This document shows positions 1 through 64,000 of a stretch of 64,000 nt of DNA, piece after piece. The stretch lies in the IMG/VR virus record IMGVR_UViG_2706794662_000007; one strand, 5' to 3'. A model generated the notes under the pieces. It saw only the letters and a program-made list of their open reading frames with translations. It was not told the DNA's origin and ran no database searches. The translations under genes and the position numbers were made by a program. The DNA comes from a virus (Duplodnaviria; Heunggongvirae; Uroviricota; Caudoviricetes). Positions within the stretch are counted from its first letter, which is position 1. Each line of letters starts with the position of its first letter.

Positions 1-1276
1 TGATCCCTCCCTGCTGGTTACGTGAACCAGCAAAGTAGAGACGAGCCTCTCCTTTCGCTTCTTCTTCTTCGGTTTTGTTGATCGTTATTACCAGGTCAGC
101 AATACGTACTTTTTCGATGTTGTCGGCAGCGTGCATCATTGTGGCAACTTCTGACGCGCCACCTTCACGGTTTGTCTGCGATGCCGTGATCCCAGCAACG
201 TTATGCTTGTCATAAAGAGCACGTAAATCGGTGTAGATACTACGAATGTTGGCGCGATCATCACGAAGGTCATAACTGGCACGCATCAAATCTGCGTAGT
301 CGACAACAACCATGTCAGGCACCATGCCGTTGGCTTTCATGCTGTTAAGCATACGGTCCAGATCTGCCGGTGACATACTTCCTGACGGACGCTCAACCAC
401 CCACAAACTACCAATCCCCTTCGTGGCTCCCAACTCTGCCAACTTACGATGAACCTCATCGCGCCGTTCCACCAGCTTGGACATTTCTGTCTCCGACAAT
501 CTTGCATCAAAACGGTCGGATAAAATGGTGGTGTGAACCTCCAGCGAGAGATACAGAACATTGTAGCCAGCAAGCGTTGCGTTTATGGAAAACTCACCCA
601 TTGCGGTCGATTTACCGGATTTAGCGAACCCCATGAAGAGCACCATTTCACGCTTCGCCCAGCCTTTTTGGTACAGCAACCTATCGAGCAGAGGGAGTCC
701 AGTTGTAATGCTGTTTGGCACATACTCCTCTGAAGCCTCATATTCACGCGCTTTCAATCGCTCACTTGCGGAGGTGTAGTAGTCATAGATTCCGGTCGCT
801 TCGTTCGATCCAATCTGCTGAACCTTAGCCATGATTGCCATCGCTCCCTGAAAGTCGCCTTTCTCTTTCAGTTCAGCAGCCTTAATCAGAGCATCATCAA
901 ACGCTACACTTTTTGCGAAGGTTGATACCTGGTCAACCATGTACGAGGTATCGGACAATTTTTCTGCAAGAATGCGCTTAAACGCAGCAACAACATCGGC
1001 GAATAGTTCCTCACGGATAGTCTTATCGCGTTTCGCACGCTTAAGCATATCCAGAATTGCAGATGAAGAGGGCGCGCTCTTGTACATACGGTAATAGCCC
1101 GAAACCATATTAACCAATATGGCATTGGCCGCATTGGCAAATTGGCTAGGCACAACCAGATCTCCCGCACGAGTAAGAAACTCGTGATCACGACAAAAAT
1201 ATGCCGTCAGTCTGTTCTGGAAATCTTCATCAAACTCTTCGGACAGCCCGCGTCCTGTATGGCAAAGTTCTGTCAT
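1..1276 (-). CDS. DnaB-like replicative helicase / RecA-fold ATPase (partial, C-terminus beyond window start)
   Basis: frame open to position 1; ATG at 1276; Walker A-like FMGFAKSGKST and Walker B-like VVVDYADLM in own translation. Confidence 0.5.
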   Translation of the reverse strand, partial: MTELCHTGRGLSEEFDEDFQNRLTAYFCRDHEFLTRAGDLVVPSQFANAANAILVNMVSGYYRMYKSAPSSSAILDMLKRAKRDKTIREELFADVVAAFKRILAEKLSDTSYMVDQVSTFAKSVAFDDALIKAAELKEKGDFQGAMAIMAKVQQIGSNEATGIYDYYTSASERLKAREYEASEEYVPNSITTGLPLLDRLLYQKGWAKREMVLFMGFAKSGKSTAMGEFSINATLAGYNVLYLSLEVHTTILSDRFDARLSETEMSKLVERRDEVHRKLAELGATKGIGSLWVVERPSGSMSPADLDRMLNSMKANGMVPDMVVVDYADLMRASYDLRDDRANIRSIYTDLRALYDKHNVAGITASQTNREGGASEVATMMHAADNIEKVRIADLVITINKTEEEEAKGEARLYFAGSRNQQGGI

Positions 1277-1295
1277 GTGCTTTCCTTTGTTTTTT

Positions 1296-1312
1296 AAACA
1301 AATTGTTTTCTA
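1296..1312. promoter_or_regulatory. family-1 palindromic motif copy (AAACAAATTGTTTTCTA) 20 nt upstream of helicase start
   Basis: matches recurrent AGAAAACAA-N-TTGTTTTCT element. Confidence 0.5.
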
Positions 1313-1319
1313 GTATTAG

Positions 1320-2069
1320 TTAATTAGATAGGGGATCAATAAACCGCCGTGCTTCTTCCAGTTCTTCTGGAAAGTGGGCGGAAATAAGGCGCTCTGGAAC
1401 GATTTCCATTAGCCAGATAGCGGAGAAAATTGCGCGTATGCGCTTGCTGCGAGGGATGGTGCGCAAACACTCCAGAATCCACTCAAAATAGCTTTCCTGA
1501 ATCGGGTTGAACTGCATGTCTCCCATATGCTTAAAGCTAACAAGAGAGTCATCCAGACGGGTTGTTGCGCGTCTGGCTAATTTCTCTTCGAATATCTCAA
1601 CCAGCTCTGGCTGCCACAAATGCTGTGGGCGCGGCAGCTTGTCCCACAGCCGTCGTGCAGCTGCGGAAAGAACGGTGGAGATAAAGTAGTCGTATGAGCA
1701 GCAATAGCGGTCAGCAAACTGGCGTGCTTTCCATAGAGACGTTTTATTGGCAGTCGACAACTCCTGATAAGGCAGGCGTTTTAACCCGGTGGTGAACGGA
1801 GCTGTTTCAAAGTGTTCGCGACCGTGCGTCAGCATGATATTTGAGTACTGACGTTTGTATGCCTCCGTAAACAGACAGGTGGCCATAAGAGGATGCATGT
1901 CTCGGTAATCAAACCACTTCGTCTCGAAGAGTTCAGCCTCGTCTTTACAGCGCGACAAACCAATGTTTTCAGCGACCCACTTGTCCATAACAGCGGTATT
2001 CCACTCTGTCATGAAGTCGTACTGGTCGTTGTCGATGGTATCGAAAAAGATTTGGCTCATGTGGCTCAC
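1320..2069 (-). CDS. hypothetical protein, 249 aa (GTG at 2069 or ATG at 2060)
   Basis: ORF track; co-oriented just upstream of helicase gene. Confidence 0.45.
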   Translation of the reverse strand: MSHMSQIFFDTIDNDQYDFMTEWNTAVMDKWVAENIGLSRCKDEAELFETKWFDYRDMHPLMATCLFTEAYKRQYSNIMLTHGREHFETAPFTTGLKRLPYQELSTANKTSLWKARQFADRYCCSYDYFISTVLSAAARRLWDKLPRPQHLWQPELVEIFEEKLARRATTRLDDSLVSFKHMGDMQFNPIQESYFEWILECLRTIPRSKRIRAIFSAIWLMEIVPERLISAHFPEELEEARRFIDPLSN

Positions 2070-2176
2070 CTGGTAGGTAGTTACTTACTTATCACAATGG
2101 ACGGATGATAGCGACTGGTGTCAGTTTTTGGAAGTGAAAACGGAAGGGAGTTGTTCTGGTGGTGTCTTTTAAAAGA

Positions 2177-2229
2177 CCTGCTTCCGTATATATTTAATAA
2201 GTTACTTATTATTTATATACAGAAACAGG
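2177..2229. repeat. ~53-bp near-perfect palindrome, copy A (CCTGCTTCCGTATATAT...ATATACAGAAACAGG)
   Basis: inverted arms flank AT-rich centre TTAATAAGTTACTTATTA; near-identical copies at 33069-33123 and 63687-63747. Confidence 0.75.
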
Positions 2230-2334
2230 CTCCTAATGGATACCAAGAACAACATAATTTGACTCCAACTCCAGATGCTATGTCATTGACAGATTTATCA
2301 AGGGAGATCATGTTAGAATTAGTGTTTTAGCCTC

Positions 2335-3408
2335 GTGGATATTGTCACCATGCGCATGAATAGACTTCCAGGATATGGCCTTCCCGAACTGGCTTTTTGG
2401 CCTCAGCCTAAATATGAACGGAATAAATGGTCGATGTTCTGTCTGAAACTCCGTAATGATGGAACCCTTGCTTGGTATCGGCGATATGTTGATCGTGGTA
2501 TGCCAAACCACGCTGTTGATGACGACTACGATAACTATCCTGAAGCAAGAAAAGCGGCATTAGAGCTGAATAAAAACGTGAGCTTTGACATTGAAAAACT
2601 TCCTCTATCTATGTTTCAAAAGAAGTCATTGCGTTTGAAAGTTGACAAAGCACTCAAAGCCAAATCACGTCTCATGGATGAAGAGTATATAATGCTCAAC
2701 GAAGCAATTAAGGCACACGCCAACGATCCGCGAGTGACATTAAATGAGTTAATAATTAACCCAGATTACGAAACTTTGCGTCAACCCCTTTTTGACGTGC
2801 TAAGCGAGATGCCTTACTTACATTTTGTTTTTCTTCCCAAATTCCAAGTTTCACTTCAACTCGTTGCTCCTAACACTTGGGAATGTTCATATAACAACAA
2901 AGCTAAGACAGCGAAGATCTGCTACCAAGAACGCATAGCCAGAGGTTTTGGTTTATCAGGTGCTGCACATTGGGGAAAAACAAAAGCGACTATTCGCTCA
3001 ATGCTTCTGCCGCGTGCTAACCGGTTACTGCAACTCGCCAGCGTAAAAAGAATGCTGGATGAAGCTCTCAGGAATGGGCAAAAGGTACTGGTTGTTGGCA
3101 ACTTTGTTTTCTGGTTTGAGGACAAAAATCAGGTAGGTTGGAGTGTTAAAGTTGCTAGCGAAAGCGAAACCACCTCAAGAGGCAATACGCTCTGGAAAGA
3201 AGGAACTATCATTTCAAAAAATCACGGTCGAATTGTCGTGCTGCCGTATACAAAAGAAAACGGTAAACATGTAAAAGGTTATACCAAGAATGCCCCTAAC
3301 GACGGCAATGCAATTCCGAGACATAAGGATGAGTATGTTGAGTTGCCCTTTGAAATTTTGGATGGTGACTTGATGTTCAGTCTGTTCGGTGAGCTTAACT
3401 ACGAATAG
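2335..3408 (+). CDS. hypothetical protein, 357 aa; AT-richer than flanks (cargo-like)
   Basis: ORF track; only plus-strand gene in a minus-strand region; no motif recognised. Confidence 0.5.
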   Translation: MDIVTMRMNRLPGYGLPELAFWPQPKYERNKWSMFCLKLRNDGTLAWYRRYVDRGMPNHAVDDDYDNYPEARKAALELNKNVSFDIEKLPLSMFQKKSLRLKVDKALKAKSRLMDEEYIMLNEAIKAHANDPRVTLNELIINPDYETLRQPLFDVLSEMPYLHFVFLPKFQVSLQLVAPNTWECSYNNKAKTAKICYQERIARGFGLSGAAHWGKTKATIRSMLLPRANRLLQLASVKRMLDEALRNGQKVLVVGNFVFWFEDKNQVGWSVKVASESETTSRGNTLWKEGTIISKNHGRIVVLPYTKENGKHVKGYTKNAPNDGNAIPRHKDEYVELPFEILDGDLMFSLFGELNYE

Positions 3409-3468
3409 CTTTCATAGAACGAAATATTTCTAAGGCTGTCCAATGCAGACCAGCCTTAGAGATTTATA

Positions 3469-3828
3469 TCAACCTTTCTTCATTAACTCGCGTTTAATTT
3501 CATCGGTACGCATCGTGACATCGGCAGCAGTGATCGCCTCGTTAAGCTTCACGATGTCCTCGATTTCCTGCGGTGACTTCTCTGCCAGATGGAAAATAGC
3601 AGCACGAATCACATCAGAGCGGGTGAATTTCTCGAAGCGAGGGATGAACTTCATCATCTCCAGCAGTTCGAAGTATTCGTCCTCCAGTGACATTGTGCGG
3701 CTTTTAATTTTCTCTTTGCCACGAGTCGGGCGTCCCTGTGGTCTGACTGGTTGGCGCAAAGGAGTTGTGTTCTTAGCCGGTGCATCAGACTCTTTGCGCT
3801 TTGCTAGGTCACCCATTTTCATGGACAT
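3469..3828 (-). CDS. small partition partner candidate (ParG/ribbon-helix-helix-like DNA-binding protein)
   Basis: 119 aa, basic N-terminus, start overlaps parA stop (ATGA-type junction at 3828). Confidence 0.35.
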   Translation of the reverse strand: MSMKMGDLAKRKESDAPAKNTTPLRQPVRPQGRPTRGKEKIKSRTMSLEDEYFELLEMMKFIPRFEKFTRSDVIRAAIFHLAEKSPQEIEDIVKLNEAITAADVTMRTDEIKRELMKKG

Positions 3829-4496
3829 TATTCTTCTTCCTCCAGACTCAACAGATAATCTACAAATTCTTCAAACTCGGCTTCCGCCTTTTTGTCGCGC
3901 TCGCTACCGGTCATTTCAAAGATAGAACGACCAGACTCTTCCGCATCATCATAGACGTTGCGGTTATATAGATTGACTGGCGCAGACTCGATGCCAAACG
4001 TCTCAACAATCTCTTTAGCCGCCAGAATGCGAGACACTTGTGATGGCAAAGCCGGGCACTGGTTCATGACCGCGCGGACCTTCACTTTATCGTTTACATT
4101 GCGAACATTGTCGATAATAGGATCGATGTCACGTAAAGATTTCAAATCACGACGCTTAGGACGCAGCGGGATAATGATAACGTCAGCCATCAGCATCGCT
4201 TGTCGCTGAATTTCGGAGTCGAAGCCACCAGCATCTACCACTACAAACTCAGCTCTACCCTGAAGCGATTTTAGGTGCTTAATGATGTCATCCTGAACGT
4301 ATGCAAAAGGAATCAGCTCAAGGTCTTCGTTCTGTCGACGGTCTTCACACCAGCTCGTTGTCGTGCGCTGAATATCTATATCGGTAATATAAACCTTCTT
4401 CTTCTTTTTGACTTTCAGGCAAACGGCAATTTGCTGGGCAACGGTGGATTTGCCAGGCCCGCCCTTTGTGCCGCCAACCACAAAGATCTTGGTCAT
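3828..4496 (-). CDS. parA: ParA/ParF-type partition ATPase
   Basis: deviant Walker A GGTKGGPGKST at N-terminus; 222 aa. Confidence 0.8.
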   Translation of the reverse strand: MTKIFVVGGTKGGPGKSTVAQQIAVCLKVKKKKKVYITDIDIQRTTTSWCEDRRQNEDLELIPFAYVQDDIIKHLKSLQGRAEFVVVDAGGFDSEIQRQAMLMADVIIIPLRPKRRDLKSLRDIDPIIDNVRNVNDKVKVRAVMNQCPALPSQVSRILAAKEIVETFGIESAPVNLYNRNVYDDAEESGRSIFEMTGSERDKKAEAEFEEFVDYLLSLEEEE

Positions 4497-4530
4497 TGGA
4501 GAGTTTCCTTTGCGTCTATTATTATTGTCT

Positions 4531-4549
4531 GAAACAACTTGTTTTCTTA
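4531..4549. promoter_or_regulatory. family-1 palindromic motif copy (GAAACAACTTGTTTTCTTA) ~35 nt upstream of parA
   Basis: recurrent motif; candidate operator or partition-operon control site. Confidence 0.5.
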
Positions 4550-4630
4550 TATGTGATATAGCCTAAATGCCTACGGCTGCTGTGTAAAGGTTTAATGATA
4601 GGTACATAGATTTGGTAAGGACTTAATAAC

Positions 4631-4650
4631 AAAAAACCCGCCGTAGCGGG
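4631..4650 (-). terminator. rho-independent terminator after 258-aa gene
   Basis: hairpin CCCGCCGTAGCGGG with A-run on plus strand (U-tract on minus). Confidence 0.55.
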
Positions 4651-4658
4651 TTTAGGAA

Positions 4659-5435
4659 TTAGTGGTTGGTAGACCTGGCATCAAATGTTGTAACGCCCAC
4701 TTCAATGTGGCGGTCTTCTTTGGAGATGATGGTGAGAATCTGACTAGATGGGTCTATGCTGACAGCCATAGGGTTCCAGTGACGTAACTGAGCCTCGCTG
4801 TTCAATAGCAGCGCATCCCACGGTTTGACGCCATTCTGCCCAATACCACCTTCAACAAGGACATCTATAAATTCTTTATTTAAATTGTCATAGATTTGGA
4901 CACGACCGACCAAAAGCATACCTACAGCCCAAATTCTGGCACCGTAAACCGTCTGATGGTCATCACATACTACATGGTCATGCCAATTGAGAAGAAAATT
5001 GTAAACTCTTCTAGCAAGTCCCTTTTGTTCCTTTGAAGGGGTTACAAATGCCCCTTTAATCTGGACCCCAAGGTGAGAGCCTTTTTGTGAGCGAAACTGG
5101 AATCGTTTGTAGACGAACCTGGCGATCTGAATGCCGTCATCATCTTCTTGCTCATCACCAACTAATTCACGAACACTATGAACTATCTCTTCTTCTGAAT
5201 GCCCCTGCTCGTCAAGATCCATTGCATGTTCTTGAAGCCAATCTGCATCAGGGTCGCCTACAAATGACACTGTCAAACAGTAATCATAATTAGACCCGAT
5301 CAAGGACCACTCTGTGAGCCGTAAAACAGAAAAATCAGAGTTAACCATGTAGCCAACTCTGATTTTCTCTCTTGCTTCACATTCAGGGAAATCAGACAGT
5401 ACTTTTGAATACTCTGCTATGAATGATGGTGACAT
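4659..5435 (-). CDS. hypothetical protein, 258 aa (acidic central region)
   Basis: ORF track; abuts next ORF with 1-nt gap. Confidence 0.5.
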   Translation of the reverse strand: MSPSFIAEYSKVLSDFPECEAREKIRVGYMVNSDFSVLRLTEWSLIGSNYDYCLTVSFVGDPDADWLQEHAMDLDEQGHSEEEIVHSVRELVGDEQEDDDGIQIARFVYKRFQFRSQKGSHLGVQIKGAFVTPSKEQKGLARRVYNFLLNWHDHVVCDDHQTVYGARIWAVGMLLVGRVQIYDNLNKEFIDVLVEGGIGQNGVKPWDALLLNSEAQLRHWNPMAVSIDPSSQILTIISKEDRHIEVGVTTFDARSTNH

Positions 5436-5834
5436 TTAGTTAGCAAGCCGCATATCCGTAGATGAATCCAGTTTCGCTATTTTAACATCTACGCGGTATT
5501 TATCTTTGATAAATTTAGCTATTTTGCTTTCAATCTCATAGAAAGCATCCTGTTCACAACGCACAACATCGGGAAACTGTTTTTCTGGCTTAACAAGAAA
5601 ACGTAACCGATTGTTGAGCACCATCATTTCTGCAAACAATTTGATGGTAAACTTGCCTTCTTCAACGTCACTTTTAAGGTTAACGATGAAACGCTGATCC
5701 TTAAGCATACCCGGTTTGTTCATTTCACGAATTTGGAGCGAGTCATTCCAATGCCGCAACGGAACCGATGCGATCATCTTGGTACAGTCTCTTATCGTCT
5801 GAATAGAACGAGATGCGTTAAGCGCAGTATGCAT
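5436..5834 (-). CDS. hypothetical protein, 132 aa
   Basis: ORF track; translationally coupled to 4659-5435. Confidence 0.45.
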   Translation of the reverse strand: MHTALNASRSIQTIRDCTKMIASVPLRHWNDSLQIREMNKPGMLKDQRFIVNLKSDVEEGKFTIKLFAEMMVLNNRLRFLVKPEKQFPDVVRCEQDAFYEIESKIAKFIKDKYRVDVKIAKLDSSTDMRLAN

Positions 5835-6008
5835 GTTTCCACCTTAGCCGGTAATAACTTTATGTCATAGCGGCGACCTTGTCGGTTTAGAGGCTACGAG
5901 TATGCGTCGATTTATTAAAACAAGGTATGATTTACTTGACATCCATGCTTCAAATCTACCTTGTGCTCTAATAATATGCAAATTTTATGTTAGAAAATTC
6001 CGCTTTTA

Positions 6009-6239
6009 TTATGGCACTTTTCTGCCCCATCCACACAATCGCTCCCCTATCATATTGTGAAAAAGTACTTCCCTTTCAGTCTCTTCGGTCATGAGATCAT
6101 CACGGCTGATGTATAGCGGTGTAGCCGCATCGCAGAAAAGCACACCAGAGGATTGAGGCTTAATCACGCAACCACTTATTGTGCAACTCATGATGAACAG
6201 TAGAAGCATCTTTGCGCCGTAACTCATCAAGTGTTTCAT
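6009..6239 (-). CDS. o-spanin candidate (Rz1-like lipoprotein), start partly embedded in i-spanin gene
   Basis: signal peptide with lipobox ISGC (MKHLMSYGAKMLLLFIMSCTISGC); start taken at internal Met of 6009..6317 ORF. Confidence 0.4.
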   Translation of the reverse strand: MKHLMSYGAKMLLLFIMSCTISGCVIKPQSSGVLFCDAATPLYISRDDLMTEETEREVLFHNMIGERLCGWGRKVP

Positions 6240-6411
6240 TTTTGACATCCACTGTGCTTTGAAGTCGTTTCCTGTCTTCCTGTTTTGCCTTCTCTTCCAT
6301 TGCTCGTCGCGCCGCATTTCCGCCCATCGTGTAAGCGCCGACCAGAACGAAAAGAACGGCAGCCAGAGTAATCAAAGCAACTTTTAGCTTTATCATCAGG
6401 CTACCTAGCAT
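6160..6411 (-). CDS. i-spanin candidate (Rz-like)
   Basis: N-terminal TM helix then charged coiled-coil; sits after endolysin candidate. Confidence 0.45.
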   Translation of the reverse strand: MLGSLMIKLKVALITLAAVLFVLVGAYTMGGNAARRAMEEKAKQEDRKRLQSTVDVKNETLDELRRKDASTVHHELHNKWLRD

Positions 6412-6412
6412 A

Positions 6413-7132
6413 TTAGGCCATCCCTTTCTGGTGTTTTCTTACCTGCGACCAGGCAATGAATCCTGCCACAACAATAGTGGCAATACCGAAGATGATGCGT
6501 ACTGTATCCCCACTAGAGATATGACCTTGTGCTTTATCCATAGCAGCGGAAACCTGCGGCATAACATCGGCCAGCTGCGCCAGACCAATACCTGCTGTAA
6601 CAGTTGCGCCTGCTGTTTCTTTAGTTACAGGAACAGCCTTCACGGTTTTCACCGGCTTAACGACTCCAGCTCGACGCAGACCTTCCTCAATAACTTCTGC
6701 CGCATACCAGGTGTTCAGCGTTTTTAGCGGACCTCGCCCATTCTCATGGCGAATGATTGCCTCAACCAAAGGTCGAAGGATGTCGTAATCATGCAGATCG
6801 ATGATCATGTCTGCGGTTACACCAACAGCTTTAGACACCTCATTAATGTAGGTGTCAGTGTTGTTTTCATTCGGCGGTGCCCAACGTTCAATAACTTCGC
6901 GAATGGTATCAATACTTGAGCCGTCTTTGGCGCGACGTTTATCGTGGTAGGTAATTAGAGTCACTGCCAGAGCACGAATACCCCAAACAGGGTCTTTAAA
7001 CGTGCAAAAGCGAGGTTCGTCTGGATTCGCAACCAGACCTTGCCACGGTGATCCTTTATCAAGATTACCGGGGTTATTATTACGAATGCCTCTCGGAGTC
7101 TTCATCCTTGTTCTCCTGTTATTGCAGTCCAT
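6413..7132 (-). CDS. putative cell-wall hydrolase (endolysin candidate) with C-terminal TM segment
   Basis: position between holin-like and spanin-like genes; GIRNNNPGNL motif; assignment positional. Confidence 0.35.
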   Translation of the reverse strand: MDCNNRRTRMKTPRGIRNNNPGNLDKGSPWQGLVANPDEPRFCTFKDPVWGIRALAVTLITYHDKRRAKDGSSIDTIREVIERWAPPNENNTDTYINEVSKAVGVTADMIIDLHDYDILRPLVEAIIRHENGRGPLKTLNTWYAAEVIEEGLRRAGVVKPVKTVKAVPVTKETAGATVTAGIGLAQLADVMPQVSAAMDKAQGHISSGDTVRIIFGIATIVVAGFIAWSQVRKHQKGMA

Positions 7133-7442
7133 TTTTTACGCCATATGCGGCTAATCCTAAAATTAGTGCGGTTATAATAAACGACGTCACTTTAGAAATA
7201 ATGCCTCCAAAGAAGCCGCTTGAGATCGAATCTAACCTATTAAGTAGTTTATCCAGATTGGAATGTTGAATACTGTGTTGAGCCGGAGTCATGTCACCAA
7301 AATAGTTTTTCAACTGCTCATGAACCTCATGAACTATCTCCTCTCTGATTTCTTTTCCTAATTTACCAACAACTTCTCTGGCGACAATTTTAGCTATTCT
7401 CTCAACCTGATCATGAGTGACGCCTCCTACGTCATTAGCCAT
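7119..7442 (-). CDS. small membrane protein, holin candidate
   Basis: 107 aa, single C-terminal TM helix, first gene of lysis cassette. Confidence 0.3.
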   Translation of the reverse strand: MANDVGGVTHDQVERIAKIVAREVVGKLGKEIREEIVHEVHEQLKNYFGDMTPAQHSIQHSNLDKLLNRLDSISSGFFGGIISKVTSFIITALILGLAAYGVKNGLQ

Positions 7443-7476
7443 GCTTCCTCCATGAGCAATCTATTTTAATATCCCC

Positions 7477-7494
7477 TTACATAATTTTATGTAA
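7477..7494. promoter_or_regulatory. perfect 18-bp palindrome TTACATAATTTTATGTAA in AT-rich region upstream of lysis cassette
   Basis: read directly; candidate operator or late-promoter element. Confidence 0.4.
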
Positions 7495-7539
7495 TTTAAA
7501 TATCAACTGAAATTTAAATAATATATAACCTTTTATATT

Positions 7540-8052
7540 TTAACTAATTTTCAAATCTTGTGTAACCCCCGTCCTTTTCATTGCCGTTATAAAGGCCGAA
7601 CTAGGTGTTCCTTGCCAGTAATAGTGAAAACCGTTAATAACACTATTGTAAGTAAAAACTTGTGAGACTCCACCAACTGTTACTGTAATATTGCTTGCCC
7701 TTCCCCCTGCGATGTATAAACCCCCAGTGGGCGGTAAACCTGGAACGTAGTGAGCTTGCGTAAGCACGATCCCCACTAAACGACCTAAACCACAGCTCGA
7801 AGCACCAGCAATTGTACCTTGGTTCTTTTCAGCCAATGGCCAATCTGAACCTACAGCCCCCCAGTTTTCGACTTTATCAGGAGGATTCCCTTTATAGTAA
7901 GCGGTTGCAATTTTACAGCCCATAGATCGTCCCACCATTTGACTCATCATAAAAGGTTTACCCAATCCTAACTTAGTACCCGCAGCGCTCATCCATTGTT
8001 CGCCCGTTTCGCTCTTAGCCGAAGAACCGACCCATCCCGACGCTACCCCCAT
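7540..8052 (-). CDS. glycine-rich hypothetical protein, 170 aa, downstream of tail fibre
   Basis: ORF track; Gly-rich segments; position typical of fibre accessory/adhesin genes. Confidence 0.4.
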   Translation of the reverse strand: MGVASGWVGSSAKSETGEQWMSAAGTKLGLGKPFMMSQMVGRSMGCKIATAYYKGNPPDKVENWGAVGSDWPLAEKNQGTIAGASSCGLGRLVGIVLTQAHYVPGLPPTGGLYIAGGRASNITVTVGGVSQVFTYNSVINGFHYYWQGTPSSAFITAMKRTGVTQDLKIS

Positions 8053-8137
8053 TTTACCCCTCCTTTTGAATGCGTGGGGTGAGTATCACCCCCACAATTT
8101 AAATTCAGTAGAAACCAGAAACTCCAACAGCTGTCGT

Positions 8138-11100
8138 TTACTTCTCCCGAAGTTCTTTAATCTCATGACGAAGTGTTTTAAAGCCCTCGACTAACAATGC
8201 AATTATGCCGTTGTAGTTAAGACACAGACGTTTTTCACCAGATATAACGTCTGTGTCTTCAGTTACCAGTTCAGACAATGCTTTTTGTGCATCCTGAGCA
8301 ATTAAACCAACTGACGTTTTCCAACTATCATCAGAGAGTTGGATTTCATAAAGATAACCAGTAAGTGCCTCCAAACGATCTAACGCATTATCTAGCTTTA
8401 CCAGATTACGCTTGTTACGCTTATCTGAGCGGATCTGAACATCATTAAATGAGCCATTTCCATTTACAGTCAAATTACCTGTTATCGTACCCCCACCGAT
8501 AGGCAAAGCACCAATTTGAGCGGCACTTATACTAATATTTTTTGTTCCGTCGAAACTTACTCCATTTATAGTACGTGCTGTTTGTAGCTTAGTTGCTGAT
8601 GCTGCGTTACCAGATGTATTCTGATTTCCTGACGTATTCACACCTGGAAGATTAATGTTTGCGCTACCATCAAATGATACTCCACCTATTGTTCTTGATG
8701 TTTTTAATTTAGTAGCTGTTGCAGCATTACCTGATGTGTTCTGATTTCCAGCTTTGTTAACGCCTGGTAAATCTATATTCGCTGTACCATCAAACGATAC
8801 CCCCCCTATATTTCTCGCTGTTTTCAGTTTCGTAGCCGAAACTGCATTTCCATTTGAGGCAAGGGCGCCTATCTCTGAAGCCGTTGGTTTATTTTGAGAA
8901 CTGTAATTACGACGCCATGTTGGGCTATAGTTATCGCCGTTGTATGTATAAATAAACTCACTATTAAGAACAGCACCAGATGCACCTCCAGATGTTGAAG
9001 GTGTTGTAATGCGTATAGTGTAATTACTTGTACCGGTTGAAAACACCTCAATAACAGAACCAGCAAGAGGTATAACTCCACATCCCGTTGATGCATTTCC
9101 TATATAACAGTTACTACCATAAGACCAGCTACAACGTGTGCTCCACTGAGTTGCATCAAATGCCCCTTGTGAATTTAACCATGCGACAAATTGTGCAGTT
9201 GTCCACTCTTGAGTATTCCCCGTAGCAAGATTAGCAACATATTTTGCTGCACCTAGTTGTTTTGGCGTGATGCTTATATTCTTTGAGCCATCAAAACTGA
9301 CCCCATTTATTTTTCGTGCCGTTGCAAGTTTTGTCGCCGTTGCAGCATTACCTGACGTGTTCTGATTTCCAGCTTTATTGACACCAGGTAAGTCAATATT
9401 TGCAGTGCCATTAAACGATACCCCACCTATTGTTCTTGCCGTTTGCAGTCTCGTTGCGCTCCCTGCATTACCTGTTGTACTCTGATTTCCAACCTTGTTA
9501 ACGCCTGGTAAGTCAATATTTGCAGTGCCGTCAAATAACATTCCACCAATTGAACGAGGTGTTGCTAACTTAGTGGCAGAGGCAGCGTTTCCACTAGTAC
9601 TCTGAGTTCCTGTTGAGTTTACACCTGGTAGATTTATATCTGATGAACCATCAAACGGTACTCCGCCAATTTTTCGTGCTGCTTTTAATTTTGTTGCGGT
9701 ATCGGAATTTCCGTTAAGTGAGCCTGCAAGACCATTACTAAATGTTTGCTTTGCACTCCATGTATTGGCTGTACTCAATAAAGGTATTTTATCGCCACTT
9801 GTTCCATTTTCCTTCAATCCAAGATACTGAATAATCGCCTGTACACTTGCTTTAGAAAGAATATCTCGACCAACAGAAGTTATTGTTGCTAATCCAGCTG
9901 TATCATTCCCTGTAAAATAAGGAAGTTTATTAGCGGCTGTTGTTAGTCCAGCCAGTGCAGTCAGCGTAGCATCAAGAGGTTGTTTTGTGGCCAACTTGTT
10001 CGTCATTGTTGTGGCAAAATCGGGATCATCACCCAAAGCCCTTGCCAACTCATTAAGAGTATCAAGCGCTTCAGGTGATGATCCTACAAGACCTGAGATC
10101 GCTTCTCTTACATAAGCAGTTGTGGCAATTTGCGTATTATTAGTGCCTTGAGTCGCCGTTGGTGCCGTTGGTGTGCCAGTAAATGCTGGGCTGTTGATTG
10201 CTGCTTTTCTATCAGCAAGATCCTTTACACTTTTAACCGCTTTTGTTGTTGCGGCCAATGATTCAGAGGCGTTATTTGTATCGCTACTTAATTGAACCAG
10301 CCCTTTTTGTGAAGTTGTCGCGTCATTTGCAGTATATTTTGATTTAGCAAGATCAAACGCAGCCTTTACTGCTTTTGGTGTTGCTGCAAATTCTTCTGAC
10401 GAACTGCTCGTCTCACTGCTTAATTTGACAATACCCTTCATAGTCAAACTGGCATCATGTAATGATATCGCTGACAAAGCTCTTTCTGCTCTAGTAGCAG
10501 CTATCTCTGCACGCTCTGCCGATGCAAGTGCTGATGTTTGGCTTTGCTTTGCTTCTTCTGCTTTAGCCGCAGATTCAGCTGATTTCGATGATGCGTTACT
10601 AGCACTAGTTGAGGCTTCAGCAGACTTTCGGCTAGCTTCATCCTTCGAAGCTCTAGCAGCAGACGCATAAGTTGAAGCCTGATTAGCGGATGTCTTCGCA
10701 GACCTTGCCGACTCTCTAGCCTGATTTGCAGAAGTTGATGCACTGCCAGCACCAGAAGCAGCATTCATTTCAGATAATTTTGCAGCCTCTTTAGAGACCA
10801 ACGCAGCATTAGCCGAACTTGTGGCTTCTGTTGCCTTAGTGGAAGCTGTTGATGCAGAAATTGCAGCTGCGTTCTTCGCCTCTAAAGCACTTGTTTCTGA
10901 TGCTTTAGCACTTGATGCACTTTTATTTGCTGCATTTTTAGACGCTGTAGCATCCAACGCACTATTAGATGCCTGAGTAGCCTTACTGCTTGCTAGATTC
11001 GCACTCTTCGCCGCAGCCGACGCACTGGCCGCAGCCTGTTTTGCTTTATCTCCTGCGGAATTAATTGCGTTAGTATTATTTTCATACCATTCTACGTGCT

Positions 11101-11509
11101 TATTATGCTCCGCGATAATCTTAGAAAGAGGTTTTACATTAACATTAGTGCCATCTTCTCGCTCAAGAGTAACTTCATCTACGGCAGTTAACCAATTTCG
11201 AACTGTTTTTGCATCACCAGACATTCGTGATAAAAGAGCCGTAAATCTCGCACTAAACTGTGTCAAATCTCCTTCGTAGGTAGTGATGATCCTACATGGT
11301 ATATCACTTTGCGTTTCACCAGTATAGTTTTCAACCAACGTTAAGGTTGTGTCATTTGTTACGCTTTTAATTTCATACAATTTATTATCAGGTGCGACGA
11401 CAATCATGCCAGGCAACACACCATTGGCCGTAACGTTCCATGCTGTCCCAGCACCAACCAGAGTATTGCTGCCTTGTGTAAATGTGATAGTACCTTCCCT
11501 GTACCACAT
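8138..11509 (-). CDS. tail fibre protein with tandem ~38-aa fibre repeats and C-terminal intramolecular chaperone (S74-like) domain
   Basis: repeated ATKLxTARxIGGVSFDGTANIDLPGVN units; Ala/Ser-rich coiled region; C-terminal chaperone-like tail. Confidence 0.85.
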   Translation of the reverse strand: MWYREGTITFTQGSNTLVGAGTAWNVTANGVLPGMIVVAPDNKLYEIKSVTNDTTLTLVENYTGETQSDIPCRIITTYEGDLTQFSARFTALLSRMSGDAKTVRNWLTAVDEVTLEREDGTNVNVKPLSKIIAEHNKHVEWYENNTNAINSAGDKAKQAAASASAAAKSANLASSKATQASNSALDATASKNAANKSASSAKASETSALEAKNAAAISASTASTKATEATSSANAALVSKEAAKLSEMNAASGAGSASTSANQARESARSAKTSANQASTYASAARASKDEASRKSAEASTSASNASSKSAESAAKAEEAKQSQTSALASAERAEIAATRAERALSAISLHDASLTMKGIVKLSSETSSSSEEFAATPKAVKAAFDLAKSKYTANDATTSQKGLVQLSSDTNNASESLAATTKAVKSVKDLADRKAAINSPAFTGTPTAPTATQGTNNTQIATTAYVREAISGLVGSSPEALDTLNELARALGDDPDFATTMTNKLATKQPLDATLTALAGLTTAANKLPYFTGNDTAGLATITSVGRDILSKASVQAIIQYLGLKENGTSGDKIPLLSTANTWSAKQTFSNGLAGSLNGNSDTATKLKAARKIGGVPFDGSSDINLPGVNSTGTQSTSGNAASATKLATPRSIGGMLFDGTANIDLPGVNKVGNQSTTGNAGSATRLQTARTIGGVSFNGTANIDLPGVNKAGNQNTSGNAATATKLATARKINGVSFDGSKNISITPKQLGAAKYVANLATGNTQEWTTAQFVAWLNSQGAFDATQWSTRCSWSYGSNCYIGNASTGCGVIPLAGSVIEVFSTGTSNYTIRITTPSTSGGASGAVLNSEFIYTYNGDNYSPTWRRNYSSQNKPTASEIGALASNGNAVSATKLKTARNIGGVSFDGTANIDLPGVNKAGNQNTSGNAATATKLKTSRTIGGVSFDGSANINLPGVNTSGNQNTSGNAASATKLQTARTINGVSFDGTKNISISAAQIGALPIGGGTITGNLTVNGNGSFNDVQIRSDKRNKRNLVKLDNALDRLEALTGYLYEIQLSDDSWKTSVGLIAQDAQKALSELVTEDTDVISGEKRLCLNYNGIIALLVEGFKTLRHEIKELREK

Positions 11510-11603
11510 GTTGAATCTGCTCCTTTAATCAGGTGGGCTATCCTTGCCCACCATTAAGTATGTAACTACCTATTATTATCGATAAAAATATTTTTTTCCA
11601 TAA

Positions 11604-14600
11604 TCAAAGTCGACCAATTCTTACCCTGAGTACATTATTGTCGTCGTAAACGTCGATTCTCTGCCCATTGATAACTAATCTCCCATTTCCTCCACTGTTA
11701 CCGTTAATCTCAAGCGTTCCGTTTTTGCCAAATCTCCATCCGGCTCGTCCTCTTACGAAGTTTGTTGATTGTAAGTCACCTACCTTTGCGTTTGTGATAG
11801 TGCCATCTTTGATATAAGCACCGTTCATATACGCAACGCTGTTTTCGATAACAAATGGCGTTGTGATCTTCCCATTAACATTGTTGACCAAACCAAATCG
11901 ATCTGCCCGCACCAAAAACTGAGAAAGCCCCGTTGTATCAATACCCAGCGCAATGCCCGCTACATACTTCTGCCCACCACTCGTTGAAGTTTCCATCTTC
12001 AATGTGTACGAGGTTGATACTTTTCTATTAGCGTCAGCTATAGCAGAAGCCTGCTGCTGAATAACGGCAACATTTCCATCTACAGACGCTTTCAGTGTAT
12101 CAATTCGTTTTCCTAGAGCGTTGTCTGCACTTGTTCTGGCCTTTGACTCTGACGTAATCGCTGCATTGATATAATTTGTTGTTTGCGACTGGAGATTAGT
12201 TACCCTTGTCGAAAGCGCTGCATCAGCATCAGTTCTGGCTTTCGTCTCTTCTGCTACAGCAGCCTTTATATCTTTACCTGTTTGTGTCTTTAGTGAGTTA
12301 ATCTGCGACGTCAATGCGGTATCAGCGGCAGCTCTTGCTTGAGTTTCAACCGCAACAGCTGCACTTATATCCTTAGCAGTTTTTGTTTTAAAACTTGCCA
12401 AGTCTTTTGCAATGGCAGAATCCTGACTTGTACGAGATGTCGATTCTCGCTCTATCGAGGACTGAAGATTATTAGCCCTCGTAGTAAGAGAAGAAATTTG
12501 TCTGGATAATGCATCGTTAGCGTCAGTTCTTGCTTTGGTTTCAACTGCTACCGCCGCTGCAATGTCTTTACCTGTTTTTGTTTTTAAACTACTAACTTCT
12601 CTTGATAGTGCACTATCGCCTGATGCTCTGGCTTCTCTTTCCTCATTAATAGCAGCTGATATGTCATCATCTACTTTTGCCTGCAATTGATTAATTTGTG
12701 TGGATAACGCTGAATCGCCGCTAACTCGCGCTTGTTGCTCACTTTTAATAGCAGCAGATATATCGTTATTAACTTTTGTTTGAAGTTGAGTTATTTGCCT
12801 TGATAATGCTTCATCTTGCGTTGCTCTTGTTTGTTGCTCTTCTCTAATAGCGGTTGAAATATCAGTATTTACTTTAGACTCCAGTTGTGTGATCTGCTTT
12901 GAAAGAGTCTCATTGGCCGATGCTCTTGCAGATTGTTCGGTCCTTATTGCGGCACTGATATCACCTTCAAATTTACTCTGTAATTGTGTCACACGATTGG
13001 CTAACGCATTATCACCATCAGTTCTGGCTGTCGCTTCTTCGAGAATAGATGCTCGAATGTTGTCACCAATCTCGGCTCGTATCTCTTCAACCTTAGACGC
13101 CATTGCTGACACATCATCGACAAGAATCTTTTGAGTCGTGGCAATTTTCGCGTTATTTACCAGCTGTCTGTGCTGATCTTCGTCCTGCCGCAACGCAAGA
13201 TCGATATTTGTCTTAGAAATGGCTTCAAGATTAGTTGTGATTTCTGAACTTACTCTTCCTACCTCAGCAACCGTTCTCCGCATTTCTTCTACAGCCGCAA
13301 CACTTTCATCAACCGATGATCTCATCGTTTCTATCTTTTTAGCATTCGCTAGATCTGCTTGTGCACGAACTTTACGCTCTTCGGCAATTAAAGATGATGC
13401 ATTTTCAAGTGCCGCATTTGCTGCTTCTACGACACCAGCAACAGAATCACCTTGTTTTGATACTGTATTACGTAGTTCAATAAGTGCTGCATTTGAATTT
13501 TCAACTTGTCGTAATGCATCATCTACTTTTTCCCGAGTGCTAGAAACTTCCGTTCTAAGCTCGCTTTGCGCATTCTCCAGTGTCTCGCTGCGTTCAGTAA
13601 ACGATGTTTTGAACTCATCGATACTACTCGTTAGCTCCTTATTTAATGCGGAAATTTCACCTTCCAGAGATTCGACGCTCTGATCGATATGATTATTGAT
13701 TTCATCAACAGCTTGTTGAGAAGCCTTACTGTCAATTTCCTCATTTAAAGCCTGGCCAAGTTCTGACGAGGTAATTTTATTGGCTAAAAATGAAAGAACA
13801 TCTCGCGTTGTGGCCTCTGTACCAAGATTTGAGTTTGGGCGACTCAACATGCCACGCTTATTTGCTGATCTAACCCAGTAATACCAAGTTTCACTATCCC
13901 CAAGACCAGAATGTGTAAAGGTGGTGCTTGCAGACTCTGCGATCAGTTTCGCCGTATCCAGATTGTTGGTCTGGGATGCGTAAACATTAATGTGATCAAG
14001 GTCTACCGAATCTGGATTAACCCAATTCAGTATCACATTACGATAGTCTCCAACGGCCGTTAATGACGTTGGTGCATCCGGCGGTGTCATTGTGCCCAGC
14101 ACCTGATAAACGGTACTGATAATCTCTGTTTTTTTACCGTTGAATGAAACCGCATACAGTTGGAAGTCGTAGCGTCCATTCTCCGCGACATTAACGATTT
14201 CGTATTGCTCTTCGGTTACACGTGCCGATTGCCAGTTCGATACATTGTTTTCATCAGAACGTCGCCAACTGATCCAATACTCTGGAGATTTCCCTTCCCA
14301 TGTTGCAGTCAGTTTTACTGACAGGTTGCCTGGGCTTGAGAGATAAGTCCCTTCGGTGATTTGCAAATTAGACGGCTTGGAGTAAGTCGGGTCCAATACC
14401 GTCGTATTCTGCGGGATAAGCGTTGCACCATTGTCGATTGCCTCATATTTAGACGGATTGTTCTCAACAGCGGTGATGTCAAAGCTACCCGACGTTTCCC
14501 CCTGAGCGATGTTAACGATGCGAACGCGCATAGGTTCGAGATCTGGTTCTGTGATTGTCCATACACCGTTCAAAACAGGCGTTTCCGCTGACGACAGAGC

Positions 14601-16316
14601 TTTTGAAAACGTAACCTTTGTTATGTTTTCGCCAGTTTCAAGAACATCGCGTTCAACGATTTTGCCTTCCTGATTCAATATCCGAATAAAGCTGCCGCTT
14701 TTAGCTAACGACACAGGCGCATCGAGAGTGATGCTGTTTTTGGTAAACTCCACAATTCGACCGGAGTTACGTTTACCTGCACGATATTTGTTCTGAATCA
14801 GAACGGTTTCACCGGGCATCAGAAATGAGGCGTCTAAACCGGCAGTAAATGTAATTACATCCGACTCCATTCTGGCGGTATACAAAAGCCACAAACCAAC
14901 TCGGTGAGCCTGGCCTCGGCTTGTACATCCAAATGCTACGACTTCTGTTTTACGCTCACCATAACGGCGCATTGCGTCCTGATCTTCAACGTACTCAATG
15001 TTTTGCTTATAACCGTCCTCCTTGTTGTTGTAGGTTACGAGCGCAACGGATGGGCGATCTTTACGCGCAGAACCTTTATAGGTAAACAATCCATCTTTGA
15101 CGTTCGAGTTGGTAAACATCATTACTGGATCTGATGGGCTATCCTGCATGATGTTAACCATGCCACCAGCCCAAAACACCATGCCGCGGAATGCACCGGC
15201 AATATCCTGAATTAGTCGGTATGCATCCTGTCTACTGGTGATCTGCGTATTGATTGCAAAGCGTTTCTCTTTACCACCAAAGCCATCATCAACCTCTTCG
15301 TCACAATATCGACCGATCTGGTACAGTTGGCCGAGATCAATCATAGATTCCGACACATACTGACCAAGCCCATATCGAGAATTGGTAAGCAAGTCGAAGA
15401 GAATCCACGCAGGGTTTGAAGATGACAACAGCTTAAAAGAGCCATCCCATACGCCATCATAAGTGTTGCTAGCCTCGTTGTAGTTTGATGGTACGCGAAT
15501 TTTTAATCCCCGCACCAGATAGGAACGAGAAGGCATAGAGCCGCCAAACTGCTCAGAATTAACCTTCAGTCCCACCAACGCAGAGTTTGGGTAGTTCATC
15601 GGTGTATCAACGATCTCACCGATTGAGTCCACCCATGTATCGTTATAAAGATACTGACCGCTGTTATCATCAGTAATACGAACTACTCGAACACTGTATG
15701 CCCGACCTGGCTTGGGTAACTTCAGCTCATAACTACGATAATAAGCACCGGTTTTCTTCGCTGTTAACTTAATACCAACGTTTTTTTCACCTTCTGCGAC
15801 CACATCTACAAATGTTGAATCTCCATTTGAGATCTGGAACTTATACTCAACGGTAGTGCCGTTTGTATCACCCGTTTTTTGGTCTATTCTTCGCAGAGAA
15901 GGGAACTTCATGATGACTCGAACACGATCGGCCTCATCGTTATCTATTGAAACCGTCACATAATGCGATTTCTTTAGTTGGATATTGATCGATTTAGGTG
16001 TTTCGACGAAATCAAAGCCAGACATTGGTGTCTGGTCTTGCGAGCCGTCTCGAAAATCCCATGAAATTCCGCTAAAGTTTGAAGAGCCGTCTTCATTTAC
16101 TATGGGCAAATCGTCGACAAAAATAGATCTTGCGCCATTTACCAAGCCGCCAATTACGCCTTCTCCAAGAAGATCGAGAATAGAGGCCATAGCACGAGAA
16201 TTTACGGTATCGTCTGCTTCAACTGGTGTGCGACTAGAGCTTTTGCTACTTTTTTTGCCACCAGAACCTGCAATTAATAGAGGTAACTTTTTCTTCTTGA
16301 ACTGTTCCATGTCCAA
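11604..16316 (-). CDS. host-specificity / central tail tip protein (lambda J-like), 1570 aa
   Basis: N-terminal half aligns by eye with lambda gpJ; C-terminal half has ~28-aa coiled repeats. Confidence 0.85.
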   Translation of the reverse strand: MDMEQFKKKKLPLLIAGSGGKKSSKSSSRTPVEADDTVNSRAMASILDLLGEGVIGGLVNGARSIFVDDLPIVNEDGSSNFSGISWDFRDGSQDQTPMSGFDFVETPKSINIQLKKSHYVTVSIDNDEADRVRVIMKFPSLRRIDQKTGDTNGTTVEYKFQISNGDSTFVDVVAEGEKNVGIKLTAKKTGAYYRSYELKLPKPGRAYSVRVVRITDDNSGQYLYNDTWVDSIGEIVDTPMNYPNSALVGLKVNSEQFGGSMPSRSYLVRGLKIRVPSNYNEASNTYDGVWDGSFKLLSSSNPAWILFDLLTNSRYGLGQYVSESMIDLGQLYQIGRYCDEEVDDGFGGKEKRFAINTQITSRQDAYRLIQDIAGAFRGMVFWAGGMVNIMQDSPSDPVMMFTNSNVKDGLFTYKGSARKDRPSVALVTYNNKEDGYKQNIEYVEDQDAMRRYGERKTEVVAFGCTSRGQAHRVGLWLLYTARMESDVITFTAGLDASFLMPGETVLIQNKYRAGKRNSGRIVEFTKNSITLDAPVSLAKSGSFIRILNQEGKIVERDVLETGENITKVTFSKALSSAETPVLNGVWTITEPDLEPMRVRIVNIAQGETSGSFDITAVENNPSKYEAIDNGATLIPQNTTVLDPTYSKPSNLQITEGTYLSSPGNLSVKLTATWEGKSPEYWISWRRSDENNVSNWQSARVTEEQYEIVNVAENGRYDFQLYAVSFNGKKTEIISTVYQVLGTMTPPDAPTSLTAVGDYRNVILNWVNPDSVDLDHINVYASQTNNLDTAKLIAESASTTFTHSGLGDSETWYYWVRSANKRGMLSRPNSNLGTEATTRDVLSFLANKITSSELGQALNEEIDSKASQQAVDEINNHIDQSVESLEGEISALNKELTSSIDEFKTSFTERSETLENAQSELRTEVSSTREKVDDALRQVENSNAALIELRNTVSKQGDSVAGVVEAANAALENASSLIAEERKVRAQADLANAKKIETMRSSVDESVAAVEEMRRTVAEVGRVSSEITTNLEAISKTNIDLALRQDEDQHRQLVNNAKIATTQKILVDDVSAMASKVEEIRAEIGDNIRASILEEATARTDGDNALANRVTQLQSKFEGDISAAIRTEQSARASANETLSKQITQLESKVNTDISTAIREEQQTRATQDEALSRQITQLQTKVNNDISAAIKSEQQARVSGDSALSTQINQLQAKVDDDISAAINEEREARASGDSALSREVSSLKTKTGKDIAAAVAVETKARTDANDALSRQISSLTTRANNLQSSIERESTSRTSQDSAIAKDLASFKTKTAKDISAAVAVETQARAAADTALTSQINSLKTQTGKDIKAAVAEETKARTDADAALSTRVTNLQSQTTNYINAAITSESKARTSADNALGKRIDTLKASVDGNVAVIQQQASAIADANRKVSTSYTLKMETSTSGGQKYVAGIALGIDTTGLSQFLVRADRFGLVNNVNGKITTPFVIENSVAYMNGAYIKDGTITNAKVGDLQSTNFVRGRAGWRFGKNGTLEINGNSGGNGRLVINGQRIDVYDDNNVLRVRIGRL

Positions 16317-16326
16317 AAATCCTTGA

Positions 16327-16920
16327 TTACATAAGCTGGTCGATGGTGATAGAAGAACTCACGACCTGTGAGCCAACTAAAATTTCCTCGCCATAGATAA
16401 GCTGTACAGGGTTCCCCTGGTTTGTTGTGTTTTGAGGTCCATCAAAGTAATAAGAGTTCGAGTTATCCGCCTGCCTCACACTTTCGTTAGTGGCTTGCGG
16501 AGATATGATTTGCGCTATACCGCCCATCATCAGTGACAAACCGAGAGGGGCAAGAGCGGGCATCATTACCGCCGATACAACCAACAAAGCGGCCCCTACT
16601 ACCGTCTGAAACCACCCAAAAGCAGATCCGCCGCTTCCTCGCGGAACAGGGGTAATGCGGATTTTGGCAATGTTGTCAGACTGCCCCATCATCTGATATT
16701 CACTCTCGTCCACAGACCACTTGTGGCCCTGTTTATTGGTGATCTGGATGTGGTATCTGTCATAGGTTTTGATATTGCGCTTCATCCATGCTTTAAAACC
16801 AGGCTTATTGGCCTCAATTAAATCCAGAGCCTGTTTTGTATTGCGCACCTTTAGATGCCAGTGGCGGCCAAAATGTTTGGCCATAGGGCCGCCAAGCTGC
16901 ACATGAACTAACTCAGACAC
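16327..16920 (-). CDS. tail assembly protein (lambda I-like)
   Basis: 197 aa between K-like and J-like genes; hydrophobic C-terminal half. Confidence 0.6.
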   Translation of the reverse strand: MSELVHVQLGGPMAKHFGRHWHLKVRNTKQALDLIEANKPGFKAWMKRNIKTYDRYHIQITNKQGHKWSVDESEYQMMGQSDNIAKIRITPVPRGSGGSAFGWFQTVVGAALLVVSAVMMPALAPLGLSLMMGGIAQIISPQATNESVRQADNSNSYYFDGPQNTTNQGNPVQLIYGEEILVGSQVVSSSITIDQLM

Positions 16921-17732
16921 GTCTCATCTCCCTTGAGCAAGTCTCTGTGACGCAAGTGATGCGTCGTATGTTTCTGATACATCCCGCCGTAATAAGCACG
17001 ACAACTAAGGCGGTCGATCTGGTGATGAAGAATCATTCCATCGCCGATATAAACCGCACAGTGGTCAGGCATTTTTCCGTATTGGATAAAGAAGACGTCC
17101 CCACGTTGAGGTTCTGTTCCGGGCGCAAGCCGTACCAATCCTTCGTTTCGGTAGTTCTGGTCGAGAATGTCGTTATCGCCGGTGTACCACGATGGAATAT
17201 GCAGGTGTGCGTTCGGGTTTAGTTCGACGTTAAACTCACGCTTCAAATAGTCCCGACACAACATCCAGCAATCGAATACGCCAAATACATACGGTCTGCA
17301 CAGGTATGGCATTTCGAAACCATCAGGTGTGATCACATTCATCTCGCTAAAATGGAAAGGGGCATCTCCCTCAACATTCTTGCGAATAGCCAGAATCATC
17401 CACGGAACTTCCGTCGCTTCGCAGCCTGCACGATCGGCATCAGATGCTTCTGCTGATTCATCAGTATGTGAATGCCAGATTGCGATAACATCACCCGCAT
17501 CCTCAGCCGCCATAATGTCGTCAACGTGCATTACAAAAGTGTTCTGCGGGTTCTCCGAAACATTCCGCGCTTCCATAAAGCGATATTTGTCGCCATTAGT
17601 TCTAACCAGAAAGCCACACGCTTCATTAGGGTAGCGATTTATGGCGCAGAGATAGATTTGCTGCATAACGTCAGAGCCAAGCTCAGGGATTGCTTTATTA
17701 CCCATACCGCGTAGCTCCAATAAATCCACCAA
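16908..17732 (-). CDS. tail assembly protein K-like (JAB/MPN metalloprotease + NlpC/P60 domains)
   Basis: JAMM motif HSHTDESAEASD; conserved Cys/His of NlpC/P60 half. Confidence 0.8.
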   Translation of the reverse strand: MVDLLELRGMGNKAIPELGSDVMQQIYLCAINRYPNEACGFLVRTNGDKYRFMEARNVSENPQNTFVMHVDDIMAAEDAGDVIAIWHSHTDESAEASDADRAGCEATEVPWMILAIRKNVEGDAPFHFSEMNVITPDGFEMPYLCRPYVFGVFDCWMLCRDYLKREFNVELNPNAHLHIPSWYTGDNDILDQNYRNEGLVRLAPGTEPQRGDVFFIQYGKMPDHCAVYIGDGMILHHQIDRLSCRAYYGGMYQKHTTHHLRHRDLLKGDETCLS

Positions 17733-18165
17733 AATGGATCACACCGTCGGCAAAATAATTCCGACGCGCATTACAGGCGTCATAACGTTTTGTGCAGTAA
17801 TCCGCACCAGACATAGACGTCTGCTGGTTATTTTTGTCGAAATATGGACCGGTATAGCCGCATTCTGGCCCTCGGTATTTCCACGGGCAGGTGTTTTTAA
17901 TGATCTGACGATACGGCAGTTGTACCCCCATCAAATCGAACACACTGGACAATTCAAACTCGACAACCTGATGAGTTTCGAGAGTTTTCTGTTCGATAAA
18001 CCACATTTCATCCGGGAAATGTTGGTTTGGATCTGCTGTTGGGTTGCCGTCTTTAAAATTAACGGCATCGAGGAAGCGAGCCAGCGTCATCTTGCGAATA
18101 ATGCGGCAGCCAACAAGATCGTCGTTCGCCTGAACTTCCGCAGAGACGGTTCCGGCAAAGTTCGN
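17698..18165 (-). CDS. minor tail protein L-like (5' part lost in N-run)
   Basis: C-terminal Cys cluster CPWKYRGPECGYTG...C..RYDAC; N-terminus masked. Confidence 0.65.
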   Translation of the reverse strand, partial: XNFAGTVSAEVQANDDLVGCRIIRKMTLARFLDAVNFKDGNPTADPNQHFPDEMWFIEQKTLETHQVVEFELSSVFDLMGVQLPYRQIIKNTCPWKYRGPECGYTGPYFDKNNQQTSMSGADYCTKRYDACNARRNYFADGVIHFGGFIGATRYG

Positions 18166-18414
18166 NNNNNNNNNNNNNNNNNNNNNNNNNNNNNNNNNNN
18201 NNNNNNNNNNNNNNNNNNNNNNNNNNNNNNNNNNNNNNNNNNNNNNNNNNNNNNNNNNNNNNNNNNNNNNNNNNNNNNNNNNNNNNNNNNNNNNNNNNNN
18301 NNNNNNNNNNNNNNNNNNNNNNNNNNNNNNNNNNNNNNNNNNNNNNNNNNNNNNNNNNNNNNNNNNNNNNNNNNNNNNNNNNNNNNNNNNNNNNNNNNNN
18401 NNNNNNNNNNNNNN
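18166..18414. other. run of 249 N (unresolved or masked bases)
   Basis: literal n characters. Confidence 1.
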
Positions 18415-18488
18415 CCTTGAAATAAGTAGGCGCTGACATCCTGTCAGCGCCACAATGATAGTAAATTAGTACTTACTTATCCAGATAC

Positions 18489-18824
18489 TTAAGCCTCAAA
18501 TACTTGTCTGAATGTAGCAGTTAAGACACAGTACCCCTGATATCTCTTGACCGTATGACTGTCACATACAACTACAATCTGCTTGCCTCTTGGATTAACC
18601 CAATAGAACGATTCAACACCTGATCGCTCAGTAAGGAAGTCATCGATTGCATTAATTTCGTTGTATGATCTGGTAAAGGTTAACGACCATTCTTCTTTAA
18701 TACGATTAAGACCTTGAGCCTGTCGCTGCTCGTAGTCATCACCAAAATTAAGTACCGTTACATTCGGTTTTACGCTCTTTTCAGATTCGTAATCTGGATA
18801 CCAATTAAACGTTTGTCTTTCCAT
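18489..18824 (-). CDS. minor tail protein M-like
   Basis: 111 aa directly downstream of tape measure gene. Confidence 0.7.
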   Translation of the reverse strand: MERQTFNWYPDYESEKSVKPNVTVLNFGDDYEQRQAQGLNRIKEEWSLTFTRSYNEINAIDDFLTERSGVESFYWVNPRGKQIVVVCDSHTVKRYQGYCVLTATFRQVFEA

Positions 18825-18866
18825 CTCACATCCTTGTGAGACTGCCCCGACCGGGGCAGTCGATAG

Positions 18867-21800
18867 TTAGTTACGTTGAGTGTTTGGGTTGAGTGATCCG
18901 CCAGGGCGTTTCTCTTGAGCGATAGTCTCAAGCGCGATTGCTTTCATCCGTTGAGCGGCATTGTTCCATATGCTTTCTGTATCGCCGGATTCAGTTGTGC
19001 TACCGTCACTATGGACGTTGATCTCAATTGATACAGGAGAAAGAACATTTCCGCCTCCACTCATACCATCGGTACTGAGCGTTACAGGGATTGTTCGGCC
19101 ATCAGGCAATGGAACATACGCCTCATTCATAGAACCTTCCCCAAACAACGCTAATTGAGGCGAGTTAGCAATACCGCCTTTCTGGTATGCCCGGAGCGGG
19201 ATCACGCCGTCTTTTCCGAATATTCCTCCATTTGCAAACTTCGGGATTGCAGGAATGCCTTTAGTTCCGTCAGCCACACTGCTGGTTGCGGTTTTAGCAG
19301 AGCTTGATGTCAAGCTGTCGAAACCACCGCCAGCCCAAGCTGAAACAAGACCAGATGCAACCGTTGCTCCAAAACTCAACCACTTATTACCAGAGCCGGA
19401 AGCATTAGCTCCAAGCATTGCAAACGCGGCAGACAGCGCGCCGGTAACAGAGCTGAGGTTCTGCATCGAGAAGATGGAGTCCTTCACGGCTTTTGTCTCG
19501 GCATCTTTGGCTTCAGTGCTATCAAATAGCCCTGATACCCAGCTACCAATCGCATTTGTTGCAGTGCCAATTGCGCTGGTGGTCTGCTGTGTTGTTTGCC
19601 CTAATCCAGTTACCGAACTGGACGTCTCCTTCGTGGCTTCTCCTACCGACTTGTCGCCGTTAACAGTGTTGCCCATTCGTACCCCTTGATTGGCAACGGC
19701 GGAAGCAACCCCGGTCAGCAAATTACCACTCTGTGAACTACCAGCTGCGGTGGTTCCCATCCCCAACATGTTCATTAGAGGCAGCGTGATTTGCGACTTC
19801 ACGACCATATTGGTGATATCTTTCAAAATGGACTGAGATAGGCTGGAGAAACTCATCTTCCCGTTAATAACGAAATCAGTCAGGACATCAGTTAAGCCAC
19901 TAAACAAATCAGTCCAGGTGCTTTCGATCTGCTCTGCCAGGTTTTCGTATTCCAGTGCCAACTTCTGCGTCGCAGTCCCCGTCTCTTTAATAAGCGCGGT
20001 ATTGCCAGCAGCAATCAGTTGATTGATTTTCTTTGTATAAAGCGCCACAACTTTAGGATCAGACGCCTTATCACGAAGTTCTATCAACGCTTTGAGATTG
20101 CGGTTGTAGGTGTCTTCGAAATCAGCAACTTTCTCTTCACGAGACGGCGTATAGCCAGCACTAATAATGGAATCCGACTCCGGTGCCCAGGTGGAGATCA
20201 TCTGCTCAACATTGCGGCGATTAAACATCTCGCGATATTCAGGTGTCGCATTTTTGAGGTCTTCAAGACGTTTTTTCGCCTTGTCGATCATCTCTTGAGT
20301 GATGAACTCGTTAGGAACCGCATTAGCCAAATCTGTCAGCGATTTCGTTGTATCGCGAAGAGACTGATCAAACGATACCGTAGCCTTAGAGCTTTCACCC
20401 ATTTGCCCCATAAGCTGATCGGCTTTATCCAGAGCCTTCTGGTATCCGGCTGCCAGTTTCTGTTGCGCTGTCTGTTCTTTCTTGGCCGCACGCTGCGAGG
20501 CATTAGCTGATCGTTGGGCTGCTTTCTCGGCGGCTGCGGCATCCTGTTCACGAGCTTTAGTCAGTGCGGCAATGGCTGCGGCACGCTCTTCATCGCTCAT
20601 TTTCTCCAGAGAGCTGGCACTGGATGCTTTCTGCAAATTAAGCTGCGTCTTGAGTTGTTTAGGCCCAATAATCGGCTTACCTTCGAAGTCCATCATCGGA
20701 GTGCCGTCAGGCAAAGTACGTTGATAAGTCGCAGAATCCATCTGGTTTCGCATATATTGCGCCAGCGCCTTCTGAGCAGCTTTATCAGTTGTACCTAACC
20801 CAAGAACAGTCCCCTGGTTTGACATTACGCCCTTACCAGTTTTGGCCGCGTTATCTCTCTCGAACTCTGCCTGTGTCAGTTCCTGAGCAACGGCTTCCAA
20901 ATGCTCCTGATAACCACGGATACTGCCTTGCAGTTTCTGGATTTGCTCGGTATTTCCATCCTTTTTGGCTTTTTCAAGCTGATCATTAAGAGTCGCTATT
21001 TGCTTCTCGGTAGCATTCTTACGAGAAGAAAATGAATCAACCAGTTTTTGCGCAGGCTCCAGATAGCTTTTGTTTACCGTTTCACGTAACGGTGCCAATA
21101 GCTTGTTCTTTTCGTCATCTGAAAGTGAACCGTCATCATTGATTTTCTGGATCTTATCCAGAGCCTCCTGCCGGGCTTTCACGAATGTTGCCGCGAAAAT
21201 CTGGTTTTCCGCTCGAATTTTCTCAATCTGAGATTCGGCAGCCTCTTTAGCCAAACGCTTTGCTACAGCGCCGTCACCAAGAGCTATCGTGCCGGTTATC
21301 TTTTGATACTCTTCCTGATTTTTTTTCAGGCGTGCTTCGATGTCAGCCTTCGACTCTTTGTGAGTAATAACACCGGCAGAGTTAGATACGTAATTAACAC
21401 CCTCACCAGTTTTTAATGCTCGTTGATCAGCAAGAATCTGCTTTTCGAGCTTTTCTGCGCGGTCGGCCATTTGTGCACGTTTGGCCGCCGTCATCGCCTC
21501 TGGTATTTTCCTAATCTCGTCAACGACCTTTGAAGTTTCGCTGCGGAGCATGGTCATGTACGTGATTAGGCCAGCAACAGCTACAGTGGCAACTGTAAAT
21601 GCTGCCCCTATAGGATTTGCTGCAATGAACGCCGTTAATCCAGCAAAAGCGCCTTTAAGCCCCGTAATCGCCCCACGGATGGCGAAAATAAGAGAGGGGA
21701 TCGGAGCCAGCCCCATACGTGCCGCACGATTGAATCGAGTTACTGCTGTAGCGCCGAGGTTAAATGGAGTCTGTATGGCGGTCGCCATCGTGGCAAAGGT

Positions 21801-23444
21801 GCTAACCATCTTGCTGCCTGCGCCAACTACTCCCATGATCCCTGCTCGCATCAGTTTGAACGCAACCATCGCGGCCACGACCTTACCGAGATTAATTACC
21901 AGCTCTTGGTTCTTTGCTAACCATTGAGCAAGCTGACGCAACCCATCGATTGCCGTCGTTAACCCCGAACCTAAAGAATTGGCAAACGAAATCCCTTCGG
22001 CGCTATTCATGATTGAAGCCAGTTCTTTCATCCCCTTCGATAGAGAATCCAGATATCCGGCCTGACCAACCCGATCAGCAAATAACGTGAATGACGTCTG
22101 AAGTTGCGCCAGCGCACCTGTGTAGGTTTGCATCATGTCTTTCGCTGCGTTCTCATTCTCCGCACGCAGACCAACAAACATCAGAGACAACGCCTGTTTT
22201 GCCTCAACCGTACCGCTGGCAACGGCTTTAGTCAGTTCCCCCATAGTGATGCCTGCGGCGTCTGCCATTGCCTGCATCGCGTTAGGAACGGCTTCACCTA
22301 ATTGCTGACGTAGCTCTTCCATTGACACAACGCCCTTACCGGACATCTGCTGAACGGCCACAGCCGCACGTTTCAACAGCTCACTATCACCACCAAAACG
22401 AGCAACGGAGTCCACCAGCGCCTTCAGAGAACCATCGGTTGGATCTAAGCCAGCAGAACGAAACTTCACGAAGGAGTCTGTTAACGCCTGCATCGCGAAC
22501 GGCGCATTTTGAGCCATGTCTACGATGTACTTCATATCATCAGCGGCAGCCTGGCCCGGGTTGGACTTCTCCTTATTCAACCCTCGAAGCATCACCCGCA
22601 TACGTTCCATTTCGGCCGCAGCTTCAATAATAGGCTTCTGCCAACCAAACATGATACTGGTGACGGTTCTTGCAGCATCTCCGATCTCACCAAGCAGGAA
22701 AATGTTGCCACGAAGGCCAGAGAACATACTGCCTTCGTTATTTTTACCGATATGCCAAGAGTAACCACCACGTCCACCGCTACCCCCACCATTTCCGCTT
22801 CCTGATGTGCGAACGCGTACAGGCTTGTTAATGAGTTGCTGACGTCCGATAACTTCGTCCATCTGCTCACGAACTTTTTTTAGTCCCTCGGCAGCCTGGC
22901 TTGTTGTCACACCCCAATTACTGAGTCGCTTCGTCGTGGTGTTAAGGCGCGTATTCATGCCACTCACGGACGCAGAGGCTTCTTTGACCTCCGTACCAAA
23001 ACGGCTTGCGCTTTTGCTTGCATAGGTCGCCCAGTCAGAGAAATCATTTAGCTCTGATTGCACTTTACGTAATGACGCGGTGAGTTTATCTACTGAAGAA
23101 GTTGTCGTATCGACGCGCTCAATCAGAGCTTTAAGACCAGAATTGAGGCTGGTGATGTTGCCACGCATTTTACGCGTAGCATCTGAAGCAAGCTCAAAAC
23201 CGACAGCTACATCCTGTAGTTTATCTGCCGTAGAATCGAGCTTGCTTTCCAGAACGCCAATGATACGGGCGACCGAACCCAAAGAGCGTTCAAAGGTTTG
23301 GATTTTTTGAGCAGGCTTTGTTACCTGCTCACCAAATCGAGTAAGCAGTTTTCCCGCACGATCGATTGACGCTGTAAACTGTTTGTCTTCCAGCGACAGG
23401 ATAAACTCTACGTTTTGTGACATTCCCTTGTCATCCTCTGCCAA
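18867..23444 (-). CDS. tail tape measure protein, 1525 aa
   Basis: very long coiled-coil/helical protein with Gly-rich stretch and hydrophobic central segments; canonical position. Confidence 0.9.
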   Translation of the reverse strand: MAEDDKGMSQNVEFILSLEDKQFTASIDRAGKLLTRFGEQVTKPAQKIQTFERSLGSVARIIGVLESKLDSTADKLQDVAVGFELASDATRKMRGNITSLNSGLKALIERVDTTTSSVDKLTASLRKVQSELNDFSDWATYASKSASRFGTEVKEASASVSGMNTRLNTTTKRLSNWGVTTSQAAEGLKKVREQMDEVIGRQQLINKPVRVRTSGSGNGGGSGGRGGYSWHIGKNNEGSMFSGLRGNIFLLGEIGDAARTVTSIMFGWQKPIIEAAAEMERMRVMLRGLNKEKSNPGQAAADDMKYIVDMAQNAPFAMQALTDSFVKFRSAGLDPTDGSLKALVDSVARFGGDSELLKRAAVAVQQMSGKGVVSMEELRQQLGEAVPNAMQAMADAAGITMGELTKAVASGTVEAKQALSLMFVGLRAENENAAKDMMQTYTGALAQLQTSFTLFADRVGQAGYLDSLSKGMKELASIMNSAEGISFANSLGSGLTTAIDGLRQLAQWLAKNQELVINLGKVVAAMVAFKLMRAGIMGVVGAGSKMVSTFATMATAIQTPFNLGATAVTRFNRAARMGLAPIPSLIFAIRGAITGLKGAFAGLTAFIAANPIGAAFTVATVAVAGLITYMTMLRSETSKVVDEIRKIPEAMTAAKRAQMADRAEKLEKQILADQRALKTGEGVNYVSNSAGVITHKESKADIEARLKKNQEEYQKITGTIALGDGAVAKRLAKEAAESQIEKIRAENQIFAATFVKARQEALDKIQKINDDGSLSDDEKNKLLAPLRETVNKSYLEPAQKLVDSFSSRKNATEKQIATLNDQLEKAKKDGNTEQIQKLQGSIRGYQEHLEAVAQELTQAEFERDNAAKTGKGVMSNQGTVLGLGTTDKAAQKALAQYMRNQMDSATYQRTLPDGTPMMDFEGKPIIGPKQLKTQLNLQKASSASSLEKMSDEERAAAIAALTKAREQDAAAAEKAAQRSANASQRAAKKEQTAQQKLAAGYQKALDKADQLMGQMGESSKATVSFDQSLRDTTKSLTDLANAVPNEFITQEMIDKAKKRLEDLKNATPEYREMFNRRNVEQMISTWAPESDSIISAGYTPSREEKVADFEDTYNRNLKALIELRDKASDPKVVALYTKKINQLIAAGNTALIKETGTATQKLALEYENLAEQIESTWTDLFSGLTDVLTDFVINGKMSFSSLSQSILKDITNMVVKSQITLPLMNMLGMGTTAAGSSQSGNLLTGVASAVANQGVRMGNTVNGDKSVGEATKETSSSVTGLGQTTQQTTSAIGTATNAIGSWVSGLFDSTEAKDAETKAVKDSIFSMQNLSSVTGALSAAFAMLGANASGSGNKWLSFGATVASGLVSAWAGGGFDSLTSSSAKTATSSVADGTKGIPAIPKFANGGIFGKDGVIPLRAYQKGGIANSPQLALFGEGSMNEAYVPLPDGRTIPVTLSTDGMSGGGNVLSPVSIEINVHSDGSTTESGDTESIWNNAAQRMKAIALETIAQEKRPGGSLNPNTQRN

Positions 23445-23817
23445 ATATTTGCATCAGTTGCTCTTTGGCGTCAGGGTCTGCCCTATCCTGGCTTGGATCG
23501 TAGACTTTATCTGTTACGACTGGTCTTCCAATCCTGAGTTGCAAACCCTCCATGAACGCCTTCACGCCCTCGCCATCTGCCTGAGCAGCGCGAGCGACTT
23601 GCAGGTTGCGGACATCCTCTTCCGCACGTAGACGGTCGATGTTGCGACTGAGCATCCAGAACATCGTGAGAGGGATGTTCAGTAGTTCTAACGGCGACAC
23701 GGCGTAGTGAGCAACTATACGACTGAAATAGAATCCGAGATCTATTGAGACGGTCCTTGTCCCGGATTCATCGCGGGAAATTACTTTGCCCCTTCGCCAG
23801 CCGCTTTTTCGTTTTCT
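23431..23817 (-). CDS. tail assembly chaperone -1 frame extension (gpT-like)
   Basis: -1 frame open from 23817 across stop of 23781..24098; no canonical slippery heptamer identified. Confidence 0.3.
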   Translation of the reverse strand, partial: RKRKSGWRRGKVISRDESGTRTVSIDLGFYFSRIVAHYAVSPLELLNIPLTMFWMLSRNIDRLRAEEDVRNLQVARAAQADGEGVKAFMEGLQLRIGRPVVTDKVYDPSQDRADPDAKEQLMQIFGRG

Positions 23818-24098
23818 TCATCAATCACTTCCATAGCGAAGGTGAAGATCTGCTGAAGTTGCGGAACAGTCAGTTTTTCAAGAACTTCGTCGGGCACTGA
23901 AGGGATAACCTTGCGAACCAGATCTGCATAAGCTGTCACTTGCTCAACAGGAGACATATTGGTCAGATCTTTACCTTCCATCTGCTTAATGGAAACGAAC
24001 AGACCTACCGTCATTTCAACGATGGGATATTCCTGGCCGCCAAATTTGACACTTTTTTTAGGAGGTAGGATGGAGTCGAGATCGAGTAATTTTGTCAT
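23781..24098 (-). CDS. tail assembly chaperone (gpG-like)
   Basis: 105 aa acidic protein between major tail and tape measure genes. Confidence 0.45.
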   Translation of the reverse strand: MTKLLDLDSILPPKKSVKFGGQEYPIVEMTVGLFVSIKQMEGKDLTNMSPVEQVTAYADLVRKVIPSVPDEVLEKLTVPQLQQIFTFAMEVIDEENEKAAGEGAK

Positions 24099-24165
24099 TT
24101 GTTAAAATCCTTTTAAAAGAGAGGCCCATCATGAGCCTCAATTTATAGATTAATAAGTTGCTTGA

Positions 24166-24903
24166 TTATTGATTAACCGTCACTAATTTGGTTACTTTCT
24201 TGCTACCGCTATTGCTGGTGAATGATATGTTTGCAGAACCTTGTTCCACACCACGCACAAGACCAGTGTGATCAACAGTGGCTTTTTTATTATCAGATGA
24301 CCATACGCCTGTTTTATCAACTACATCATCTGGGGTGAAATTAGCAGTCAGTTGAACTGTCGCCCCGACCTTTACACTCGGAGATTCAGGTGTAATCGTC
24401 ACGTTTTTCACCGGTTTTGGGCCACTCATTTTGCCAAGAACCCCCTCATCATCAGGGTACGCGTTGAACTGAACAGAGAACACACGTACATCATCAGACT
24501 GGTAGGACATAGTGAAGTTGCCAGCGGTTGCCGCTTTCGGGAGCGTCAACACATAGTCGGTGGTGTCCTGCGGTGTCAGGACGAGTTCCTTCGCCACGTT
24601 GATCAGATTTACGCCCTGTGCAGATGTGATGGTGACGGAGTTGTCATCTTCGCTCAAAGTAGAACCAGGCATAAGATCGACCATGTTTTTGAGCACAGAC
24701 TCGGCCAGAGGTGCGGTAATGGTAATGTTACGCCCCTGAACCAATTCAGAGATTACTGTCTGACCTTGTTGATCGACTGTAACTTTAAGCGTTTCAGTGG
24801 CTACTTCAACCTGAACACCACCTTTGGTGTAACCCAGATCCACACCACCAAATGATACCTTGCAGGCACCAAGCTTGATGTTTTTTACATGGGTATTAGA
24901 CAT
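24166..24903 (-). CDS. major tail protein with C-terminal Ig-like domain
   Basis: position upstream of chaperones; C-terminal beta-rich segment. Confidence 0.65.
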   Translation of the reverse strand: MSNTHVKNIKLGACKVSFGGVDLGYTKGGVQVEVATETLKVTVDQQGQTVISELVQGRNITITAPLAESVLKNMVDLMPGSTLSEDDNSVTITSAQGVNLINVAKELVLTPQDTTDYVLTLPKAATAGNFTMSYQSDDVRVFSVQFNAYPDDEGVLGKMSGPKPVKNVTITPESPSVKVGATVQLTANFTPDDVVDKTGVWSSDNKKATVDHTGLVRGVEQGSANISFTSNSGSKKVTKLVTVNQ

Positions 24904-24976
24904 TGATGGAAACTCCTTTTTCCGTTAATTTCACGCATTCATTGCGCTATATTTAAGTATATACTTACCTATTTAT

Positions 24977-25465
24977 TTAATTCAATAAATAGCCAGCAAA
25001 TTCAACTGGAATACCGGCTTCTATTAACGATCCATCATTTTTCGGATAAACGACAGGCATAGCCATAGGCCGTACAAGTCGAAAATAGACCTCTCCAGAT
25101 TCCGTTTCCTCTACGGGAAACATATCAATGATCTTACGCGCTTTCTCAATAGTCGTTGTAATTGACGAGCCACGCACAATGATTGTGAACGACTCATGAT
25201 AAAAGCCCTGTAACTCATGATCGATACTGATACCGGTATTTGGGTTAATAAGCAGGACACCGGATTTGACATAGGCAGGTAAGTAATGACAGAAAATGTC
25301 TGTCCCTACCGTGCCAATCTTTGCCTTCTGCATCAAATTTGCAAATGCTTCAATAAACACATTAACCTCTCGTAAACCCGGCTTTTTTGGCAGCCTCAAG
25401 AATCGCTTCGGAGAACTGCTTCTCGCTAATTTCCACCGCTCTTTCCAGAAAGTGTGGACCAACAC
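24977..25465 (-). CDS. tail completion / terminator protein candidate (start uncertain)
   Basis: ORF track; overlaps upstream ORF by ~100 nt so true start is probably an internal Met. Confidence 0.35.
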   Translation of the reverse strand: MLVHTFWKERWKLARSSSPKRFLRLPKKPGLREVNVFIEAFANLMQKAKIGTVGTDIFCHYLPAYVKSGVLLINPNTGISIDHELQGFYHESFTIIVRGSSITTTIEKARKIIDMFPVEETESGEVYFRLVRPMAMPVVYPKNDGSLIEAGIPVEFAGYLLN

Positions 25466-25835
25466 GAGGTTTTACACCTTCAATTGGTGGGTTTGTCACG
25501 TTCTTCATTCGAGAAAGATAACCGAGACGGTATTTGCCCAGCTCCATGTACTTAGCATAGTCACCTACTTCTACGCCAGGATGCCCCTGACGTGGCTTTG
25601 CTCCAGACACAGAAAGCTCAATGCGCAGCCCTGAATAACCTTCTTTAATCACCCTAGCAAAGATGGCTGTCTCCAGAGATCCGGTTTCCAGCGGGGCCAT
25701 TGCACGGCTGAGGCGCTCAACCAAACGCGCCAGCTTTTCCATATCCCGAATAAGATATCGCTTAAATGCTTTCTGGCTGTTGTTGAGTCTATTCCCCGCA
25801 CGTTTGAACTGATGCGCATCGTATTTCAGACCCAT
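25362..25835 (-). CDS. head-tail joining protein candidate
   Basis: 157 aa in head-tail connector block. Confidence 0.35.
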   Translation of the reverse strand: MGLKYDAHQFKRAGNRLNNSQKAFKRYLIRDMEKLARLVERLSRAMAPLETGSLETAIFARVIKEGYSGLRIELSVSGAKPRQGHPGVEVGDYAKYMELGKYRLGYLSRMKNVTNPPIEGVKPRVGPHFLERAVEISEKQFSEAILEAAKKAGFTRG

Positions 25836-26170
25836 ATATTCGCCCCTACTTCAAGATGCCCAGGTCTTCCTCGTAGCCCCCAGCGGCGATGAACACTGGA
25901 CACCTTTAATTTTTGACCTTCAAGGATCAGTACATCATCAAGTTGTACAGCCGATTCCAAAGGGACAACTAACACAGCATCAAACAGCTCCAGACTCGCC
26001 TTGCCACGACTACCAGAGCTATCAGCACGAACTGACGATTTCTCATTACTCTGTTCGAATTTAACTACACCGACATTCGTCTTCCTGACGAACTGCAATT
26101 GCGCTTCACCGTAGACGTTCTTTGTGCCAAAGCGGTAGATCGCAATTTCTGTTTGCCATGAAATATTCAC
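25826..26170 (-). CDS. head-tail adaptor / head closure protein candidate
   Basis: 114 aa, position. Confidence 0.35.
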   Translation of the reverse strand: MNISWQTEIAIYRFGTKNVYGEAQLQFVRKTNVGVVKFEQSNEKSSVRADSSGSRGKASLELFDAVLVVPLESAVQLDDVLILEGQKLKVSSVHRRWGLRGRPGHLEVGANIWV

Positions 26171-26241
26171 GCTCTCTCCCTGTTGTCGATCTCATTGCCA
26201 GCCAAAACTATTGCTTCCAAAACCAAATAATGAGAAAGACA

Positions 26242-27075
26242 TTACGAACGTCGAACAATCATACGATTGTCTATATAACGGATCAGTAAACGCCAGGTGC
26301 TGCGAGCAACATGCACGTTTGCTGATTTACCTGTACGATACATGTTGGTCGTTTCACCGATCGATTCTGACAAAATGCCATCCTCTCGTGCTGCGACGAT
26401 ATCATTGCCATTTGCTATCTCACACGCTTCATTAACAACGGCTAGCATTAACGCTTCTTTGAAGTAGTCAGGGAACTCTTCAAACTTCTCCTGAGTCATC
26501 TTTTCCCAATCGACTAAATCATGCCGGTACGCTCCATCTGCTCCCCACGGAATGTCATACACATTCAGCATATTTTGAGGGCGATCGTATCGGTCAAAGT
26601 CGATACGTAGAATTTTGCGGATTGAGAACGGTAAAGTTTTAATACGTCTTGTAGCCTCAATGAGACGCTTGCGCATTAAGCCTTCACCATCCGACAGCAA
26701 AGTGTCCCCATTCAGCATATCGATCGCCTGCATTTGAGCATCAGCGACAGTTGCAAACGACTGTTCTGGTATCGACAGTTCAAAAGTATTCAGCAGAACA
26801 TACATTTGACGCTCTTCATGCGTAAGGCCCGATGCAACAGCCTTCACAATGACGTACCGCAGATCTCGTTCTTTCTCAGAGAGCTGGTTATATTCAGCCG
26901 ACACGACAACCGGAATCGACATTTGACCGCTGGTAATTTCTAGCGGCTCGCCATCAACGAGAATAGCCCCGGTGCTGTCCTTTACTGTGTAGGTGGCAGA
27001 TTCGATATCCAGCACGTTGAAGGCAAATGAAAGAGAAACAGCTTCACCGCTACGATACGAGTCGATCTGCGCCAT
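26242..27075 (-). CDS. hypothetical structural protein, 277 aa
   Basis: ORF track; inside morphogenesis operon. Confidence 0.4.
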   Translation of the reverse strand: MAQIDSYRSGEAVSLSFAFNVLDIESATYTVKDSTGAILVDGEPLEITSGQMSIPVVVSAEYNQLSEKERDLRYVIVKAVASGLTHEERQMYVLLNTFELSIPEQSFATVADAQMQAIDMLNGDTLLSDGEGLMRKRLIEATRRIKTLPFSIRKILRIDFDRYDRPQNMLNVYDIPWGADGAYRHDLVDWEKMTQEKFEEFPDYFKEALMLAVVNEACEIANGNDIVAAREDGILSESIGETTNMYRTGKSANVHVARSTWRLLIRYIDNRMIVRRS

Positions 27076-27509
27076 TACTCACCGCCTTGTGCTTTCATGA
27101 TGCCGTCAATCATTTCGACAATTCCTTTCGCCTTAACACCAATCTTATTCCCAATTAAACGTAAACCGGCAATACCCTCACTATCAGCAATTGACTCCAG
27201 TTCTTCCCGTGTGAAAGTTTGAATTGGTTTAGCTGGTTCATCTGCCGTTCCGCGCTTCATTGGAACAATGTCAGGTGCTGATGGCTCAACAATCTGATCT
27301 ACGTTCAGATCATTACGTTCGCCATATGCAGCAGATGGAGAAACGTTTTTACCCTCAACAGTTGATGCGCGCATTGATGCACAAATCCTCTGCTGGTCGA
27401 TAAAAGGTAACTCGGAAACGGATACCCCATTCTCAAACTTAACTCCACACAACATTCCCGAATAATCAGAAAATTGCGGTTCCAATAAACGAATTTTTGC
27501 TGGTTTCAT
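27075..27509 (-). CDS. hypothetical structural protein, 144 aa
   Basis: ORF track; first gene after capsid terminator. Confidence 0.4.
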   Translation of the reverse strand: MKPAKIRLLEPQFSDYSGMLCGVKFENGVSVSELPFIDQQRICASMRASTVEGKNVSPSAAYGERNDLNVDQIVEPSAPDIVPMKRGTADEPAKPIQTFTREELESIADSEGIAGLRLIGNKIGVKAKGIVEMIDGIMKAQGGE

Positions 27510-27545
27510 TACGCTTTCTCGCTATACAGGCATATTTAAAACCTA

Positions 27546-27572
27546 CAAAAAGGGTGGGCGTATAGCCCACCC
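27546..27572 (-). terminator. rho-independent terminator after major capsid gene
   Basis: hairpin GGGTGGGC-GTATA-GCCCACCC followed by U-tract on minus strand. Confidence 0.65.
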
Positions 27573-27606
27573 TTAAGCATAGGTAATTACACACCTATTA
27601 TTTTAG

Positions 27607-28527
27607 TTAAATTTTTACATTGTTCAGTGCAGCGATAGCCTTATCGTGCTTATTCGCCAGAGAGCAGTACCATTTCACACGAGTACGTACTGCATCTTTA
27701 TTCTGTACCGTGCCAATGTTCTCCACAACGATACCAGCATTGTCACCGCCATACAGACCGGTAAGACCATTTTCTTCTGACAAATGCAGACAATAAATGT
27801 TAGCAGTGCCTTCCTGGCCTTCCGTTTTCTGCTCTGAATCTTCAGTAACTTTAACCCCATTTTTAGGAATGAAGTCGTTAACAATAAATGGAATACCATT
27901 ATGGCACAGCATAGGACGACCGAAGTTCTCCATCATGATTTCAGACGGGCCTACGTTTACTGTACGCAGCAGCGCACGGTAAGCACGCAGGTGCTCTGAA
28001 CGCATCATGATGCAGTCAGCGCCCAAATCTTTCACCGCATCGACCAGCTCGTCGAACATAGAGAAAGTCATAGATGCACCAGCAATGTCGATCTTCTGAT
28101 CTTTGTGCATCAGACGCGGAATACCATCAAACGCTTTGGTATTAGTTTCAGAATTACCCAAGATCAGATTTCGACGGAATGCACGAGCCAGACCTTTAAC
28201 TTTCTGGCGAACCTGAACAGCCAACTGATTGTTAGTATCGGACATAGTTGTTGCTAAGAATTTATCAACGTCAACGTCACCAGCCAGAATACGCAGTTTT
28301 GCAACATGTTCGCTGAATGTTGCTGCGCCTTCCGCAATAGTATCGTTTACATCAATAAAGGTCGCTTCACTAAGCGTTGCTTCGCGATTATAAAGATATG
28401 CCTTCGAGTTAATCTTCATAAAAGGCAGAATCGCAAACAGGTCATCGCGATCGATGATAGTTTCGATCACACCCTGTTCAAGTTCATTATTGGATAGCTT
28501 TTCAGCTTCTTCACGCAGTAATGGCAT
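27607..28527 (-). CDS. major capsid protein candidate
   Basis: 306 aa directly after scaffold-like gene and followed by strong terminator. Confidence 0.55.
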   Translation of the reverse strand: MPLLREEAEKLSNNELEQGVIETIIDRDDLFAILPFMKINSKAYLYNREATLSEATFIDVNDTIAEGAATFSEHVAKLRILAGDVDVDKFLATTMSDTNNQLAVQVRQKVKGLARAFRRNLILGNSETNTKAFDGIPRLMHKDQKIDIAGASMTFSMFDELVDAVKDLGADCIMMRSEHLRAYRALLRTVNVGPSEIMMENFGRPMLCHNGIPFIVNDFIPKNGVKVTEDSEQKTEGQEGTANIYCLHLSEENGLTGLYGGDNAGIVVENIGTVQNKDAVRTRVKWYCSLANKHDKAIAALNNVKI

Positions 28528-28552
28528 CTATCAATTCCCTTTGATTTAGATG

Positions 28553-29440
28553 TTACTTAAGTCCAATTTTCCCAAGACCAGAGGTCAACTTGTCCATCGT
28601 CGACTTAGACTTCTGTTGGACTACCTTATGGGTTGGTTTGCTATTAGAACCAGCACCCTGTTTGGCTTCGCTGCGCATGACTGCGTCAGCCTCTGGATCT
28701 GCCCGCACAATGCGTTCAATCGCAGATTCAAATGACAACGTGTTTCCTTCACCGTCAACCAGAACAGCTCGATCTTTGTGGCCTGCCGGTTTGTCATAAC
28801 CCACTACGCTACCGTCATCACCGACTTCAAAATGAGAACCGTAGATCACGCGAGCTTTCGCGGGAGTCATTAGAACTTTGTCACGAAGGAAGGCAGAATT
28901 ACTAAATGACGCGCCAACGGTCATCTCAACTAATTGAGATTTCAGTGATGCGTTTTCACTTTCCAGTGCTGCATAACGTTCGTCACGCTGTGCCAGCTCT
29001 GCCTGGTGTGCTTCGATCATCTGTTTTTTAACAGCATCGAACTCACCACGACGCTCCAGTTCAGCTTGCTCCGCCTCACGACGTGTGTTTTCTGCGGCCT
29101 GTTCAGCCTCTAAAAGCTGGCGAGCACGCGCCGGGTCGATATCACCGTACTGAGCAAGCTGATCGGCCAATGTGCGCTCTTTCTCTTTGCGCTTCATGTT
29201 CTCCTTCAGCAGTTCAGCACCAGCTTTCTTGGTTTTACGAAGTTCGGCCAGTAACTCTTCCTGAGTCATGCCAGCGTATTCGTCATCGCCCTTCGGCTGC
29301 TCTTTTTGTTCACCCTGTTTGTCAGGATCTTGTGTACTCTGCTCATTATCAGCAGCTACACCGCCAGCGCCTCCACGCTCATGCGCTTCAGCGACATCCA
29401 TCAGACCACGACGGGCCAAAAGCATTTGCCACAGATTCAT
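28553..29440 (-). CDS. scaffolding protein candidate
   Basis: 295 aa, charged/helical central region, between portal and capsid genes. Confidence 0.5.
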   Translation of the reverse strand: MNLWQMLLARRGLMDVAEAHERGGAGGVAADNEQSTQDPDKQGEQKEQPKGDDEYAGMTQEELLAELRKTKKAGAELLKENMKRKEKERTLADQLAQYGDIDPARARQLLEAEQAAENTRREAEQAELERRGEFDAVKKQMIEAHQAELAQRDERYAALESENASLKSQLVEMTVGASFSNSAFLRDKVLMTPAKARVIYGSHFEVGDDGSVVGYDKPAGHKDRAVLVDGEGNTLSFESAIERIVRADPEADAVMRSEAKQGAGSNSKPTHKVVQQKSKSTMDKLTSGLGKIGLK

Positions 29441-29461
29441 AAAAATTCCTTTTGTTACTTA

Positions 29462-31036
29462 TCACTCGTTCTCTTGAGTAGATGAGTCCCCATTCCCTCG
29501 GGGTTGATCTTGCCCGCTTTCTTGGGCTGCACCACGATCATAAGTAAGTACTGACTTATTTTCAAGGGTATTTAGATCATTTTTTGGAGGAAAATTCAAG
29601 AGATCTTTATCAAATTCCTTTTTCATCGCCTCAGTAATGTTCGGGAAAATCTTCTCAATAAGCATTTCCATCTGGTGACGACGTACAGAGTCCGGTGCCT
29701 GAAGTAATGACAGTTTCTCGGCAACAGAAAATTCATCAGTAAGGCCACGAATATCGAAACTTTCTGGATACGCAATTAAAGAGTGGTCTTCGTCCAGATC
29801 TACCCCCATCCATTTCGCAACCAGTAGCATGATTTGGCGTTCAGCCCTTTCCAGACGCTCTGCTTTTGTGACAAGCAAGCTATTTACACGCTGGAAGTCA
29901 TACATTTTTGCGGCACCAGATGAATTATCGATTCCCTGTGCGTTGTCCTGCTTCGTTCGCTCACCAGCTACACCAACTGAATGGTAGATTTCGTTAATCA
30001 CCGTCTTAATCGTAGTGATGATCATCTGAGCTTGTTTCGGGTCTGGTGACAGATAAAACGGCTGGTTTCCACCTTCAGAATCGTAGGTGAAGACTCGCTT
30101 TGTGCCCATTTCAAGCACTTTAGTGTGGTTTTCATCACCAGGTAAAAGCGACTGTACCGGTATAGCCAACTGGCTAAATGTCTGATCCTGAATAATGGCA
30201 TCAAGGTTTGACAGATAGTTTGCAACCGCACGATCAAGATAAGCGATATCATCGATCAACGATGGGCTGAAATACGGTGATTCACTTTCTCCAATACAAT
30301 CAACAGGAAACACAGGAACTACGCCGAGATTATGCTCACCGCTATCCTCTAAAATAACTTTTGCCTGACGGCGACCTGCTCCACCAGCGCCCTTCTTCAC
30401 TTCCTCACGGAACAGATACCACTCGTTTTGTGTCCACAGACGATAACGTTGGTATTCCTGACCTGTAGAAGTAAAAGGATCTGCGTCATCACGAGCGACT
30501 TCCACAATTAACGCCCACAACATATTCCCGTCGTCGTCCCATGCCACATCCAGCATTTGCTGAGGTGAAATCCAGTAGGCGTAGGCGCGAGCATCTTTCT
30601 TTTTCTCGTCAGCTACTGACTCAACATCACCACTCATCGTGCTATCGACAACAACCCATATGCGACCGTAAATAGACGACTGCAAATCAATAGCGGCCAT
30701 AAATGAGTCAATAGAGGCATTCTGGCGAGTCGCACGTTTCCAGAAATTGCGGATCTGCTCTGGTGCCTCTTCGATATTTCTATGAATGTCTTCTTTAAAG
30801 AGATATTTGTTGATGAGGTTTACCACCTCACGAGTGTGGTTGAAGCGATAAGCACGTTCAACTCGCTCCTTAAACTCCTGATCTCCCTCTTTAAAGTAAC
30901 GAAAGATATTGTCTGTAAACCAACCACGCCCGCCAGCGTAAGTGCTGGCGAGGAAGTCCCAATGTTCTTTTTTCTTTTCGTATTCCGGGTGGCGTCGCGC
31001 CACCAGATCCTTAATTTGTTTGTCGTTCAATTCCAT
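29462..31036 (-). CDS. portal protein
   Basis: 524 aa immediately downstream of TerL. Confidence 0.7.
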   Translation of the reverse strand: MELNDKQIKDLVARRHPEYEKKKEHWDFLASTYAGGRGWFTDNIFRYFKEGDQEFKERVERAYRFNHTREVVNLINKYLFKEDIHRNIEEAPEQIRNFWKRATRQNASIDSFMAAIDLQSSIYGRIWVVVDSTMSGDVESVADEKKKDARAYAYWISPQQMLDVAWDDDGNMLWALIVEVARDDADPFTSTGQEYQRYRLWTQNEWYLFREEVKKGAGGAGRRQAKVILEDSGEHNLGVVPVFPVDCIGESESPYFSPSLIDDIAYLDRAVANYLSNLDAIIQDQTFSQLAIPVQSLLPGDENHTKVLEMGTKRVFTYDSEGGNQPFYLSPDPKQAQMIITTIKTVINEIYHSVGVAGERTKQDNAQGIDNSSGAAKMYDFQRVNSLLVTKAERLERAERQIMLLVAKWMGVDLDEDHSLIAYPESFDIRGLTDEFSVAEKLSLLQAPDSVRRHQMEMLIEKIFPNITEAMKKEFDKDLLNFPPKNDLNTLENKSVLTYDRGAAQESGQDQPRGNGDSSTQENE

Positions 31037-31062
31037 TTGAATAACCTTAGATAATTACTTAC

Positions 31063-32319
31063 CTATCGAGAACCACCAAGAATAACACGATTTTTTACTG
31101 GATACCTACGATGTACTGGATAGCCCAATGCGTCTGCACTATGCTCAATGCCACCTGTCTTATCCATATCTCGTGTTCCAGGCTTGTAGATGACTTTTTC
31201 CAGTGAATCAATCAAATGCTTGCACTTCGGATCGATATACAGCCGGATATCTCCAGATGCGGACATCAGCATTCGGTTAACAGCATTAACACGATCCGCA
31301 ATTGGCGGGTGCTTTTTCGAATAATCGACACGTAAGAATCCCTTCTCTTTGAATATGTCTACGTCAGACTCCCCACGAGCATGTTGGCGATAAGCACCTG
31401 CCGGATCTGGAAATACCGTTACCTGTGATTTCCAGCGCCAGAAGCGTCTCTCAAGCTCATCACAAACTTCTGCCGTGTTAGAGGAAAAGAGCACCAATTC
31501 ATCAATTGCCCATAGCTCACCATTTGGCTGAGGTTGCAAAATTACTGAAGACATCGGGTCAATGTTGAAGTCCTGCCCTACCCATATAGGCAACCGAGGG
31601 TTGAACTGAAGCGGTTTTACATGCACGTTACGATCGAACGGGTAGTAAACGCGCCCGGACATGTTCTCAAAGCTCGCCAGGTACTCCTGAGCGAACGATT
31701 TCGGGTCCATATCGTTCTTAGCAGCTTCAATTTCCGCCGTAGGTACAAACGGAGAATCGGCAGTTACAAACTGCCAGCTCTTCCACTGTCCCTTTCTTTG
31801 CAGCTCTACGTTCTGGCCTATAGTCCACAGTTTGTGAAATTCCGAGAAGCCTTTTGGCGTACCAATGATCAGTGCACCGCCGCGTGTCGATGAAAGAGTA
31901 GGTCGTAACACCTTGTACCAGGTGTCAGCCTTCATATCCTGAAATTCATCAAGCACTACAAAATGCAACGCTACGCCGCGCAGAGTGTCAGGCTTATCAG
32001 CACCTTTGAGGGCGATCTCCGAACCGTTCTTCAACACGATTGTCATCGTGGTGTCGTTCTTTTTCCTAACCCACTTACGAGGCAGAACTTCCTGTAGATC
32101 GTCCCACAAAATCTGGCGAGCCATCTGGTAAGTAGGAGCGACATACCAGACTCTTTGCTTTTTTTCCTTTGCCGCCGCACGAATAATAGTGGAGATCGAC
32201 AACCGGGATTTTCCCCAGCGTCGACCAGCACAAACAACTTTAAATCGATGCGGAGACTGGAAGACTTTCATCTGTCCAGAATGCAGTTGCACAAGACTGA
32301 GCGAGGACGGGATTGCCAT
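31063..32319 (-). CDS. terminase large subunit
   Basis: Walker A CAGRRWGKS and Walker B VVLDEFQD; C-terminal nuclease-like acidic residues. Confidence 0.85.
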   Translation of the reverse strand: MAIPSSLSLVQLHSGQMKVFQSPHRFKVVCAGRRWGKSRLSISTIIRAAAKEKKQRVWYVAPTYQMARQILWDDLQEVLPRKWVRKKNDTTMTIVLKNGSEIALKGADKPDTLRGVALHFVVLDEFQDMKADTWYKVLRPTLSSTRGGALIIGTPKGFSEFHKLWTIGQNVELQRKGQWKSWQFVTADSPFVPTAEIEAAKNDMDPKSFAQEYLASFENMSGRVYYPFDRNVHVKPLQFNPRLPIWVGQDFNIDPMSSVILQPQPNGELWAIDELVLFSSNTAEVCDELERRFWRWKSQVTVFPDPAGAYRQHARGESDVDIFKEKGFLRVDYSKKHPPIADRVNAVNRMLMSASGDIRLYIDPKCKHLIDSLEKVIYKPGTRDMDKTGGIEHSADALGYPVHRRYPVKNRVILGGSR

Positions 32320-32951
32320 TATTCGTCCTCCCCTTCACTTCCATCATCTGTCGCATCAAATTCGCTTAGAGCTTCTTCTTCCAACGTCTCAAGCAATTCG
32401 TCATCGATGATTTCAGGCTCGTCGTCTTCCTGACGTAATTTCGCCACCTGGGAAGGCGTAAGCTCACCAAATACCAGGTTCGGAATTTCTTCCTCGTCAT
32501 TTTCCGCATGATCCATGCCCAATGCTTTGGACGAAACTTCAAAGCATTTTGCAAGAGTATTACTGGCTCTCTGTAAGCTCTTGAGAGAATCCTCAATCGC
32601 CCCTAAAGGCTTACCCTCACGTTTGGCCGTAGTGACTTCGACCATCACCATCTGCCCCAACGCATACGCCCAGCCGTCATAACGTGTACGACGTTCTTCT
32701 ATCTTTTCCGCACGGGCTTTAGCGCGAAGCTCTGCGTCAGATTTAAGAGACTCACGAACCATCTTCCCAACAGAGTCCGCGCCTTTCTCTAATCCTCGCT
32801 TTTTGAAATGTCTGGAGAGTGTTTCACGACGAATGCCGTACTCTTCCTCCAGCTTTGAGAGTGTATATTCGCCTGACGTCCATTTGGCTTCAGCTTCGGC
32901 CCACTCCGCTGGTGTCAGGCGAGTTTTTACCTCGTCTTTTTCGACCGTCAT
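32319..32951 (-). CDS. terminase small subunit candidate
   Basis: 210 aa, helix-turn-helix-like N-terminus, acidic tail, overlaps TerL start. Confidence 0.55.
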   Translation of the reverse strand: MTVEKDEVKTRLTPAEWAEAEAKWTSGEYTLSKLEEEYGIRRETLSRHFKKRGLEKGADSVGKMVRESLKSDAELRAKARAEKIEERRTRYDGWAYALGQMVMVEVTTAKREGKPLGAIEDSLKSLQRASNTLAKCFEVSSKALGMDHAENDEEEIPNLVFGELTPSQVAKLRQEDDEPEIIDDELLETLEEEALSEFDATDDGSEGEDE

Positions 32952-33068
32952 AGATCCCTCTAAAACACACAGAGCGCGTCCATGCGCTCTAAAACAACTT
33001 GTTTACTGCATATGCTAACCAACTTGTTTTCTGGGGTGTTTAATTAGGTCTGGGCATGTCTTACTAAG

Positions 33069-33123
33069 CCTGCTTCTGTATATATTTAATAAGTTACTTA
33101 TTATTTATATATACAGAAGCAGG
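33069..33123. repeat. ~55-bp palindrome, copy B
   Basis: CCTGCTTCTGTATATATTTAATAAGTTACTTATTATTTATATATACAGAAGCAGG. Confidence 0.75.
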
Positions 33124-33147
33124 TCTTTAAATAAGCTCCCAGACCGA

Positions 33148-33414
33148 TTACATCACCAGTAACTTCGCTTTGGCTCGACCTAAAGTGGTTAACCCAAGAG
33201 TCCGGCGGTGATAGCGATTGTCACTGCGTTGGCGCGTATGTCCTTTCTCCACCAGCCCCTTTTTTATCAGAGCGCGAATTGAGAACTGGATGCTTTGCTT
33301 GGTTGTCTTGTACGGCAAAACTTCAAGCAATTCGTCCAGATCAAGTAGATGACCTCGCTCATAACCGAGATTGAGCGTTTTGATGATGTCCTTTTGTTTG
33401 TCGGTTAACGTCAT
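33148..33414 (-). CDS. winged-helix DNA-binding protein candidate
   Basis: 88 aa; helix-turn-wing pattern; sits beside palindrome B. Confidence 0.4.
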   Translation of the reverse strand: MTLTDKQKDIIKTLNLGYERGHLLDLDELLEVLPYKTTKQSIQFSIRALIKKGLVEKGHTRQRSDNRYHRRTLGLTTLGRAKAKLLVM

Positions 33415-33423
33415 GGCAAATCC

Positions 33424-34323
33424 TTATGCCGGTAAAGCAATTTCTAACGGTTTATCCAAAGGTTGTTTGTCGAATGCCAGCAGTGGCAGCGTGTCAGGCA
33501 GTCGACGACCAAAGTCAGGGTTTCGGTACACACCATACAACGGAGACGTAAAGCTCAGGTTGTGAATGTCCTTGAGCAGCTTCACAATGCTGGCCTCGTC
33601 CACCAGACTGTCGGCAATGTCCTGAATCGTCGTGCCACGATTCCGCCCAGCTTTTGCCAGGGAACTGTTCTTGTGGTAGTCCGCCACCAGATCACGCAGT
33701 GCACGGCGACGACGAGACTCGCTCATTGCGAACAACTCTTTGACGATCGCCTCGTTATCACCAGGGTCGGAACGGAAATGGCGCTGGAATACACGCAGTG
33801 CACTTTCATAGCTCTTCGGTCGCTCAGGGCGGATGAACTTAAACCCTGCTTTCATGGCGAAGGGATTGTATTTGCTCATCGAGGACTGGATCTCAATGAT
33901 TGGCCGGTCATGCATCCTGCTAACCAGGTTAATCATTCGATAAGAGACGCCTACGCCACGATACTGAGTATCCACAACTGAGCGACTGATCACCGCAAAG
34001 TTGTTATTCACGTACCGACCCCAGTACTGGTTAGCTACGGTGGTATTAGTGGTTGGTTTCAACTTAGGAAACATGCGGTGGCGAGGTGCCAACAGTAGTT
34101 TCGGGTAAGCCATAACCACGACGCCCACCAGACGGTCATCAAGTTCGCAGCGATAGTAAGTTGGCGCGAAAGGTTTGCCGTCTGTTTTGTAGTGAAGCGA
34201 CTTAAGAGCGTGCCAGTCCTCTACAGTTCCCTTTGTGACAGTCATTCGCTCCAGAAAGTCCAGATGACGCGGAAACTCTTCAGGGCGGTAGCGTTTGATG
34301 ATGATATCTGCCATGTCGATCAC
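33424..34323 (-). CDS. GNAT-fold acyltransferase-like protein with ~130-aa C-terminal extension
   Basis: motif-A-like segment VISRSVVDTQYRGVGVSYRMINL. Confidence 0.45.
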   Translation of the reverse strand: MIDMADIIIKRYRPEEFPRHLDFLERMTVTKGTVEDWHALKSLHYKTDGKPFAPTYYRCELDDRLVGVVVMAYPKLLLAPRHRMFPKLKPTTNTTVANQYWGRYVNNNFAVISRSVVDTQYRGVGVSYRMINLVSRMHDRPIIEIQSSMSKYNPFAMKAGFKFIRPERPKSYESALRVFQRHFRSDPGDNEAIVKELFAMSESRRRRALRDLVADYHKNSSLAKAGRNRGTTIQDIADSLVDEASIVKLLKDIHNLSFTSPLYGVYRNPDFGRRLPDTLPLLAFDKQPLDKPLEIALPA

Positions 34324-34574
34324 CTGCGCTCGATATTGGCATTGATGAAATCCAGGCGAAGAGACTCCATCGCCCCTACCATGACATACGGGCGCCCGCC
34401 GTTATGCCAGCAATCAAGAACACTGCCGTCGTTGTTGATCATCAACAGCGCCAGGCTCTGGCTTTTTCCTTCTCTGGCGTGCTGAAGTGCTTCTTCCAGC
34501 AGGCGGATGACTTCCACGTTGTTGTTATCAGTCTCTTTCGATGGCTTCAGCTCTACGATCTTCAAATCAGGCAT
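34320..34574 (-). CDS. hypothetical protein, 84 aa
   Basis: ORF track; coupled between ATPase and GNAT-like genes. Confidence 0.4.
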   Translation of the reverse strand: MPDLKIVELKPSKETDNNNVEVIRLLEEALQHAREGKSQSLALLMINNDGSVLDCWHNGGRPYVMVGAMESLRLDFINANIERR

Positions 34575-35205
34575 ATTCCACCTTCACGCGTTCTTTGTAG
34601 TGCTTGGTGATCTGCATATCCGGGCGCAGCGCGTTCTTCAGGTCTTCGTGAGTCGTCGCCACCATTACCGTCGCACCAACCTTTCGAGCGGCACGCTGGA
34701 GGTTAGACGCCACAACCTGAGCGGTTACACGGTCTAGAACAGCGCCGAACTCGTCAGCAGCCCATACTTTAGCGCCTGACTCAATCAGTTTGGCAATCTT
34801 GAGACGATATTTCTGGCCGTCTGACATTTCAGAAGGCTTGCGAACAAACAGATATGCATCGTTCAGACCAGCCATAGATAACAACCCAAGCGCATCACTG
34901 GTCGTTTTGCCCAACTGATCGATGACGTTAACCTCATTATCGAAGGTAAAATCATCGATGGAGGCTACAGACAGCCCTTCATCCTTCATCTGTCGTTGCA
35001 ACTCGCGCAGCACAACGGATTTGCCGGAACCGGATTGGCCGGTGATGTACACCACATCGCCCTGCTTCACTTCCAGCTCCAGATTGTCGTAAAGCGTCCA
35101 CTCTTTTTCGTCCAGGCCAAGCCCGAACGACTCAGCGATTTCCAACGTGCGCGTGGTTTTATTTACGCGTGTCTGAAACGATACGTTGATGATGTATTTG
35201 CTCAT
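34567..35205 (-). CDS. stand-alone ABC-type ATPase (nucleotide-binding domain only)
   Basis: Walker A GQSGSGKS, signature-like MSDGQKYR, Walker B VWAADEFG, H-loop TTHE; no membrane partner nearby. Confidence 0.6.
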   Translation of the reverse strand: MSKYIINVSFQTRVNKTTRTLEIAESFGLGLDEKEWTLYDNLELEVKQGDVVYITGQSGSGKSVVLRELQRQMKDEGLSVASIDDFTFDNEVNVIDQLGKTTSDALGLLSMAGLNDAYLFVRKPSEMSDGQKYRLKIAKLIESGAKVWAADEFGAVLDRVTAQVVASNLQRAARKVGATVMVATTHEDLKNALRPDMQITKHYKERVKVEYA

Positions 35206-35870
35206 GCAGCCATCTCCCCGGAAGAGATTTTCTCCGCATATGCCACAAATGCGTCTACCCCGCTTTCTCCCGTCATTTCTTCCATGTGGGCAAGCAAATC
35301 ACCAACAACAATGGCAGAGCCAGCAGGAAGCGTTTTAAAGCCCAATACGTCGACAACACGTACTTCTTCCGCTGCAACTTCACGACTGATCTCGGTGTGT
35401 TCATCCTTCTGTCGTTTAGTTTCTTCGCCAAGATCGATAACTAGCGAGTCGGTGTCCATTTCTTCTGTCATACTGCCAACGAGAACATTCAACTCACGCT
35501 CTTCGAAGCCGAAAACCTCGATATCGTCCAGAACAAGCGACTCAAGCTCTTTCTGTAGCTTAATTGCATCGTAATCAATGCTGGCAAGTCGGTTATCTTC
35601 AAGGCGCTTCGCACGAACCTCGTCATCACTGAGATCATCGCGAACAATAACCGGTACACGCTCAAGTCCAGCAAAAATTGCAGCCTCACGACGGCCGTGG
35701 CCAGTAATAATTACGTCGTTCTTATCGACCGTAATTGGCTGGTCAAATCCGCGCTTTTTAATGGCTGCGGCCAGATCTCTGATCTGCTGTTCATCATGCT
35801 TTTTGGCATTCATCTCATAGGGAATAAGATCTGCCGGGTCGCGATATACGATTTCAAACTTTTTGGTCAT
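35202..35870 (-). CDS. ParB N-terminal (ParB/Srx fold) domain protein
   Basis: ParB box-like ITGHGRREAA; start taken at Met giving TAATG junction with upstream gene. Confidence 0.6.
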   Translation of the reverse strand: MTKKFEIVYRDPADLIPYEMNAKKHDEQQIRDLAAAIKKRGFDQPITVDKNDVIITGHGRREAAIFAGLERVPVIVRDDLSDDEVRAKRLEDNRLASIDYDAIKLQKELESLVLDDIEVFGFEERELNVLVGSMTEEMDTDSLVIDLGEETKRQKDEHTEISREVAAEEVRVVDVLGFKTLPAGSAIVVGDLLAHMEEMTGESGVDAFVAYAEKISSGEMAA

Positions 35871-36550
35871 TACATACGCTCCTTGTAGTAGTCGACCAGC
35901 CACACCAGAGCCTCACCAGCGTTCTCCATTTCATTACCGGTGTTAATAGCCTGCTCTTTGATGATGTTTTTTATGGTTTCTGCAACACGATCTGACGCAT
36001 CGAAAGTTACTTTGAAGCGCATGGTCTGATGTTCCGCCCCCACACGTTCGGTTTTCTCTCGTTTGTCGGTATCGACAGGCTCATCACTACCACGAGACAA
36101 CGCCTCCAGTGCTTCAAGGTCGATTGCCGCCTCTTTTGCTAAAACCATCGAGATTTCGTCGTCATACGGGGCGATTTCAGACAGTTGATAGTCAAGTTCT
36201 GACTGAATTTCTTCAATGAAGCGTTGCAATGCGATTTGGTCGTCTTCACCGTATCGCTCGTTGTCCACCAGTGACATCTGTTTAGCTACGACATCGCTAA
36301 TTTTGCCCACAGAAAGCACTGGAACCGTTGAAATTCCTTGCTCAATAGCGGCACGCCAGCGATGTTCGCCGCCGAGGATTTCAAAAAATCCATCTTCAAG
36401 TTCACGAGCCAAAATTGGCTTAAAAAAGCCCAATTTTTCGATAGAACCTTTCAGTTTTTCGAAATTCTGCGCACCAACCGAATTGGTGTTCCAGGTATTC
36501 GGGCGAAGGTTGGCAACATCAACCTGCAAAATCGTGATTTTTACGTCCAT
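35870..36550 (-). CDS. ParB N-terminal domain protein, paralogous neighbour
   Basis: ParB box II-like ILGGEHRWRAA; ATG at 36550 preferred over GTG at 36568. Confidence 0.6.
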   Translation of the reverse strand: MDVKITILQVDVANLRPNTWNTNSVGAQNFEKLKGSIEKLGFFKPILARELEDGFFEILGGEHRWRAAIEQGISTVPVLSVGKISDVVAKQMSLVDNERYGEDDQIALQRFIEEIQSELDYQLSEIAPYDDEISMVLAKEAAIDLEALEALSRGSDEPVDTDKREKTERVGAEHQTMRFKVTFDASDRVAETIKNIIKEQAINTGNEMENAGEALVWLVDYYKERM

Positions 36551-36632
36551 TTTATTGCTACAATCCACTAAGTAATCACTTACTTATTATAATAGCCAAA
36601 TAACATACAAAAGGCACTAAGGAAAGAGGTTT

Positions 36633-38192
36633 ATGACTGTTCGGATTGTATCTAACGCAGTAAATGCGCTTATTTCTGGCGCAGATGACAAGGTAAAGCA
36701 ACTGGTGCAGCAAATGTTGAGCTACGAAGTCGAGGCTGGCGACTGGAAGGGCACAAGCACAATGTTCAACTGGAGCAAAAACTCGTTCCCTGCTGGCTTT
36801 GCCAAGCCCGTGGCGGCTAATTTGAACAAGGCGGGCATCAAATGTGTTCATATCCGCAAAGACAAAGCCCCGGCGCTTGGTAAACCAAATCCGGCGGTTA
36901 ACCCATTCCCATACAATCCTGATTATGCGTATCAGGATCAGACTGTGGAAACACTGGTTCGAGAGGGAATGATGATTGCGCAGATCGCTACTGGTGGCGG
37001 GAAATCTAACGTTGCCTGCAAAGCAGCTGCACGTATCGGTCGAATGACATTATTTTTAACAACCCGCTCTGTTCTGATGTTTCAAATGGCCGAAAACTTC
37101 CAGAGATCCATCGACTACCGCGCCAAAAATGGCGAACCGTGGTTAAAAGACCAAAAGGTTGGAGTCATTGGCTCGGGTGAGTTCCAGGTATCACGACATA
37201 TCAACGTCGCTACAGTTCAAACTCTTGCAAGTTTCCTCGAAGAACCACCACGCGATGCAACACCAGATAAGAAAAGCTACCACCTCAAACGTCGGGAGTT
37301 GGTGAAACGCTTCCTTTCAAGTGTCTCTCTTCTTATTCTGGAAGAGGCGCATGAGTCTTCAGGCTCAAATTTCTATGACATCGCCAGATTATGTGTGAAC
37401 GCAGACTATCGTCTGGCGCTTACAGCCACGCCGTTCATGAAGGATTCGACGGAAGCCAACATGCGCCTGATGGCGGTGGCCGGGCGAATTGAAATTAAAG
37501 TCACAGAAAAGTATCTGATTGATCGAGGCATTCTGGCAAAGCCGTACTTCCTTTATCATAAAGTTGCCTACAAGCCAGACGAGGCCAGAATCAAGGCCGA
37601 ACTTGCCAACAAACACCTCAATTTTAGAGTTGGTATGAGCACCGCCTACCAAAAGGCTTATCAGTTGGGGATCGTGTATAATTTGGGACGTAACGAGGCC
37701 ATTGTGCGCGAAGCATTGCTCTATAAGCAACATTCTCTCAATTGTATGACTCTGGTTCGCCTTAAACGCCACGGGCAAATCCTGATGGAAATGATGAAAG
37801 AGTCCGGCCTTAGAGTTGACTTCATCTATGGGGAATCTAACCAGGCGACAAGGCAAGCAAAGCTGAACAGTTTAGCGTCTGGAGAAATAGATGTTTTAAT
37901 AGGCTCGACTATTCTGGATGTCGGTGTTGATGTGCCAAGCGTTGGTGCGGTCATTCTTGCTGGTGGTGGGAAAGCAGAAGTTGAAATGAGGCAGCGTGTC
38001 GGTCGTGGCTTACGAGCCAAGAAGAATCAGGCAAACGTGTGTTTTATCACTGATTTCATTGACATTAGCAACAAATACCTGTTGTCTCACTCTTATGAGC
38101 GAAAACACATCATCGACACCACACCTGGCTTTGCAGAAGGTGTATTGCCTATTGATGGCGCATTCGATTTTGGAGTTCTGAAACGAGATTAG
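36633..38192 (+). CDS. superfamily-2 DEAD/DEAH-box helicase
   Basis: motif I ATGGGKS, motif II LILEEAHE, motif III TATP, motif VI QRVGRGLR. Confidence 0.7.
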   Translation: MTVRIVSNAVNALISGADDKVKQLVQQMLSYEVEAGDWKGTSTMFNWSKNSFPAGFAKPVAANLNKAGIKCVHIRKDKAPALGKPNPAVNPFPYNPDYAYQDQTVETLVREGMMIAQIATGGGKSNVACKAAARIGRMTLFLTTRSVLMFQMAENFQRSIDYRAKNGEPWLKDQKVGVIGSGEFQVSRHINVATVQTLASFLEEPPRDATPDKKSYHLKRRELVKRFLSSVSLLILEEAHESSGSNFYDIARLCVNADYRLALTATPFMKDSTEANMRLMAVAGRIEIKVTEKYLIDRGILAKPYFLYHKVAYKPDEARIKAELANKHLNFRVGMSTAYQKAYQLGIVYNLGRNEAIVREALLYKQHSLNCMTLVRLKRHGQILMEMMKESGLRVDFIYGESNQATRQAKLNSLASGEIDVLIGSTILDVGVDVPSVGAVILAGGGKAEVEMRQRVGRGLRAKKNQANVCFITDFIDISNKYLLSHSYERKHIIDTTPGFAEGVLPIDGAFDFGVLKRD

Positions 38193-38194
38193 TT

Positions 38195-38473
38195 ATGAGC
38201 GAAAAGAAAACAACTTATTGTCAGGTGGCATTGTCCGATAAGGCCAATGACAAACTTGGAAAGTTTCAAATGAAACTAAAAGAAAAAAACATCAAAATGT
38301 CTAAGGCTGAAGTTATCAATACCATTCTGGAGACGATGACGATGGCTGAATTTGACAAAGTTTCATCTGCCGTTGGAGTCTCTGCTAAGGCTCGTGAGAA
38401 AATCATGCGCATCTATGAGAACTCTAATATGACAAAGGAAGATTTAGAGCAAATTCTAAGCAAACTGCCGTAA
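38195..38473 (+). CDS. hypothetical protein, 92 aa, AT-rich
   Basis: ORF track; 3-nt gap after helicase gene. Confidence 0.4.
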   Translation: MSEKKTTYCQVALSDKANDKLGKFQMKLKEKNIKMSKAEVINTILETMTMAEFDKVSSAVGVSAKAREKIMRIYENSNMTKEDLEQILSKLP

Positions 38474-38654
38474 TATTGGATTCTTAGTCAATTTCAGAAT
38501 TGCCAGACTTGAAGAGCTAATAGACAGAGTGCGGCAACAACGCCTTTGCCGCACAGCTTTTAGAGAAAACACGTCTGCTATTTACAGTTGAAAACTTATC
38601 GTTTGAGACTATTGGATATTTATAATTCTACTTTGCAATAATCGCTGTATAAAA

Positions 38655-39248
38655 ATGAAACGTTCGTTACTTCTTGCTTGTATATACCTCTCGTCATTTT
38701 CCGCCAATGCGTTGTCAGATATCGTCTCCGACATGCAAAAAACGTACAGCATGTATACTTCTGAAGACGTACTAAAATACGAATCACGAGGTCTGATTCA
38801 ACCAGTCTGGTTCAGATTCTCAGATAACGCAGAAGAAACAATACTTAATGCAGGAAAAGAAAGATTACGGTTGCAAATTAACGGAACCGCTGTACCAGAA
38901 AACGTTAATGTAAGCTCTGACGAAGCCATGAAGCCATCTGGAATTGTTTTGGAAGTTCAAGACGGCACACTTTACTGTGATGAAATGGCTACAACAGGTT
39001 GCCAAGTAAACATTAGGGTTGGCAATGAAGAGCCTATCGTTACTTACGCCAAGGCTGAAGGGAATACAAGTGGAAAGGTATTGTTTATCGATGAAAATAC
39101 CTCAAAACGTATCGTTCGTGACATACAGAAAACAGCGAACTCTAAATCCGTCGATAAAAAAATCTATGTTGAGGTTCCCTTCTTTGTCGTTGGTAACAAA
39201 GAATTTAAATTTGGGTTGCTGAAAACACCTCTAAGAGTATCAGAATGA
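38655..39248 (+). CDS. secreted/periplasmic protein with signal peptide
   Basis: N-terminus MKRSLLLACIYLSSFSANA with AxA cleavage site. Confidence 0.5.
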   Translation: MKRSLLLACIYLSSFSANALSDIVSDMQKTYSMYTSEDVLKYESRGLIQPVWFRFSDNAEETILNAGKERLRLQINGTAVPENVNVSSDEAMKPSGIVLEVQDGTLYCDEMATTGCQVNIRVGNEEPIVTYAKAEGNTSGKVLFIDENTSKRIVRDIQKTANSKSVDKKIYVEVPFFVVGNKEFKFGLLKTPLRVSE

Positions 39249-39766
39249 GAACATTGGACATCACCTACGGCATACCGGCTGAAGTATGGCCGCGAGACTA
39301 CGAACATGCTGAACGTACCTTGCTCTTCTGGCGGAGTGCAAAATTTCCTGTAAGAGTCACTCTCGAAGACGGCCAAGTGTTTTGCATGTATGTCTACGGG
39401 CTATTGAGCGCAAGAAATAAGCTGAACCTCACACCAGATCCGCTTAGCAACACAAATCGTATAAGGCTCCCTCTTGAGCGCATTAGCACAATTGAGTCGG
39501 GCATAGAAGAGGTTGACACTTCATTCACAGGTCGACTAACGCTAAACAATGAACAGATGGTTAATCAGCCATCACGTCGTGACTTTTTTAAGATATGTCG
39601 TCAGGCTTACCAAAACGGCAAATCTATAAGGGTCTACATGGCAGACGGTCGCGAAATTGAGGGAACGTCAGATGGCGTTGACGCCTGTCTAGTCACACTT
39701 AAGTTGGAAGACGGTAGAAAAATACTTATTTTCTTCGATTGGGTTGAACGAATCCTTCCGTTTTAA
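39245..39766 (+). CDS. hypothetical protein, 173 aa
   Basis: ATGA overlap with preceding secreted-protein gene. Confidence 0.45.
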   Translation: MRTLDITYGIPAEVWPRDYEHAERTLLFWRSAKFPVRVTLEDGQVFCMYVYGLLSARNKLNLTPDPLSNTNRIRLPLERISTIESGIEEVDTSFTGRLTLNNEQMVNQPSRRDFFKICRQAYQNGKSIRVYMADGREIEGTSDGVDACLVTLKLEDGRKILIFFDWVERILPF

Positions 39767-39959
39767 TTTCTATAAGGGTAATAACCGGCTAAGTCCGGTT
39801 ATTATTTTACATGCCATTCATTTTATACTCTTTCAATTCTACCCCGTATAAATATATAAGGTCTAAAGCCGGAATCGATTATTTATTTAGGGAACACCCT
39901 CGACGATCTAACATTTATTTCTAGGACTTTCATCCCTGCAAAAAAACTTAAAAAAACAC

Positions 39960-39988
39960 TTGCAATCTTTTTTCGCGTATCGATAATT
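39960..39988 (+). promoter_or_regulatory. sigma70-like promoter (TTGCAA, 17-bp spacer, ATAATT)
   Basis: hexamers read directly; ~75 nt upstream of 40064 gene. Confidence 0.45.
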
Positions 39989-40063
39989 GAACGCATCAGG
40001 AACGAGTGCAAAACACTTTCTTTCTTGAGTTAAATTTTAATATTTATACTAAGGAATAAAATC

Positions 40064-40714
40064 ATGGCTAACATTATCATTTCTAAAAAGTCCATCATTG
40101 AAGCTGCATCTATTGTATCCGACGAACTGCGCGAAAAAGCAGATCTGGCAACTCAAACATATAACGAACATTATAAAAATGGTACGCACACTAAAGCAGA
40201 CAAAGCAAATATGCAAGCTGCGACCACTAAACTTGCTTACTTCATCAACAACGTCGTAAACGCTGTAGAAGACGAAAAATTATGCTCTGTTTTCTACTAT
40301 GCGATTAAAGCAAGCAAACAAGCGCCAGAAGTATTTTTTCGTGACGCTATGACTAATAGTTATTCACTGGAAAAACTGGTTTATCTGGTTAAATCAATTA
40401 AAGCTGGAAAATGTGTTTATTCCGTCGCTGATATGTCTGGATCTCGTGTATTCGCTTTAATCGATATGATTAACGACGAGATCGACACGTTCACGAATGG
40501 CGCTGTTTTCGATTTAATGAATGAAGCCAAAAAAGCGTGTGAAATTAAATTGGACGCTGGCTATACTCAAGCTAACCAGCTAATCAATCTTTGCGAACGT
40601 CTCGGACTTGTTGAGAAAGTCAAAGGAATGGGAAGCGCCAAAGCTGGTACACAGCAATATCGCTTTATCAAGAATGATTTCTACAATTATCTAGCTGACG
40701 CTTTCAAAGCGTAA
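40064..40714 (+). CDS. hypothetical protein, 216 aa, AT-rich cargo gene
   Basis: ORF track; own promoter and downstream hairpin. Confidence 0.5.
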   Translation: MANIIISKKSIIEAASIVSDELREKADLATQTYNEHYKNGTHTKADKANMQAATTKLAYFINNVVNAVEDEKLCSVFYYAIKASKQAPEVFFRDAMTNSYSLEKLVYLVKSIKAGKCVYSVADMSGSRVFALIDMINDEIDTFTNGAVFDLMNEAKKACEIKLDAGYTQANQLINLCERLGLVEKVKGMGSAKAGTQQYRFIKNDFYNYLADAFKA

Positions 40715-40763
40715 TTAATGGAATCAAGCGCCCACTATGGGCGCTTTAAAGGAGCTTTAAAAA

Positions 40764-40967
40764 ATGGTCAGCTATGACAAGATCCGCGCGGAATATCGCG
40801 CAAAGTATCGCGCTTATAAACTAGAATTAATCAATGATTTAATCGCGCAACGCGACCAATTAAATTTTACGTTTTCTGATTTGCTTAACAGCAAACGAGA
40901 TTGCAAGCGTAAACGTGAATACTTACGTTTAAGCGCATTAATCGGAAAACTTCATAATTCTATTTAA
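40764..40967 (+). CDS. small hypothetical protein, 67 aa
   Basis: ORF with SD AAAGGAG upstream. Confidence 0.35.
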   Translation: MVSYDKIRAEYRAKYRAYKLELINDLIAQRDQLNFTFSDLLNSKRDCKRKREYLRLSALIGKLHNSI

Positions 40968-40987
40968 TTTTTTTAAGGAGCTTAATC

Positions 40988-41215
40988 ATGGTTATTTTCA
41001 TCTCTGGCGTAAATATCAATAATCATACTCTTGTTTATGATATTGCTGGTTTAGCTGGATATGCTCTAAGTTCTGAAGTGGTTGATGAAACAACGTTTAA
41101 AATAAACATCAATGACGTAGAACATAGAGCGCGCGCAGGAATCAATGAAGCAGATGTTACTTTAATGCTTCAAGAATTTTTAAACGCTGGTTTTAATATT
41201 CGCTTAGAAAAATAA
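40988..41215 (+). CDS. small hypothetical protein, 75 aa
   Basis: ORF with SD TAAGGAG upstream. Confidence 0.35.
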   Translation: MVIFISGVNINNHTLVYDIAGLAGYALSSEVVDETTFKININDVEHRARAGINEADVTLMLQEFLNAGFNIRLEK

Positions 41216-41223
41216 AAACAATA

Positions 41224-41246
41224 GCGCCCATAGTGGGCGCTTTTTT
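41224..41246 (+). terminator. rho-independent terminator
   Basis: GCGCCCA-TAG-TGGGCGC hairpin followed by TTTTTT. Confidence 0.65.
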
Positions 41247-41268
41247 CGTTTCCAATACTCCCACCATA

Positions 41269-41293
41269 ACGCGCCAATGATGGCGCGTTTTTT
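41269..41293 (+). terminator. second tandem terminator-like hairpin
   Basis: CGCGCCAATGATGGCGCG followed by TTTTTT. Confidence 0.55.
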
Positions 41294-41579
41294 ATTGTCT
41301 TTGACTCACTCCAACAACATAAAAATAAGCGCCAAAATAACGCCATAGACGCGCTTTTATATCCTTGCCAGTACATACCCATTACTTAACACATTAACGC
41401 GCTTAAAACGCGTTATATTGCGCTATAGCGCATAGTTAATCATTGGCTTTTAGTCTTGCTATGTGATCCGCGTTTATTTGTCGGCGCGGATCGGCATTTT
41501 GTTTTGTTCCGTATCCGCTCGCGTATTATGTGCGCGTGATTTTTCACATAATCACACCACTTAATCACGTATGCGATTA

Positions 41580-41843
41580 NNNNNNNNNNNNNNNNNNNNN
41601 NNNNNNNNNNNNNNNNNNNNNNNNNNNNNNNNNNNNNNNNNNNNNNNNNNNNNNNNNNNNNNNNNNNNNNNNNNNNNNNNNNNNNNNNNNNNNNNNNNNN
41701 NNNNNNNNNNNNNNNNNNNNNNNNNNNNNNNNNNNNNNNNNNNNNNNNNNNNNNNNNNNNNNNNNNNNNNNNNNNNNNNNNNNNNNNNNNNNNNNNNNNN
41801 NNNNNNNNNNNNNNNNNNNNNNNNNNNNNNNNNNNNNNNNNNN
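41580..41843. other. run of 264 N
   Basis: literal n characters. Confidence 1.
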
Positions 41844-42324
41844 ACACGCCATCAAGGATGTGGATGCGGTTGCTTGCGTATACATTCAGCATAAAGTTAG
41901 CGCAAAACAGTTTCCATGTATCAACGCCAGCGGTATACGTAATGTTTTTGCATTTAATTGCATTGTTGGCGATCCGCATCCCCTGCGATACTGCTTCATC
42001 GTCGGAAAATTTGAACGACGATTGAGTTTTAATCCAGACAGAAATCTGCGTAGCGAACTCAATCAGCTTGGACTGGCAGAATCGCCCGGAGCGCACCGGA
42101 AAGACGAACGTTCCGAATCCAGAATTTACCACATACGCTTTCTCAAATACCCGCGAGTAACGACGATTGCCAATGATGTCGCGTGCAATAATGCATTTTT
42201 CTTGTGCTGACAGTTCTACCGTCTCATTGTCGCGCCATGCACCAAGTACTCGTTTTTCAATGTCAGAGAACGTTACAGCGATATTGCCATGTGCGGGTGC
42301 GTTTACAGTAGCGATAAAATTCAT
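41844..42324 (-). CDS. hypothetical protein (N-terminal 160 aa visible, 3' part masked)
   Basis: ORF from ATG 42324 into N-run; family-1 motif 20 nt upstream. Confidence 0.45.
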
Positions 42325-42528
42325 GATTAATTCCTTATCGTAAATAACAAATTGTTTTCTTGTTGGCGTTAATTATCGTTGTACGAATAAGGCGTCAAAG
42401 TGGAAAGTTGCGGTAGCCGGACGGGAACAGGTGGGTTTGTCGGTTGCCTGGAGGTAAGAGGTTGGTGTTTTTAGCCTGCGGGAAACAGGATGGTCATTTA
42501 AGGCCACCAGCAGTGGTGGCCTTAATAA

Positions 42529-42672
42529 TTATCGACCGATTACGCTAAGGATCTTTTCCTCAACTGATTTGTTGTTGCGACTAAACTGCCTTGCGTATCT
42601 GATGACAGAAGAGGCGTTTTGCTTTCTGACTATCTCGGCTCTTTCCTTCAGGCGTTTCTTGAAATCGCCCAT
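42529..42672 (-). CDS. small basic ORF, 47 aa (below ORF-track threshold)
   Basis: own translation MGDFKKRLKERAEIVRKQNASSVIRYARQFSRNNKSVEEKILSVIGR; followed by hairpin at 42500-42523. Confidence 0.25.
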   Translation of the reverse strand: MGDFKKRLKERAEIVRKQNASSVIRYARQFSRNNKSVEEKILSVIGR

Positions 42673-42674
42673 AT

Positions 42675-43049
42675 TTACCACCAGGCGCAGAAGGTCAGTC
42701 TGTTATTGTGAAAGTCGTGGTTCTTAATCAGCTCTTCCACAAGTTTTTTCAACTCCCCCACGTCATGCCAGTACCCTTCATCGTACTCCTGACTGCCGAA
42801 GAAAAAACCTTCACAGGTAGGTAAGTACTCTTCGCAGTTACTTTCGTTCATGTGCATCAAATGAGCTTTCAGAGCACAAATGTCATTCATCGTTAATTCT
42901 AAAAGCTCACAATTTTTGACTTCACCTACGTTGCGTTCCATCCACCCAAAGAGAGCATTGAACTTACGGAAGTAAGCAACCTTCTTTCTGGATGCATCGT
43001 TATTCAGATCGTTTTTTGGTTGCGTCTCAATGTAGATATCAAGTCCCAT
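42675..43049 (-). CDS. hypothetical protein, 124 aa (Cys-containing)
   Basis: ORF track. Confidence 0.45.
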   Translation of the reverse strand: MGLDIYIETQPKNDLNNDASRKKVAYFRKFNALFGWMERNVGEVKNCELLELTMNDICALKAHLMHMNESNCEEYLPTCEGFFFGSQEYDEGYWHDVGELKKLVEELIKNHDFHNNRLTFCAWW

Positions 43050-43167
43050 GATGGTTTCCTTATCAAGTTGCTTTCAGTGAAAGCATTTTCACAAATCAGA
43101 TAAGGCAGAAAACAAATTGTTATCGGGCATAAGAAAATGGCGCGGTTTACGCGCCATTCAAAGAGGA

Positions 43168-43575
43168 TTAAGCGAATACGCTTTCAGGGATTAAGGTGTC
43201 AGCAGGAATGCCGGAGGTAATGCGCAGACCATACTGACCAATCCAGGTAGTGTTAGTGTTCAGACTGGAAGCGAATACGGTGTTAACCATATTCATCATG
43301 GTTTCAAACACCTCTTTATTCACCTTACGGAAGTAACTTTCAATTTTCAACAACAACGGGTCCGTTGCATCAAAAATGGACTGATATTGCGCCTCATATT
43401 CCCCGCCTGATGTATCTCCTTTACGCACAATAGTACTTGCCTGAACTTCAGTTCCAGTTTCGGTGTTGTACGTAACGACGGTGATTTTAGCTACATTCTT
43501 ACCTTCGGCGCTTTCTGAAGCATAGTAGACATCAACTGTCAGGTTTTCTCGTTTAACGCTCATATCACTCTCCAT
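43168..43575 (-). CDS. hypothetical protein, 135 aa
   Basis: ORF track. Confidence 0.45.
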   Translation of the reverse strand: MESDMSVKRENLTVDVYYASESAEGKNVAKITVVTYNTETGTEVQASTIVRKGDTSGGEYEAQYQSIFDATDPLLLKIESYFRKVNKEVFETMMNMVNTVFASSLNTNTTWIGQYGLRITSGIPADTLIPESVFA

Positions 43576-43627
43576 AGTGTCTTGGTTATTTTTCTATTTT
43601 ATAGACATAGGTATGTACTTACAATAC

Positions 43628-43652
43628 AAAAAACCCCGTAAGGATGGCGGGG
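43628..43652 (-). terminator. rho-independent terminator
   Basis: CCCCG...CGGGG hairpin with U-tract on minus strand. Confidence 0.6.
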
Positions 43653-43688
43653 CTGTCGTACTGTCGACTAATTACCACTTGCACATTA

Positions 43689-44000
43689 TCAGGCTATTGC
43701 CATCACTGATGCTCTCTGAATCTCTTGCTGGGCCACGCGGTTAACTTCCATCAAAGCCAGTTCGAGCTGATGTTCCGGCCACATTCTTTGAAATGCCATC
43801 CAGCCTTTTCCACGCTGGCGACGAACATTCATTACATAACGAGTAAAGGTGTTTTTATCGAAAGACACCGCTGTTTCACGGAACAGACGAATAGAGGTTC
43901 CATTGGCAACGATGTCCAGCAAAGTTAATTGAGCAACCAGTGCAGGCTTCTCTTTTCTCTTCTGGTCTTTGTCCAGACCAAGAACCAATGATTTTTTCAT
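43689..44000 (-). CDS. hypothetical protein, ~103 aa (start at ATG 44000)
   Basis: track ORF began at TTG inside family-1 motif; ATG 44000 more plausible. Confidence 0.4.
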   Translation of the reverse strand: MKKSLVLGLDKDQKRKEKPALVAQLTLLDIVANGTSIRLFRETAVSFDKNTFTRYVMNVRRQRGKGWMAFQRMWPEHQLELALMEVNRVAQQEIQRASVMAIA

Positions 44001-44154
44001 CACAACTCCGTAAACAACTTGTTTTCTCAATGGCGTAAATAATACCAGTAAGAAAACGGCTACAAAGCATATTGATCAGGCGCATGAGCGATATGCAGGT
44101 TCTTCCCTGCGGCTACAGATGAAGTTAAGCCAGCAATGCTGGCTTTGGTTGGGC

Positions 44155-44484
44155 TTACGCGAATATCGCAAGGAAGTCCTGAACGTCCCAATGCTGGACG
44201 AGGTGAAGATAGACCTTAGAAATCACGTCATTTTCGCTATCGCATGTGAAGTAGTACTTCTGGCTGCGGTTGTATGTGTCCACACAAAATTCGCTCATAT
44301 CCATAAAGTCAGCATCTTCACCCATGTCGCAAATCATCAAAGCAGGTGCGTCATCACGAGTCATCAGCTCCAGCACCCATCTTGAATTAATCAGAGTGGA
44401 AGACCAACCTTCCAGCTCATAAAACTGGTCAAACTCTTTTTGAGTCAATTTCTTAATTTGGTTGATGTCGATATTTGCAAACAT
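44155..44484 (-). CDS. hypothetical protein, ~109 aa (start at ATG 44484 with AAGGA SD)
   Basis: ORF track adjusted; family-1 motif 14 nt upstream. Confidence 0.4.
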   Translation of the reverse strand: MFANIDINQIKKLTQKEFDQFYELEGWSSTLINSRWVLELMTRDDAPALMICDMGEDADFMDMSEFCVDTYNRSQKYYFTCDSENDVISKVYLHLVQHWDVQDFLAIFA

Positions 44485-44622
44485 AAAGCAATCCTTAAAC
44501 ATGTTGTTTTCTGAATTACGTAAACAATACCAGTAAGAAAACGGCCACAAAGTATATCGTTACGGTGCTGCGCTGCCCCGAGGTTAATAGCGACAAAAGC
44601 CACCGTGCTGGTGGCCTCACTC

Positions 44623-44841
44623 TTAATCTTGGTCGTCCGGGAACTCGCTGTGTACCGCGCCCACCAGCTCCCGCTTTTCATCTTCACTCAGCAGGTGCCA
44701 GATATCCTTCCCTTTGGGCGATTCCCCTTCTGCCGGGACGAACGACCACAACTTGCGGTACAACTCCGGCCCCACTGCATCCAGACACTCAGCCAGGGAA
44801 TCCACGCCCCACACCTCAACCGTCACAGGCATCTTAATCAT
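44623..44841 (-). CDS. hypothetical protein, 72 aa
   Basis: ORF track. Confidence 0.35.
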   Translation of the reverse strand: MIKMPVTVEVWGVDSLAECLDAVGPELYRKLWSFVPAEGESPKGKDIWHLLSEDEKRELVGAVHSEFPDDQD

Positions 44842-45226
44842 CTCTTCATCCTCACTTCGTTTCTATAACGTCTAAATATGCTGTTTACTTGTTGGTGTTA
44901 TTATCGCAATAAGATAAAGGCGAAAAAGGATTTTATGTCGGGAAAGCCAGGCTGGGCAGTGAATATCCGGGAACGACACGAGAGCCAGTATTTACGATAT
45001 TCTGCTCTACGCGCGCCGCGGGGCTGGTGGGTAGAATAATCCTCTCCCCGAAAACCTACTGAAATCGATTGTGACCCGCTGGCTGTCTGGCACAATTACG
45101 CTGTATCTGGCATTCAGAGGGAATCCAGCGGTAAGCAAGTCAGCCTGCACGTGAGCGCCTCTCTTCTTCCCGCACATTACAGGTGGGTAGCTGCAACTCT
45201 CTCTCTCTCGCTATACCGGTACGCCG

Positions 45227-45362
45227 CCGTTCCAGAACCGGCATCGAGCCTTTTCCCGAAATCCACACAGGCAACTCGACCGTTTCCCTGAAAATCCCCA
45301 GCCGTTCCCCCGAAGGCAACCCAGCCGTTTCTGTAGCTGGATGCAACCTTTTCCCTGTATGG
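45227..45362. repeat. iteron-like array: six direct repeats of CCGTT(T)CC-type units at ~22-bp spacing
   Basis: copies near 45227, 45249, 45280, 45302, 45325, 45347 read directly; inside ORF-poor region. Confidence 0.5.
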
Positions 45363-46412
45363 ACCGAAGGCTGACCGTAGGGGGTGTTACGGGGGATAAA
45401 ATCAGGAGTTGAATAAATACGAAAAAGGAGGCGACCCCCCTCCTTCCCTCTCCACTTATACATACCTGGCTTCTTCGCTATACATGTTGTGTTTTATCTG
45501 TCTCAACCTCTCTATAGGCGTTAATGCTCACTCCTTCCAGAATGTTCTATACGGCGACTATTTCTGTTGGTGAATTGGGTGTGTTGTTTTCTCTGTCGGT
45601 GTATGTGGTTTCGTTAGTTTTGCGGTGGTTCTTCTATGGGGGTGTTCTCGTCGTTTTGGTGATTGTTCTTCTCCGTGTATGGAGTAATGGCAGGTGGGCG
45701 ATTGCTTTCGTTATTGTGTTTGAGTTGTTTGTCTGGAGTGTGTGAAGGCTTTTGTAGTTATTCGTGTATTGGGTAATGGCGTTTCCCGTGATTGTTATGT
45801 TTCGTGTCTTTTGGGATTGAGAGAAACCTTGCGGTTACAGGCTTCGTTAGGGTTTCAGCGGTTCAGGTGTTTCTTCGCTGTTTGGGTAATGGCGTGTCGT
45901 GGGTATCGCGCGTATGAATGTTTTCGGATTGCCTGTGAAAGTTAGGTTGGTTGTCCGGTAGCCTGGGGAGAAGAGGTGGGTCTTTTCGGTAGCCTGCCAT
46001 AAAGAGGTTGGTTGTTTTGGGTAATGGCATATGTGTTATTTGGTTGTTTTGTTATGCCTGAAAATAAGTTGTTTATATGGTTGTGTAACGCAACGGGAGC
46101 GATTTTGAGCGTGTGTTTTTGTTGGTAGTGTGTTGAGTCGTCTGTGGTGAAATTTGGACGCTGTGGCGCTATCTGCTGCGTAGAATTACGGGTATAAGAA
46201 GTGATGTGTGATAACGTCAATTTTTTAGACCAAATCGGGAGAAAGCGTTGATGTTTCGTTGATCTGTTATTTAGTTGTTTTCTTATTGGTATAAACAACC
46301 ATAACCTATTGATATTTAATGATGTGATTGCTGGTATGGGAGGGTAGTAGTGGCGATCAACGGGTTCTTATAGAAAAGAATCAAATTGTGACCGCCATTA
46401 TCAACGGTTTGA

Positions 46413-46598
46413 TTAGATGAGATGGTCTAATTCATCATCTATCATGGCTTTGACGCTGGAGTCGTTCACTCCATATTTATTTATGAGCTGTTTCAGCTCT
46501 GTCGAAAACTGAAGGTAGATATCGTGAGCGTTTTTCACTGTAGGTTCAACGCCACTCATTTCAAGCGCCTTTAGTAGATATGAGTCTTCTTTAAGCAT
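46413..46598 (-). CDS. small hypothetical protein, 61 aa
   Basis: ORF track. Confidence 0.3.
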   Translation of the reverse strand: MLKEDSYLLKALEMSGVEPTVKNAHDIYLQFSTELKQLINKYGVNDSSVKAMIDDELDHLI

Positions 46599-46634
46599 AA
46601 ATTCTCCGTTATCTAGTATGAAGCGATTGCCGGA

Positions 46635-46934
46635 TTACCATTGCCAGCACTCAAGCCCTTCAACGACCGGTGCGCCACAATCAAAATGTACAGAGTTAAA
46701 GCCTACATCAAGTACTTTCTGAATGTTCGCAATCGCACCCTCGGATATACCATATCGACGCAACTCATCTTTCCAGTCATCGTCCTGTAACCCGGCGTGG
46801 ACAATGCAACCGTACTCAATTTGTGAAACCCAATCCAGCTCATTGCTTGCGATCATGAATCGGCGAGCATCTTCCTCTGATGTATGAGATGAACTGATCA
46901 ATGCCACCTGGTAGGCTTGGGTAATGTTCAACAT
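46635..46934 (-). CDS. hypothetical protein, 99 aa
   Basis: ORF track; two family-1 motif copies upstream. Confidence 0.4.
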   Translation of the reverse strand: MLNITQAYQVALISSSHTSEEDARRFMIASNELDWVSQIEYGCIVHAGLQDDDWKDELRRYGISEGAIANIQKVLDVGFNSVHFDCGAPVVEGLECWQW

Positions 46935-46988
46935 TTCAACTACTCCAAAACAAGTTGTTTTCTTATGTGGCTTATTATCTCAATCAAC

Positions 46989-47011
46989 AAAAGGTAGAAA
47001 ACAAATTGTTT
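46989..47011. repeat. 23-bp element AAAAGGTAGAAAACAAATTGTTT, left copy of exact direct repeat flanking metG-apbC
   Basis: identical 23-mer at 50832-50854. Confidence 0.8.
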
Positions 47012-47047
47012 TAGGGCTTGTGTAAATCAGGAGGGATTGTGTCTATA

Positions 47048-47075
47048 TGAAAATGCCCGGCGTGTTGCCGGGCAT
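47048..47075 (-). terminator. metG rho-independent terminator
   Basis: GCCCGGC-GTGTT-GCCGGGC hairpin plus U-tract on minus strand. Confidence 0.6.
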
Positions 47076-47095
47076 TGCGAAGAGAGGTTGTTTAA

Positions 47096-49034
47096 TTACT
47101 TAACCTGGTGGCCAGGTTTAGCACCAGCATCCGGGCTTAACAGGAAGATATCTTTCCCGCCAGGACCGGCAGCCATCACCATGCCTTCAGAGATACCGAA
47201 GCGCATTTTACGTGGTGCCAGGTTAGCCACCATAATGGTGTGACGACCAATCAGTGCCTGTGGATCTGGATAAGCGGAACGGATGCCTGAGAAGACATTA
47301 CGCTTTTCACCACCGAGATCCAGCGTCAGGCGAAGCAGTTTGTCAGAACCTTCGACAAACTCCGCGTTTTCAATCAGCGCCACACGCAGGTCAACTTTGG
47401 CGAAGTCGTCAAAGGTGATGGTTTCCTGAATCGGTTCGTCAGCCAGTGGGCCAGTTACCGGTGCAGCTGTGGCTTTCACTTCTTCTTTGGATGCTTCCAC
47501 CAGTGCTTCCACCTGTTTCATATCGATACGGTTATACAGTGCCTTGAACGGATTCACTTTATGGCCCAGAAGCGGTTGCTGGATACCATCCCAGGTCAGT
47601 TCTGTATTCAGGAATGCTTCTGCACGTTCAGTCAGTTTCGGCAGTACCGGTTTCAGGTACGTCATCAGCACGCGGAACAGGTTAATGCCCATAGAGCAAA
47701 TCGCCTGCAGATCTGCATCGCGACCTTCCTGCTTCGCCACCACCCACGGAGCCTGTTCATCGACATAGCGATTAGCCAGGTCAGCCAATGCCATGATTTC
47801 ACGGATAGCTTTACCAAATTCGCGGCTTTCCCATGCTTCGCCAATCACTTCAGCGGCATCAGTAAAGGTTTTGTACAGTTGCGGGTCAGCCAGTTCGCTT
47901 GTCAGCACGCCGTCAAAACGCTTGTTGATAAAGCCTGCATTACGGGAGGCCAGGTTAACCACTTTGTTCACGATATCGGCATTCACGCGCTGAACGAAAT
48001 CTTCCAGGTTGAGATCGATATCATCAATGCGCGAAGAGAGTTTCGCAGTGTAGTAGTAACGCAGGCTGTCAGCGTCAAAATGATTCAGCCAGGTGCTGGC
48101 TTTAATAAAGGTGCCGCGAGACTTGGACATCTTCGCGCCGTTCACCGTCACATAGCCGTGAACAAACAGGTTGGTCGGCTTGCGGAAGTTGCTGCCTTCC
48201 AGCATGGCAGGCCAGAACAGACTGTGGAAGTAAACGATATCTTTGCCGATGAAGTGGTACAGCTCGGCGGTGGAGTCTTTCTTCCAGTATTCGTCGAAGC
48301 TTACGCTGTCGCCGCGCTTGTCGCACAGATTCTTGAAAGAACCCATGTAGCCAATCGGCGCGTCCAGCCAGACGTAGAAATATTTGCCCGGCGCGTTCGN
48401 NNNNNNNNNNNNNNNNNNNNNNNNNNNNNNNNNNNNNNNNNNNNNNNNNNNNNNNNNNNNNNNNNNNNNNNNNNNNNNNNNNNNNNNNNNNNNNNNNNNN
48501 NNNNNNNNNNNNNNNNNNNNNNNNNNNNNNNNNNNNNNNNNNNNNNNNNNNNNNNNNNNNNNNNNNNNNNNNNNNNNNNNNNNNNNNNNNNNNNNNNNNN
48601 NNNNNNNNNNNNNNNNNNNNNNNNNNNNNNNNNNNNNNNNNNNNNNNNNNNNNNNNNNNNNNNNNNNNNNNNNNNNNNNNNNNNNNNNNNNNNNNNNNNN
48701 NNNNNNNNNNNNNNNNNNNNNNNNNNNNCTCTTCGCTGTGCGTCGAGTGATAGTTGTCATAGCTGATGTTAAAGCCTGCGAAATCAGTCTGATGTTCCTG
48801 ACTCATTTCGCCAATCATCTGTTCCGGTGTGATACCAAGCTGCTGTGCTTTCAGCATGATTGGCGTACCGTGGGCATCGTCGGCACAGATGAAATTAACC
48901 TCGTGGCCGCGCATTCGCTGGTAACGAACCCAGACATCAGCCTGGATGTGCTCCAGCATATGGCCGAGGTGGATTGAGCCGTTAGCGTACGGCAGCGCGC
49001 ACGTCACCAGAATTTTCTTCGCGACTTGGGTCAT
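47096..49034 (-). CDS. metG: methionine--tRNA ligase (interrupted by N-run; frame differs on the two sides of the mask)
   Basis: N-terminus [29 protein letters not shown] and C-terminus ...[24 protein letters not shown] recognised as enterobacterial MetRS. Confidence 0.9.
48390..48728. other. run of 339 N inside metG
   Basis: literal n characters. Confidence 1.
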
Positions 49035-49191
49035 AGTAGGCATTACTTCTTTGTAGTGAAAAGGGGCTTGATAGTAACAAAATGGCCTTATGTCTGCCAT
49101 GTGATAACAGCATTTCTCATAAATGATTAAATGTCGTAGCTGGAGTACACTACAAGGCGACAATTGCGCAAATTAAAATAAAGGAGACGGG

Positions 49192-50292
49192 ATGAGCGAG
49201 TCCAAATCGCCGGATGCCCTGAGAGCAATGGTAGCCGGTACGCTGGCTAATTTTCAGCACCCAACCCTGAAACACAACTTGACTACGCTTAAAGCGTTAC
49301 ACCATGTTGCGTTGATGGATGACACACTGCATGTCGAACTAATCATGCCTTTCGTGTGGAATAAGCCTTTTGAAGACCTGAAAGAGCAATGTAGTGGTGA
49401 TCTGCTCCGTATCACTGGCGCAAAGGCTATTGACTGGAAGCTGTCGTACAACATTGCCACGCTTAAGCGCGTCAAAAACCAACCAGGCATTAATGGCGTT
49501 AAGAACATTATCGCCGTCAGCTCAGGCAAGGGCGGCGTGGGTAAATCCTCCACAGCAGTAAACTTGGCACTGGCTTTGGCTGCTGAAGGTGCGAAAGTTG
49601 GTATTTTGGATGCCGATATCTATGGTCCATCAATTCCAACCATGCTGGGCGCGGAAAACCAACGTCCAACCTCACCGGACGGTACTCACATGGCACCTAT
49701 CATGTCTCATGGCCTGGCAACCAACTCTATTGGTTATCTGGTCACCGATGACAATGCAATGGTGTGGCGTGGACCGATGGCGAGCAAGGCGCTGATGCAG
49801 ATGTTGCAGGAAACACTGTGGCCTGATCTGGACTATCTCGTTCTCGATATGCCACCGGGCACTGGTGATATTCAATTGACGCTGGCGCAGAACATTCCTG
49901 TAACTGGTGCGGTTGTGGTAACTACGCCGCAAGACATCGCGCTGATCGATGCGAAGAAAGGCATTGTGATGTTCGAAAAAGTCGAAGTGCCGGTACTGGG
50001 TATCGTTGAAAACATGAGTGTGCATATTTGCAGTAACTGCGGTCATCACGAGCCAATTTTTGGCACCGGTGGAGCACAGAAACTGGCCGAGAAATACAAC
50101 ACGCAGTTGTTAGGCCAAATGCCACTTCATATCTCTCTTCGTGAAGATCTGGATAACGGAACACCAACCGTTATTAGTCGTCCAGATAGCGAATTTACGG
50201 CTATTTATCGTGACCTCGCAGATCGCGTTGCTGCCCAAATGTATTGGCAAGGTGAAGTAATACCTGGCGAAATCGCATTCCGCGCAGTGTGA
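49192..50292 (+). CDS. apbC: iron-sulfur cluster carrier protein ApbC/Mrp
   Basis: 366 aa, Walker A SGKGGVGKS, CxxC near C-terminus; divergent from metG as in enterobacterial chromosomes. Confidence 0.9.
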   Translation: MSESKSPDALRAMVAGTLANFQHPTLKHNLTTLKALHHVALMDDTLHVELIMPFVWNKPFEDLKEQCSGDLLRITGAKAIDWKLSYNIATLKRVKNQPGINGVKNIIAVSSGKGGVGKSSTAVNLALALAAEGAKVGILDADIYGPSIPTMLGAENQRPTSPDGTHMAPIMSHGLATNSIGYLVTDDNAMVWRGPMASKALMQMLQETLWPDLDYLVLDMPPGTGDIQLTLAQNIPVTGAVVVTTPQDIALIDAKKGIVMFEKVEVPVLGIVENMSVHICSNCGHHEPIFGTGGAQKLAEKYNTQLLGQMPLHISLREDLDNGTPTVISRPDSEFTAIYRDLADRVAAQMYWQGEVIPGEIAFRAV

Positions 50293-50298
50293 TAAAAA

Positions 50299-50317
50299 GG
50301 CGGTGCATTGCACCGCC
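50299..50317. terminator. hairpin GGCGGTGCATTGCACCGCC; U-tract only on minus strand
   Basis: read directly; lies between apbC stop and UmuD'-like gene stop. Confidence 0.45.
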
Positions 50318-50329
50318 TAATCAGTTCTC

Positions 50330-50719
50330 CTACATCACAGGACAATCATCAAACTCGCCACTTCTTGCGTCGTTGATAATGTGAGTGATCACACCAAACA
50401 CGGCATTGCTGCCCGTGCATCCATCGTCATCCTTTGGCAATGCTTCCTTCTTACCGGTTCTTAAATCCTCCAGATGCTGACGTGGAGACTTCCGGTATCT
50501 TTTTACGCGATATTCCCCATCCAGAGCGCATACAAGCAGAGAACCATCAACCGGGGTAAGTGAGGAATCAACCACCAGCAATGCACCCTGTAATATTCCC
50601 TCACGATGATGACTATCAGCTGCTCTCATGAAGTAGGTCGCTGAAGGATGTCTAATTATCTGCTGATCAAGAGAAATACGGCTCTCAGCATAATCCGCCG
50701 CAGGAGAAGGGAAGCCCAT
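50330..50719 (-). CDS. UmuD'-like S24 peptidase-fold protein (starts at the position equivalent to the UmuD self-cleavage site)
   Basis: MGFPSPAADY...HPSATYF matches UmuD from Gly25 onward; Ser and Lys of dyad retained (AADS, RVKR). Confidence 0.75.
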   Translation of the reverse strand: MGFPSPAADYAESRISLDQQIIRHPSATYFMRAADSHHREGILQGALLVVDSSLTPVDGSLLVCALDGEYRVKRYRKSPRQHLEDLRTGKKEALPKDDDGCTGSNAVFGVITHIINDARSGEFDDCPVM

Positions 50720-50735
50720 AGCGTTTTGCCCTCAA

Positions 50736-50755
50736 TACTGTTCATTTACACAGTA
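50736..50755. promoter_or_regulatory. LexA (SOS) box TACTGTTCATTTACACAGTA
   Basis: perfect CTGT-N8-ACAG core 17-36 nt upstream of UmuD'-like start; in-frame TGA upstream excludes longer ORF. Confidence 0.7.
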
Positions 50756-50831
50756 TACATGAAAGAAGCTCACTCAGTGCAACTGATCGGTACATAGCAC
50801 CAGACAAAGGAACGTTATTTTCTCGAACAAG

Positions 50832-50854
50832 AAAAGGTAGAAAACAAATTGTTT
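50832..50854. repeat. 23-bp element AAAAGGTAGAAAACAAATTGTTT, right copy of direct repeat, followed by hairpin 50855-50875
   Basis: identical to 46989-47011. Confidence 0.8.
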
Positions 50855-50904
50855 AAGGCCACAACTAGTGGCCTTAATGGAGAAGGGATGCTTATTGGCT
50901 ATGG

Positions 50905-51423
50905 CTAAAAATCAAANNNNNNNNNNNNNNNNNNNNNNNNNNNNNNNNNNNNNNNNNNNNNNNNNNNNNNNNNNNNNNNNNNNNNNNNNNNNNNNNNNNN
51001 NNNNNNNNNNNNNNNNNNNNNNNNNNNNNNNNNNNNNNNNNNNNNNNNNNNNNNNNNNNNNNNNNNNNNNNNNNNNNNNNNNNNNNNNNNNNNNNNNNNN
51101 NNNNNNNNNNNNNNNNNNNNNNNNNNNNNNNNNNNNNNNNNNNNNNNNNNNNNNNNNNNNNNNNNNNNNTTTAAAGGAAGATAGGTTCCCCATAGTAGCT
51201 GTCTGCCGTGCGCTCGTGTGAAATACCGGGCCATCTTCGGATTGCTATGCTGCTTAGGAGCGCCTGGTCTGTATGTCTGATACCCGGCCAACATCCCATC
51301 AAACCTGTATAGAGGGAATGTAACAACTCCTTCGCTTTCATCGATCCACTGTCTATATGGATGCACATCATAGCGGTAGTTACGAGTTAGCAAATGAGCT
51401 TCCAGCTTTCCAAATTTAGTCAT
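50905..51423 (-). CDS. hypothetical protein interrupted by N-run
   Basis: N-terminal part MTKFGKLEAHLLTRNYRYDVHPYRQWIDESEG... visible; start at internal Met. Confidence 0.4.
   Translation of the reverse strand: MTKFGKLEAHLLTRNYRYDVHPYRQWIDESEGVVTFPLYRFDGMLAGYQTYRPGAPKQHSNPKMARYFTRAHGRQLLWGTYLPLXXXXXXXXXXXXXXXXXXXXXXXXXXXXXXXXXXXXXXXXXXXXXXXXXXXXXXXXXXXXXXXXXXXXXXXXXXXXXXXXXXXXXFDF
50917..51169. other. run of 253 N
   Basis: literal n characters. Confidence 1.
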
Positions 51424-51436
51424 AACTTCGCATCCC

Positions 51437-52291
51437 TCATAACACTTCCCATTTATCACCATATTTCTCCATAGCTCTTAGCCAATAAACATGGCCACTA
51501 GGCATAGTGATGTGAGGCTCGCCAAACTCTTCTCCATGTACATCAAAGATGTCCCCAACAGAAAATTGGGGGATTTCTGTTCCGTTTTCACCTATATGTG
51601 TAATTCGTATACGTTTCGGTTGGGATTGTCCACCTTTGAGCGAGTTGTTCACTGCTCTGGCAATTTTCTCCCGCAATTGCTGCGTTCCGTGATACGTAAC
51701 CGCAATATCCCGCAACTCATTCACTAGTTCTCGAATTTGGTGATCTTTAAGCTCATTATTTGGGTGATTGGTAACAACTCTGGTTAATTCCCCATTGTCT
51801 TTTGCTCTTACGTATGCAGCTCTTGTGCATTCGCCCCATGTATTACCGCCTACATTAACTTCGTAGATTAGGCTGGACTTATCTGTCAATTCGGAACAAA
51901 TACGGGCCGTGGTCTGGCAACTAGAGCATTCGCAGTTATCGCGGAAACCGTGGTCTACTGGCTTCGGTTTAACATCATCAACTTTTTCTACCCTATTGGA
52001 ATTTAAATACTTCGAAGCCTTGCTATGCCAATCGCTGGTTTTAGGATCTTGTCCATCCATCAAACGCCAGGCTTCAGCTATTAACTCATAACTAGTGACT
52101 GTAGCTTCCTGCGCATCACCAATAAGTCGTGTAATCTCTCTTTCAAGCCGACCGCCTAACTCCGTTTTAGTGCAATGTTCTGACCAATCGCCAGTCTCAA
52201 GAAGCGCGAGAATGCTTAAAATATCGTCCAATAGAACGGTAGTATTATCGACTTCCTTCTGAAACTCACCGGCTACTGATTTATGCATCAT
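51437..52291 (-). CDS. hypothetical protein, 284 aa (Cys cluster CECSSC)
   Basis: ORF track. Confidence 0.5.
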   Translation of the reverse strand: MMHKSVAGEFQKEVDNTTVLLDDILSILALLETGDWSEHCTKTELGGRLEREITRLIGDAQEATVTSYELIAEAWRLMDGQDPKTSDWHSKASKYLNSNRVEKVDDVKPKPVDHGFRDNCECSSCQTTARICSELTDKSSLIYEVNVGGNTWGECTRAAYVRAKDNGELTRVVTNHPNNELKDHQIRELVNELRDIAVTYHGTQQLREKIARAVNNSLKGGQSQPKRIRITHIGENGTEIPQFSVGDIFDVHGEEFGEPHITMPSGHVYWLRAMEKYGDKWEVL

Positions 52292-52569
52292 TCGTCATCC
52301 TCATCCGAGTCATCCTCATCACAGGATGAGAGTAGTGGGTTAGTCATTCGCCCTACTTGAGTGGCGTAGCAACGCCGACAGAGATTGCGCAGCACACTGT
52401 ATATTTCGAACATCTCGGTTCGTTCATCGCCAACATCAAGCTCAGATGCTATAGCGTGGCATTCAGTCGCGAGAGCCGATATTTTCTGAAATAACTCTGC
52501 TTTATTCACTCTTCGACTCCTGCGGAGGTTCTGGTAGCGGCATCCAGTGAGTTGCTTGCTCAATACCAT
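52288..52569 (-). CDS. small hypothetical protein with acidic C-terminus (start uncertain)
   Basis: ORF track; 5' part overlaps upstream gene so true start likely internal. Confidence 0.3.
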   Translation of the reverse strand: MVLSKQLTGCRYQNLRRSRRVNKAELFQKISALATECHAIASELDVGDERTEMFEIYSVLRNLCRRCYATQVGRMTNPLLSSCDEDDSDEDDE

Positions 52570-53119
52570 TACCCGGCTTAATCGTTACATCTCCGCGCCG
52601 AAAGGTGATTCCGGTATAGCGTGCGGAGCATATTAGCGGTTCAACCAGAGAGCTATCGAAATTCACCGAAATAAGCACGTTCTGGCCCTTTTCAGGCATT
52701 CGCTCACTACAGCTTATCCAACCATCCGGAGTTACCGGATGGGGTCCAGCGAACTCGGGAATGTCAGGACCTTTTCTGATAGCTTTAGCCAGATCCAGCG
52801 GGTCATCGTAAAGCCAGTCGCCAGTTTGTGGGTGATTTGCTTCTGCAAGCTGCGCAGCCCATTCAAGACCATCTTTTTGACCTTGGAGATAATCAAGCGG
52901 CAACTCTTCATGATTACTTGCAGGTTCTGCACTATCAGCTTCGCGCCGCTTCTGTAGCTCTGCTGCCATCGCTCTCACGACTTCAACTGGTGCCCTTGCA
53001 GCAAACTCTATGTTGGTGATCAGCTCATTAAGATATTGCTCGCCTGGATACTGTTTCTTATCGGTTATAGTGGTCATATCACTCTCCTTTTCCCTGAAGC
53101 ATAGCAGCGCGGCAGGCAT
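52502..53119 (-). CDS. DUF551-like prophage protein
   Basis: C-terminal ATHWMPLPEPP signature segment. Confidence 0.5.
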   Translation of the reverse strand: MPAALLCFREKESDMTTITDKKQYPGEQYLNELITNIEFAARAPVEVVRAMAAELQKRREADSAEPASNHEELPLDYLQGQKDGLEWAAQLAEANHPQTGDWLYDDPLDLAKAIRKGPDIPEFAGPHPVTPDGWISCSERMPEKGQNVLISVNFDSSLVEPLICSARYTGITFRRGDVTIKPGNGIEQATHWMPLPEPPQESKSE

Positions 53120-53465
53120 TCCAGCCTCTCACCTCTGCAATAGCGGCAACAGCATCAACCGCGTACATGCTAAGAGGATTAGGCATTGGTTTTTCTTCCG
53201 GTACTACTGGAACGGGTGGAGCGGCGTAGACCTCAATAATTCCATTATCAATAGGCCATTCTCCATCCTTGAGGTAGTCACTTGTGCCGTCAACTTGCTG
53301 TTCTGCAATGTGGAATGCACCTATTGGTTTTGCTTCCAGCGATGCCAGAGCAATTCGTGCCAGTTCTTCCGCTTCTTCTGCTGGCAGTACAACGTTGCTA
53401 CCAGGTCCGTATGTTTCGCGCCACTGTTTGATTGTCAGTAGTCGCTCTTTGGTAATAGTGGTCAT
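53079..53465 (-). CDS. Ea22-like early-region protein candidate
   Basis: 128 aa, N-terminus MTTITKERLL shared with neighbouring ORFs. Confidence 0.4.
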   Translation of the reverse strand: MTTITKERLLTIKQWRETYGPGSNVVLPAEEAEELARIALASLEAKPIGAFHIAEQQVDGTSDYLKDGEWPIDNGIIEVYAAPPVPVVPEEKPMPNPLSMYAVDAVAAIAEVRGWNACRAAMLQGKGE

Positions 53466-53489
53466 GTGTTACTCCTTAACCCGCAGTGC

Positions 53490-53739
53490 NNNNNNNNNNN
53501 NNNNNNNNNNNNNNNNNNNNNNNNNNNNNNNNNNNNNNNNNNNNNNNNNNNNNNNNNNNNNNNNNNNNNNNNNNNNNNNNNNNNNNNNNNNNNNNNNNNN
53601 NNNNNNNNNNNNNNNNNNNNNNNNNNNNNNNNNNNNNNNNNNNNNNNNNNNNNNNNNNNNNNNNNNNNNNNNNNNNNNNNNNNNNNNNNNNNNNNNNNNN
53701 NNNNNNNNNNNNNNNNNNNNNNNNNNNNNNNNNNNNNNN
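53490..53739. other. run of 250 N
   Basis: literal n characters. Confidence 1.
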
Positions 53740-53749
53740 AGTTGCCATA

Positions 53750-54271
53750 TCACTCTCCTTTGATGCGAATGCCTGCTGCAATGCTGTTTATGATGCTGTC
53801 AGTGCATGGAGTAGAAAGCTGGGCATCTCCAGCAATTTTCATGACCTCAACATCCGCATATCGAATACCGAGGTGTATCAGACCGGCTATACCTGACTTA
53901 AGTCGAACATTTTCCATAAACAGATCTTTTTCCCGCTGTTTAGCGGCTTCCAACTCCATCGACAATTTTTCCAACTGCTCTTTATGCTTCTTGTATTCCT
54001 GATACGCGTGCCAAGACTGACCTTTGCGCACACTATCAGTGATATCAGCAACCTGCTCCGGTGTTAGCGTGGTCAGTGGCTGTGCTGGAAAAATCATCAC
54101 TTTCCCGGCATCCCAATCAAAACCCGCCTGAATTGACTGAACCTCAACTGATGGTGTTGAACCGATGCGACCAGGCGAATGAACAACGATCGTTACATCC
54201 ATATCGCGACGATGGCTGTGGTTGTTGGACAAAATACGATTCACCAACTCAGAAAATTTGGAAAATTTCAT
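53750..54271 (-). CDS. Ea22-like protein (start at MKFSKF)
   Basis: C-terminus AAGIRIKGE identical to 54593..55123 product. Confidence 0.45.
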
Positions 54272-54591
54272 GCTGATCCCTCTTTCTCTCCCCGGATAAT
54301 TCTGTTGCACACATCCACACACTCGTCGCAGATGAAAACGGCGTCCCCAGCAATTAACTTTTTGACGGCGTACTGGGATTTGTTGCAGAAGCTGCAACAA
54401 AGTGTTCGCCTGACTGATAAGGATGGAGCGCCAGATGTCAGCCGCTCCATATCGTTCTTGCGACGCAATATCACACGGCTGAACTCAACCAGTTTCTCCG
54501 GGGATATCTCCTCCTCCGTAGCAAGCGCCTCTAATCGTTCGAGTATGTGGAAGGCTTTTTTCTGGGTAATTGCAGAATGCGATGTGGTCAT
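54268..54591 (-). CDS. ClpX-type C4 zinc-finger protein (domain-only)
   Basis: [34 protein letters not shown] parallels the ClpX N-terminal zinc-binding domain. Confidence 0.55.
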
Positions 54592-54592
54592 C

Positions 54593-55123
54593 TCACTCTC
54601 CTTTGATGCGAATGCCAGCGGCGCGGGAATCATTCCATCGCTTTACTTCTTCACGAATTACGTCAATGCATTCTTTCGAATCCATTAGGTAATCTTCATC
54701 AAAAAGACGTTCCTGTTCGTTTTCTATCGCAACAATGATTGCTTCAACTAACTTTTGTGCCTGAGAATCACTTTCTAACTCTGCTATGCGCTTACTTCCA
54801 TCCGAGATAACGCCCTCGTAATACTCACGCTGCTCGTTGAGTTTTGATTTTGCCAACTCCAGTTGTTTTGTTAGTTCCGCAATACGGCAAACATCGTTGA
54901 TACGCGTTTCCTCTAATGCGTTGATCTCATCCAGTAGTGCCAGCACGGTTTCTGGTCCGGCCAGAAATTTGAAGGCGTTGAGGGCATCAATATCAACACC
55001 GCTATCTTTAAGTTCCTGTTCACTTAACAAGTCATCATCAGCTGGCAACATTAACAGGCGTTCCATTGCTGGAATTGCACGTTCCGCCACCTCACGCAGT
55101 GCCTGGTAATTAATTTCGCTCAC
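54593..55123 (-). CDS. Ea22-like coiled-coil protein
   Basis: 176 aa; C-terminus AAGIRIKGE; stop-start junction duplicated at 53745. Confidence 0.45.
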
Positions 55124-55364
55124 TGGCTGCCTCCTGCTTTTCTGCCTTCAACACCATGCGAGAACCATCATCCAGCTCCCACACTATCTCACCACCTTCA
55201 GCCATGACCAGTTGCCACACCAATTGAGCAGCCTCATTGGTAACATCACGACCTGGATCATTGCCAACGCGCATACGTCCACCTTCAACATCGCGCATTT
55301 TTGCCAGCATGATAGTTTTTGATAGCGGTGAAAAACCAAGCTGTAGTCGTGCTGAATTACTCAC
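55110..55364 (-). CDS. small hypothetical protein, 84 aa
   Basis: ORF track. Confidence 0.4.
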   Translation of the reverse strand: MSNSARLQLGFSPLSKTIMLAKMRDVEGGRMRVGNDPGRDVTNEAAQLVWQLVMAEGGEIVWELDDGSRMVLKAEKQEAASERN

Positions 55365-55903
55365 TGGTTGCCTCCTTTGCGAAGCTGGGCAGCAAAGTCA
55401 ACTAACCACTCAGTCATTTCAACCTTCCCTACCAGGTCTGAACCAGGGTGCATACAGCAATCACTCTGCGCCGCTTTGAAATCCTTATACTCATATTCTT
55501 GGGCCACCAGATTTTTTGCAGCTTCTATAGCAGCATCCACCCCCTGCGCACGTACTTCAGCCAGAAAAGCATCGGTGGCTGGAGTCTCCGTTAATTCGCT
55601 AACCCAATTATCTCCGTGTTCCTCGGCACACATCGCATCGAATGCTCGCTCAGATTCTTTCAGGGCTGCATTCTCCGCCGCTAATGCGTCTCTCTGCGCC
55701 CGCAACTTCTCAATTTCGGCAGCCATGTAGTAACCAACCATAGCGAAGACGGCAAAAGAGTTGTCTGCCTCATCAGGCGACACTGAGGCCATTAGCAGAC
55801 CATCGTAATAATCGTGACTCCCATTGGTGATCGCCACCTCATAGGAGTCGTGGTTCTCACGCTTGTGAATGAGAACTACGGGGTTTTCGATTTTGTTACT
55901 CAT
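55361..55903 (-). CDS. Ea22-like protein, 180 aa
   Basis: ORF track; coiled-coil centre. Confidence 0.45.
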   Translation of the reverse strand: MSNKIENPVVLIHKRENHDSYEVAITNGSHDYYDGLLMASVSPDEADNSFAVFAMVGYYMAAEIEKLRAQRDALAAENAALKESERAFDAMCAEEHGDNWVSELTETPATDAFLAEVRAQGVDAAIEAAKNLVAQEYEYKDFKAAQSDCCMHPGSDLVGKVEMTEWLVDFAAQLRKGGNQ

Positions 55904-56041
55904 GTGTTTTTCTCTTCTTTGCTGTTACATAAGCACTACCAAGTGCTGGTTTATTTTCACAAATAAGAAAATGTAGAAAACAATTTATTTAAGGCCACAA
56001 CTTATGGCCTTTATTTATTCATGCCGAAGGATTTGTAGCGT

Positions 56042-56422
56042 CTAATTGCCGTATAAAATGGGGTGAGGTGCTTGCCAGTAGGCTCCACCGGTCCATGTGA
56101 ACCCCATGCGAATAAGAGTGTTTATTGCGGCTTTGGTAGACTCCGATTCGACACTGGCTTTACGAAACTCTTGAACCTCTTTCGCCAACCTGTATGTAAT
56201 TGTGCAGGGGACGATTGCAGCCCAGCCTTTCTCATGACTGTTAATGACCATCTGGATGTGACCATCCAGAATAGGTTGATTAGACATGTTATTGAAAATG
56301 TCTGCCTGTTTTTGAATGTGAAGAAAAAGCCTTGCCAGCTCCATTTGCTCACTACGAGACAAGGGATTATCAAGAGGGCTTTTTGCAAAAGCGGCTATAC
56401 GCTGTGCGTCAATGCCAAACAT
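56042..56422 (-). CDS. hypothetical protein, 126 aa
   Basis: ORF track. Confidence 0.45.
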   Translation of the reverse strand: MFGIDAQRIAAFAKSPLDNPLSRSEQMELARLFLHIQKQADIFNNMSNQPILDGHIQMVINSHEKGWAAIVPCTITYRLAKEVQEFRKASVESESTKAAINTLIRMGFTWTGGAYWQAPHPILYGN

Positions 56423-57126
56423 CAGCGCACCTCACCATCTTTATGGCTGGAGTTAACTTCCGCCATTAAATGTCTGACGTAATCGACAAGAGAGCCACCT
56501 GGTGGAATCTGGCATTCCTCAACTAACTGGAAGTAGATATCCGCAGCATTACGTGTATTGCTACCCGCGCATATTCTTTCTTCCCGAAGTGCATGAAGCT
56601 CGTTGATCAAACGGTCACACTCTCCGTTACGCTGATCCACAACAGCCTCAAGTTCTGCGACGCGTTCACCTGGCGTCTTACCTTCTTCGCGTTGGATGGT
56701 AACGACGAAATCGCCAATTGCAGGGACGTTGTAATCCAGCTCAAGGTAGTTTTTGGCACCGCTGCGGACGAACTCACCCGCGAACATGGTGGCGAACATC
56801 TCAGAGGCCATTGTGCTGTTGAAAAGTGACTCCAGATCTAACGGAGTCCCGGCAGCCAGAGCCTCTTTTGCTGTATCCATTGTATCCATGAACCGATCAA
56901 ACTCATTAGCGCGCTTTTCCAGGTCTTTCCATTGCTCGCTCCAACGTTTGGCAATGAAGTCTATGAATGTTTTCGCGGATTCATCAAAATCCCCCTCAAA
57001 CTTAACGATGCCTTTATCAATAATGATCTGGCCTACCGCATCCTCTGCATAACCTTTCAATGTAAACTTGAAAGGAAAATCAGAATGGCCTGTGACGTTA
57101 AAATGCTCTAACTGGAGGTTGTTCAT
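56422..57126 (-). CDS. hypothetical coiled-coil protein, 234 aa
   Basis: ORF track. Confidence 0.45.
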   Translation of the reverse strand: MNNLQLEHFNVTGHSDFPFKFTLKGYAEDAVGQIIIDKGIVKFEGDFDESAKTFIDFIAKRWSEQWKDLEKRANEFDRFMDTMDTAKEALAAGTPLDLESLFNSTMASEMFATMFAGEFVRSGAKNYLELDYNVPAIGDFVVTIQREEGKTPGERVAELEAVVDQRNGECDRLINELHALREERICAGSNTRNAADIYFQLVEECQIPPGGSLVDYVRHLMAEVNSSHKDGEVR

Positions 57127-57187
57127 ATGTTTTTCTCTTATCGTTTAGTTATTACATTCTTACACAAATTAAGTAAGTATTTACCTA

Positions 57188-58892
57188 TCATTTAACGCGT
57201 TTGAAAACGTATACGCTGACTGTGATCCCTGTGTCTTCAAACTCGTTGGTAAACGACTTCCCTCTGGCATAAACGTAATTATCCATCGTCATCCAGTCCA
57301 GTATTGGCGCNNNNNNNNNNNNNNNNNNNNNNNNNNNNNNNNNNNNNNNNNNNNNNNNNNNNNNNNNNNNNNNNNNNNNNNNNNNNNNNNNNNNNNNNNN
57401 NNNNNNNNNNNNNNNNNNNNNNNNNNNNNNNNNNNNNNNNNNNNNNNNNNNNNNNNNNNNNNNNNNNNNNNNNNNNNNNNNNNNNNNNNNNNNNNNNNNN
57501 NNNNNNNNNNNNNNNNNNNNNNNNNNNNNNNNNNNNNNNNNNNNNNNNNNNNNNNNNNNNNNNNNCCAGATCGGCGTTAATATAGGCCAGAAGATCCCCA
57601 CGTCCGGCTTGAGGCTCCAACAGCTTCTCACCAGGCTTCAATTCAGTGGCTCTGGCAACGTACTCAGCAATCAAGCGTGGGGTAGGGTAGAACTGGTGTG
57701 ATTTTGTATCCGGTATTAAACCGGTAGCCACAATCGTATTTAGCGTATGGCCGATCTCATACGGGAACTGCCAGTGCTTTTTCTCCTGCACGCCGCCAAT
57801 GAAGCTCAGTGTGCGCTCAAGCTCTTCCACCTGCGACTTCTGGAGAGCTGAATCAGAGAAGTACCATACGCCTTTGTCTTTGCTCAATCGCCCGTCACGA
57901 AGCGCAGTGCGAACCGGCACGGAGATCGTCTTCTGGATTAACCCGAACTGCTTTGGTGCCCGTGTTTTTGGCGCAGTTCGGCATGGCGCGGGGATTGCAG
58001 CAGGCATACTGTAAGCCAGCACCTCATTCAACTTCCAGGCCACGTCAGGATGTATTTCAAAGTGAACGTTGCCGTTCTTGAACATCTTCACGCGCATCAG
58101 ATTTCCATCGACGTTCATCCAGTCACCGGTCTGGCAGTCGTTTGCCCGATACGCAGCTGATAGCACCTCAGCAGTGCGGTTGATGGTAATAAATTCTTTG
58201 TGCGCGAAGAAATGAAGCAAGACACGCAGATCGTCGATGTAGTCCTCTTTGCGATAGTTCACGCTAACGCTGTCACGCCAGAAATCAGAAATGCAGTCAG
58301 CGATTATCAGACGCTCGCTGAAACCGTTTGTCTTATTTGTCTTGTGCGCAGGACTCAGCGCCTTAAACAAGCCATACACGCGCTCAGAGAGATATTTGTG
58401 CCTGTCATTCAGCAAATTAAGCATCGTTGGTATGACCGTTTCTGCTTTGAACTCCGGTACACCAACGAACTCTTTAACCTTCATCTGATAGCCGGTTCTG
58501 TCAGTTTTGATGACTTCCTGCTTGCCCTCGATAAATAGCTCACGCCACTCGTCGCGACGGGAAGCTGGCATGATCAGCAGAACGTTAGTCATATCCGTAA
58601 CCTTCCTCCAGTACTCGGCCCAAATATTCTGTTTCACCCATTCCAGATCGACGTTATCCAGCCAGACTCGATTCAAACGTGAGCGATCTTCATCTGGTCG
58701 GTGGTTTAGTCGAAGCAGGCGATTAATCATGTTGTGGCGTTCATCGCCATAAACGAAGTCGTGTACCTGATACATGAAGGAGATCTCTTTCTCGCACTCG
58801 GCCACAATTTCGTGGATGACGTTCATTTCCTGTCGATAGTCGATAGCAGTGTTTGAGCTGGCATCGCCCATGATGGAAAGGGCTGTATTCAT
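57188..58892 (-). CDS. gamma-class N6-adenine DNA methyltransferase-like protein with ~390-aa N-terminal extension (interrupted by N-run; C-terminal frame uncertain)
   Basis: motif X-like QFYPTPR and motif I-like LEPQAGRGDL just before mask. Confidence 0.5.
57311..57565. other. run of 255 N
   Basis: literal n characters. Confidence 1.
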
Positions 58893-58995
58893 AATTGCAC
58901 CATTAAGAAATGATTTGTTTAATGATGCAATTATTTCAAAAATAAAAAGGTGCTAAATAGAAATTAACAGGCAATACTTAAAATAAAGGCATTGA

Positions 58996-59670
58996 CTAAT
59001 CATACTTGGATGTATTTATAACCAGGACTTTATTTGTATATAGTTTTTTTACATTCCATGTAACATTACTTGAATACCATTCACCATTATATATTTGGTT
59101 TCCCGTTGCGCCTGTCATTGTTACGTATACAGGTCTGTCGTAAGGTGTTCGTCTATAGTTATATACTCCAACCATTGCAGGCATTATCGCACACGGGTAT
59201 CCCATATTTATGGTAAATTGAGGATTTGTAATAGTGATAATCTCTGCATCAAGGGGCATCATCTCACCGTGATATACCATTTTACCTGCGCTATTATACA
59301 TGGCAATACCATATCCTGAATGTGGTAACACCATATCAGAAAAAGCATAAACTGTTATCGTTCCGGGGTTTCCTCCAACCTGATTCAGTCTGAGAACATT
59401 ATACCCATCTCTAAATTCATGAACGAACATCATATTCGCCTTATTACTGCTTTTTATAAAGAAAAAACATGATTTGTTCGACGGTATTGAAGTCTTAAAA
59501 ACAGAACCTTTAGACGTGGACATTGTCCCCCTATTAATCAAATTTTGCGGTGTAAATTCTGGACTCATCCACACATTACCATTTGACTGAGTAATTGACA
59601 TCCCGAACATTATTGTTATCCCCAATATGTATATATATAAGATCCAAGTCCCTTGTATAAATTTGACCAA
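58996..59670 (-). CDS. hypothetical protein in strongly AT-rich island, N-terminal TM segment
   Basis: ORF track; overlaps 59616..59897 in another frame. Confidence 0.35.
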   Translation of the reverse strand: MVKFIQGTWILYIYILGITIMFGMSITQSNGNVWMSPEFTPQNLINRGTMSTSKGSVFKTSIPSNKSCFFFIKSSNKANMMFVHEFRDGYNVLRLNQVGGNPGTITVYAFSDMVLPHSGYGIAMYNSAGKMVYHGEMMPLDAEIITITNPQFTINMGYPCAIMPAMVGVYNYRRTPYDRPVYVTMTGATGNQIYNGEWYSSNVTWNVKKLYTNKVLVINTSKYD

Positions 59671-59897
59671 CTTACTGTATTGCCGTTAATAGTGATAGTT
59701 GGTGTAGGTATATTTACATGGTTATCGTTATTTAAAGGCATCAATGAGCACACAGCATGTAATGATTTGCCAGGTGGTGGATTTGGGTAAGTCTTAGAGC
59801 CTGACGTGGTTGTAAATCGATCAAGAAAAAAAATAGGAGTAAGGAAGCCGGTAACGTTAACTCCCTTATTATTGTAGATCCCTGTACCGTATGCCAT
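59616..59897 (-). CDS. hypothetical ORF, possibly 5' part of a frameshifted gene continuing into 58996..59670
   Basis: 55-nt overlap in different frames. Confidence 0.3.
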   Translation of the reverse strand: MAYGTGIYNNKGVNVTGFLTPIFFLDRFTTTSGSKTYPNPPPGKSLHAVCSLMPLNNDNHVNIPTPTITINGNTVSWSNLYKGLGSYIYTYWG

Positions 59898-59951
59898 TTT
59901 TCATCCTTGTTTTTATCAACATAATATGGCCGATCATGCGGCCATATCAGA

Positions 59952-60521
59952 TCAATTAGAGCTTTGAAAGGCTTTGTGTGGCTGTGTTGCGAGGTTATGT
60001 CGATGGCTTAACTCACGCATCATGTCTTCAAGGCGACTCTTTGTGTCGTCGAGTTGGTCAGCCATTGCTCCTAAAAGCTGACGAACTACCATCGGATCGT
60101 CGCTGTTTAGTGATGGCATTTTATAACCCGCCTGAGAAGACATCAGATTGAATGCTGACATCAACATCGTTAGAGAGGATTTAAGCCCGGCAATTTCACG
60201 ATCTTTGCTGGCAATAATCGTCTCACTTTTGTTACTGTCATGAGTTCCTTGAGTCTCGATCACCATATCCAAAGTCTCTTGCAACTTATCAGCTCTCTGT
60301 TTTTCAGCAAGATAATGAACACCGAAATGATGTGCTAAAGCTACAACCTGAGTTGGCTCTTCAAAGGTGGACTCAAAATTAAGTGCTGTAACCACTCTCT
60401 CAAAAATGGAAACGTCTTCTATTCCTCGAAGAATGGCTAACATTTTGACAAGTTCATTAGCATCCATTTCTTCGAATAGGGCGTTTTGTTCATCAGCTAT
60501 TGCTTTGCATTTCTCGCACAT
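59952..60521 (-). CDS. hypothetical protein, 189 aa
   Basis: ORF track; family-1 motif 17 nt upstream. Confidence 0.45.
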   Translation of the reverse strand: MCEKCKAIADEQNALFEEMDANELVKMLAILRGIEDVSIFERVVTALNFESTFEEPTQVVALAHHFGVHYLAEKQRADKLQETLDMVIETQGTHDSNKSETIIASKDREIAGLKSSLTMLMSAFNLMSSQAGYKMPSLNSDDPMVVRQLLGAMADQLDDTKSRLEDMMRELSHRHNLATQPHKAFQSSN

Positions 60522-60818
60522 ATGTTTTCCTTAATGCTTAAACAAGTTGTTTTCTTATTGGCTTTATTGTGATGTGGCATAAAAGGGGAGCAAGCTAAAC
60601 GTAAAGGTGCAAACTCTCTATTTCGGTCAACGAAACACAATGGCCATTTGACCCTTGTCATTAACACGTTGCTTTACGGACTAGCGGATAAGCGAAGTAG
60701 ATCGCCAGACCAATGAGGACGCCATCAGAAATGACAGACATCATCTTTCCCGTAAAATCCACCAACACCGCCATCACCAGAAGAGCAATGACGGTCACAA
60801 GCCGGAATCTCTCAAGCA

Positions 60819-61244
60819 TTAGAGATAAGCATCCAGTGACAACTGAAGCGCCTGGGCGATCTTTTTCAGCGCCTGCTCTTCTGGTTCATCAATGCCGTCT
60901 TGGTCGGCAATATCAAGGCACAGACAAAGTACATCTACTGCATCATCAGTCCCGGCCACATCCGCCAGCTCACGTAAAGCCTGGGCATTAGCACGGCGCG
61001 GTGAGGCTTCGTATTGAGCGCGGATATTGGCGCTCATCTGGGCTATCTCACCAGCAAAAGGAGAAAATGCAGGCAGAGCTGCAATTGTTTTCTCAAGAAT
61101 GGAAATTTCTTTTGCATCGCATGTACCGTTGGCATAGGAGATCATGTACCCACCCCACACGGTGGCTTCAACCGCATCACGGTTCTCCATTTTTTTGACT
61201 TCGATAACTGCTTTACGAGTTTTCTTTTTGAAGAAACCTAACAT
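60819..61244 (-). CDS. TerB-like protein candidate
   Basis: 141 aa; N-terminus MLGFFKK and acidic D-x-D-E C-terminal helices resemble TerB. Confidence 0.4.
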   Translation of the reverse strand: MLGFFKKKTRKAVIEVKKMENRDAVEATVWGGYMISYANGTCDAKEISILEKTIAALPAFSPFAGEIAQMSANIRAQYEASPRRANAQALRELADVAGTDDAVDVLCLCLDIADQDGIDEPEEQALKKIAQALQLSLDAYL

Positions 61245-61337
61245 GTGTTTTCCTTTTGTTATTGGTCAAAACAAGTTGTTTTCTAGTTAAATAAATTGCT
61301 TACGCAAAGACGGTCAATGCATATGCACTAACAACCG

Positions 61338-61526
61338 TCAGAAATAACCAAGTACCGAACCGACTGGAAAAATAAAAATCCCAACTACACGAGCCAAGGT
61401 CATGCCAGCCTGAAACTGGAGATCGCCAGAGCAAACAAGTTTTATAATGTTCGATACCCAACCGGCGGCCATGAGGGCAAGAATTGCCAGCCAAATTTTT
61501 CCAAAGTGATTTGAAAACCAGTTCAT
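61338..61526 (-). CDS. small membrane protein, 62 aa
   Basis: two hydrophobic helices. Confidence 0.3.
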   Translation of the reverse strand: MNWFSNHFGKIWLAILALMAAGWVSNIIKLVCSGDLQFQAGMTLARVVGIFIFPVGSVLGYF

Positions 61527-61774
61527 ACAACCGCCTTAGTCACAGCATGATCCTGAGTAACTGGATGAACTTGAGGTATCGCATCCACCGTCATCCCATC
61601 CAGAGTGACAGGTCGCTCTACTGGAGTGGTGGTAATTGTCGTCGACGGAGGTGTGGTGATGGATGAATCCGGCATCAAAAGGCTCTGACCGGCTGGAACG
61701 GCTACCGTCGCCAGTGAAACTATAATGAGAACGTAGGCCATTGGTTTCAGCCTCTTTCTTTGAAAATTTTCCAT
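61523..61774 (-). CDS. small secreted/membrane protein, 83 aa
   Basis: N-terminal hydrophobic segment MAYVLIIVSLATVAVPA. Confidence 0.35.
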   Translation of the reverse strand: MENFQRKRLKPMAYVLIIVSLATVAVPAGQSLLMPDSSITTPPSTTITTTPVERPVTLDGMTVDAIPQVHPVTQDHAVTKAVV

Positions 61775-62051
61775 TCGAACTGTCCTTGTTGTTTTTCTCC
61801 TTCACTAAAGGCCGTGCATTTTTCGCTTCGCGTGAAGAACCAGAGGCAACAATCGCCCACACGTTCGCAACAACTGACGCTTGATTATCTAAACGTTCAT
61901 TCAGCAACCGAACGGTAGTCTCTAGTTCATCAAGGCGTGACATAACACGACCGCTAAATAATTCGGCCAAAATTTGACGTAAAGAACGAGGACGTTTAGT
62001 TACAGAAGTGAAATAGGTTTGACGTGCCATGTGGACTCCATCCAGTGTCAT
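61536..62051 (-). CDS. hypothetical ORF; only N-terminal ~85 aa look protein-like
   Basis: overlaps 61523..61774 in another frame. Confidence 0.25.
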   Translation of the reverse strand: MTLDGVHMARQTYFTSVTKRPRSLRQILAELFSGRVMSRLDELETTVRLLNERLDNQASVVANVWAIVASGSSREAKNARPLVKEKNNKDSSNGKFSKKEAETNGLRSHYSFTGDGSRSSRSEPFDAGFIHHHTSVDDNYHHSSRATCHSGWDDGGCDTSSSSSYSGSCCD

Positions 62052-62175
62052 AAAGAGTTGCGGCTGGCAATCGCCAGCCGCCTTTCTCGTTCCATCCTGG
62101 AACTGTGTCTTACCGACACATTGTCATCCTGACGCCGATAAGATACATGATTTATAATGATAGGTAAACACTTAC

Positions 62176-62769
62176 TTACTGTTTGTTATAAACAAAACCA
62201 ATATCTTTCTTGTGAGGCATATCTGCTGCTGAAAAAGCTGCGATCTTCGCGAGTCGATCACATATTTCATTTTCACGATGCCCGGCGTGACCTTTAACCC
62301 ACTTCCAGCGAACATTATGTCGACTTGCGGCCTCATCCAGACGCTTCCACAGATCAACATTCTTTACCGGTTTTTTGTCAGAAGTCATCCATCCATTGCG
62401 TTTCCACCATTTCATCCACTGTGTCATGCCGTTTTTCAGATACTGGCTATCAGAGTGCAAAATAACGTTGCATGGATATTTCAAACGCTCCAGCCCGATA
62501 AGTGCCCCCATCATCTCCATGCGGTTATTGGTGGTGCTATGAAAACCATCTGAGAACTCGCGTTCCTCGCCACGATACTGGAGAACGATACCGTAACCGC
62601 CCGGGCCACCCGGATTTTTAAGGCAAGAGCCATCACTAAAGATTTTCACGGTTTTAAGCTGGGGATTGAACTCTACGACAGGCGTTGTGGGATTGGTGCG
62701 GGGAGAATTTTTGTTTTTGTCTTTTTTGCGAGTTTTTGCTTGCGGTCGGGCTGGTGTCTTCGTTGTCAT
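62176..62769 (-). CDS. ribonuclease HI homologue with basic N-terminal extension
   Basis: FSDGSC, NNRME, HSDSQY, ENEICD segments match RNase HI catalytic DEDD positions; start at [10 protein letters not shown]. Confidence 0.8.
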
Positions 62770-62892
62770 ATAAACTCCTGAATCAAGCGCCGCGCCGATT
62801 TTTCCTCGCGCGTGCGCACACGCGTGCGTGTTAATAATTATTAAAATAAACAAATTACTTCCCAGAACAGGTTTTTATAAACCTGAACTGAA

Positions 62893-62930
62893 CGAACGAA
62901 GTGAGTGAAGTTCACCTCGAACGAAGTGAG
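62893..62930. repeat. direct repeats CGAACGAAGTGAG (x2, 25 bp apart) flanking palindrome GTGAAGTTCAC
   Basis: read directly in 490-bp ORF-free region. Confidence 0.6.
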
Positions 62931-63350
62931 AGGTTGTCTTTTCAGGTAATACTCTCCCAGGGAGGTGAGTATAAAATTCCTCACCAACCTGGTCGTTTCA
63001 TAACCTGAAAAGCTATGGTCTAAGTCTACTGCCAGCTTAGACTTGGGAAGTTATGGATGACAGCACCCCAGAACCGAGATCTTCCCACACTTTATGAAGG
63101 GGAGTACTGGATTCAACCTCTCGAAACACCCCAGACTCGACAATCATAAAGTGACCCTTGTCTCCGCTCACTTTGGTTCCCCCTTCCCCGACACCTAAAC
63201 GGCACCGGTTCTACGCTGGTAGTGAGCTTTTTTAAACCTGACGCCAGTGACGCTTACCCCCACCCATCAGGTCGAGTCTCCAGTCTACGACTGGAAACTA
63301 TCAGATCTTAGCACTTACAATTCATCTTATGAATAGTTTGTACTTATCTA

Positions 63351-63605
63351 TCATTTCGATTGATTATTTTCTCGACCATGTAGTTGAACATTCAAGGCAA
63401 ACACCTCGTTGATCAACTCACCTAAAAGCTGTTCAACAAGTTCGCGATGCTCCCCAAGATGCAAGCACTTAATTGCCCACTCGTACAAGTTGAAAGCCTG
63501 CTCACGATCTTTCATCATTTCACGAGCCTGGGCCAGAAAATCGCTGTCTACGAGCGCAACGACATTAGTCGGGTATGACATGTTGGTTTCCTTAAAGTGG
63601 TTCAT
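63351..63605 (-). CDS. hypothetical protein, 84 aa
   Basis: ORF track. Confidence 0.4.
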   Translation of the reverse strand: MNHFKETNMSYPTNVVALVDSDFLAQAREMMKDREQAFNLYEWAIKCLHLGEHRELVEQLLGELINEVFALNVQLHGRENNQSK

Positions 63606-63686
63606 AAAATCGATTTTAAAGCGTCTGGGAAGGGGGTCTAGTGGATTCTGTAGTGATGTTCAGGTCTGGAGTCTCTGATACAAAAC

Positions 63687-63747
63687 AGCCTGCTTCCGTA
63701 TATTAATAATTAATATGTAGTTATTTATATATATACAGAAGCAGGCT
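63687..63747. repeat. ~60-bp palindrome, copy C
   Basis: AGCCTGCTTCCGTATAT...ATATATACAGAAGCAGGCT. Confidence 0.75.
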
Positions 63748-63776
63748 AATTACAGACGCCAGAACAAACTAAGCAG

Positions 63777-64000
63777 CCTTCTTTGATGGTCTTTTTTTCC
63801 TGATCACATTCGCAGGATCATACCCTCCCAGACTTTTCATGACGTCCAAAGGGATCTTGCTTATAGAGTGCCCAGCGTCCTGACAGAATCCTCGAAAAAC
63901 AACGAGCATACTGCCACCGGGGTTGATGTTTACTTCTACCTGACCCAAATTGACGTCAGGCTCGACAAACGCTACGCGGCCACCAGACAGAATAATCGTC
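63777..64000 (-). CDS. partial ORF entering from beyond window end
   Basis: own translation ...VEVNINPGGSMLVVFRGFCQDAGHSISKIPLDVMKSLGGYDPANVIRKKRPSKKAA; stop at 63777. Confidence 0.3.

Follow-up and report, generated by a model that had tools for sequence, protein, structure and literature searches.

The locus next to the tail-tip gene gpJ is regarded in one proposal (PMC8594841; preprint 10.64898/2026.04.02.716166) as the 'bona fide RBP locus', in agreement with receptor specificity, and the literature is split on the small-plus-large gene pair considered here, with receptor binding (PMC8594841) on one side and a suggested exclusion-related role (PMC13164509) on the other. The FhuA-associated cassette (T1, phi80, HK022, N15, ES18, Bas07, vojen and welsh) comprises an 'outer membrane protein', a 'membrane-associated protein' and Cor, and this two-protein plus cor allele has been linked to FhuA (PMC13164509; BASEL table); in vojen, welsh and Bas07 the order is gpJ, a gene for a ~100-aa protein, a gene for a ~213-224-aa protein and cor. 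In the lytic T1-like phages Bas04 FritzSarasin, Bas06 KarlJaspers and tonnikala (Drexlerviridae, Tempevirinae), the pair lies beside gpJ, is convergent with it and is preceded by a gene for an 89-aa lipoprotein, presumably the exclusion factor. Bas04 (BtuB) has the tonnikala allele at 99.5% identity, and Bas06 (BtuB) has the lipoprotein gene together with genes for 91-aa and 204-aa proteins; Bas07 (FhuA), which belongs to the same genus as Bas06, has the other allele. Stx podoviruses also carry the pair, though their known receptor determinant is a different tail protein.

The window analysed here, a stretch of 64,000 nucleotides, comes from a temperate SSU5-like phage-plasmid of E. coli (~109 kb), in contrast to the lytic Bas04, Bas06 and tonnikala, and window coordinates are given only for features read directly in its sequence. 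Two of its genes, both on the minus strand and encoding proteins of 93 aa (59616..59897) and 204 aa (58996..59610), belong to the small-plus-large family, whose members adjoin gpJ in small siphoviruses, T1-like phages among them, follow the tail genes in Stx phages and lie next to a Cor-like gene in SSU5, where this gene comes after 023/024. The pair has the lengths seen in Bas04, Bas06 and tonnikala (91-92 aa and 204 aa) and the same stop-spacer-ATG junction. The 93-aa protein is 57% identical to Bas06_0025 and 49% identical to tonnikala_76, and the 204-aa protein is 41% identical both to Bas06_0024 and to tonnikala_75 over 204 aa, all of these matches extending over the full length. The FhuA-associated allele has the same two-protein architecture after gpJ but differs in its lengths (101 aa and 213-224 aa) and in the cor gene that follows on the opposite strand, and its large protein is a distant homologue with 25-33% identity over part of the length. 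The closest relatives outside the plasmid lineage are gp22/gp21 of JenP1 and JenP2 (Nonagvirus) and L0126/L0127 of the Stx phages 933W and VT2-Sakai, with protein identities to the 93-aa and 204-aa proteins, respectively, of 70% and 79% for JenP2 and of 65% and 60% for 933W. In JenP2 the pair adjoins gpJ and in 933W it is located between the tail gene L0125 and lom. Our literature searches found no function or receptor assigned to the JenP1, JenP2 or Stx alleles, and those on L0126/L0127 returned only unrelated papers. Unlike the pairs of Bas04, Bas06 and tonnikala, that of the window (58996-59897) is not beside the gpJ homologue (11604-16316) but ~43-48 kb away from it, with accessory neighbours and with no lipoprotein homologue in the window.

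The initial annotation had described a sharp fall in GC content over about 1 kb, and the GC profile of the window bears this out: the GC fraction is 0.355 over 58893-59951 (0.356 over 58900-59950) against a mean of 0.456 (standard deviation 0.033, in windows of 1,050 nt), and the island ranks first among 1,106 such windows as the one with the lowest GC. The accompanying view of the island as compositionally foreign cargo also stands, given its absence from the same site in SSU5 and Klebsiella relatives. Relative to these phage-plasmids it forms a low-GC insertion at ~58960..59951, whose edges are approximate and whose length is estimated at ~0.92-0.99 kb. The query span of the blastn pieces exceeds the subject span by ~0.92-0.93 kb (SSU5, pJN2-26 and others), and in the annotation of the SSU5 and Klebsiella relatives DUF4942 is followed directly by the homologue of a 189/190-aa gene, the island being missing in between. 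In p09EL50, an SSU5-like phage-plasmid of ~109 kb from E. coli that is 100% identical to the island, the pair sits between DUF4942 and the 189-aa gene. The stretch shared with JenP1 and JenP2 is confined to 58996-59903, that is, to just both genes, at 73% nucleotide identity. Independent complete assemblies and phage isolates contain the same island sequence (100% and 99.7% identity), the identical 109-kb record has a single copy of the family, and the cassette is carried by 150 of 5,426 complete E. coli genomes. A minus-strand hairpin with an 11-bp stem (59922..59949) lies at the island's left edge, in the gap that separates the upstream 189-aa gene's stop from the 93-aa gene's start codon; it folds with -17.3 kcal/mol (z -4.4; none of 200 shuffles is equally stable) and has no U-tract after the stem. 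All 27 E. coli SSU5-like loci fetched contain its core, which was seen in no JenP, Stx or Warwickvirus locus. A promoter and terminator scan gave nothing beyond chance level. Taking these observations with those on the two proteins given below, we think it reasonably probable that the island is a horizontally acquired two-gene cassette with a putative tail-tip receptor-binding role.

The two genes are translationally coupled and their products are soluble and β-rich. The junction (59611..59623, minus strand) reads TGG GGA TAA, CAATA, ATG, a translational-coupling arrangement in which the ribosome-binding site GGGGA (59619-59623) is contained in the final two codons of the 93-aa gene and precedes the downstream ATG by 8 nt. 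This ATG, at 59610, is 5 nt past the upstream TAA and is the downstream start in RefSeq and in three phage records; the 93-aa gene, which also starts with ATG, is a separate CDS in RefSeq and in the phage records, and four annotated records have separate CDS with a spacer of 5 or 2 nt. Among 33 distinct junction sequences, from clades down to ~40% protein identity, 32 have a Trp codon, a Gly or Arg codon and a stop, then ATG after a spacer of 2 or 5 nt, and the stop and ATG are conserved in Stx phages, JenP1/2 and T1-like phages.

In a list of longest ORFs the downstream frame appears instead as a 224-aa ORF at 58996-59670 that starts with TTG and overlaps the upstream ORF (59616-59897) by 55 nt in a different frame. 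The overlap noted in the initial annotation is thus mechanically present, yet it requires the downstream ORF to begin at TTG 59670, and it is ATG 59610 that is supported as the start. The same applies to the N-terminal hydrophobic segment attributed to the downstream ORF, which is present in the TTG-started ORF but is an artefact confined to the out-of-frame extension at 59611..59670 on the minus strand (Kyte-Doolittle 19-residue maximum, KD19, of 1.83, against 1.12 for the 204-aa protein). The extension is not coding in that frame. Of the seven substitutions that separate the overlap from that of an 87%-identical clade, six fall at third positions of the 93-aa frame and only one amino acid is changed, whereas the same substitutions read in the extension frame produce five changes in 17 residues. 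A true start at TTG 59670, whose 224-aa product would carry a membrane anchor or signal at its N-terminus and whose gene would overlap the upstream one, would agree with the longest ORF and with the hydrophobicity of the extension, but we regard it as exceedingly improbable in view of these substitutions, of the well-placed GGGGA site before ATG 59610, and of the annotations, all of which use ATG or a nearby start. Moreover, the 87% clade and JenP2 have a stop codon one codon upstream of the position matching the TTG, and in other clades the extension frame is open for anything from 11 to 25 codons and its sequence is not conserved.

We are therefore nearly certain that the island holds two independent genes and not one frameshifted gene, as the conserved junction and the selection on both genes argue against a single broken gene. 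Relative to the 87% clade, substitutions at the first, second and third codon positions number 11, 2 and 33 in the 93-aa gene and 25, 8 and 55 in the 204-aa gene, and the close database relatives of the 93-aa protein (all of at most 118 aa) and of the 204-aa protein (all of at most 216 aa) include none that is fused. A homopolymer that was supposed to lie near 59,640-59,670 is not there, the stretch being a (TA)n-like run; the sole run of at least eight identical bases, A8 at 59826-59833, belongs to the 93-aa gene and does not vary among the four aligned sequences. A recent pseudogene, one gene interrupted either by a frameshift mutation or by an error of sequencing or assembly within a repeat, would fit the (TA)n-like run at the junction, the masked N runs within the window and the collinearity of the two ORFs with single-chain homologues. 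It is effectively refuted, and we give it hardly any probability, since the sequence recurs in the independent assemblies and phage isolates described above, clades of as little as 40% identity have the same two-gene junction, purifying selection acts on both genes and the single-chain relatives are distant (26.5% identity when one of them, P0077, is compared by tblastn with the identical 109-kb phage record).

The initial annotation had alternatively suggested programmed frameshifting, which does not prove to be a feature of the family. A heptamer of the X_XXY_YYZ type, AAATTTA (A_AAT_TTA; 59658..59664, minus strand), is situated where the overlap begins, in the zero frame of the 93-aa gene, and is a candidate -1 slippery site from which the -1 frame stays open up to the downstream ATG. 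Slippage at this site would join the 204-aa protein to the N-terminal ~80 residues of its 93-aa neighbour in a minor form of ~300 aa, comparable with the existing single-chain homologues of ~315 aa, and the -1 frame upstream of the ATG is open in every clade examined, for 11-25 codons. However, the heptamer is present only in the window and the 87% clade, i.e. in two plasmid clades, and has been lost by synonymous changes in JenP2 (TCG AAT TTA), JenP1 (AAC), the L038 junction (AAC CTG) and Stx phages (AAT CTT), while in tonnikala the residues at this position differ and there is no in-frame heptamer at all. The AT-rich 93-codon gene contains four in-frame heptamers of this type by chance, and no stimulatory structure was found 3' of AAATTTA (-6.9 kcal/mol, z +0.58; 142 of 200 shuffles fold at least as well). 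The resulting linker, furthermore, is not conserved, and the fusion would replace the conserved last strand GSYIYTYWG. We judge the heptamer to be a chance occurrence and consider -1 frameshifting at this site highly improbable.

One element of the one-gene interpretation does survive, as the two ORFs correspond to the N- and C-terminal portions of one protein in distant single-chain homologues. An exhaustive profile search retrieved proteins of ~307-325 aa, most of which match the 204-aa profile from about residue 100 onward. In pairwise profile alignments, hhalign matches residues 16-80 of these single-chain homologues with the 93-aa profile (probability 93%, E 2.9e-7) and residues 101-310 with the 204-aa profile (probability 99.5%, E 3.6e-22), and a single-chain tblastn query spans both ORFs in Stx phages. 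The single chains (e.g. Pantoea phage Vid5 gp23, 326 aa, whose gene begins at the stop of the J-like gene) are thus collinear with the 93-aa and 204-aa proteins taken together, but they are one polypeptide with a linker of ~10-20 residues where the window has a stop, 5 nt and ATG, and they are only ~25-30% identical to the window proteins. This collinearity points to an old and stable gene fission, or else to the single chains being a fusion. An assignment of the ~315-aa single chains to the Rtp44/Oekolampad family was rejected, as tblastn places them on a separate branch that includes Vid5. No meaningful match came from PDB sequence searches that used a single-chain homologue or either of the two profiles as query.

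Each protein matches a PHROG profile over its full length: the 93-aa protein aligns with phrog_557 (E 1.4e-29, residues 1-93 on profile positions 1-92) and the 204-aa protein with phrog_425, a 'membrane associated protein' (E 4.2e-69, residues 1-204 on profile positions 3-224). For the 93-aa protein the PHROG 557 label 'outer membrane protein' is misleading; its AF2 model is a small β-sandwich (pLDDT 82.5), and from the profile alignments it would constitute the N-terminal module of a putative split receptor-binding protein. The 204-aa protein (AF2 model with pLDDT 83.8) is likely the receptor-binding body and would consist of two β-sandwich subdomains. The RefSeq name 'Peptidase C39' of its 87% homologue (WP_000467662.1) was not upheld, as the 204-aa protein has no Pfam match at E <= 0.1 and no NCBIfam match at E <= 1; Pfam and NCBIfam scans of both proteins and of the 189-aa neighbour gave nothing useful. 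A search for an internal three-fold repeat found no significant whole-domain homology, the sole recurring element being a short hairpin motif, YGxxhYNxxGxxV. The structurally characterized LptD-binding protein of Oekolampad/Rtp44 (PDB identifier 9RPT; PMC12685063) is a single chain of 309-321 aa with another receptor, whereas the window encodes two chains. A Foldseek search of the PDB with the 204-aa model gave nothing significant, with PCSK9 C-terminal domains at the top and 9rpt_C fifth (TM ~0.3, not significant), and hhalign comparison of the A2, A3 and A4 profiles with bas18_0025 detected no profile similarity to the Oekolampad protein (probability <1%). Both observations, the Foldseek result and the missing profile similarity, weigh against a receptor role.

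The tail of the phage-plasmid offers a plausible partner for the pair. The J-like tail-tip fibre gene, a 1570-aa ORF on the minus strand (11604..16316), is the inferred docking partner, and the C-terminal 250 aa of its product are 34-36% identical to Drexlerviridae J proteins (E 1e-33). The protein terminates in ...VYDDNNVLRVRIGRL, and its end (...DDNNVLRVRIGRL) contains a motif common to seven other tip proteins, all from phages with such a pair: D-x-N-G-V-L-R-V-x-I/V-G is also the ending in the J proteins of tonnikala, Bas06, Bas07, vojen, welsh and JenP2 as well as L0125 of 933W. The motif is absent from lambda J. The C-terminus of SSU5 J is nearly identical to that of the window J protein, and of the SSU5 genes 023/024/cor, none is found in the p09EL50 tail locus. 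From the family membership, the split architecture and this shared J terminus, a tail-tip receptor-binding role of the pair appears probable. The receptor may tentatively be proposed as BtuB by similarity to the Bas04 and Bas06 alleles. The alleles with a typed receptor are only 41% and 57% identical to the window proteins, and the closer JenP1/2 and Stx alleles are without an assigned receptor, which limits the BtuB assignment.

Low-GC cargo had suggested an exclusion or virulence function to the initial annotation, which is possible but less likely than a receptor-binding role in the virion. In its explicit form, the pair would be a lysogenic-conversion or superinfection-exclusion moron that acts in or at the envelope of the carrier to block the receptor or an incoming phage and is not part of the virion. 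In its favour, the KanT1 paper presumes a function connected with Cor exclusion (PMC13164509), PHROG files phrog_425 under 'moron, auxiliary metabolic gene and host takeover', the pair precedes lom in 933W, and in the window the genes are low-GC cargo among accessory genes (ead/Ea22-like, DUF4942, TerB/TciA-like) and not with the tail genes. However, no signal peptide, lipobox or transmembrane segment was seen in either protein (KD19 maxima of 0.79 for the 93-aa and 1.12 for the 204-aa protein), and by hydropathy and sequence inspection neither N-terminus (MAYGTGIYNNKG, MFGMSITQSNGN) has a charged n-region or a hydrophobic core, so that neither protein can reach the envelope by known routes. 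The true exclusion factors of the same loci are separate small lipoproteins (tonnikala_77, bas06_0026 and Cor), the alleles track receptor use in lytic phages, the single-chain homologues lie directly after gpJ, and the fold may resemble that of a solved tail receptor-binding protein, albeit with weak Foldseek support. On balance, we consider the moron interpretation improbable. Within the window, tblastn with tonnikala_77, bas06_0026, bas07_0026 and SSU5 Cor gave no match at E <= 1 and a lipobox scan of the ORFs found nothing. The location of the pair away from the tail operon, among accessory genes and with no exclusion lipoprotein, is atypical for the family and counts against a receptor role, as does the different receptor determinant of the Stx podoviruses that carry the pair.

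Under the receptor-binding interpretation that we favor, the 93-aa and 204-aa chains would assemble non-covalently into a tail-tip receptor-binding protein, which would dock on the C-terminal ...NVLRVRIGRL tip of the J-like fibre of the plasmid. The docked protein would then bind an E. coli outer-membrane protein, and this binding may set the terminal receptor specificity of the phage-plasmid lineage, all from a cassette placed in a minus-strand accessory block, ~43-48 kb from the tail genes and without a cognate exclusion lipoprotein. A bolder proposal, which we put forward as speculative, is that the pair is a portable two-piece host-range plug in which the 93-aa adaptor docks on the ...NGVLRVxIGR tip of J and the 204-aa chain binds the receptor. 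Such a plug could travel among siphoviruses, Stx podoviruses and phage-plasmids and change the target of each (here probably to BtuB) with no change to the tail operon, and as its pieces are separate and would act in trans, the location of the cassette in the genome would not matter. In a rarer variant of this proposal, AAATTTA would add a minor, frameshift-fused single-chain form.

The island is thus a known kind of module in an unusual place, and its interest lies mainly in the split architecture and the off-site location. The analysis corrects a reading of the locus as frameshifted or as a pseudogene, along with the misleading names 'outer membrane protein', 'membrane associated protein' and 'C39 peptidase'. 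It also indicates that a receptor cassette may be located at a distance from the tail genes, where a genome-based receptor prediction that scans only downstream of gpJ would miss it. SSU5-like phage-plasmids are common in E. coli, and the cassette is a testable candidate for setting their host range.

The sharp drop in GC content described in the initial annotation is borne out: GC is 0.355 over 58893-59951 against a window mean of 0.456 (sd 0.033, 1,050-nt windows), and the island is the lowest among 1,106 windows of 1,050 nt. The second-lowest stretch, at about 39500-40200 (~0.367), holds, on the plus strand, a 173-aa ORF and the beginning of one of 216 aa, and may be a further cargo insertion. 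The island carries two minus-strand ORFs, an upstream one of 93 aa with an ATG start (59616-59897) and a downstream one which, from its first possible start, a TTG, spans 58996-59670 and encodes 224 aa. The previously described 55-nt overlap in different frames exists only if the downstream ORF is read from TTG 59670; it disappears with the annotated ATG at 59610, where the gene begins in the RefSeq records and in phage PhiR41_1 (204 aa), the annotation of phage Cyrano placing the start a few codons further in. Likewise, the hydrophobic N-terminus ascribed to the downstream ORF is confined to the out-of-frame TTG extension (Kyte-Doolittle 19-residue maximum 1.83), and such a segment is absent from the 93-aa and 204-aa proteins (maxima 0.79 and 1.12). 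The supposed homopolymer at 59640-59670 is instead a TA-rich run; the sole run of at least eight bases in the region is an A8 at 59826-59833 within the 93-aa gene, and all eight of its bases are identical across four aligned sequences.

The junction of the two genes reads TGG GGA TAA CAATA ATG, with a GGGGA ribosome-binding site within the final two upstream codons, 8 nt before the downstream ATG. Junctions were compared from the plasmid clades, JenP1/2, Stx phages and T1-like phages, 33 distinct sequences in all, and in 32 of them a 2- or 5-nt spacer separates Trp-Gly/Arg-stop from the ATG. The one remaining sequence, a G-run variant (GGGGGTGA to GGGGGGGA), comes from an IMG/VR Stx-type locus (L065, upstream of 3580) where the upstream stop is lost and the small ORF runs on for a few codons, probably through a sequencing error in the G run or as a rare variant. 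Against the larger clade that is about 87% identical to the island, six of the seven substitutions in the overlap are at third positions of the 93-aa frame, and they change one residue in that frame and five of 17 in the TTG extension. Substitutions by codon position number 11/2/33 in the 93-aa gene and 25/8/55 in the 204-aa gene, the third-position excess that genuine coding sequence should show. Among 5.8 billion proteins, word-indexed searches found no fused close relatives, the close relatives being at most 118 aa for the 93-aa protein and at most 216 aa for the 204-aa protein. The conserved junction, the third-position bias and the lack of fused close relatives thus make it almost certain that these are two genes and not one gene broken by a frameshift.

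The other possibility raised, programmed frameshifting, could draw on an A_AAT_TTA heptamer (59658-59664) that lies in the zero frame of the 93-aa gene at the beginning of the overlap, the -1 frame being open from there to the downstream ATG. However, synonymous codon substitutions have removed the heptamer from JenP2, JenP1, the L038 junction and the Stx phages, and tonnikala, whose residues differ at that point, has no in-frame heptamer. The AT-rich 93-aa gene has four in-frame heptamers of this type by chance. Together with a fold of the 75 nt from the heptamer onward that is no better than shuffles (z +0.58) and a predicted linker that is not conserved, this loss makes functional -1 frameshifting at the site highly improbable.

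Neither protein matches any Pfam or NCBIfam family, but the 204-aa protein matches phrog_425 ('membrane associated protein', E 4e-69) and the 93-aa protein phrog_557 ('outer membrane protein', E 1e-29). The RefSeq name of the 87%-identical 204-aa homologue in pEC332_01 (WP_000467662.1, locus L002 3147-3761), 'cysteine peptidase family C39 domain-containing protein', looks spurious because the window protein lacks any such match. The AF2 models are confident and all-beta, with pLDDT of 83.8 (204-aa protein) and 82.5 (93-aa protein). A motif, (Y/F)G-x-x-h-x-N-x-x-G-x-x-V...P, opens the 93-aa protein (residues 2-22) and recurs in the 204-aa protein at residues 2-22 and at 99-120, the start of its second subdomain. 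All three copies fall inside stretches of low AF2 confidence, viz., the N-terminal ~20 residues of each protein and residues ~91-120 of the larger one. The receptor-binding protein (RBP) of Oekolampad opens with a similar motif; whole-domain repeat homology is not significant.

Profile searching, run exhaustively against 1.84 billion representative proteins, returned 117 relatives, about a dozen of which are 307-325 aa long; in most of these the match to the 204-aa profile starts only at about residue 100. In profile-profile alignments, the 93-aa family aligns to residues 16-80 of these single chains (probability 93%, E 2.9e-7), with common motifs including SGSKTY/GSGSRSY and GNTVSW, and the 204-aa family to residues 101-310 (probability 99.5%, E 3.6e-22). 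Pantoea phage Vid5 gp23, a single chain of 326 aa, begins at the stop codon of a gene resembling J (gpJ, the central tail-tip fibre protein), and a single-chain tblastn query covers both ORFs in Stx phages. Given this end-to-end alignment, either a single-chain tail-tip protein underwent fission to give the pair or the single chains are a fusion. The gene break lies exactly at the inter-domain linker. Thus, the proposal of one split gene stands insofar as the two proteins are collinear with single-chain homologues, but the split is old and stable and not a lesion.

By tblastn, 478 phage records match the large protein and 278 the small one, and the two genes are side by side in every locus examined. 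The pair adjoins gpJ, convergently, in JenP2 (Nonagvirus) and tonnikala (Warwickvirus); in vojen, welsh and JakobBernoulli the order is gpJ, a ~100-aa gene, a ~213-224-aa gene and then, on the other strand, cor, which encodes an exclusion lipoprotein. The distant homologues 023/024 of SSU5 lie between a tail-fibre adhesin and a Cor-like gene, and L0126/L0127 of 933W between the tail gene L0125 and lom. The pair thus occupies the locus of small siphoviruses that has been termed the 'bona fide RBP locus', its alleles matching terminal receptor use (Maffei et al., PMC8594841). Opinion is not unanimous: the phage KanT1 paper of 2026, in which neither protein had a structural match, ventured a guess at an exclusion-related role (PMC13164509). 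Of two such Webervirus proteins, one is confidently predicted in KlebPhaCol to form a complex with FhuA (PMC12629751).

The J-like protein of the window (11604-16316), the likely docking partner of the pair, ends in ...VYDDNNVLRVRIGRL, and SSU5 J is almost identical there. The motif D-x-N-G-V-L-R-V-x-I/V-G also ends the J proteins of tonnikala, Bas06, Bas07, vojen, welsh and JenP2. In 933W, L0125 (locus L005 4434-5702), just before L0126/L0127, ends in ...VYDQNGRLAVRIGRLR with the close variant DQNGRLAVRIG, a hint that short-tailed Stx phages may use the same docking system. Lambda J, whose LamB-binding domain is part of the protein itself, has a different C-terminal end without the motif. This correlative motif link fits a separately encoded tip protein that would dock on J.

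The island with its flanks is 100% identical to p09EL50 (E. coli O104:H4 2009EL-2050) and 'Escherichia phage CMS-2020a', 99.7% to PhiR41_1 and about 87% to a larger clade made up of phage Cyrano and plasmids of ~108-114 kb; p09EL50, PhiR41_1, Cyrano and their kin are SSU5-like phage-plasmids. It occurs in 150 of 5,426 complete E. coli genomes, nearly always plasmid-borne. The same-strand order in p09EL50 is ead/Ea22-like genes, a DUF4942 methylase-like gene, the island, a 189-aa gene, DUF3927 (TciB-like), TerB (TciA-like) and RNase HI. This plasmid also carries full-length metG (methionine-tRNA ligase) and apbC, host-like housekeeping genes (locus L009 28005-31296). Six N runs of 250-329 nt each (18165-18414, 41580-41843, 48400-48728, 50917-51169, 53490-53739 and 57311-57565, the last within the DUF4942 gene immediately downstream of the island) look like masking rather than assembly gaps, since complete records are continuous at those sites.

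The island is an insertion, and it lies away from the tail genes. A blastn query with 57700-61300 aligns to SSU5 and Klebsiella phage-plasmids as two separate segments, which are 0.92-0.93 kb closer together there than in the window; in those relatives the DUF4942 gene is followed directly by the 189-aa gene homologue, and a GC-rich hairpin (GGGGG-TGAAAG-CCCCC) replaces the island. Nucleotide similarity to JenP1/JenP2 (73%) spans 58996-59903, exactly the two genes. The left island edge, between the 189-aa and 93-aa genes, is marked by a different, very stable minus-strand hairpin with an 11-bp stem and without a U-tract (59922-59949; -17.3 kcal/mol, z -4.4). Each of the 27 fetched E. coli plasmid-type loci has this hairpin, and the other loci compared all lack it. 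In p09EL50 the tail locus holds a J-like gene, a gene for a tail fibre and one for a 170-aa protein and, unlike that of SSU5, has no 023/024/cor equivalents; the identical 109-kb record has only one copy of the 204-aa family.

Among BtuB-dependent phages, Bas04 FritzSarasin (Warwickvirus) has the tonnikala allele (99.5% identity), and Bas06 KarlJaspers (Hanrivervirus) has, convergent with J, genes for a lipoprotein and for proteins of 91 and 204 aa. The FhuA-dependent Bas07, which belongs to the Bas06 genus, has the other allele and cor. Full-length identity between the window proteins and the Bas06 pair is 57% and 41%, versus about 25%, over a partial length only, with the Bas07 large protein, and BtuB is therefore our best guess at the receptor, though a tentative one. 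No receptor is assigned to the closer JenP and Stx alleles in the literature found. The BtuB-type pair is preceded by an 89-aa gene (tonnikala_77, locus L007 5451-5720; bas06_0026, locus L095 6546-6815), annotated only as hypothetical, whose product is a lipoprotein with an LTGC lipobox and probably a BtuB-directed exclusion factor; no homologue of this lipoprotein or of Cor was found in the window.

The two window genes are co-oriented and coupled, and the lack of export signals in both proteins fits virion assembly in the cytoplasm. We propose that the 93-aa chain, as counterpart of the single-chain N-terminal domain, would attach to the J tip, and that the 204-aa chain would bind it and offer loops to an outer-membrane protein, contact with which would trigger irreversible adsorption. 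The cassette, gained at a new site, would have taken over from the ancestral 023/024/cor set and switched the lineage to another receptor.

What the first reader, a model, noticed from the sequence alone, without database searches (positions are those of the whole stretch)
60819..62051. TerB-like protein followed by small membrane proteins
The 141-aa product has the N-terminal MxxFFKK start and paired acidic helices characteristic of TerB-like domains. It is followed by two or three small hydrophobic ORFs, one pair overlapping in different frames. This could be a stress- or membrane-associated accessory module.
Basis: inference. Interest (0 to 1): 0.4.

Follow-up and report, generated by a model that had tools for sequence, protein, structure and literature searches.

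The report
Phage tciA-tciB cassette beside dual-coding genes
The TerB-like gene is the already-annotated phage P1-type tciA/tciB accessory pair, of unknown function, sitting in an SSU5-like phage-plasmid; the small ORFs next to it form a separate, family-specific module that includes a conserved gene-within-a-gene which standard annotation misses.

Summary
All genes in the finding lie on the minus strand. The 141-aa ORF (61244..60819) is a TerB-family protein:
- Pfam TerB 26.2 bits against a cut-off of 24.4.
- 80% identical to phage P1 TciA.
- AF2 model (pLDDT 88) is closest to TerB-family structures.

It is a 52-aa, two-helix DUF3927/TciB gene (60819..60661) whose ATG overlaps the tciA stop. 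tciA-tciB is a known mobile two-gene cassette, untested for function. It occurs in P1, lambdoid phages and SSU5-like phage-plasmids, was linked in 80 of 80 loci, and is non-essential in P1.

Twenty of 77 related loci keep ORF164 but lack tciAB.

The overlapping pair appears to be genuinely dual-coding. In the overlap, the third codon positions of ORF164 become the most conserved (0.245 against 0.519 upstream; p = 3e-5). This fits selection on the embedded +1 ORF83, an exported or signal-anchored Thr/Pro-rich protein. ORF164's own frame stays open more than chance allows.

Verdict: TerB call right, module picture partly wrong, tciAB ordinary. The embedded gene is modestly new.

The parts
60819..61244 (-). 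tciA-like gene: a 141-aa soluble TerB-family protein. It has a basic N-terminus (MLGFFKKKTRK) and two acidic A-D/N-G...E motifs (residues 38-46 and 113-123).
60661..60819 (-). tciB-like gene: a 52-aa DUF3927 protein predicted to form a two-helix membrane hairpin. Its ATG overlaps the tciA stop by 1 nt (TAATG), which suggests translational coupling.
   Evidence: Pfam DUF3927 1.9e-12. phrog_1470 'TciB-like' 7.8e-21. Two hydrophobic stretches. Immediately downstream of tciA in 80 of 80 IMG/VR loci. Codon-position diversity 0.357/0.209/0.547. The overlap is read from the sequence.
61267..61283 (.). Palindromic motif GAAAACAA(C/G)TTGTTTT, 23-39 nt upstream of the tciA ATG. It is followed by AAGGAAAACAC-ATG. 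Putative operator or promoter element of the cassette.
   Evidence: 23 strand matches in the window against 0.40 expected. The same motif plus SD precedes tciA, ORF189 and Rha genes in other lineages.
60540..60554 (.). Second perfect copy of the same motif, upstream of ORF189 (ATG at 60521). The two copies bracket the tciAB cassette.
61338..61526 (-). ORF62: a 62-aa predicted two-helix membrane protein. It is a backbone gene of SSU5-like phage-plasmids. Its ATG overlaps the ORF83 stop (ATGA).
   Evidence: phrog_6006 2e-25. Two hydrophobic stretches. Only 10 clusters, those with long contigs being about 106-113 kb. Codon-position diversity 0.246/0.129/0.392. ATGA or GTGA junction in all 52 unique sequences.
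61523..61774 (-). ORF83: a gene embedded in the +1 frame of the 3' half of ORF164. It has a basic n-region, a 14-15-residue hydrophobic segment and a Thr/Pro-rich tail, so it is a predicted exported or signal-anchored protein. It has its own SD and ATG.
   Evidence: In the overlap, the third codon positions of ORF164 are the most conserved: 0.245 against 0.519 upstream, and 0.143 in the first third; chi-square p = 3.3e-5. In the first third, +1-frame amino-acid identity is 0.73 against 0.58 for the ORF164 frame. The ATG aligns in the same column in 10 lineages. An SD is conserved in the 9 lineages examined. phrog_15659. Rarely annotated.
61536..62030 (-). GGAG sits 5 nt before the ATG at 62030.
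   Evidence: phrog_10411 1.5e-80. 680 plasmids by tblastn. Only 17 representative clusters among 1.84e9 proteins. The frame stays open with P = 0.02-0.09 per lineage given the ORF83 protein. The C-terminal motif is conserved in 10 lineages. The N-terminal half shows normal coding diversity, 0.334/0.235/0.519.
62060..62081 (-). GC-rich hairpin (9 bp, 8 GC) between RNase HI and ORF164. It is terminator-like but has a weak T tract.
62176..62853 (-). Context: the RNase HI gene upstream. The annotated homologues are shorter, 197-215 aa.
   Evidence: Pfam RNase_H 1.2e-44. Annotations.
59952..60521 (-). Context: ORF189, a backbone hypothetical gene that directly follows ORF62 in elements lacking tciAB.
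   Evidence: phrog_5508. Synteny.

Best explanation
The window is part of an SSU5-like phage-plasmid. It is 100% identical to Escherichia phage CMS-2020a and 96-98% identical to phages Cyrano and PhiR41_1. The region holds two independent units in a co-directional block of early DNA-metabolism genes.

**Unit 1: the tciA-tciB cassette (61283..60661)**
- It is a self-contained moron: a palindromic regulatory site, an SD, tciA, and a translationally coupled tciB.
- TciA is a cytoplasmic TerB-fold helical domain carrying two acidic A-D-G...E motifs.
- TciB is a 52-aa two-helix inner-membrane hairpin.
- Proposed mechanism (inferred, not shown): TciB, helped by TciA's basic N-terminus, holds the metal-binding TerB domain at the cytoplasmic face of the inner membrane. 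This parallels the reported TerB-TerC complex.
- There the pair would buffer or sense membrane or ion stress while the phage genes are expressed. Possible outputs are protection against membrane-damaging agents, colicins or superinfecting phage, or an effect on cell division.
- It is accessory and non-essential.

**Unit 2: ORF164, embedded ORF83, and ORF62 (62030..61338)**
- This is a backbone module confined to SSU5-like elements.
- About 240 nt are read in two frames: the C-terminal half of the soluble ORF164, and in the +1 frame an exported or signal-anchored Thr/Pro-rich ORF83.
- The ORF83 stop overlaps the start of the two-helix membrane protein ORF62, so ORF83 and ORF62 are probably co-translated envelope proteins.
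- The function of this module is unknown.
For: **Identity of the element**
-.

**TerB family**
-.

**TciB as a membrane hairpin, and the start/stop overlap**
-.

**Obligate tciA-tciB linkage**
- 80 of 80 loci.
- The same arrangement in P1 and in a lambdoid phage.

**The two units are separable**
- 13 loci have ORF164 and ORF62 without tciAB, and 7 have ORF164 only, out of 77.
- 31 of 80 tciAB loci lack ORF164/ORF62.

**Shared regulatory motif**
- A palindrome plus SD lies in front of each cassette.

**Literature**
- tciA/B/C are non-essential in P1 by CRISPRi (PMC10695390).
- A TerB-TerC complex is reported in PMC11003894, citing Turkovicova 2016.

**Dual coding**
- Inversion of the codon-position diversity pattern.
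- Synonymous-codon randomisation.
- Both frames are intact in 73 of 75 loci.
- The +1 ORF persists in two more diverged lineages.
- SD and ATG are conserved.
- The ATGA junction is conserved.
Against: - No experiment links TciA or TciB to any phenotype. The tellurite/colicin/cell-division label was transferred by homology (annotation).
- The Pfam score is only just above its cut-off.
- No PDB sequence match was found.
- The window copy has Asn at position 39, where at least 90% of homologues have Asp in the first acidic motif.
- The TciA-TciB interaction and metal binding were not tested.
- Given the ORF164 protein, the +1 frame would be open by chance with P = 0.08-0.65. Openness alone therefore proves nothing for ORF83.
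- My within-lineage dN/dS-type test had no power, and its control was biased.
- There is no expression or proteomic evidence.
Confidence: 0.7

Rival explanations
1. The TerB gene and the small ORFs at 61338-62051 form one stress or membrane accessory operon.
For: The ORFs share a strand and lie close together, with a 93-nt gap between ORF62 and tciA. They co-occur in 57 of 77 SSU5-like loci.
Against: - tciAB has its own palindrome and SD.
- tciAB is present or absent independently of ORF164/ORF62.
- In P1 and lambdoid phages, tciAB has entirely different neighbours.
Confidence: 0.1
2. ORF83 is a chance open frame and only ORF164 is a gene. This is how PGAP and most annotators treat the region.
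For: The Ser/Gly/Asp/His-rich composition of ORF164 leaves the +1 frame open with P = 0.08-0.65 under synonymous randomisation. ORF83 is rarely called.
Against: - In the overlap, the third codon positions of ORF164 are the least variable, not the most: 0.245 against 0.519 upstream, and 0.143 in the first third.
- The +1 frame shows the pos3 > pos1 > pos2 pattern, and higher amino-acid identity than the ORF164 frame in the first third, 0.73 against 0.58.
- The ATG aligns in 10 of 10 lineages and a purine-rich SD is present in the 9 examined. An ATGA or GTGA junction with ORF62 is kept wherever ORF62 is present.
Confidence: 0.15
3. ORF164 and ORF83 are joined by programmed +1 ribosomal frameshifting into a fusion protein, and are not two separately initiated genes.
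For: Databases and loci contain several ORF164-N to ORF83-frame fusion proteins: P0149, P0155, P0157 and P0159, and L059 and L080.
Against: - The switch points are scattered, at about residues 63, 73, 116, 120, 130 and 146. This is what random indels or sequencing errors produce.
- ORF83 has its own conserved SD and ATG.
- I made no dedicated search for a slippery or stall site.
Confidence: 0.05
4. ORF164 and ORF83 are an Rz/Rz1-type embedded spanin pair, or another lysis device, with ORF62 acting as a holin-like partner.
For: The gene is embedded in the +1 frame, the inner product is proline-rich and exported, and a small two-helix membrane protein sits adjacent.
Against: - ORF164 has no transmembrane segment; its maximum KD19 is 0.77.
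- ORF83 has no lipobox cysteine in most lineages.
- The closely related phage Cyrano has a separate holin-endolysin-Rz-Rz1 cassette about 50 kb away.
- The locus sits among early DNA-metabolism genes.
Confidence: 0.05
5. tciAB is an anti-phage defence or superinfection-exclusion system, or a colicin-immunity system, and is not a general membrane-stress buffer.
For: ter operons containing terB are associated with phage inhibition and colicin resistance. tciAB is a variable, frequently lost moron in P1-like elements.
Against: - There is no PADLOC hit.
- terB is only one of several genes needed for those ter phenotypes.
- In P1 the genes lie in the C1-repressed ban operon. In a lambdoid phage they lie between Q and the holin. 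Both placements suggest expression during lytic growth, not in the lysogen.
Confidence: 0.2

Closest known systems
Phage P1 tciA-tciB-tciC (NC_005856 P1_gp074-076)
   Same: TciA is 80% identical. TciB is a DUF3927 homologue (phrog_1470), with the same 1-nt overlap between the tciA stop and the tciB start. Both are accessory genes of a phage-plasmid.
   Different: There is no tciC here, and no hydrophobic small ORF after tciB. The neighbours and the regulatory context differ: P1 uses the C1-controlled ban operon, whereas here there is a palindromic site shared with other early genes.
TerB of terZABCDE tellurite-resistance operons (Pfam PF05099; TerB-TerC complex)
   Same: Same Pfam family and fold type. 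Both pair a soluble TerB domain with an integral membrane partner.
   Different: There are no terC, terD, terZ, terA or terE genes nearby. The partner is a 52-aa hairpin, not the multi-pass TerC. The Pfam score is marginal. A tellurite phenotype has never been shown for TciA.
Rz/Rz1 spanins, and phiX174 D/E (genes embedded in the +1 frame of another phage gene)
   Same: ORF83 lies wholly within the +1 frame of the 3' half of ORF164. It encodes a small envelope-targeted, Pro/Thr-rich protein.
   Different: The outer protein is not membrane-anchored. The inner protein has no lipobox. The pair is not in the lysis cassette. The comparison with phiX174 E rests on my own knowledge only.
T4 Imm/Sp-type small membrane superinfection-exclusion proteins (architecture only, from my own knowledge)
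   Same: A single-pass, N-terminally anchored periplasmic protein sits next to a two-helix small membrane protein.
   Different: There is no sequence similarity and no evidence of function. This was not tested.

Membership tests
TerB family (Pfam PF05099) | Match to the family HMM above the curated gathering score | tested here: met
   26.2 bits against a cut-off of 24.4, E 1e-5, covering residues 33-136. Most close homologues carry a precomputed PF05099 hit.
TerB family (Pfam PF05099) | All-helical TerB fold resembling solved family members | tested here: met
TerB family (Pfam PF05099) | Paired acidic (A-D-G...E) motifs thought to bind a metal | tested here: inconclusive
   The motifs lie at residues 38-46 and 113-123. 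G40, E46, D111, D114 and G117 are invariant among 27 homologues. The window copy has N39 where at least 90% have D. Metal binding itself is not testable here.
TerB family (Pfam PF05099) | Tellurite, colicin or phage-inhibition phenotype | not testable with these tools
   There are only homology-transferred labels. P1 tciA/B/C are non-essential.
P1-type tciABC module | A tciA orthologue followed immediately by a DUF3927 tciB with overlapping stop and start | tested here: met
   Linked in 80 of 80 loci.
P1-type tciABC module | A third small hydrophobic gene, tciC | tested here: not met
   There is no hydrophobic ORF between 60661 and 60521. No TciC match was found in the 80 tciA loci.
ter operon (terZABCDE) | Neighbouring terC, terD, terZ, terA or terE genes | tested here: not met
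   The neighbours are RNase HI, ORF164, ORF62, DUF3927 and ORF189. The whole Cyrano genome has no ter genes annotated.
Two-component spanin (Rz/Rz1) for ORF164/ORF83 | An outer gene with an N-terminal transmembrane domain, an inner gene with a lipoprotein signal and Cys, and a location in the lysis cassette | tested here: not met
   ORF164 has a maximum KD19 of 0.77. ORF83 lacks Cys in most lineages. A separate holin-endolysin-Rz-Rz1 cassette is annotated in Cyrano. Only the embedded +1 arrangement is shared.
Known anti-phage defence systems (PADLOC-DB v2) | HMM match to a defence-system protein | tested here: not met
   None of the five ORFs gave a hit. ORF189 gave only a 0.012 chance-level hit.

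The most novel reading that the evidence does not exclude
ORF164 and ORF83 are a real, translated dual-coding gene pair. ORF83 and ORF62 are coupled envelope proteins, and ORF164 is a cytoplasmic Cys/His/Ser-rich partner. Together they form an undescribed module conserved in hundreds of clinical Enterobacteriaceae SSU5-like phage-plasmids and missed by standard annotation. It could act in superinfection exclusion, in envelope remodelling, or in control of the timing of phage development.
Probability: 0.5. Interest if true: 0.45.

Novelty: new member of a known kind. Interest (0 to 1): 0.3.

Why it matters
The tciA-tciB call matters little. It is a correctly recognisable, already annotated moron, and its function has been an open but minor question since the P1 genome paper.

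Two points have some value:
- tciAB is always a two-gene unit, a TerB domain plus a tiny membrane hairpin, carried by very different phages. That gives a minimal system for asking what a TerB domain does at the membrane.
- SSU5-like phage-plasmids are common in clinical E. coli, Klebsiella, Salmonella and Enterobacter (680 plasmids hit). They carry a conserved embedded gene that PGAP does not annotate, so gene inventories of these elements are incomplete.

Tried and rejected
- **Within-lineage OLGenie-style dNN/dSN and dNN/dNS estimates.** There were too few differences, and the fake-frame control also gave ratios below 1. I discarded these in favour of between-lineage codon-position diversity.
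- **Sequence search of the PDB with TciA and with an ORF164 profile.** Nothing was significant; ORF164 gave only coiled-coil noise.
- **NCBIfam and PADLOC.** Nothing useful.
- **Rfam and tRNA scans of the window.** Nothing.
- **Spanin hypothesis for ORF164/ORF83.** Rejected.
- **Homology of P1 upl/plp to ORF62/ORF83.** The P1 proteins are not hydrophobic and lie on the opposite strand. I did not pursue this.
- **Programmed frameshifting.** The frame-switch variants have scattered junctions, so they are treated as indels.
- **The 76-aa ORF at 61300..61530 overlapping ORF62.** It is not conserved, so it is treated as spurious.
- **The 171-aa start at 62051.** It is not supported by an SD or by the homologues. 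The ATG at 62030 is preferred.
- **The PGAP label 'BRCT domain-containing protein' for one ORF164 homologue.** Pfam does not support it.
Full report
**1. What is there**

In the direction of transcription the order is:

| Gene | Coordinates | Notes |
|---|---|---|
| RNase HI | 62853..62176 | Pfam 1.2e-44 |
| GC-rich hairpin | 62081..62060 | |
| ORF83 | 61774..61523 | +1 frame of ORF164 |
| ORF62 | 61526..61338 | its ATG overlaps the ORF83 stop as ATGA |
| 93-nt spacer | | |
| 141-aa TerB-like gene | 61244..60819 | |
| 52-aa DUF3927 ORF | 60819..60661 | its ATG overlaps the TerB stop by one base (TAATG) |
| ORF189 | 60521..59952 | |

Kyte-Doolittle profiles predict:
- two hydrophobic helices in the DUF3927 protein;
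- two in ORF62;
- one N-terminal hydrophobic segment in ORF83;
- none in ORF164 or in the TerB-like protein.

Only two of them are hydrophobic.

**2. The element**

The region is 100% identical to Escherichia phage CMS-2020a (109 kb). It is 96-98% identical to phages PhiR41_1 and Cyrano. These belong to the SSU5/pHCM2-like phage-plasmid group, on the basis of their size, gene content and IncFIB/RepA typing and of the literature.

Cyrano's annotators already labelled the two genes 'P1 TciA-like' and 'P1 TciB-like'. The locus lies in a long co-directional block of early DNA-metabolism genes. These include RNR, ThyX, DHFR, Pol III epsilon, Dam, RNase HI, and further on DUF4942 and Ead/Ea22.

**3. 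The TerB-like gene is a tciA orthologue**

Evidence for the TerB assignment:
- Pfam TerB scores 26.2 bits against a gathering cut-off of 24.4.
- PHROG 632 'tellurite resistance' scores 2.8e-61.
- The protein is 80% identical to P1 TciA. Relatives occur in lambdoid, P1-like, SSU5-like, jumbo Erwinia, Pseudomonas and Vibrio phages.
- Close homologues carry PF05099 and are named TerB family.
- An AF2 model built from a 27-sequence alignment is confident: pLDDT 88, pTM 0.85, six helices.

Weaker points:
- A plain sequence search of the PDB found nothing.
- NCBIfam found nothing.

The protein has two acidic A-D-G...E motifs, at residues 38-46 and 113-123. The window copy and its sub-lineage (P0001, which stands for 63 member sequences) have Asn39 where at least 90% of homologues have Asp. 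Purifying selection is strong, with codon-position diversity of 0.114/0.051/0.473.

**4. The real partner is tciB**

- The 52-aa ORF matches DUF3927 (1.9e-12) and PHROG 1470, 'TciB-like'.
- P1 has the same 1-nt stop/start overlap, followed by tciC.
- A lambdoid phage carries tciA-tciB between Q and the holin.
- In 80 of 80 IMG/VR loci with a TciA relative, a TciB homologue lies directly downstream. Thirty-one of these loci lack ORF164/ORF62.
- No tciC equivalent is present here.
- A single database protein (P0085) is a TciA-TciB fusion produced by a shift at the overlap. This is possibly an assembly error.

**5. Two separable units**

Of 77 loci encoding an ORF164 homologue:
- 57 also carry tciA, and 56 of these also show tciB; the remaining locus ends too soon after tciA to tell;
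- 13 have ORF164 and ORF62 followed directly by ORF189;
- 7 have ORF164 only.

Annotated examples are pRHB41-C15_2, pEh17_2 and CP057631. One diverged lineage (L162) has ORF164/ORF83 and tciA but no ORF62.

A near-palindrome, GAAAACAA(C/G)TTGTTTT, followed by AAGGAAAACAC-ATG, precedes tciA. The same arrangement precedes ORF189, and also the Rha genes of other lineages. The motif is strongly over-represented in the window, with 23 strand matches against 0.40 expected. Its two perfect copies, at 61267-61283 and 60540-60554, bracket the tciAB cassette.

I read this as modular cassettes, each made of a regulatory site, an SD and a gene. On that reading tciAB is a facultative insert between ORF62 and ORF189.

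**6. The overlapping pair**

Both frames are intact in 73 of 75 related loci. They are also intact in two further, more diverged lineages.

Openness alone is weak evidence for ORF83. When the ORF164 protein is held fixed and its codons are randomised, the +1 frame stays open with P = 0.08-0.65. The reverse test is more telling. When the ORF83 protein is held fixed, the ORF164 frame stays open with only P = 0.02-0.09 in each of seven lineages. ORF164 is therefore read to its conserved C-x-SGW(D/N)...C(C)D end.

The decisive signal is mean pairwise diversity by ORF164 codon position, measured across 10 lineages:

| Region | pos1 | pos2 | pos3 |
|---|---|---|---|
| ORF164 5' half, upstream of the overlap | 0.334 | 0.235 | 0.519 |
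| Whole overlap | 0.379 | 0.299 | 0.245 |
| First third of the overlap | 0.351 | 0.215 | 0.143 |
| Last third of the overlap | about equal at all three positions | | |

- The upstream pattern is that of an ordinary gene.
- The overlap differs from it with chi-square p = 3.3e-5.
- In the first third, the pattern is exactly that of a gene read in the +1 frame. This stretch encodes the basic and hydrophobic N-terminus of ORF83.
- The 8-lineage analysis agrees.

Amino-acid identity supports this. In the first third it is 0.73 in the +1 frame against 0.58 in the ORF164 frame. In the last third the order reverses, to 0.58 against 0.68.

Other supporting features:
- The ORF83 ATG aligns in the same column in all 10 lineages.
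- A purine-rich SD (AGGA, GGAG or GGGA) lies 8-9 nt upstream in all nine lineages examined.
- The ATGA or GTGA junction with ORF62 is kept wherever ORF62 is present.

I conclude that roughly 240 nt are dual-coding. ORF83 is called only sporadically in databases, and PGAP omits it.

**7. What the upstream module is not**

- It is not a spanin pair. ORF164 has no transmembrane segment. ORF83 has no lipobox cysteine in most lineages. Cyrano has a separate holin-endolysin-Rz-Rz1 cassette.
- It is not a known defence system.
- Programmed frameshifting is unlikely. Database proteins that fuse the ORF164 N-terminus to the ORF83 frame switch at scattered positions, as random indels would.

The family is narrow:
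- 17 representative clusters among 1.84 billion proteins;
- 680 plasmids, all Enterobacteriaceae and nearly all non-mobilizable, with record sizes of about 105-115 kb in most of the 60 records listed;
- ORF62 homologues form only 10 clusters, whose longest contigs are about 106-113 kb wherever they exceed a few kb.

The function is unknown. A soluble Cys/His/Ser-rich protein combined with a coupled pair of small envelope proteins could fit superinfection exclusion or envelope modification. That is inference only.

**8. Mechanism proposed for tciAB**

Shown:
- the TerB fold;
- a membrane-hairpin partner;
- overlapping stop and start;
- obligate linkage of the two genes;
- independent mobility of the cassette;
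- its own regulatory site;
- non-essentiality in P1.

Inferred:
- TciB, together with the basic FFKKK N-terminus, holds the metal-binding TerB domain at the inner membrane. This is analogous to the reported TerB-TerC complex.
- There the pair would modulate membrane or ion stress during phage gene expression.

The genomic contexts suggest expression during lytic development and not in the lysogen. In P1 the genes lie in the C1-repressed ban operon. In a lambdoid phage they lie in the Q-dependent late region. Here they lie in an early block. The 'tellurite/colicin/cell division' label remains untested.

**9. Verdict**

- The TerB assignment is correct.
- The picture of 'followed by small membrane proteins' is partly wrong, both in direction and in membership.
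- tciAB is a known, ordinary accessory cassette of unknown function.
- The one modestly new observation is the conserved embedded gene ORF83 within ORF164, in a module specific to SSU5-like phage-plasmids.

Noticed in passing
window 61267-61283, 60540-60554, and about 13 other sites (1296, 4530, 32990, 33017, 38206, 42345, 43108, 44010, 44497, 46060, 46946, 46997, 50840, 55976): The near-palindrome GAAAACAA(C/G)TTGTTTTC is strongly over-represented, with 23 strand matches against 0.40 expected. In several lineages it sits about 20-40 nt upstream of start codons and is followed by AAGGAAAACAC-ATG. It is likely an operator or promoter element of the SSU5-like early genes.
   Followed up: partly
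window 62060-62081: A perfect 9-bp (8 GC) hairpin lies between RNase HI and ORF164. It is terminator-like but has a poor T tract. Its role is unknown.
   Followed up: no
window 61128-61130 (TciA residue 39): The window's TciA and its sub-lineage (P0001, which stands for 63 member sequences) have Asn where at least 90% of homologues have Asp in the first A-D-G acidic motif. This could alter metal binding.
   Followed up: partly
window 57279-58892 (minus strand): The 537-aa ORF, a homologue of the DUF4942/methyltransferase gene of related elements, contains a run of X in translation. That means a masked stretch of N in the window sequence.
   Followed up: no
L059 and L080; proteins P0149, P0155, P0157, P0159: Natural or assembly-derived single-base frame switches fuse the ORF164 N-terminal part to the ORF83 frame. 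They occur at scattered positions. Because of the overlap, any such indel swaps the two reading frames.
   Followed up: partly
P0085 (P1-type locus, not in the window): A 196-aa database protein is an in-frame TciA-TciB fusion with both PF05099 and PF13064. It is created by a shift at the TAATG overlap and is seen on a single contig. It is a possible error, but it is consistent with functional linkage.
   Followed up: no
L008 (K. oxytoca plasmid) and six similar loci; L162: Some lineages keep ORF164/ORF83 but have lost ORF62. In L008 a large opposite-strand gene follows. In L162 tciA follows directly. ORF62 is therefore dispensable for maintaining the overlapping pair.
   Followed up: partly
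L006 1822-2316 (WP_255091772.1): PGAP names one ORF164 homologue 'BRCT domain-containing protein'. The window's ORF164 gave no Pfam or NCBIfam support for this.
   Followed up: partly
literature: PMC9600943: In pSLy3-type phage-plasmids, the 'DUF3927 family' and 'tellurite/colicin resistance' genes are listed among the genes mapped around antibiotic-resistance insertion loci. This suggests the neighbourhood may be a cargo hot spot.
   Followed up: no
window 59616-59897 and 58996-59670 (minus strand): Downstream of ORF189 lie a 93-aa ORF, annotated in Cyrano as 'putative outer membrane protein', and a roughly 200-aa hypothetical ORF. Neither has a Pfam match. I did not examine them.
   Followed up: no

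Follow-up and report, generated by a model that had tools for sequence, protein, structure and literature searches.

The 581-bp ORF-free stretch between rnhA and the small ORF upstream of it is probably the gene for a structured RNA of ~450 nt, which is driven by its own promoter on the minus strand, expressed during lysogeny and active as a free folded molecule. The window, i.e. the whole stretch of 64,000 nt of viral DNA analysed here, derives from a phage-plasmid of the SSU5/pHCM2 family and is 99.9% identical to Escherichia phage CMS-2020a. A first-pass annotation had rightly reported an ORF-free region at this locus, although its size is 581 bp (62770-63350) and not the approximately 490 bp given; evidence for the structured RNA, one of several readings offered at that point, comes from published RNA-seq as well as from a conserved promoter, from covariation and from G·U pairs that are strand-specific. 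The features of the locus are collected in Table 1.

Table 1. Features of the RNA element and its surroundings, in window coordinates.
Feature	Position	Strand	Description
rnhA	62176-62769	-	E. coli-type RNase HI, 197 aa; ATG at 62769
RNase HI N-terminal tail	62659-62769	-	aa 1-37; Lys/Arg/Pro-rich
Spacer between RNA and rnhA	62770-62842	-	rnhA ribosome-binding site CAGGAG; GC-rich hairpin region (palindrome I2); alternating tract
RNA 3' tail	62843-62868	-	GUUCUGGGAAGUAA at 62868-62855, then U-rich run at 62854-62843
3' hairpin	62868-62885	-	CAGG...CCUG; loop and upper stem vary, pairing kept
Conserved core	62886-63276	-	~390 nt, 16 helices; includes all hairpins and repeats named in the first-pass annotation
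Direct repeats	62893-62905 and 62918-62930		Exact, 13 nt; CGAACGAAGTGAG on the plus strand, CUCACUUCGUUCG in the RNA (-)
5' hairpin	63280-63294	-	CCAGUC GUA GACUGG
RNA promoter	63305-63333	-	-35 TTCATA at 63333-63328; 17-nt spacer; TG at 63313-63312; -10 TAAGAT at 63310-63305
Imperfect palindrome	63330-63349	-	Directly after the stop of the upstream ORF; TAGATAAGTACAAACTAT in the window, GGTAAGTACTTACC in SSU5
Upstream small ORF	63351-63605	-	PHROG 5343, function unassigned; likely true start ATG 63581

The block that carries the RNA element was present in all 83 of the related loci first collected, with identical boundaries throughout, and it was also found in 687 plasmids from PLSDB and in 4.3% of complete E. 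coli genomes (232 of 5,426). A scan of species-representative genomes returned two loci only, while a metagenome scan added 63 loci, which hold either the RNA type of the window (type A) or an unrelated RNA (type B, see below), except for L163, which is of a third type (type C), and L164, truncated by the end of its contig. The small upstream ORF acts as the syntenic anchor of this RNA slot in every lineage. Core sequences from Escherichia, Salmonella, Klebsiella and Enterobacter share 89-96% identity; in the same comparisons rnhA reaches 76-80%, the upstream ORF 72-78% and the spacers 43-68%. The RNA core is conserved far better than the genes that flank it.

The promoter is of the extended -10 type and was missed by a simple consensus scan. 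Among the 59 distinct sequences that make up RNA alignment A1, its T-A-n-n-A-T is invariant and the adjacent TG or TTG is kept, in a 74-nt neighbourhood that is only 43-56% identical across lineages. The RNA is predicted to start at ~63298 and opens with a hairpin whose sequence differs in every lineage and which always forms: three of the six pairs of this helix (helix 1) have changed on both sides, yielding CG, UA, AU and GC types. The consensus fold of the whole RNA comprises 134 pairs in about 18 helices, and 99.8% of cells are paired in it. Double changes are seen at 11 pairs, as against 8.3 ± 0.8 in shuffles (none of 500 reaching 11) and 2-4 in slid controls. Covariation backs only six of the 18 helices, because most helices are invariant; among those with changes is helix 18, the 3' hairpin, in which U-A has become G-C by double changes in eight sequences.

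The strand of the RNA can also be read from these data. In the shared helices, the minus strand shows 854 G·U pairs versus three A·C pairs, with eight G·U pairs invariant, and the alifold energy is -257 for the sense and -220 for the antisense strand. Both strands fold ~3.5 sd below dinucleotide shuffles, and the antisense strand also folds well by itself (z = -3.4, with 98% paired in its own best fold). A plus-strand RNA ending in a terminator (GCTCAC...GTGAGC followed by T6) was considered and dropped, since changes on one side only turn pairs into A·C when read on the plus strand and into G·U when read on the minus, and since the conserved promoter is a minus-strand one.

The direct repeats of the earlier annotation were confirmed, both as the exact CGAACGAAGTGAG pair and as AACCTGAA, which is found at 62880 and 63002, and the two hairpins that it spelt out lie within ~10 nt of the places given: GGTGAG (62964-62969) pairs with CTCACC (62980-62985), and AAGTCT (63022-63027) pairs with AGACTT (63039-63044). 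The 13-nt repeat that comes first in the RNA provides the ACUUC strand of the stem closing the 3' domain; the later one makes up the 3' arm of an invariant hairpin, CGAGGUGA / UCACUUCG. One segment, CTGCCAGCTTAGA, resembles the repeat of type I-F CRISPR arrays, presumably by coincidence, since its strand is the wrong one and a Cas6f stem-loop is missing.

Transcription of the element is evident from published RNA-seq of strain LF82 carrying Cyrano, in which CYRAN_81, a spurious CDS lying inside the RNA element, has a value of 117 versus 9.5 for the upstream gene and 8.4 for the RNase H gene, by gene counts that may not be strand-specific (PMC9928086, Table 1 and S1 Table). CYRAN_81 thereby reaches 12-14 times the level of both neighbours in lysogens and exceeds both in 10 of 10 samples, and, the upstream ORF (CYRAN_80) being silent in lysogens, there is a 12-fold step up from the upstream gene into the element (PMC9928086). 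The operon downstream is likewise silent in lysogens, where the RNA element is abundant (from S1 Table of PMC9928086). In lysogens the transcript is as abundant as that of the prophage repressor (PMC9928086), and its level goes up inside macrophages. The first-pass annotation had named scans and expression data without an RNA product, and ordinary promoter-only function, as the outcome that would refute its reading; the published RNA-seq shows a transcript.

Could this transcript be an mRNA? Indels of 1-2 nt in the core break every ORF, and the ORF-free region holds only short, unconserved ones; since the indels shift all frames and no ORF is conserved, the element is not protein-coding. A type I toxin-antitoxin or small-protein locus, in which a structured ~400-nt mRNA of the hok/sok kind would encode a short peptide, would be plasmid-borne, constitutive, highly structured and of similar size, and small CDSs such as CYRAN_81 are indeed annotated here in databases. 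We nonetheless regard such a locus as most improbable, given that the sense strand has no ATG-initiated or hydrophobic ORF, that the candidate ORFs all change frame or length between lineages through the 1-2-nt indels, and that no Sok-type model of Rfam is matched.

A function at the level of DNA has to be weighed as well. Unpaired positions of the core are conserved too, long stretches being 100% identical; mosaic recombinants between E. coli and SSU5 types occur inside the block (L019, L027 and L029); and the two exact 13-bp direct repeats lie 25 bp apart. All of this would suit an array of protein-binding sites, a recombination linker where two modules meet or a packaging/partition site, to which transcription and RNA structure would be incidental. 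Such an element is very unlikely in our view, as it leaves the compensatory changes and the 854:3 ratio of G·U to A·C unexplained. Furthermore, the block is flanked by a dedicated promoter and by a 5' hairpin conserved in structure only, its transcript attains the level of the prophage repressor (PMC9928086), and the unrelated type B element has a matching RNA-gene layout.

In 30 Klebsiella plasmids the same slot is occupied by the type B RNA, which combines a promoter of its own and a 5' hairpin with a fold of 133 pairs (12 with double changes) and ends in a strong canonical terminator ~100 nt before RNase H. Within the DNA-metabolism cluster of the phage, the type A and type B RNAs are each followed directly by RNase HI, while in the lineage of the tentative type C no RNase H adjoins. 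Searches with nhmmer and Smith-Waterman alignments with shuffles detected no homology between types A, B and C (z <2). That unrelated RNAs alike in size and layout occupy one slot suggests a cassette that can be exchanged and whose partner is specific to the lineage, and the swapping of unrelated RNAs into the same position represents a natural experiment on function. It is conceivable, though we would put it forward only tentatively, that the slot holds a new class of ~430-450-nt RNAs, consisting of at least two and probably three unrelated families (A, B and C) with the same gene layout. These RNAs might be lineage-specific determinants of the phage-plasmid life cycle, for example through an RNA-primed or RNA-controlled start of replication handled by RNase HI, or as a ribonucleoprotein or RNA switch by which lysogeny is maintained or the host protected. 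If true, such a class would constitute a previously unseen RNA layer in the elements that spread resistance genes among Enterobacteriaceae.

The 3' end of the type A RNA is predicted at ~62843-62850 and is not a canonical terminator, consisting of a Y-shaped domain and a U-rich tail. The core of the tail, UCUGGGAAGUA, is invariant in all 59 of 59 distinct sequences (columns 450-460 of A1), and the tail closes the Y-shaped domain through pairing of GAAGU with ACUUC. The U-run is present in most lineages and absent in a Klebsiella subtype (L005 and L006), where the RNA may for this reason simply be the 5' leader of rnhA. An alternative pairing (I4) joins the invariant 3' tail (62854-62864) to an internal segment (63044-63054), and the bases involved are invariant throughout; this pairing hints at a cis-acting switch.

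These observations bear on a possible, though on balance doubtful, explanation, namely that the element is a cis-acting leader or attenuator of the rnhA-proximal early operon. A large sensor domain would choose between the 3'-domain terminator, the default in lysogeny, and an alternative pairing that allows read-through into rnhA and the genes beyond it, either in the manner of a riboswitch or by premature termination as in P4 and N15. The RNA does lie directly upstream of rnhA on the same strand, and an abundant leader followed by 14-fold less rnhA is the pattern of an attenuator in its OFF state (PMC9928086). The tail UGGGAAGUAAU can pair either with ACUUC, giving a terminator-like stem, or with the internal AUAACUUCCCA, which otherwise pairs with an upstream UGGGAAG, and in the Klebsiella subtype without the U-run read-through must occur. 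However, at ~400 nt of near-invariant sequence the element is far bigger than known attenuators, no ligand class is suggested, and the alternative pairing never varies, so that covariation is silent on it. The type B RNA, with its strong terminator well short of the RNase H gene, likewise speaks against control by attenuation. Furthermore, the genes that would be controlled are not constant. Truncation or replacement of rnhA in L005 and L008 has left the RNA element intact, and in L008 homology runs on through the CG tract in spite of the replacement; the spacer is 56-68% identical where rnhA is intact and 38% identical in L008, in which the downstream DNA has been replaced. Gene content farther downstream also depends on the lineage: Ant or Rha is found in some, the SSU5 operon downstream of the slot includes SSU5_093 Ant, and in the lineage of the window no Ant was recognised among nine genes checked around the element, seven of them downstream. 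We think that the RNA is independent of the adjacent RNase HI, which would be a syntenic neighbour and not a partner.

The neighbour itself is a bona fide RNase HI, and the earlier statement that it keeps all four DEDD positions is upheld by the alignment to solved structures. The ORF scores 152.5 bits against Pfam RNase_H (PF00075; cut-off 25.8) over residues 40-178, is assigned to PHROG 531 'Rnase H' (1.5e-80), and aligns through residues 38-180 with residues 2-143 of E. coli RNase HI structures (PDB 1rnh family; E ~1e-62). This catalytic domain (aa 38-180) is ~60% identical to E. coli RNase HI (PDB 1RNH and 2RN2); the motifs FSDGS, NNRMEM, HSDSQY, GHAGH and NEICDRLA are all present in the alignment to 4ly7_A and the 1rnh family, and D10, E48, D70, H124 and D134 (E. 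coli numbering) are retained. The catalytic DEDD residues and the histidine are thus common to both enzymes, and the phage protein adds a basic tail of 37 aa. This Lys/Arg/Pro-rich tail, also recognised in the first-pass annotation, has a counterpart in no solved chain and is poorly conserved, with 47-60% nucleotide identity between the lineages that keep rnhA.

The proximity of an RNase H gene had raised the idea of an origin, in which a G-rich transcript would hybridise near its 3' end, be cut by the phage or host RNase HI and be extended by DNA polymerase, as in ColE1, T7, T4 and mitochondrial origins. A pre-primer of this kind would fit the promoter, structure and length (~450 nt) of the RNA, its G clusters (GC skew +0.14) and its location in the DNA-metabolism cluster, immediately ahead of RNase HI in both type A and type B. 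After the RNA 3' end there follow a block of 90% A+T (62830-62859 in the AT profile) and a Z-DNA-prone tract; the latter is the alternating pyrimidine-purine tract already reported, which is real and measures 25 nt, but lies at 62807-62831, ~10 nt from its reported place. The presence of unrelated, lineage-specific sequences in one fixed slot is also reminiscent of how diverse the primer RNAs of ColE1-type replicons are. A replication pre-primer or R-loop origin is nevertheless unlikely. The end of the RNA is terminator-like, and covariation runs along its whole length, as in a free RNA. Neither Rfam RNAI nor any other family is matched; a consensus scan found no opposite-strand promoter inside the element and no conserved antisense promoter; and the region shows no DnaA or IHF boxes and no inflection of the cumulative GC skew. 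The element is kept without rnhA in L005 and L008, and no RNase H gene lies beside the tentative type C. MOB-suite assigns nearly all of these plasmids to IncFIB or another rep-cluster replicon, and SSU5 has a rep-type gene (annotated 'replication helicase') ~18 kb from the element, which together indicate that another replicon is present. Finally, the RNA is expressed in the quiescent plasmid state, while the surrounding replication genes are silent (PMC9928086).

The scans proposed in the first-pass annotation matched no family, tRNA or tmRNA. Rfam 15 (4,227 models) gave no gathering-level match in the whole window, and a permissive search of the ORF-free region returned only chance matches to eukaryotic and viral models (miRNA, snoRNA and lncRNA) below 25 bits; the type B RNA has no Rfam match either, ARAGORN reported no tRNA or tmRNA, and literature searches found no description of the element. 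Matching no Rfam family, the element is a previously unannotated large structured RNA.

The proposal of an immunity or operator region is not supported in the form in which it was made. The palindrome after the stop of the upstream ORF was rejected as a local operator, being one copy of a genome-wide intercistronic motif, and neither the downstream operon nor the phage genome yielded an antisense target. In SSU5, G·U-tolerant runs of at least 13 nt in 100 kb were at the level of shuffled controls, and in the window exact 11-mers were at about chance level (~14, by a hand estimate without a shuffle control). The 3.8-4 kb of the downstream operon contained 3-6 complementary 9-mers versus 6.5-6.9 expected, and in the 5,426 E. 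coli genomes (blastn) the only match, of 31 nt in 28 chromosomes, was not above shuffled controls. Long antisense pairing is, we think, an unlikely mode of action of the RNA.

A free, trans-acting folded RNA remains the most likely explanation. The host sigma-70 RNA polymerase would start at the extended -10 promoter on the minus strand, at ~63298, and transcription would proceed for ~450 nt, in most cases ending at the Y-shaped 3' domain and U-rich tail at ~62845. The transcript would open with a protective hairpin, adopt a fold of about 18 helices, with loops and junctions that are long and invariant, and accumulate in lysogens, in which the phage persists as a plasmid, with the genes on either side silent. 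These steps of initiation, transcription, folding and accumulation are either shown or strongly inferred, while the trans-acting, protein-binding mechanism is reached by exclusion: the RNA may bind a protein or another macromolecule through its shape and its invariant single-stranded segments, and may serve as a lysogeny-expressed 'RNA moron' or maintenance factor. One observation sits uneasily with this explanation, since a universal host partner would make the replacement by unrelated RNAs in sister lineages unexpected. With its repressor-level expression and its rise in macrophages, the RNA could affect plasmid maintenance, induction or host physiology.

Few bacterial RNAs are known to be this large, structured and constrained. 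Such RNAs, once solved, have usually proved to be ribozymes, ribonucleoproteins or unusual assemblies. Phage-plasmids of the SSU5/pHCM2 kind are common in clinical Enterobacteriaceae, and their best-conserved 400 bases have been left unannotated or mis-annotated as tiny hypothetical proteins.

Several known systems share some of the properties of the element. ColE1 RNA II is likewise a promoter-driven, structured plasmid RNA of ~500 nt with lineage-specific sequences, and the element adjoins an RNase HI gene; however, it lacks an antisense RNA I, has a terminator-like end and is accompanied by a typed replicon (mostly IncFIB). As compared with the RNase H-dependent ColE1 origin, the element is kept without rnhA, and origin activity is here only putative. 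The hok/sok mRNAs are similarly plasmid-borne, highly folded, constitutive and ~400 nt long, but the element has no conserved toxin frame, and no antisense gene was detected. The immunity RNAs of plasmid prophages and satellites, P1/P7 c4, N15 CA and P4 CI, offer a parallel in context: like them, the element is made in lysogeny, under a constitutive promoter that heads a phage-plasmid operon which is silent in other respects. The element is ~5 times larger than the C4 family, matches no C4 model and has no complementarity to the downstream operon; the antirepressor of c4-type operons is matched in some lineages (SSU5_093 Ant, or Rha). Finally, GOLLD and ROOL (and also OLE, HEARO and raiA) matched the element with none of their covariance models, even at E <=10, and the element differs from this group in its Enterobacteriaceae phage-plasmid hosts, its lack of tRNA neighbours and its fixed locus with unrelated replacements. 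It shares with them a temperate mobile carrier, a transcription unit of its own without an assigned function, a length of >400 nt, a multi-helical fold and a sequence conserved beyond the needs of pairing.

The segment at 62100-63700 shares 99.9% identity with Escherichia phage CMS-2020a and 78-82% with Salmonella phage SSU5 and Klebsiella phage-plasmids, which assigns the window to a phage-plasmid of the SSU5/pHCM2 type. The genes surrounding the gap between the small upstream ORF and rnhA are all on the minus strand and belong to a long DNA-metabolism operon (thymidylate synthase, DHFR, 3'-5' exonuclease, Dam methylase, small ORF, gap, RNase H, TerB and others). The RNase HI with catalytic residues and a basic N-terminal tail, as proposed in the first-pass annotation, is borne out by the Pfam score (152.5 bits against RNase_H) and by alignment to E. 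coli RNase HI structures (E about 1e-62), in which D10, E48, D70, H124 and D134 are all kept and the Lys/Arg/Pro-rich tail of 37 residues is unmatched; the phage enzyme is typical of its family. The adjoining ORF-free region is indeed rich in repeats and hairpins, located where they had been reported, but it measures 581 bp (62770-63350) and not 490 bp, and its alternating pyrimidine-purine tract, although real, lies some 10 nt further right (62807-62831). Elsewhere in the window six runs of N mask 1,601 bases, one of them read as X's within an ORF.

Using the gap alone as a blastn query, 687 PLSDB plasmids were matched at 86-100% identity, from Klebsiella, Escherichia, Enterobacter, Salmonella, Citrobacter, Cronobacter and other hosts. 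The element, termed type A, occurs in 232 of 5,426 complete E. coli genomes, with 232 of its 234 places on plasmids of about 110 kb and no RefSeq annotation at the element among the records listed. Aligned across ten diverse loci, its core is 89-96% identical to the window, compared with 76-80% for rnhA, 47-60% for the rnhA N-terminal tail, 72-78% for the upstream ORF and 43-68% for the two spacers flanking the core; the edges of this block are sharp and identical in each of the 83 loci gathered by then. The element is intact in L005 and L008, plasmids in which rnhA is truncated or replaced (betT adjoins in L008). Type A lineages also share a conserved Z-DNA-prone (CG/CA)n tract and a GC-rich hairpin immediately before the rnhA ribosome-binding site; these remain with the RNA in L008 despite the replacement, and may form a separate regulatory element. 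Rfam and tRNA scans of the gap, as suggested at first pass, returned no family at any threshold, and no description of the RNA was found in the literature searched; the region represents a new RNA family, carried by a widespread mobile element. A weak CsrB/RsmB model match downstream of rnhA (17.6 bits, gathering score 71, E = 0.059) is almost certainly due to chance.

The fold was derived from A1, an alignment of 59 distinct minus-strand sequences, for which RNAalifold gives a consensus of 134 pairs, grouped into 18 helices, with standard pairs in 99.8% of cells. Both-sided changes affect 11 pairs and 139 cells, compared with 35.5 ± 6.6 cells in shuffled alignments and 2-4 such pairs in partner-slid controls. 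Covariation bears on helices 1, 2, 3, 8, 13 and 18, which carry the compensatory changes; the remaining helices never vary. All one-sided changes are U-A to U-G, or G-U to G-C or A-U. On the minus strand these helices contain 854 G·U cells versus 3 A·C cells, with eight pairs being invariant G·U, all of which would be mismatches in a plus-strand RNA. The antisense strand still folds well (-220 versus -257 kcal/mol for the sense alignment), with 9 versus 14 double-change pairs and 91 versus 11 A·C. The core carries indels of 1-2 nt and its reading frames differ between lineages, which excludes a conserved peptide on both strands.

Transcription signals were sought by comparing the minus strands of the different lineages. 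Identity falls to only about 50% over the 74 nt preceding the core, but TG(n)TAnnAT is kept there; in the window the extended -10 is AGTGCTAAGAT, with a -35 (TTnAnA) 17 nt upstream. A 5' hairpin begins about 7 nt downstream of the -10, its sequence differing per lineage (arms CCAGUC/GACUGG, CCGGA/UCCGG, GCUGGCAGAU/AUCUGCCAGC and AUUUCGA/UCGAAAU) and its pairing always kept. On the 3' side, the core is followed by a variable-loop hairpin, a near-invariant GUUCUGGGAAGUAA and, in most lineages, a U-rich run; the final 100 nt are predicted to fold into a Y-shaped domain closing 2-3 nt before the U-run. The main rival reading, in which the RNA acts in cis as leader or attenuator for the rnhA operon, is supported by the two possible partners of the invariant 3' tail, by the absence of the U-run from one sublineage (the Klebsiella L005/L006 subtype) and by a step-down in RNA-seq signal toward rnhA; we consider it unlikely.

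That signal comes from the phage-plasmid Cyrano (pLF82), which carries the element at 97% identity and in which a 44-codon 'hypothetical protein', CYRAN_81, is called inside it on the gene strand. In LF82 lysogens CYRAN_81 is among the transcribed genes, at 12 times local background (PMC9928086). Its normalised count is 117, against 9.5 for the upstream ORF CYRAN_80, 8.4 for the RNase H CYRAN_82 and 96 for the putative repressor (PMC9928086, S1 Table), counts that may not be strand-specific, although the authors' discussion of antisense transcripts implies stranded libraries. Over ten samples its log2 values are 6.8-10.35 versus 2.6-5.8 for the neighbours, peaking in bacteria inside macrophages at 6 h (PMC9928086). 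These counts match the prediction for a transcript that is autonomous, delimited on either side and made in the plasmid-prophage state. The structured RNA among the initial suggestions proved the right one, given the conserved promoter, compensatory pairs, G·U asymmetry and published RNA-seq, and the region is very probably an independently transcribed structured RNA. By far the most transcribed Cyrano feature in lysogens is CYRAN_43, at 723 times background (PMC9928086); this 'hypothetical protein' adjoins the integrase and repressor, and may likewise be a mis-annotated RNA, or else a moron.

An RNase H-processed primer at an origin, also suggested at first pass, is unsupported. Classic origin signatures are absent, and the primer reading, which is quite improbable, would have to account for an RNA that is expressed in quiescent lysogens, has a terminator-like end and is independent of rnhA. 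The proposal of an immunity or operator region is likewise unsupported: the palindrome by the promoter was rejected as a private operator, being one copy of a genome-wide intercistronic motif (TAAGTA-NN-TACTTA; nine in the window with at most one mismatch, 0.07 expected). SSU5 (L098/L099) has more than 15 sites of the same motif, GGTAAGTACTTACC. The copies occupy the short intervals that immediately follow many genes' stop codons, and the motif looks like an intercistronic signal of SSU5-like phages, be it a processing site, weak terminator or regulator site. No antisense target exceeded shuffled controls in 100 kb of SSU5, expectation in the 4 kb downstream of the element or chance in E. coli chromosomes, and the few 11-mer matches in the window, compared only with hand-estimated chance, were about as many as that predicts. 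RNA positions 218-248 match an unannotated spot in 28 E. coli chromosomes (31 nt, 90%, E about 2), probably by chance or through a prophage fragment.

Coordinates of the features discussed (window unless another record is named)
Feature	Record	Position	Remark
RNase HI ORF		62176-62769(-)	
Type A core		62883-63276	
Extended -10		63315-63305	
(CG/CA)n tract and hairpin		62797-62831	
CsrB/RsmB match		62034-62134(-)	
Intercistronic motif		2074, 18466, 24954, 29541-29558, 36569, 43608, 57170-57187, 62161-62178, 63330-63349	
N runs		18165-18414, 41580-41843, 48400-48728, 50917-51169, 53490-53739, 57311-57565	
ORF with N run		57279-58892	537 aa
Type B	L084	2621-3190	structured RNA, ~430 nt
Type B	L085	3238-3887	structured RNA, ~430 nt
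Type B	L087-L096		structured RNA, ~430 nt
Type C	L086	about 3880-4260	near same small ORF
Type C	L163	about 3290-3640	near same small ORF
CYRAN_43	OV696614	40268-40822	
31-nt match (example)	NZ_CP027579.1	4685144-4685174	

The order small ORF, gap (about 570-650 nt), RNase H also holds in plasmids with a small ORF of just 43-49% identity, where the gap sequence is unrelated to type A. In 30 Klebsiella plasmids this slot holds type B. It has a promoter (TTTACT-17-TATGAT), a 5' hairpin showing compensating changes, long blocks of invariant sequence and a canonical terminator; 133 pairs make up its fold, 12 of them with double changes (10 sequences), with 173 G·U versus 12 A·C. Type C, a conserved non-coding block of about 330 nt common to two Morganellaceae elements, is unrelated to both and has no adjacent RNase H. 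Within type A, protein sequences change faster than the RNA, so the lack of similarity among A, B and C points to cassette replacement and not divergence. Within A1, three rows (L019, L027 and L029) are mosaic RNAs, with promoter, 5' hairpin and 3' tail of E. coli type and internal segments (columns about 117-131, 282 and 304-305) of SSU5 type, indicating that lineages have recombined homologously within the conserved block.

With neither antisense targets, a private operator nor origin signatures found, we tentatively favour a free, folded, trans-acting RNA, which would meet a protein or other partner through its shape and invariant loops. The large prophage-associated RNAs GOLLD and ROOL are closest to it in kind, and the plasmid-prophage immunity RNAs P1 c4, N15 CA and P4 CI come closest in expression pattern; by sequence or model tests it belongs to none of them, and for the immunity RNAs it fails a complementarity test as well.
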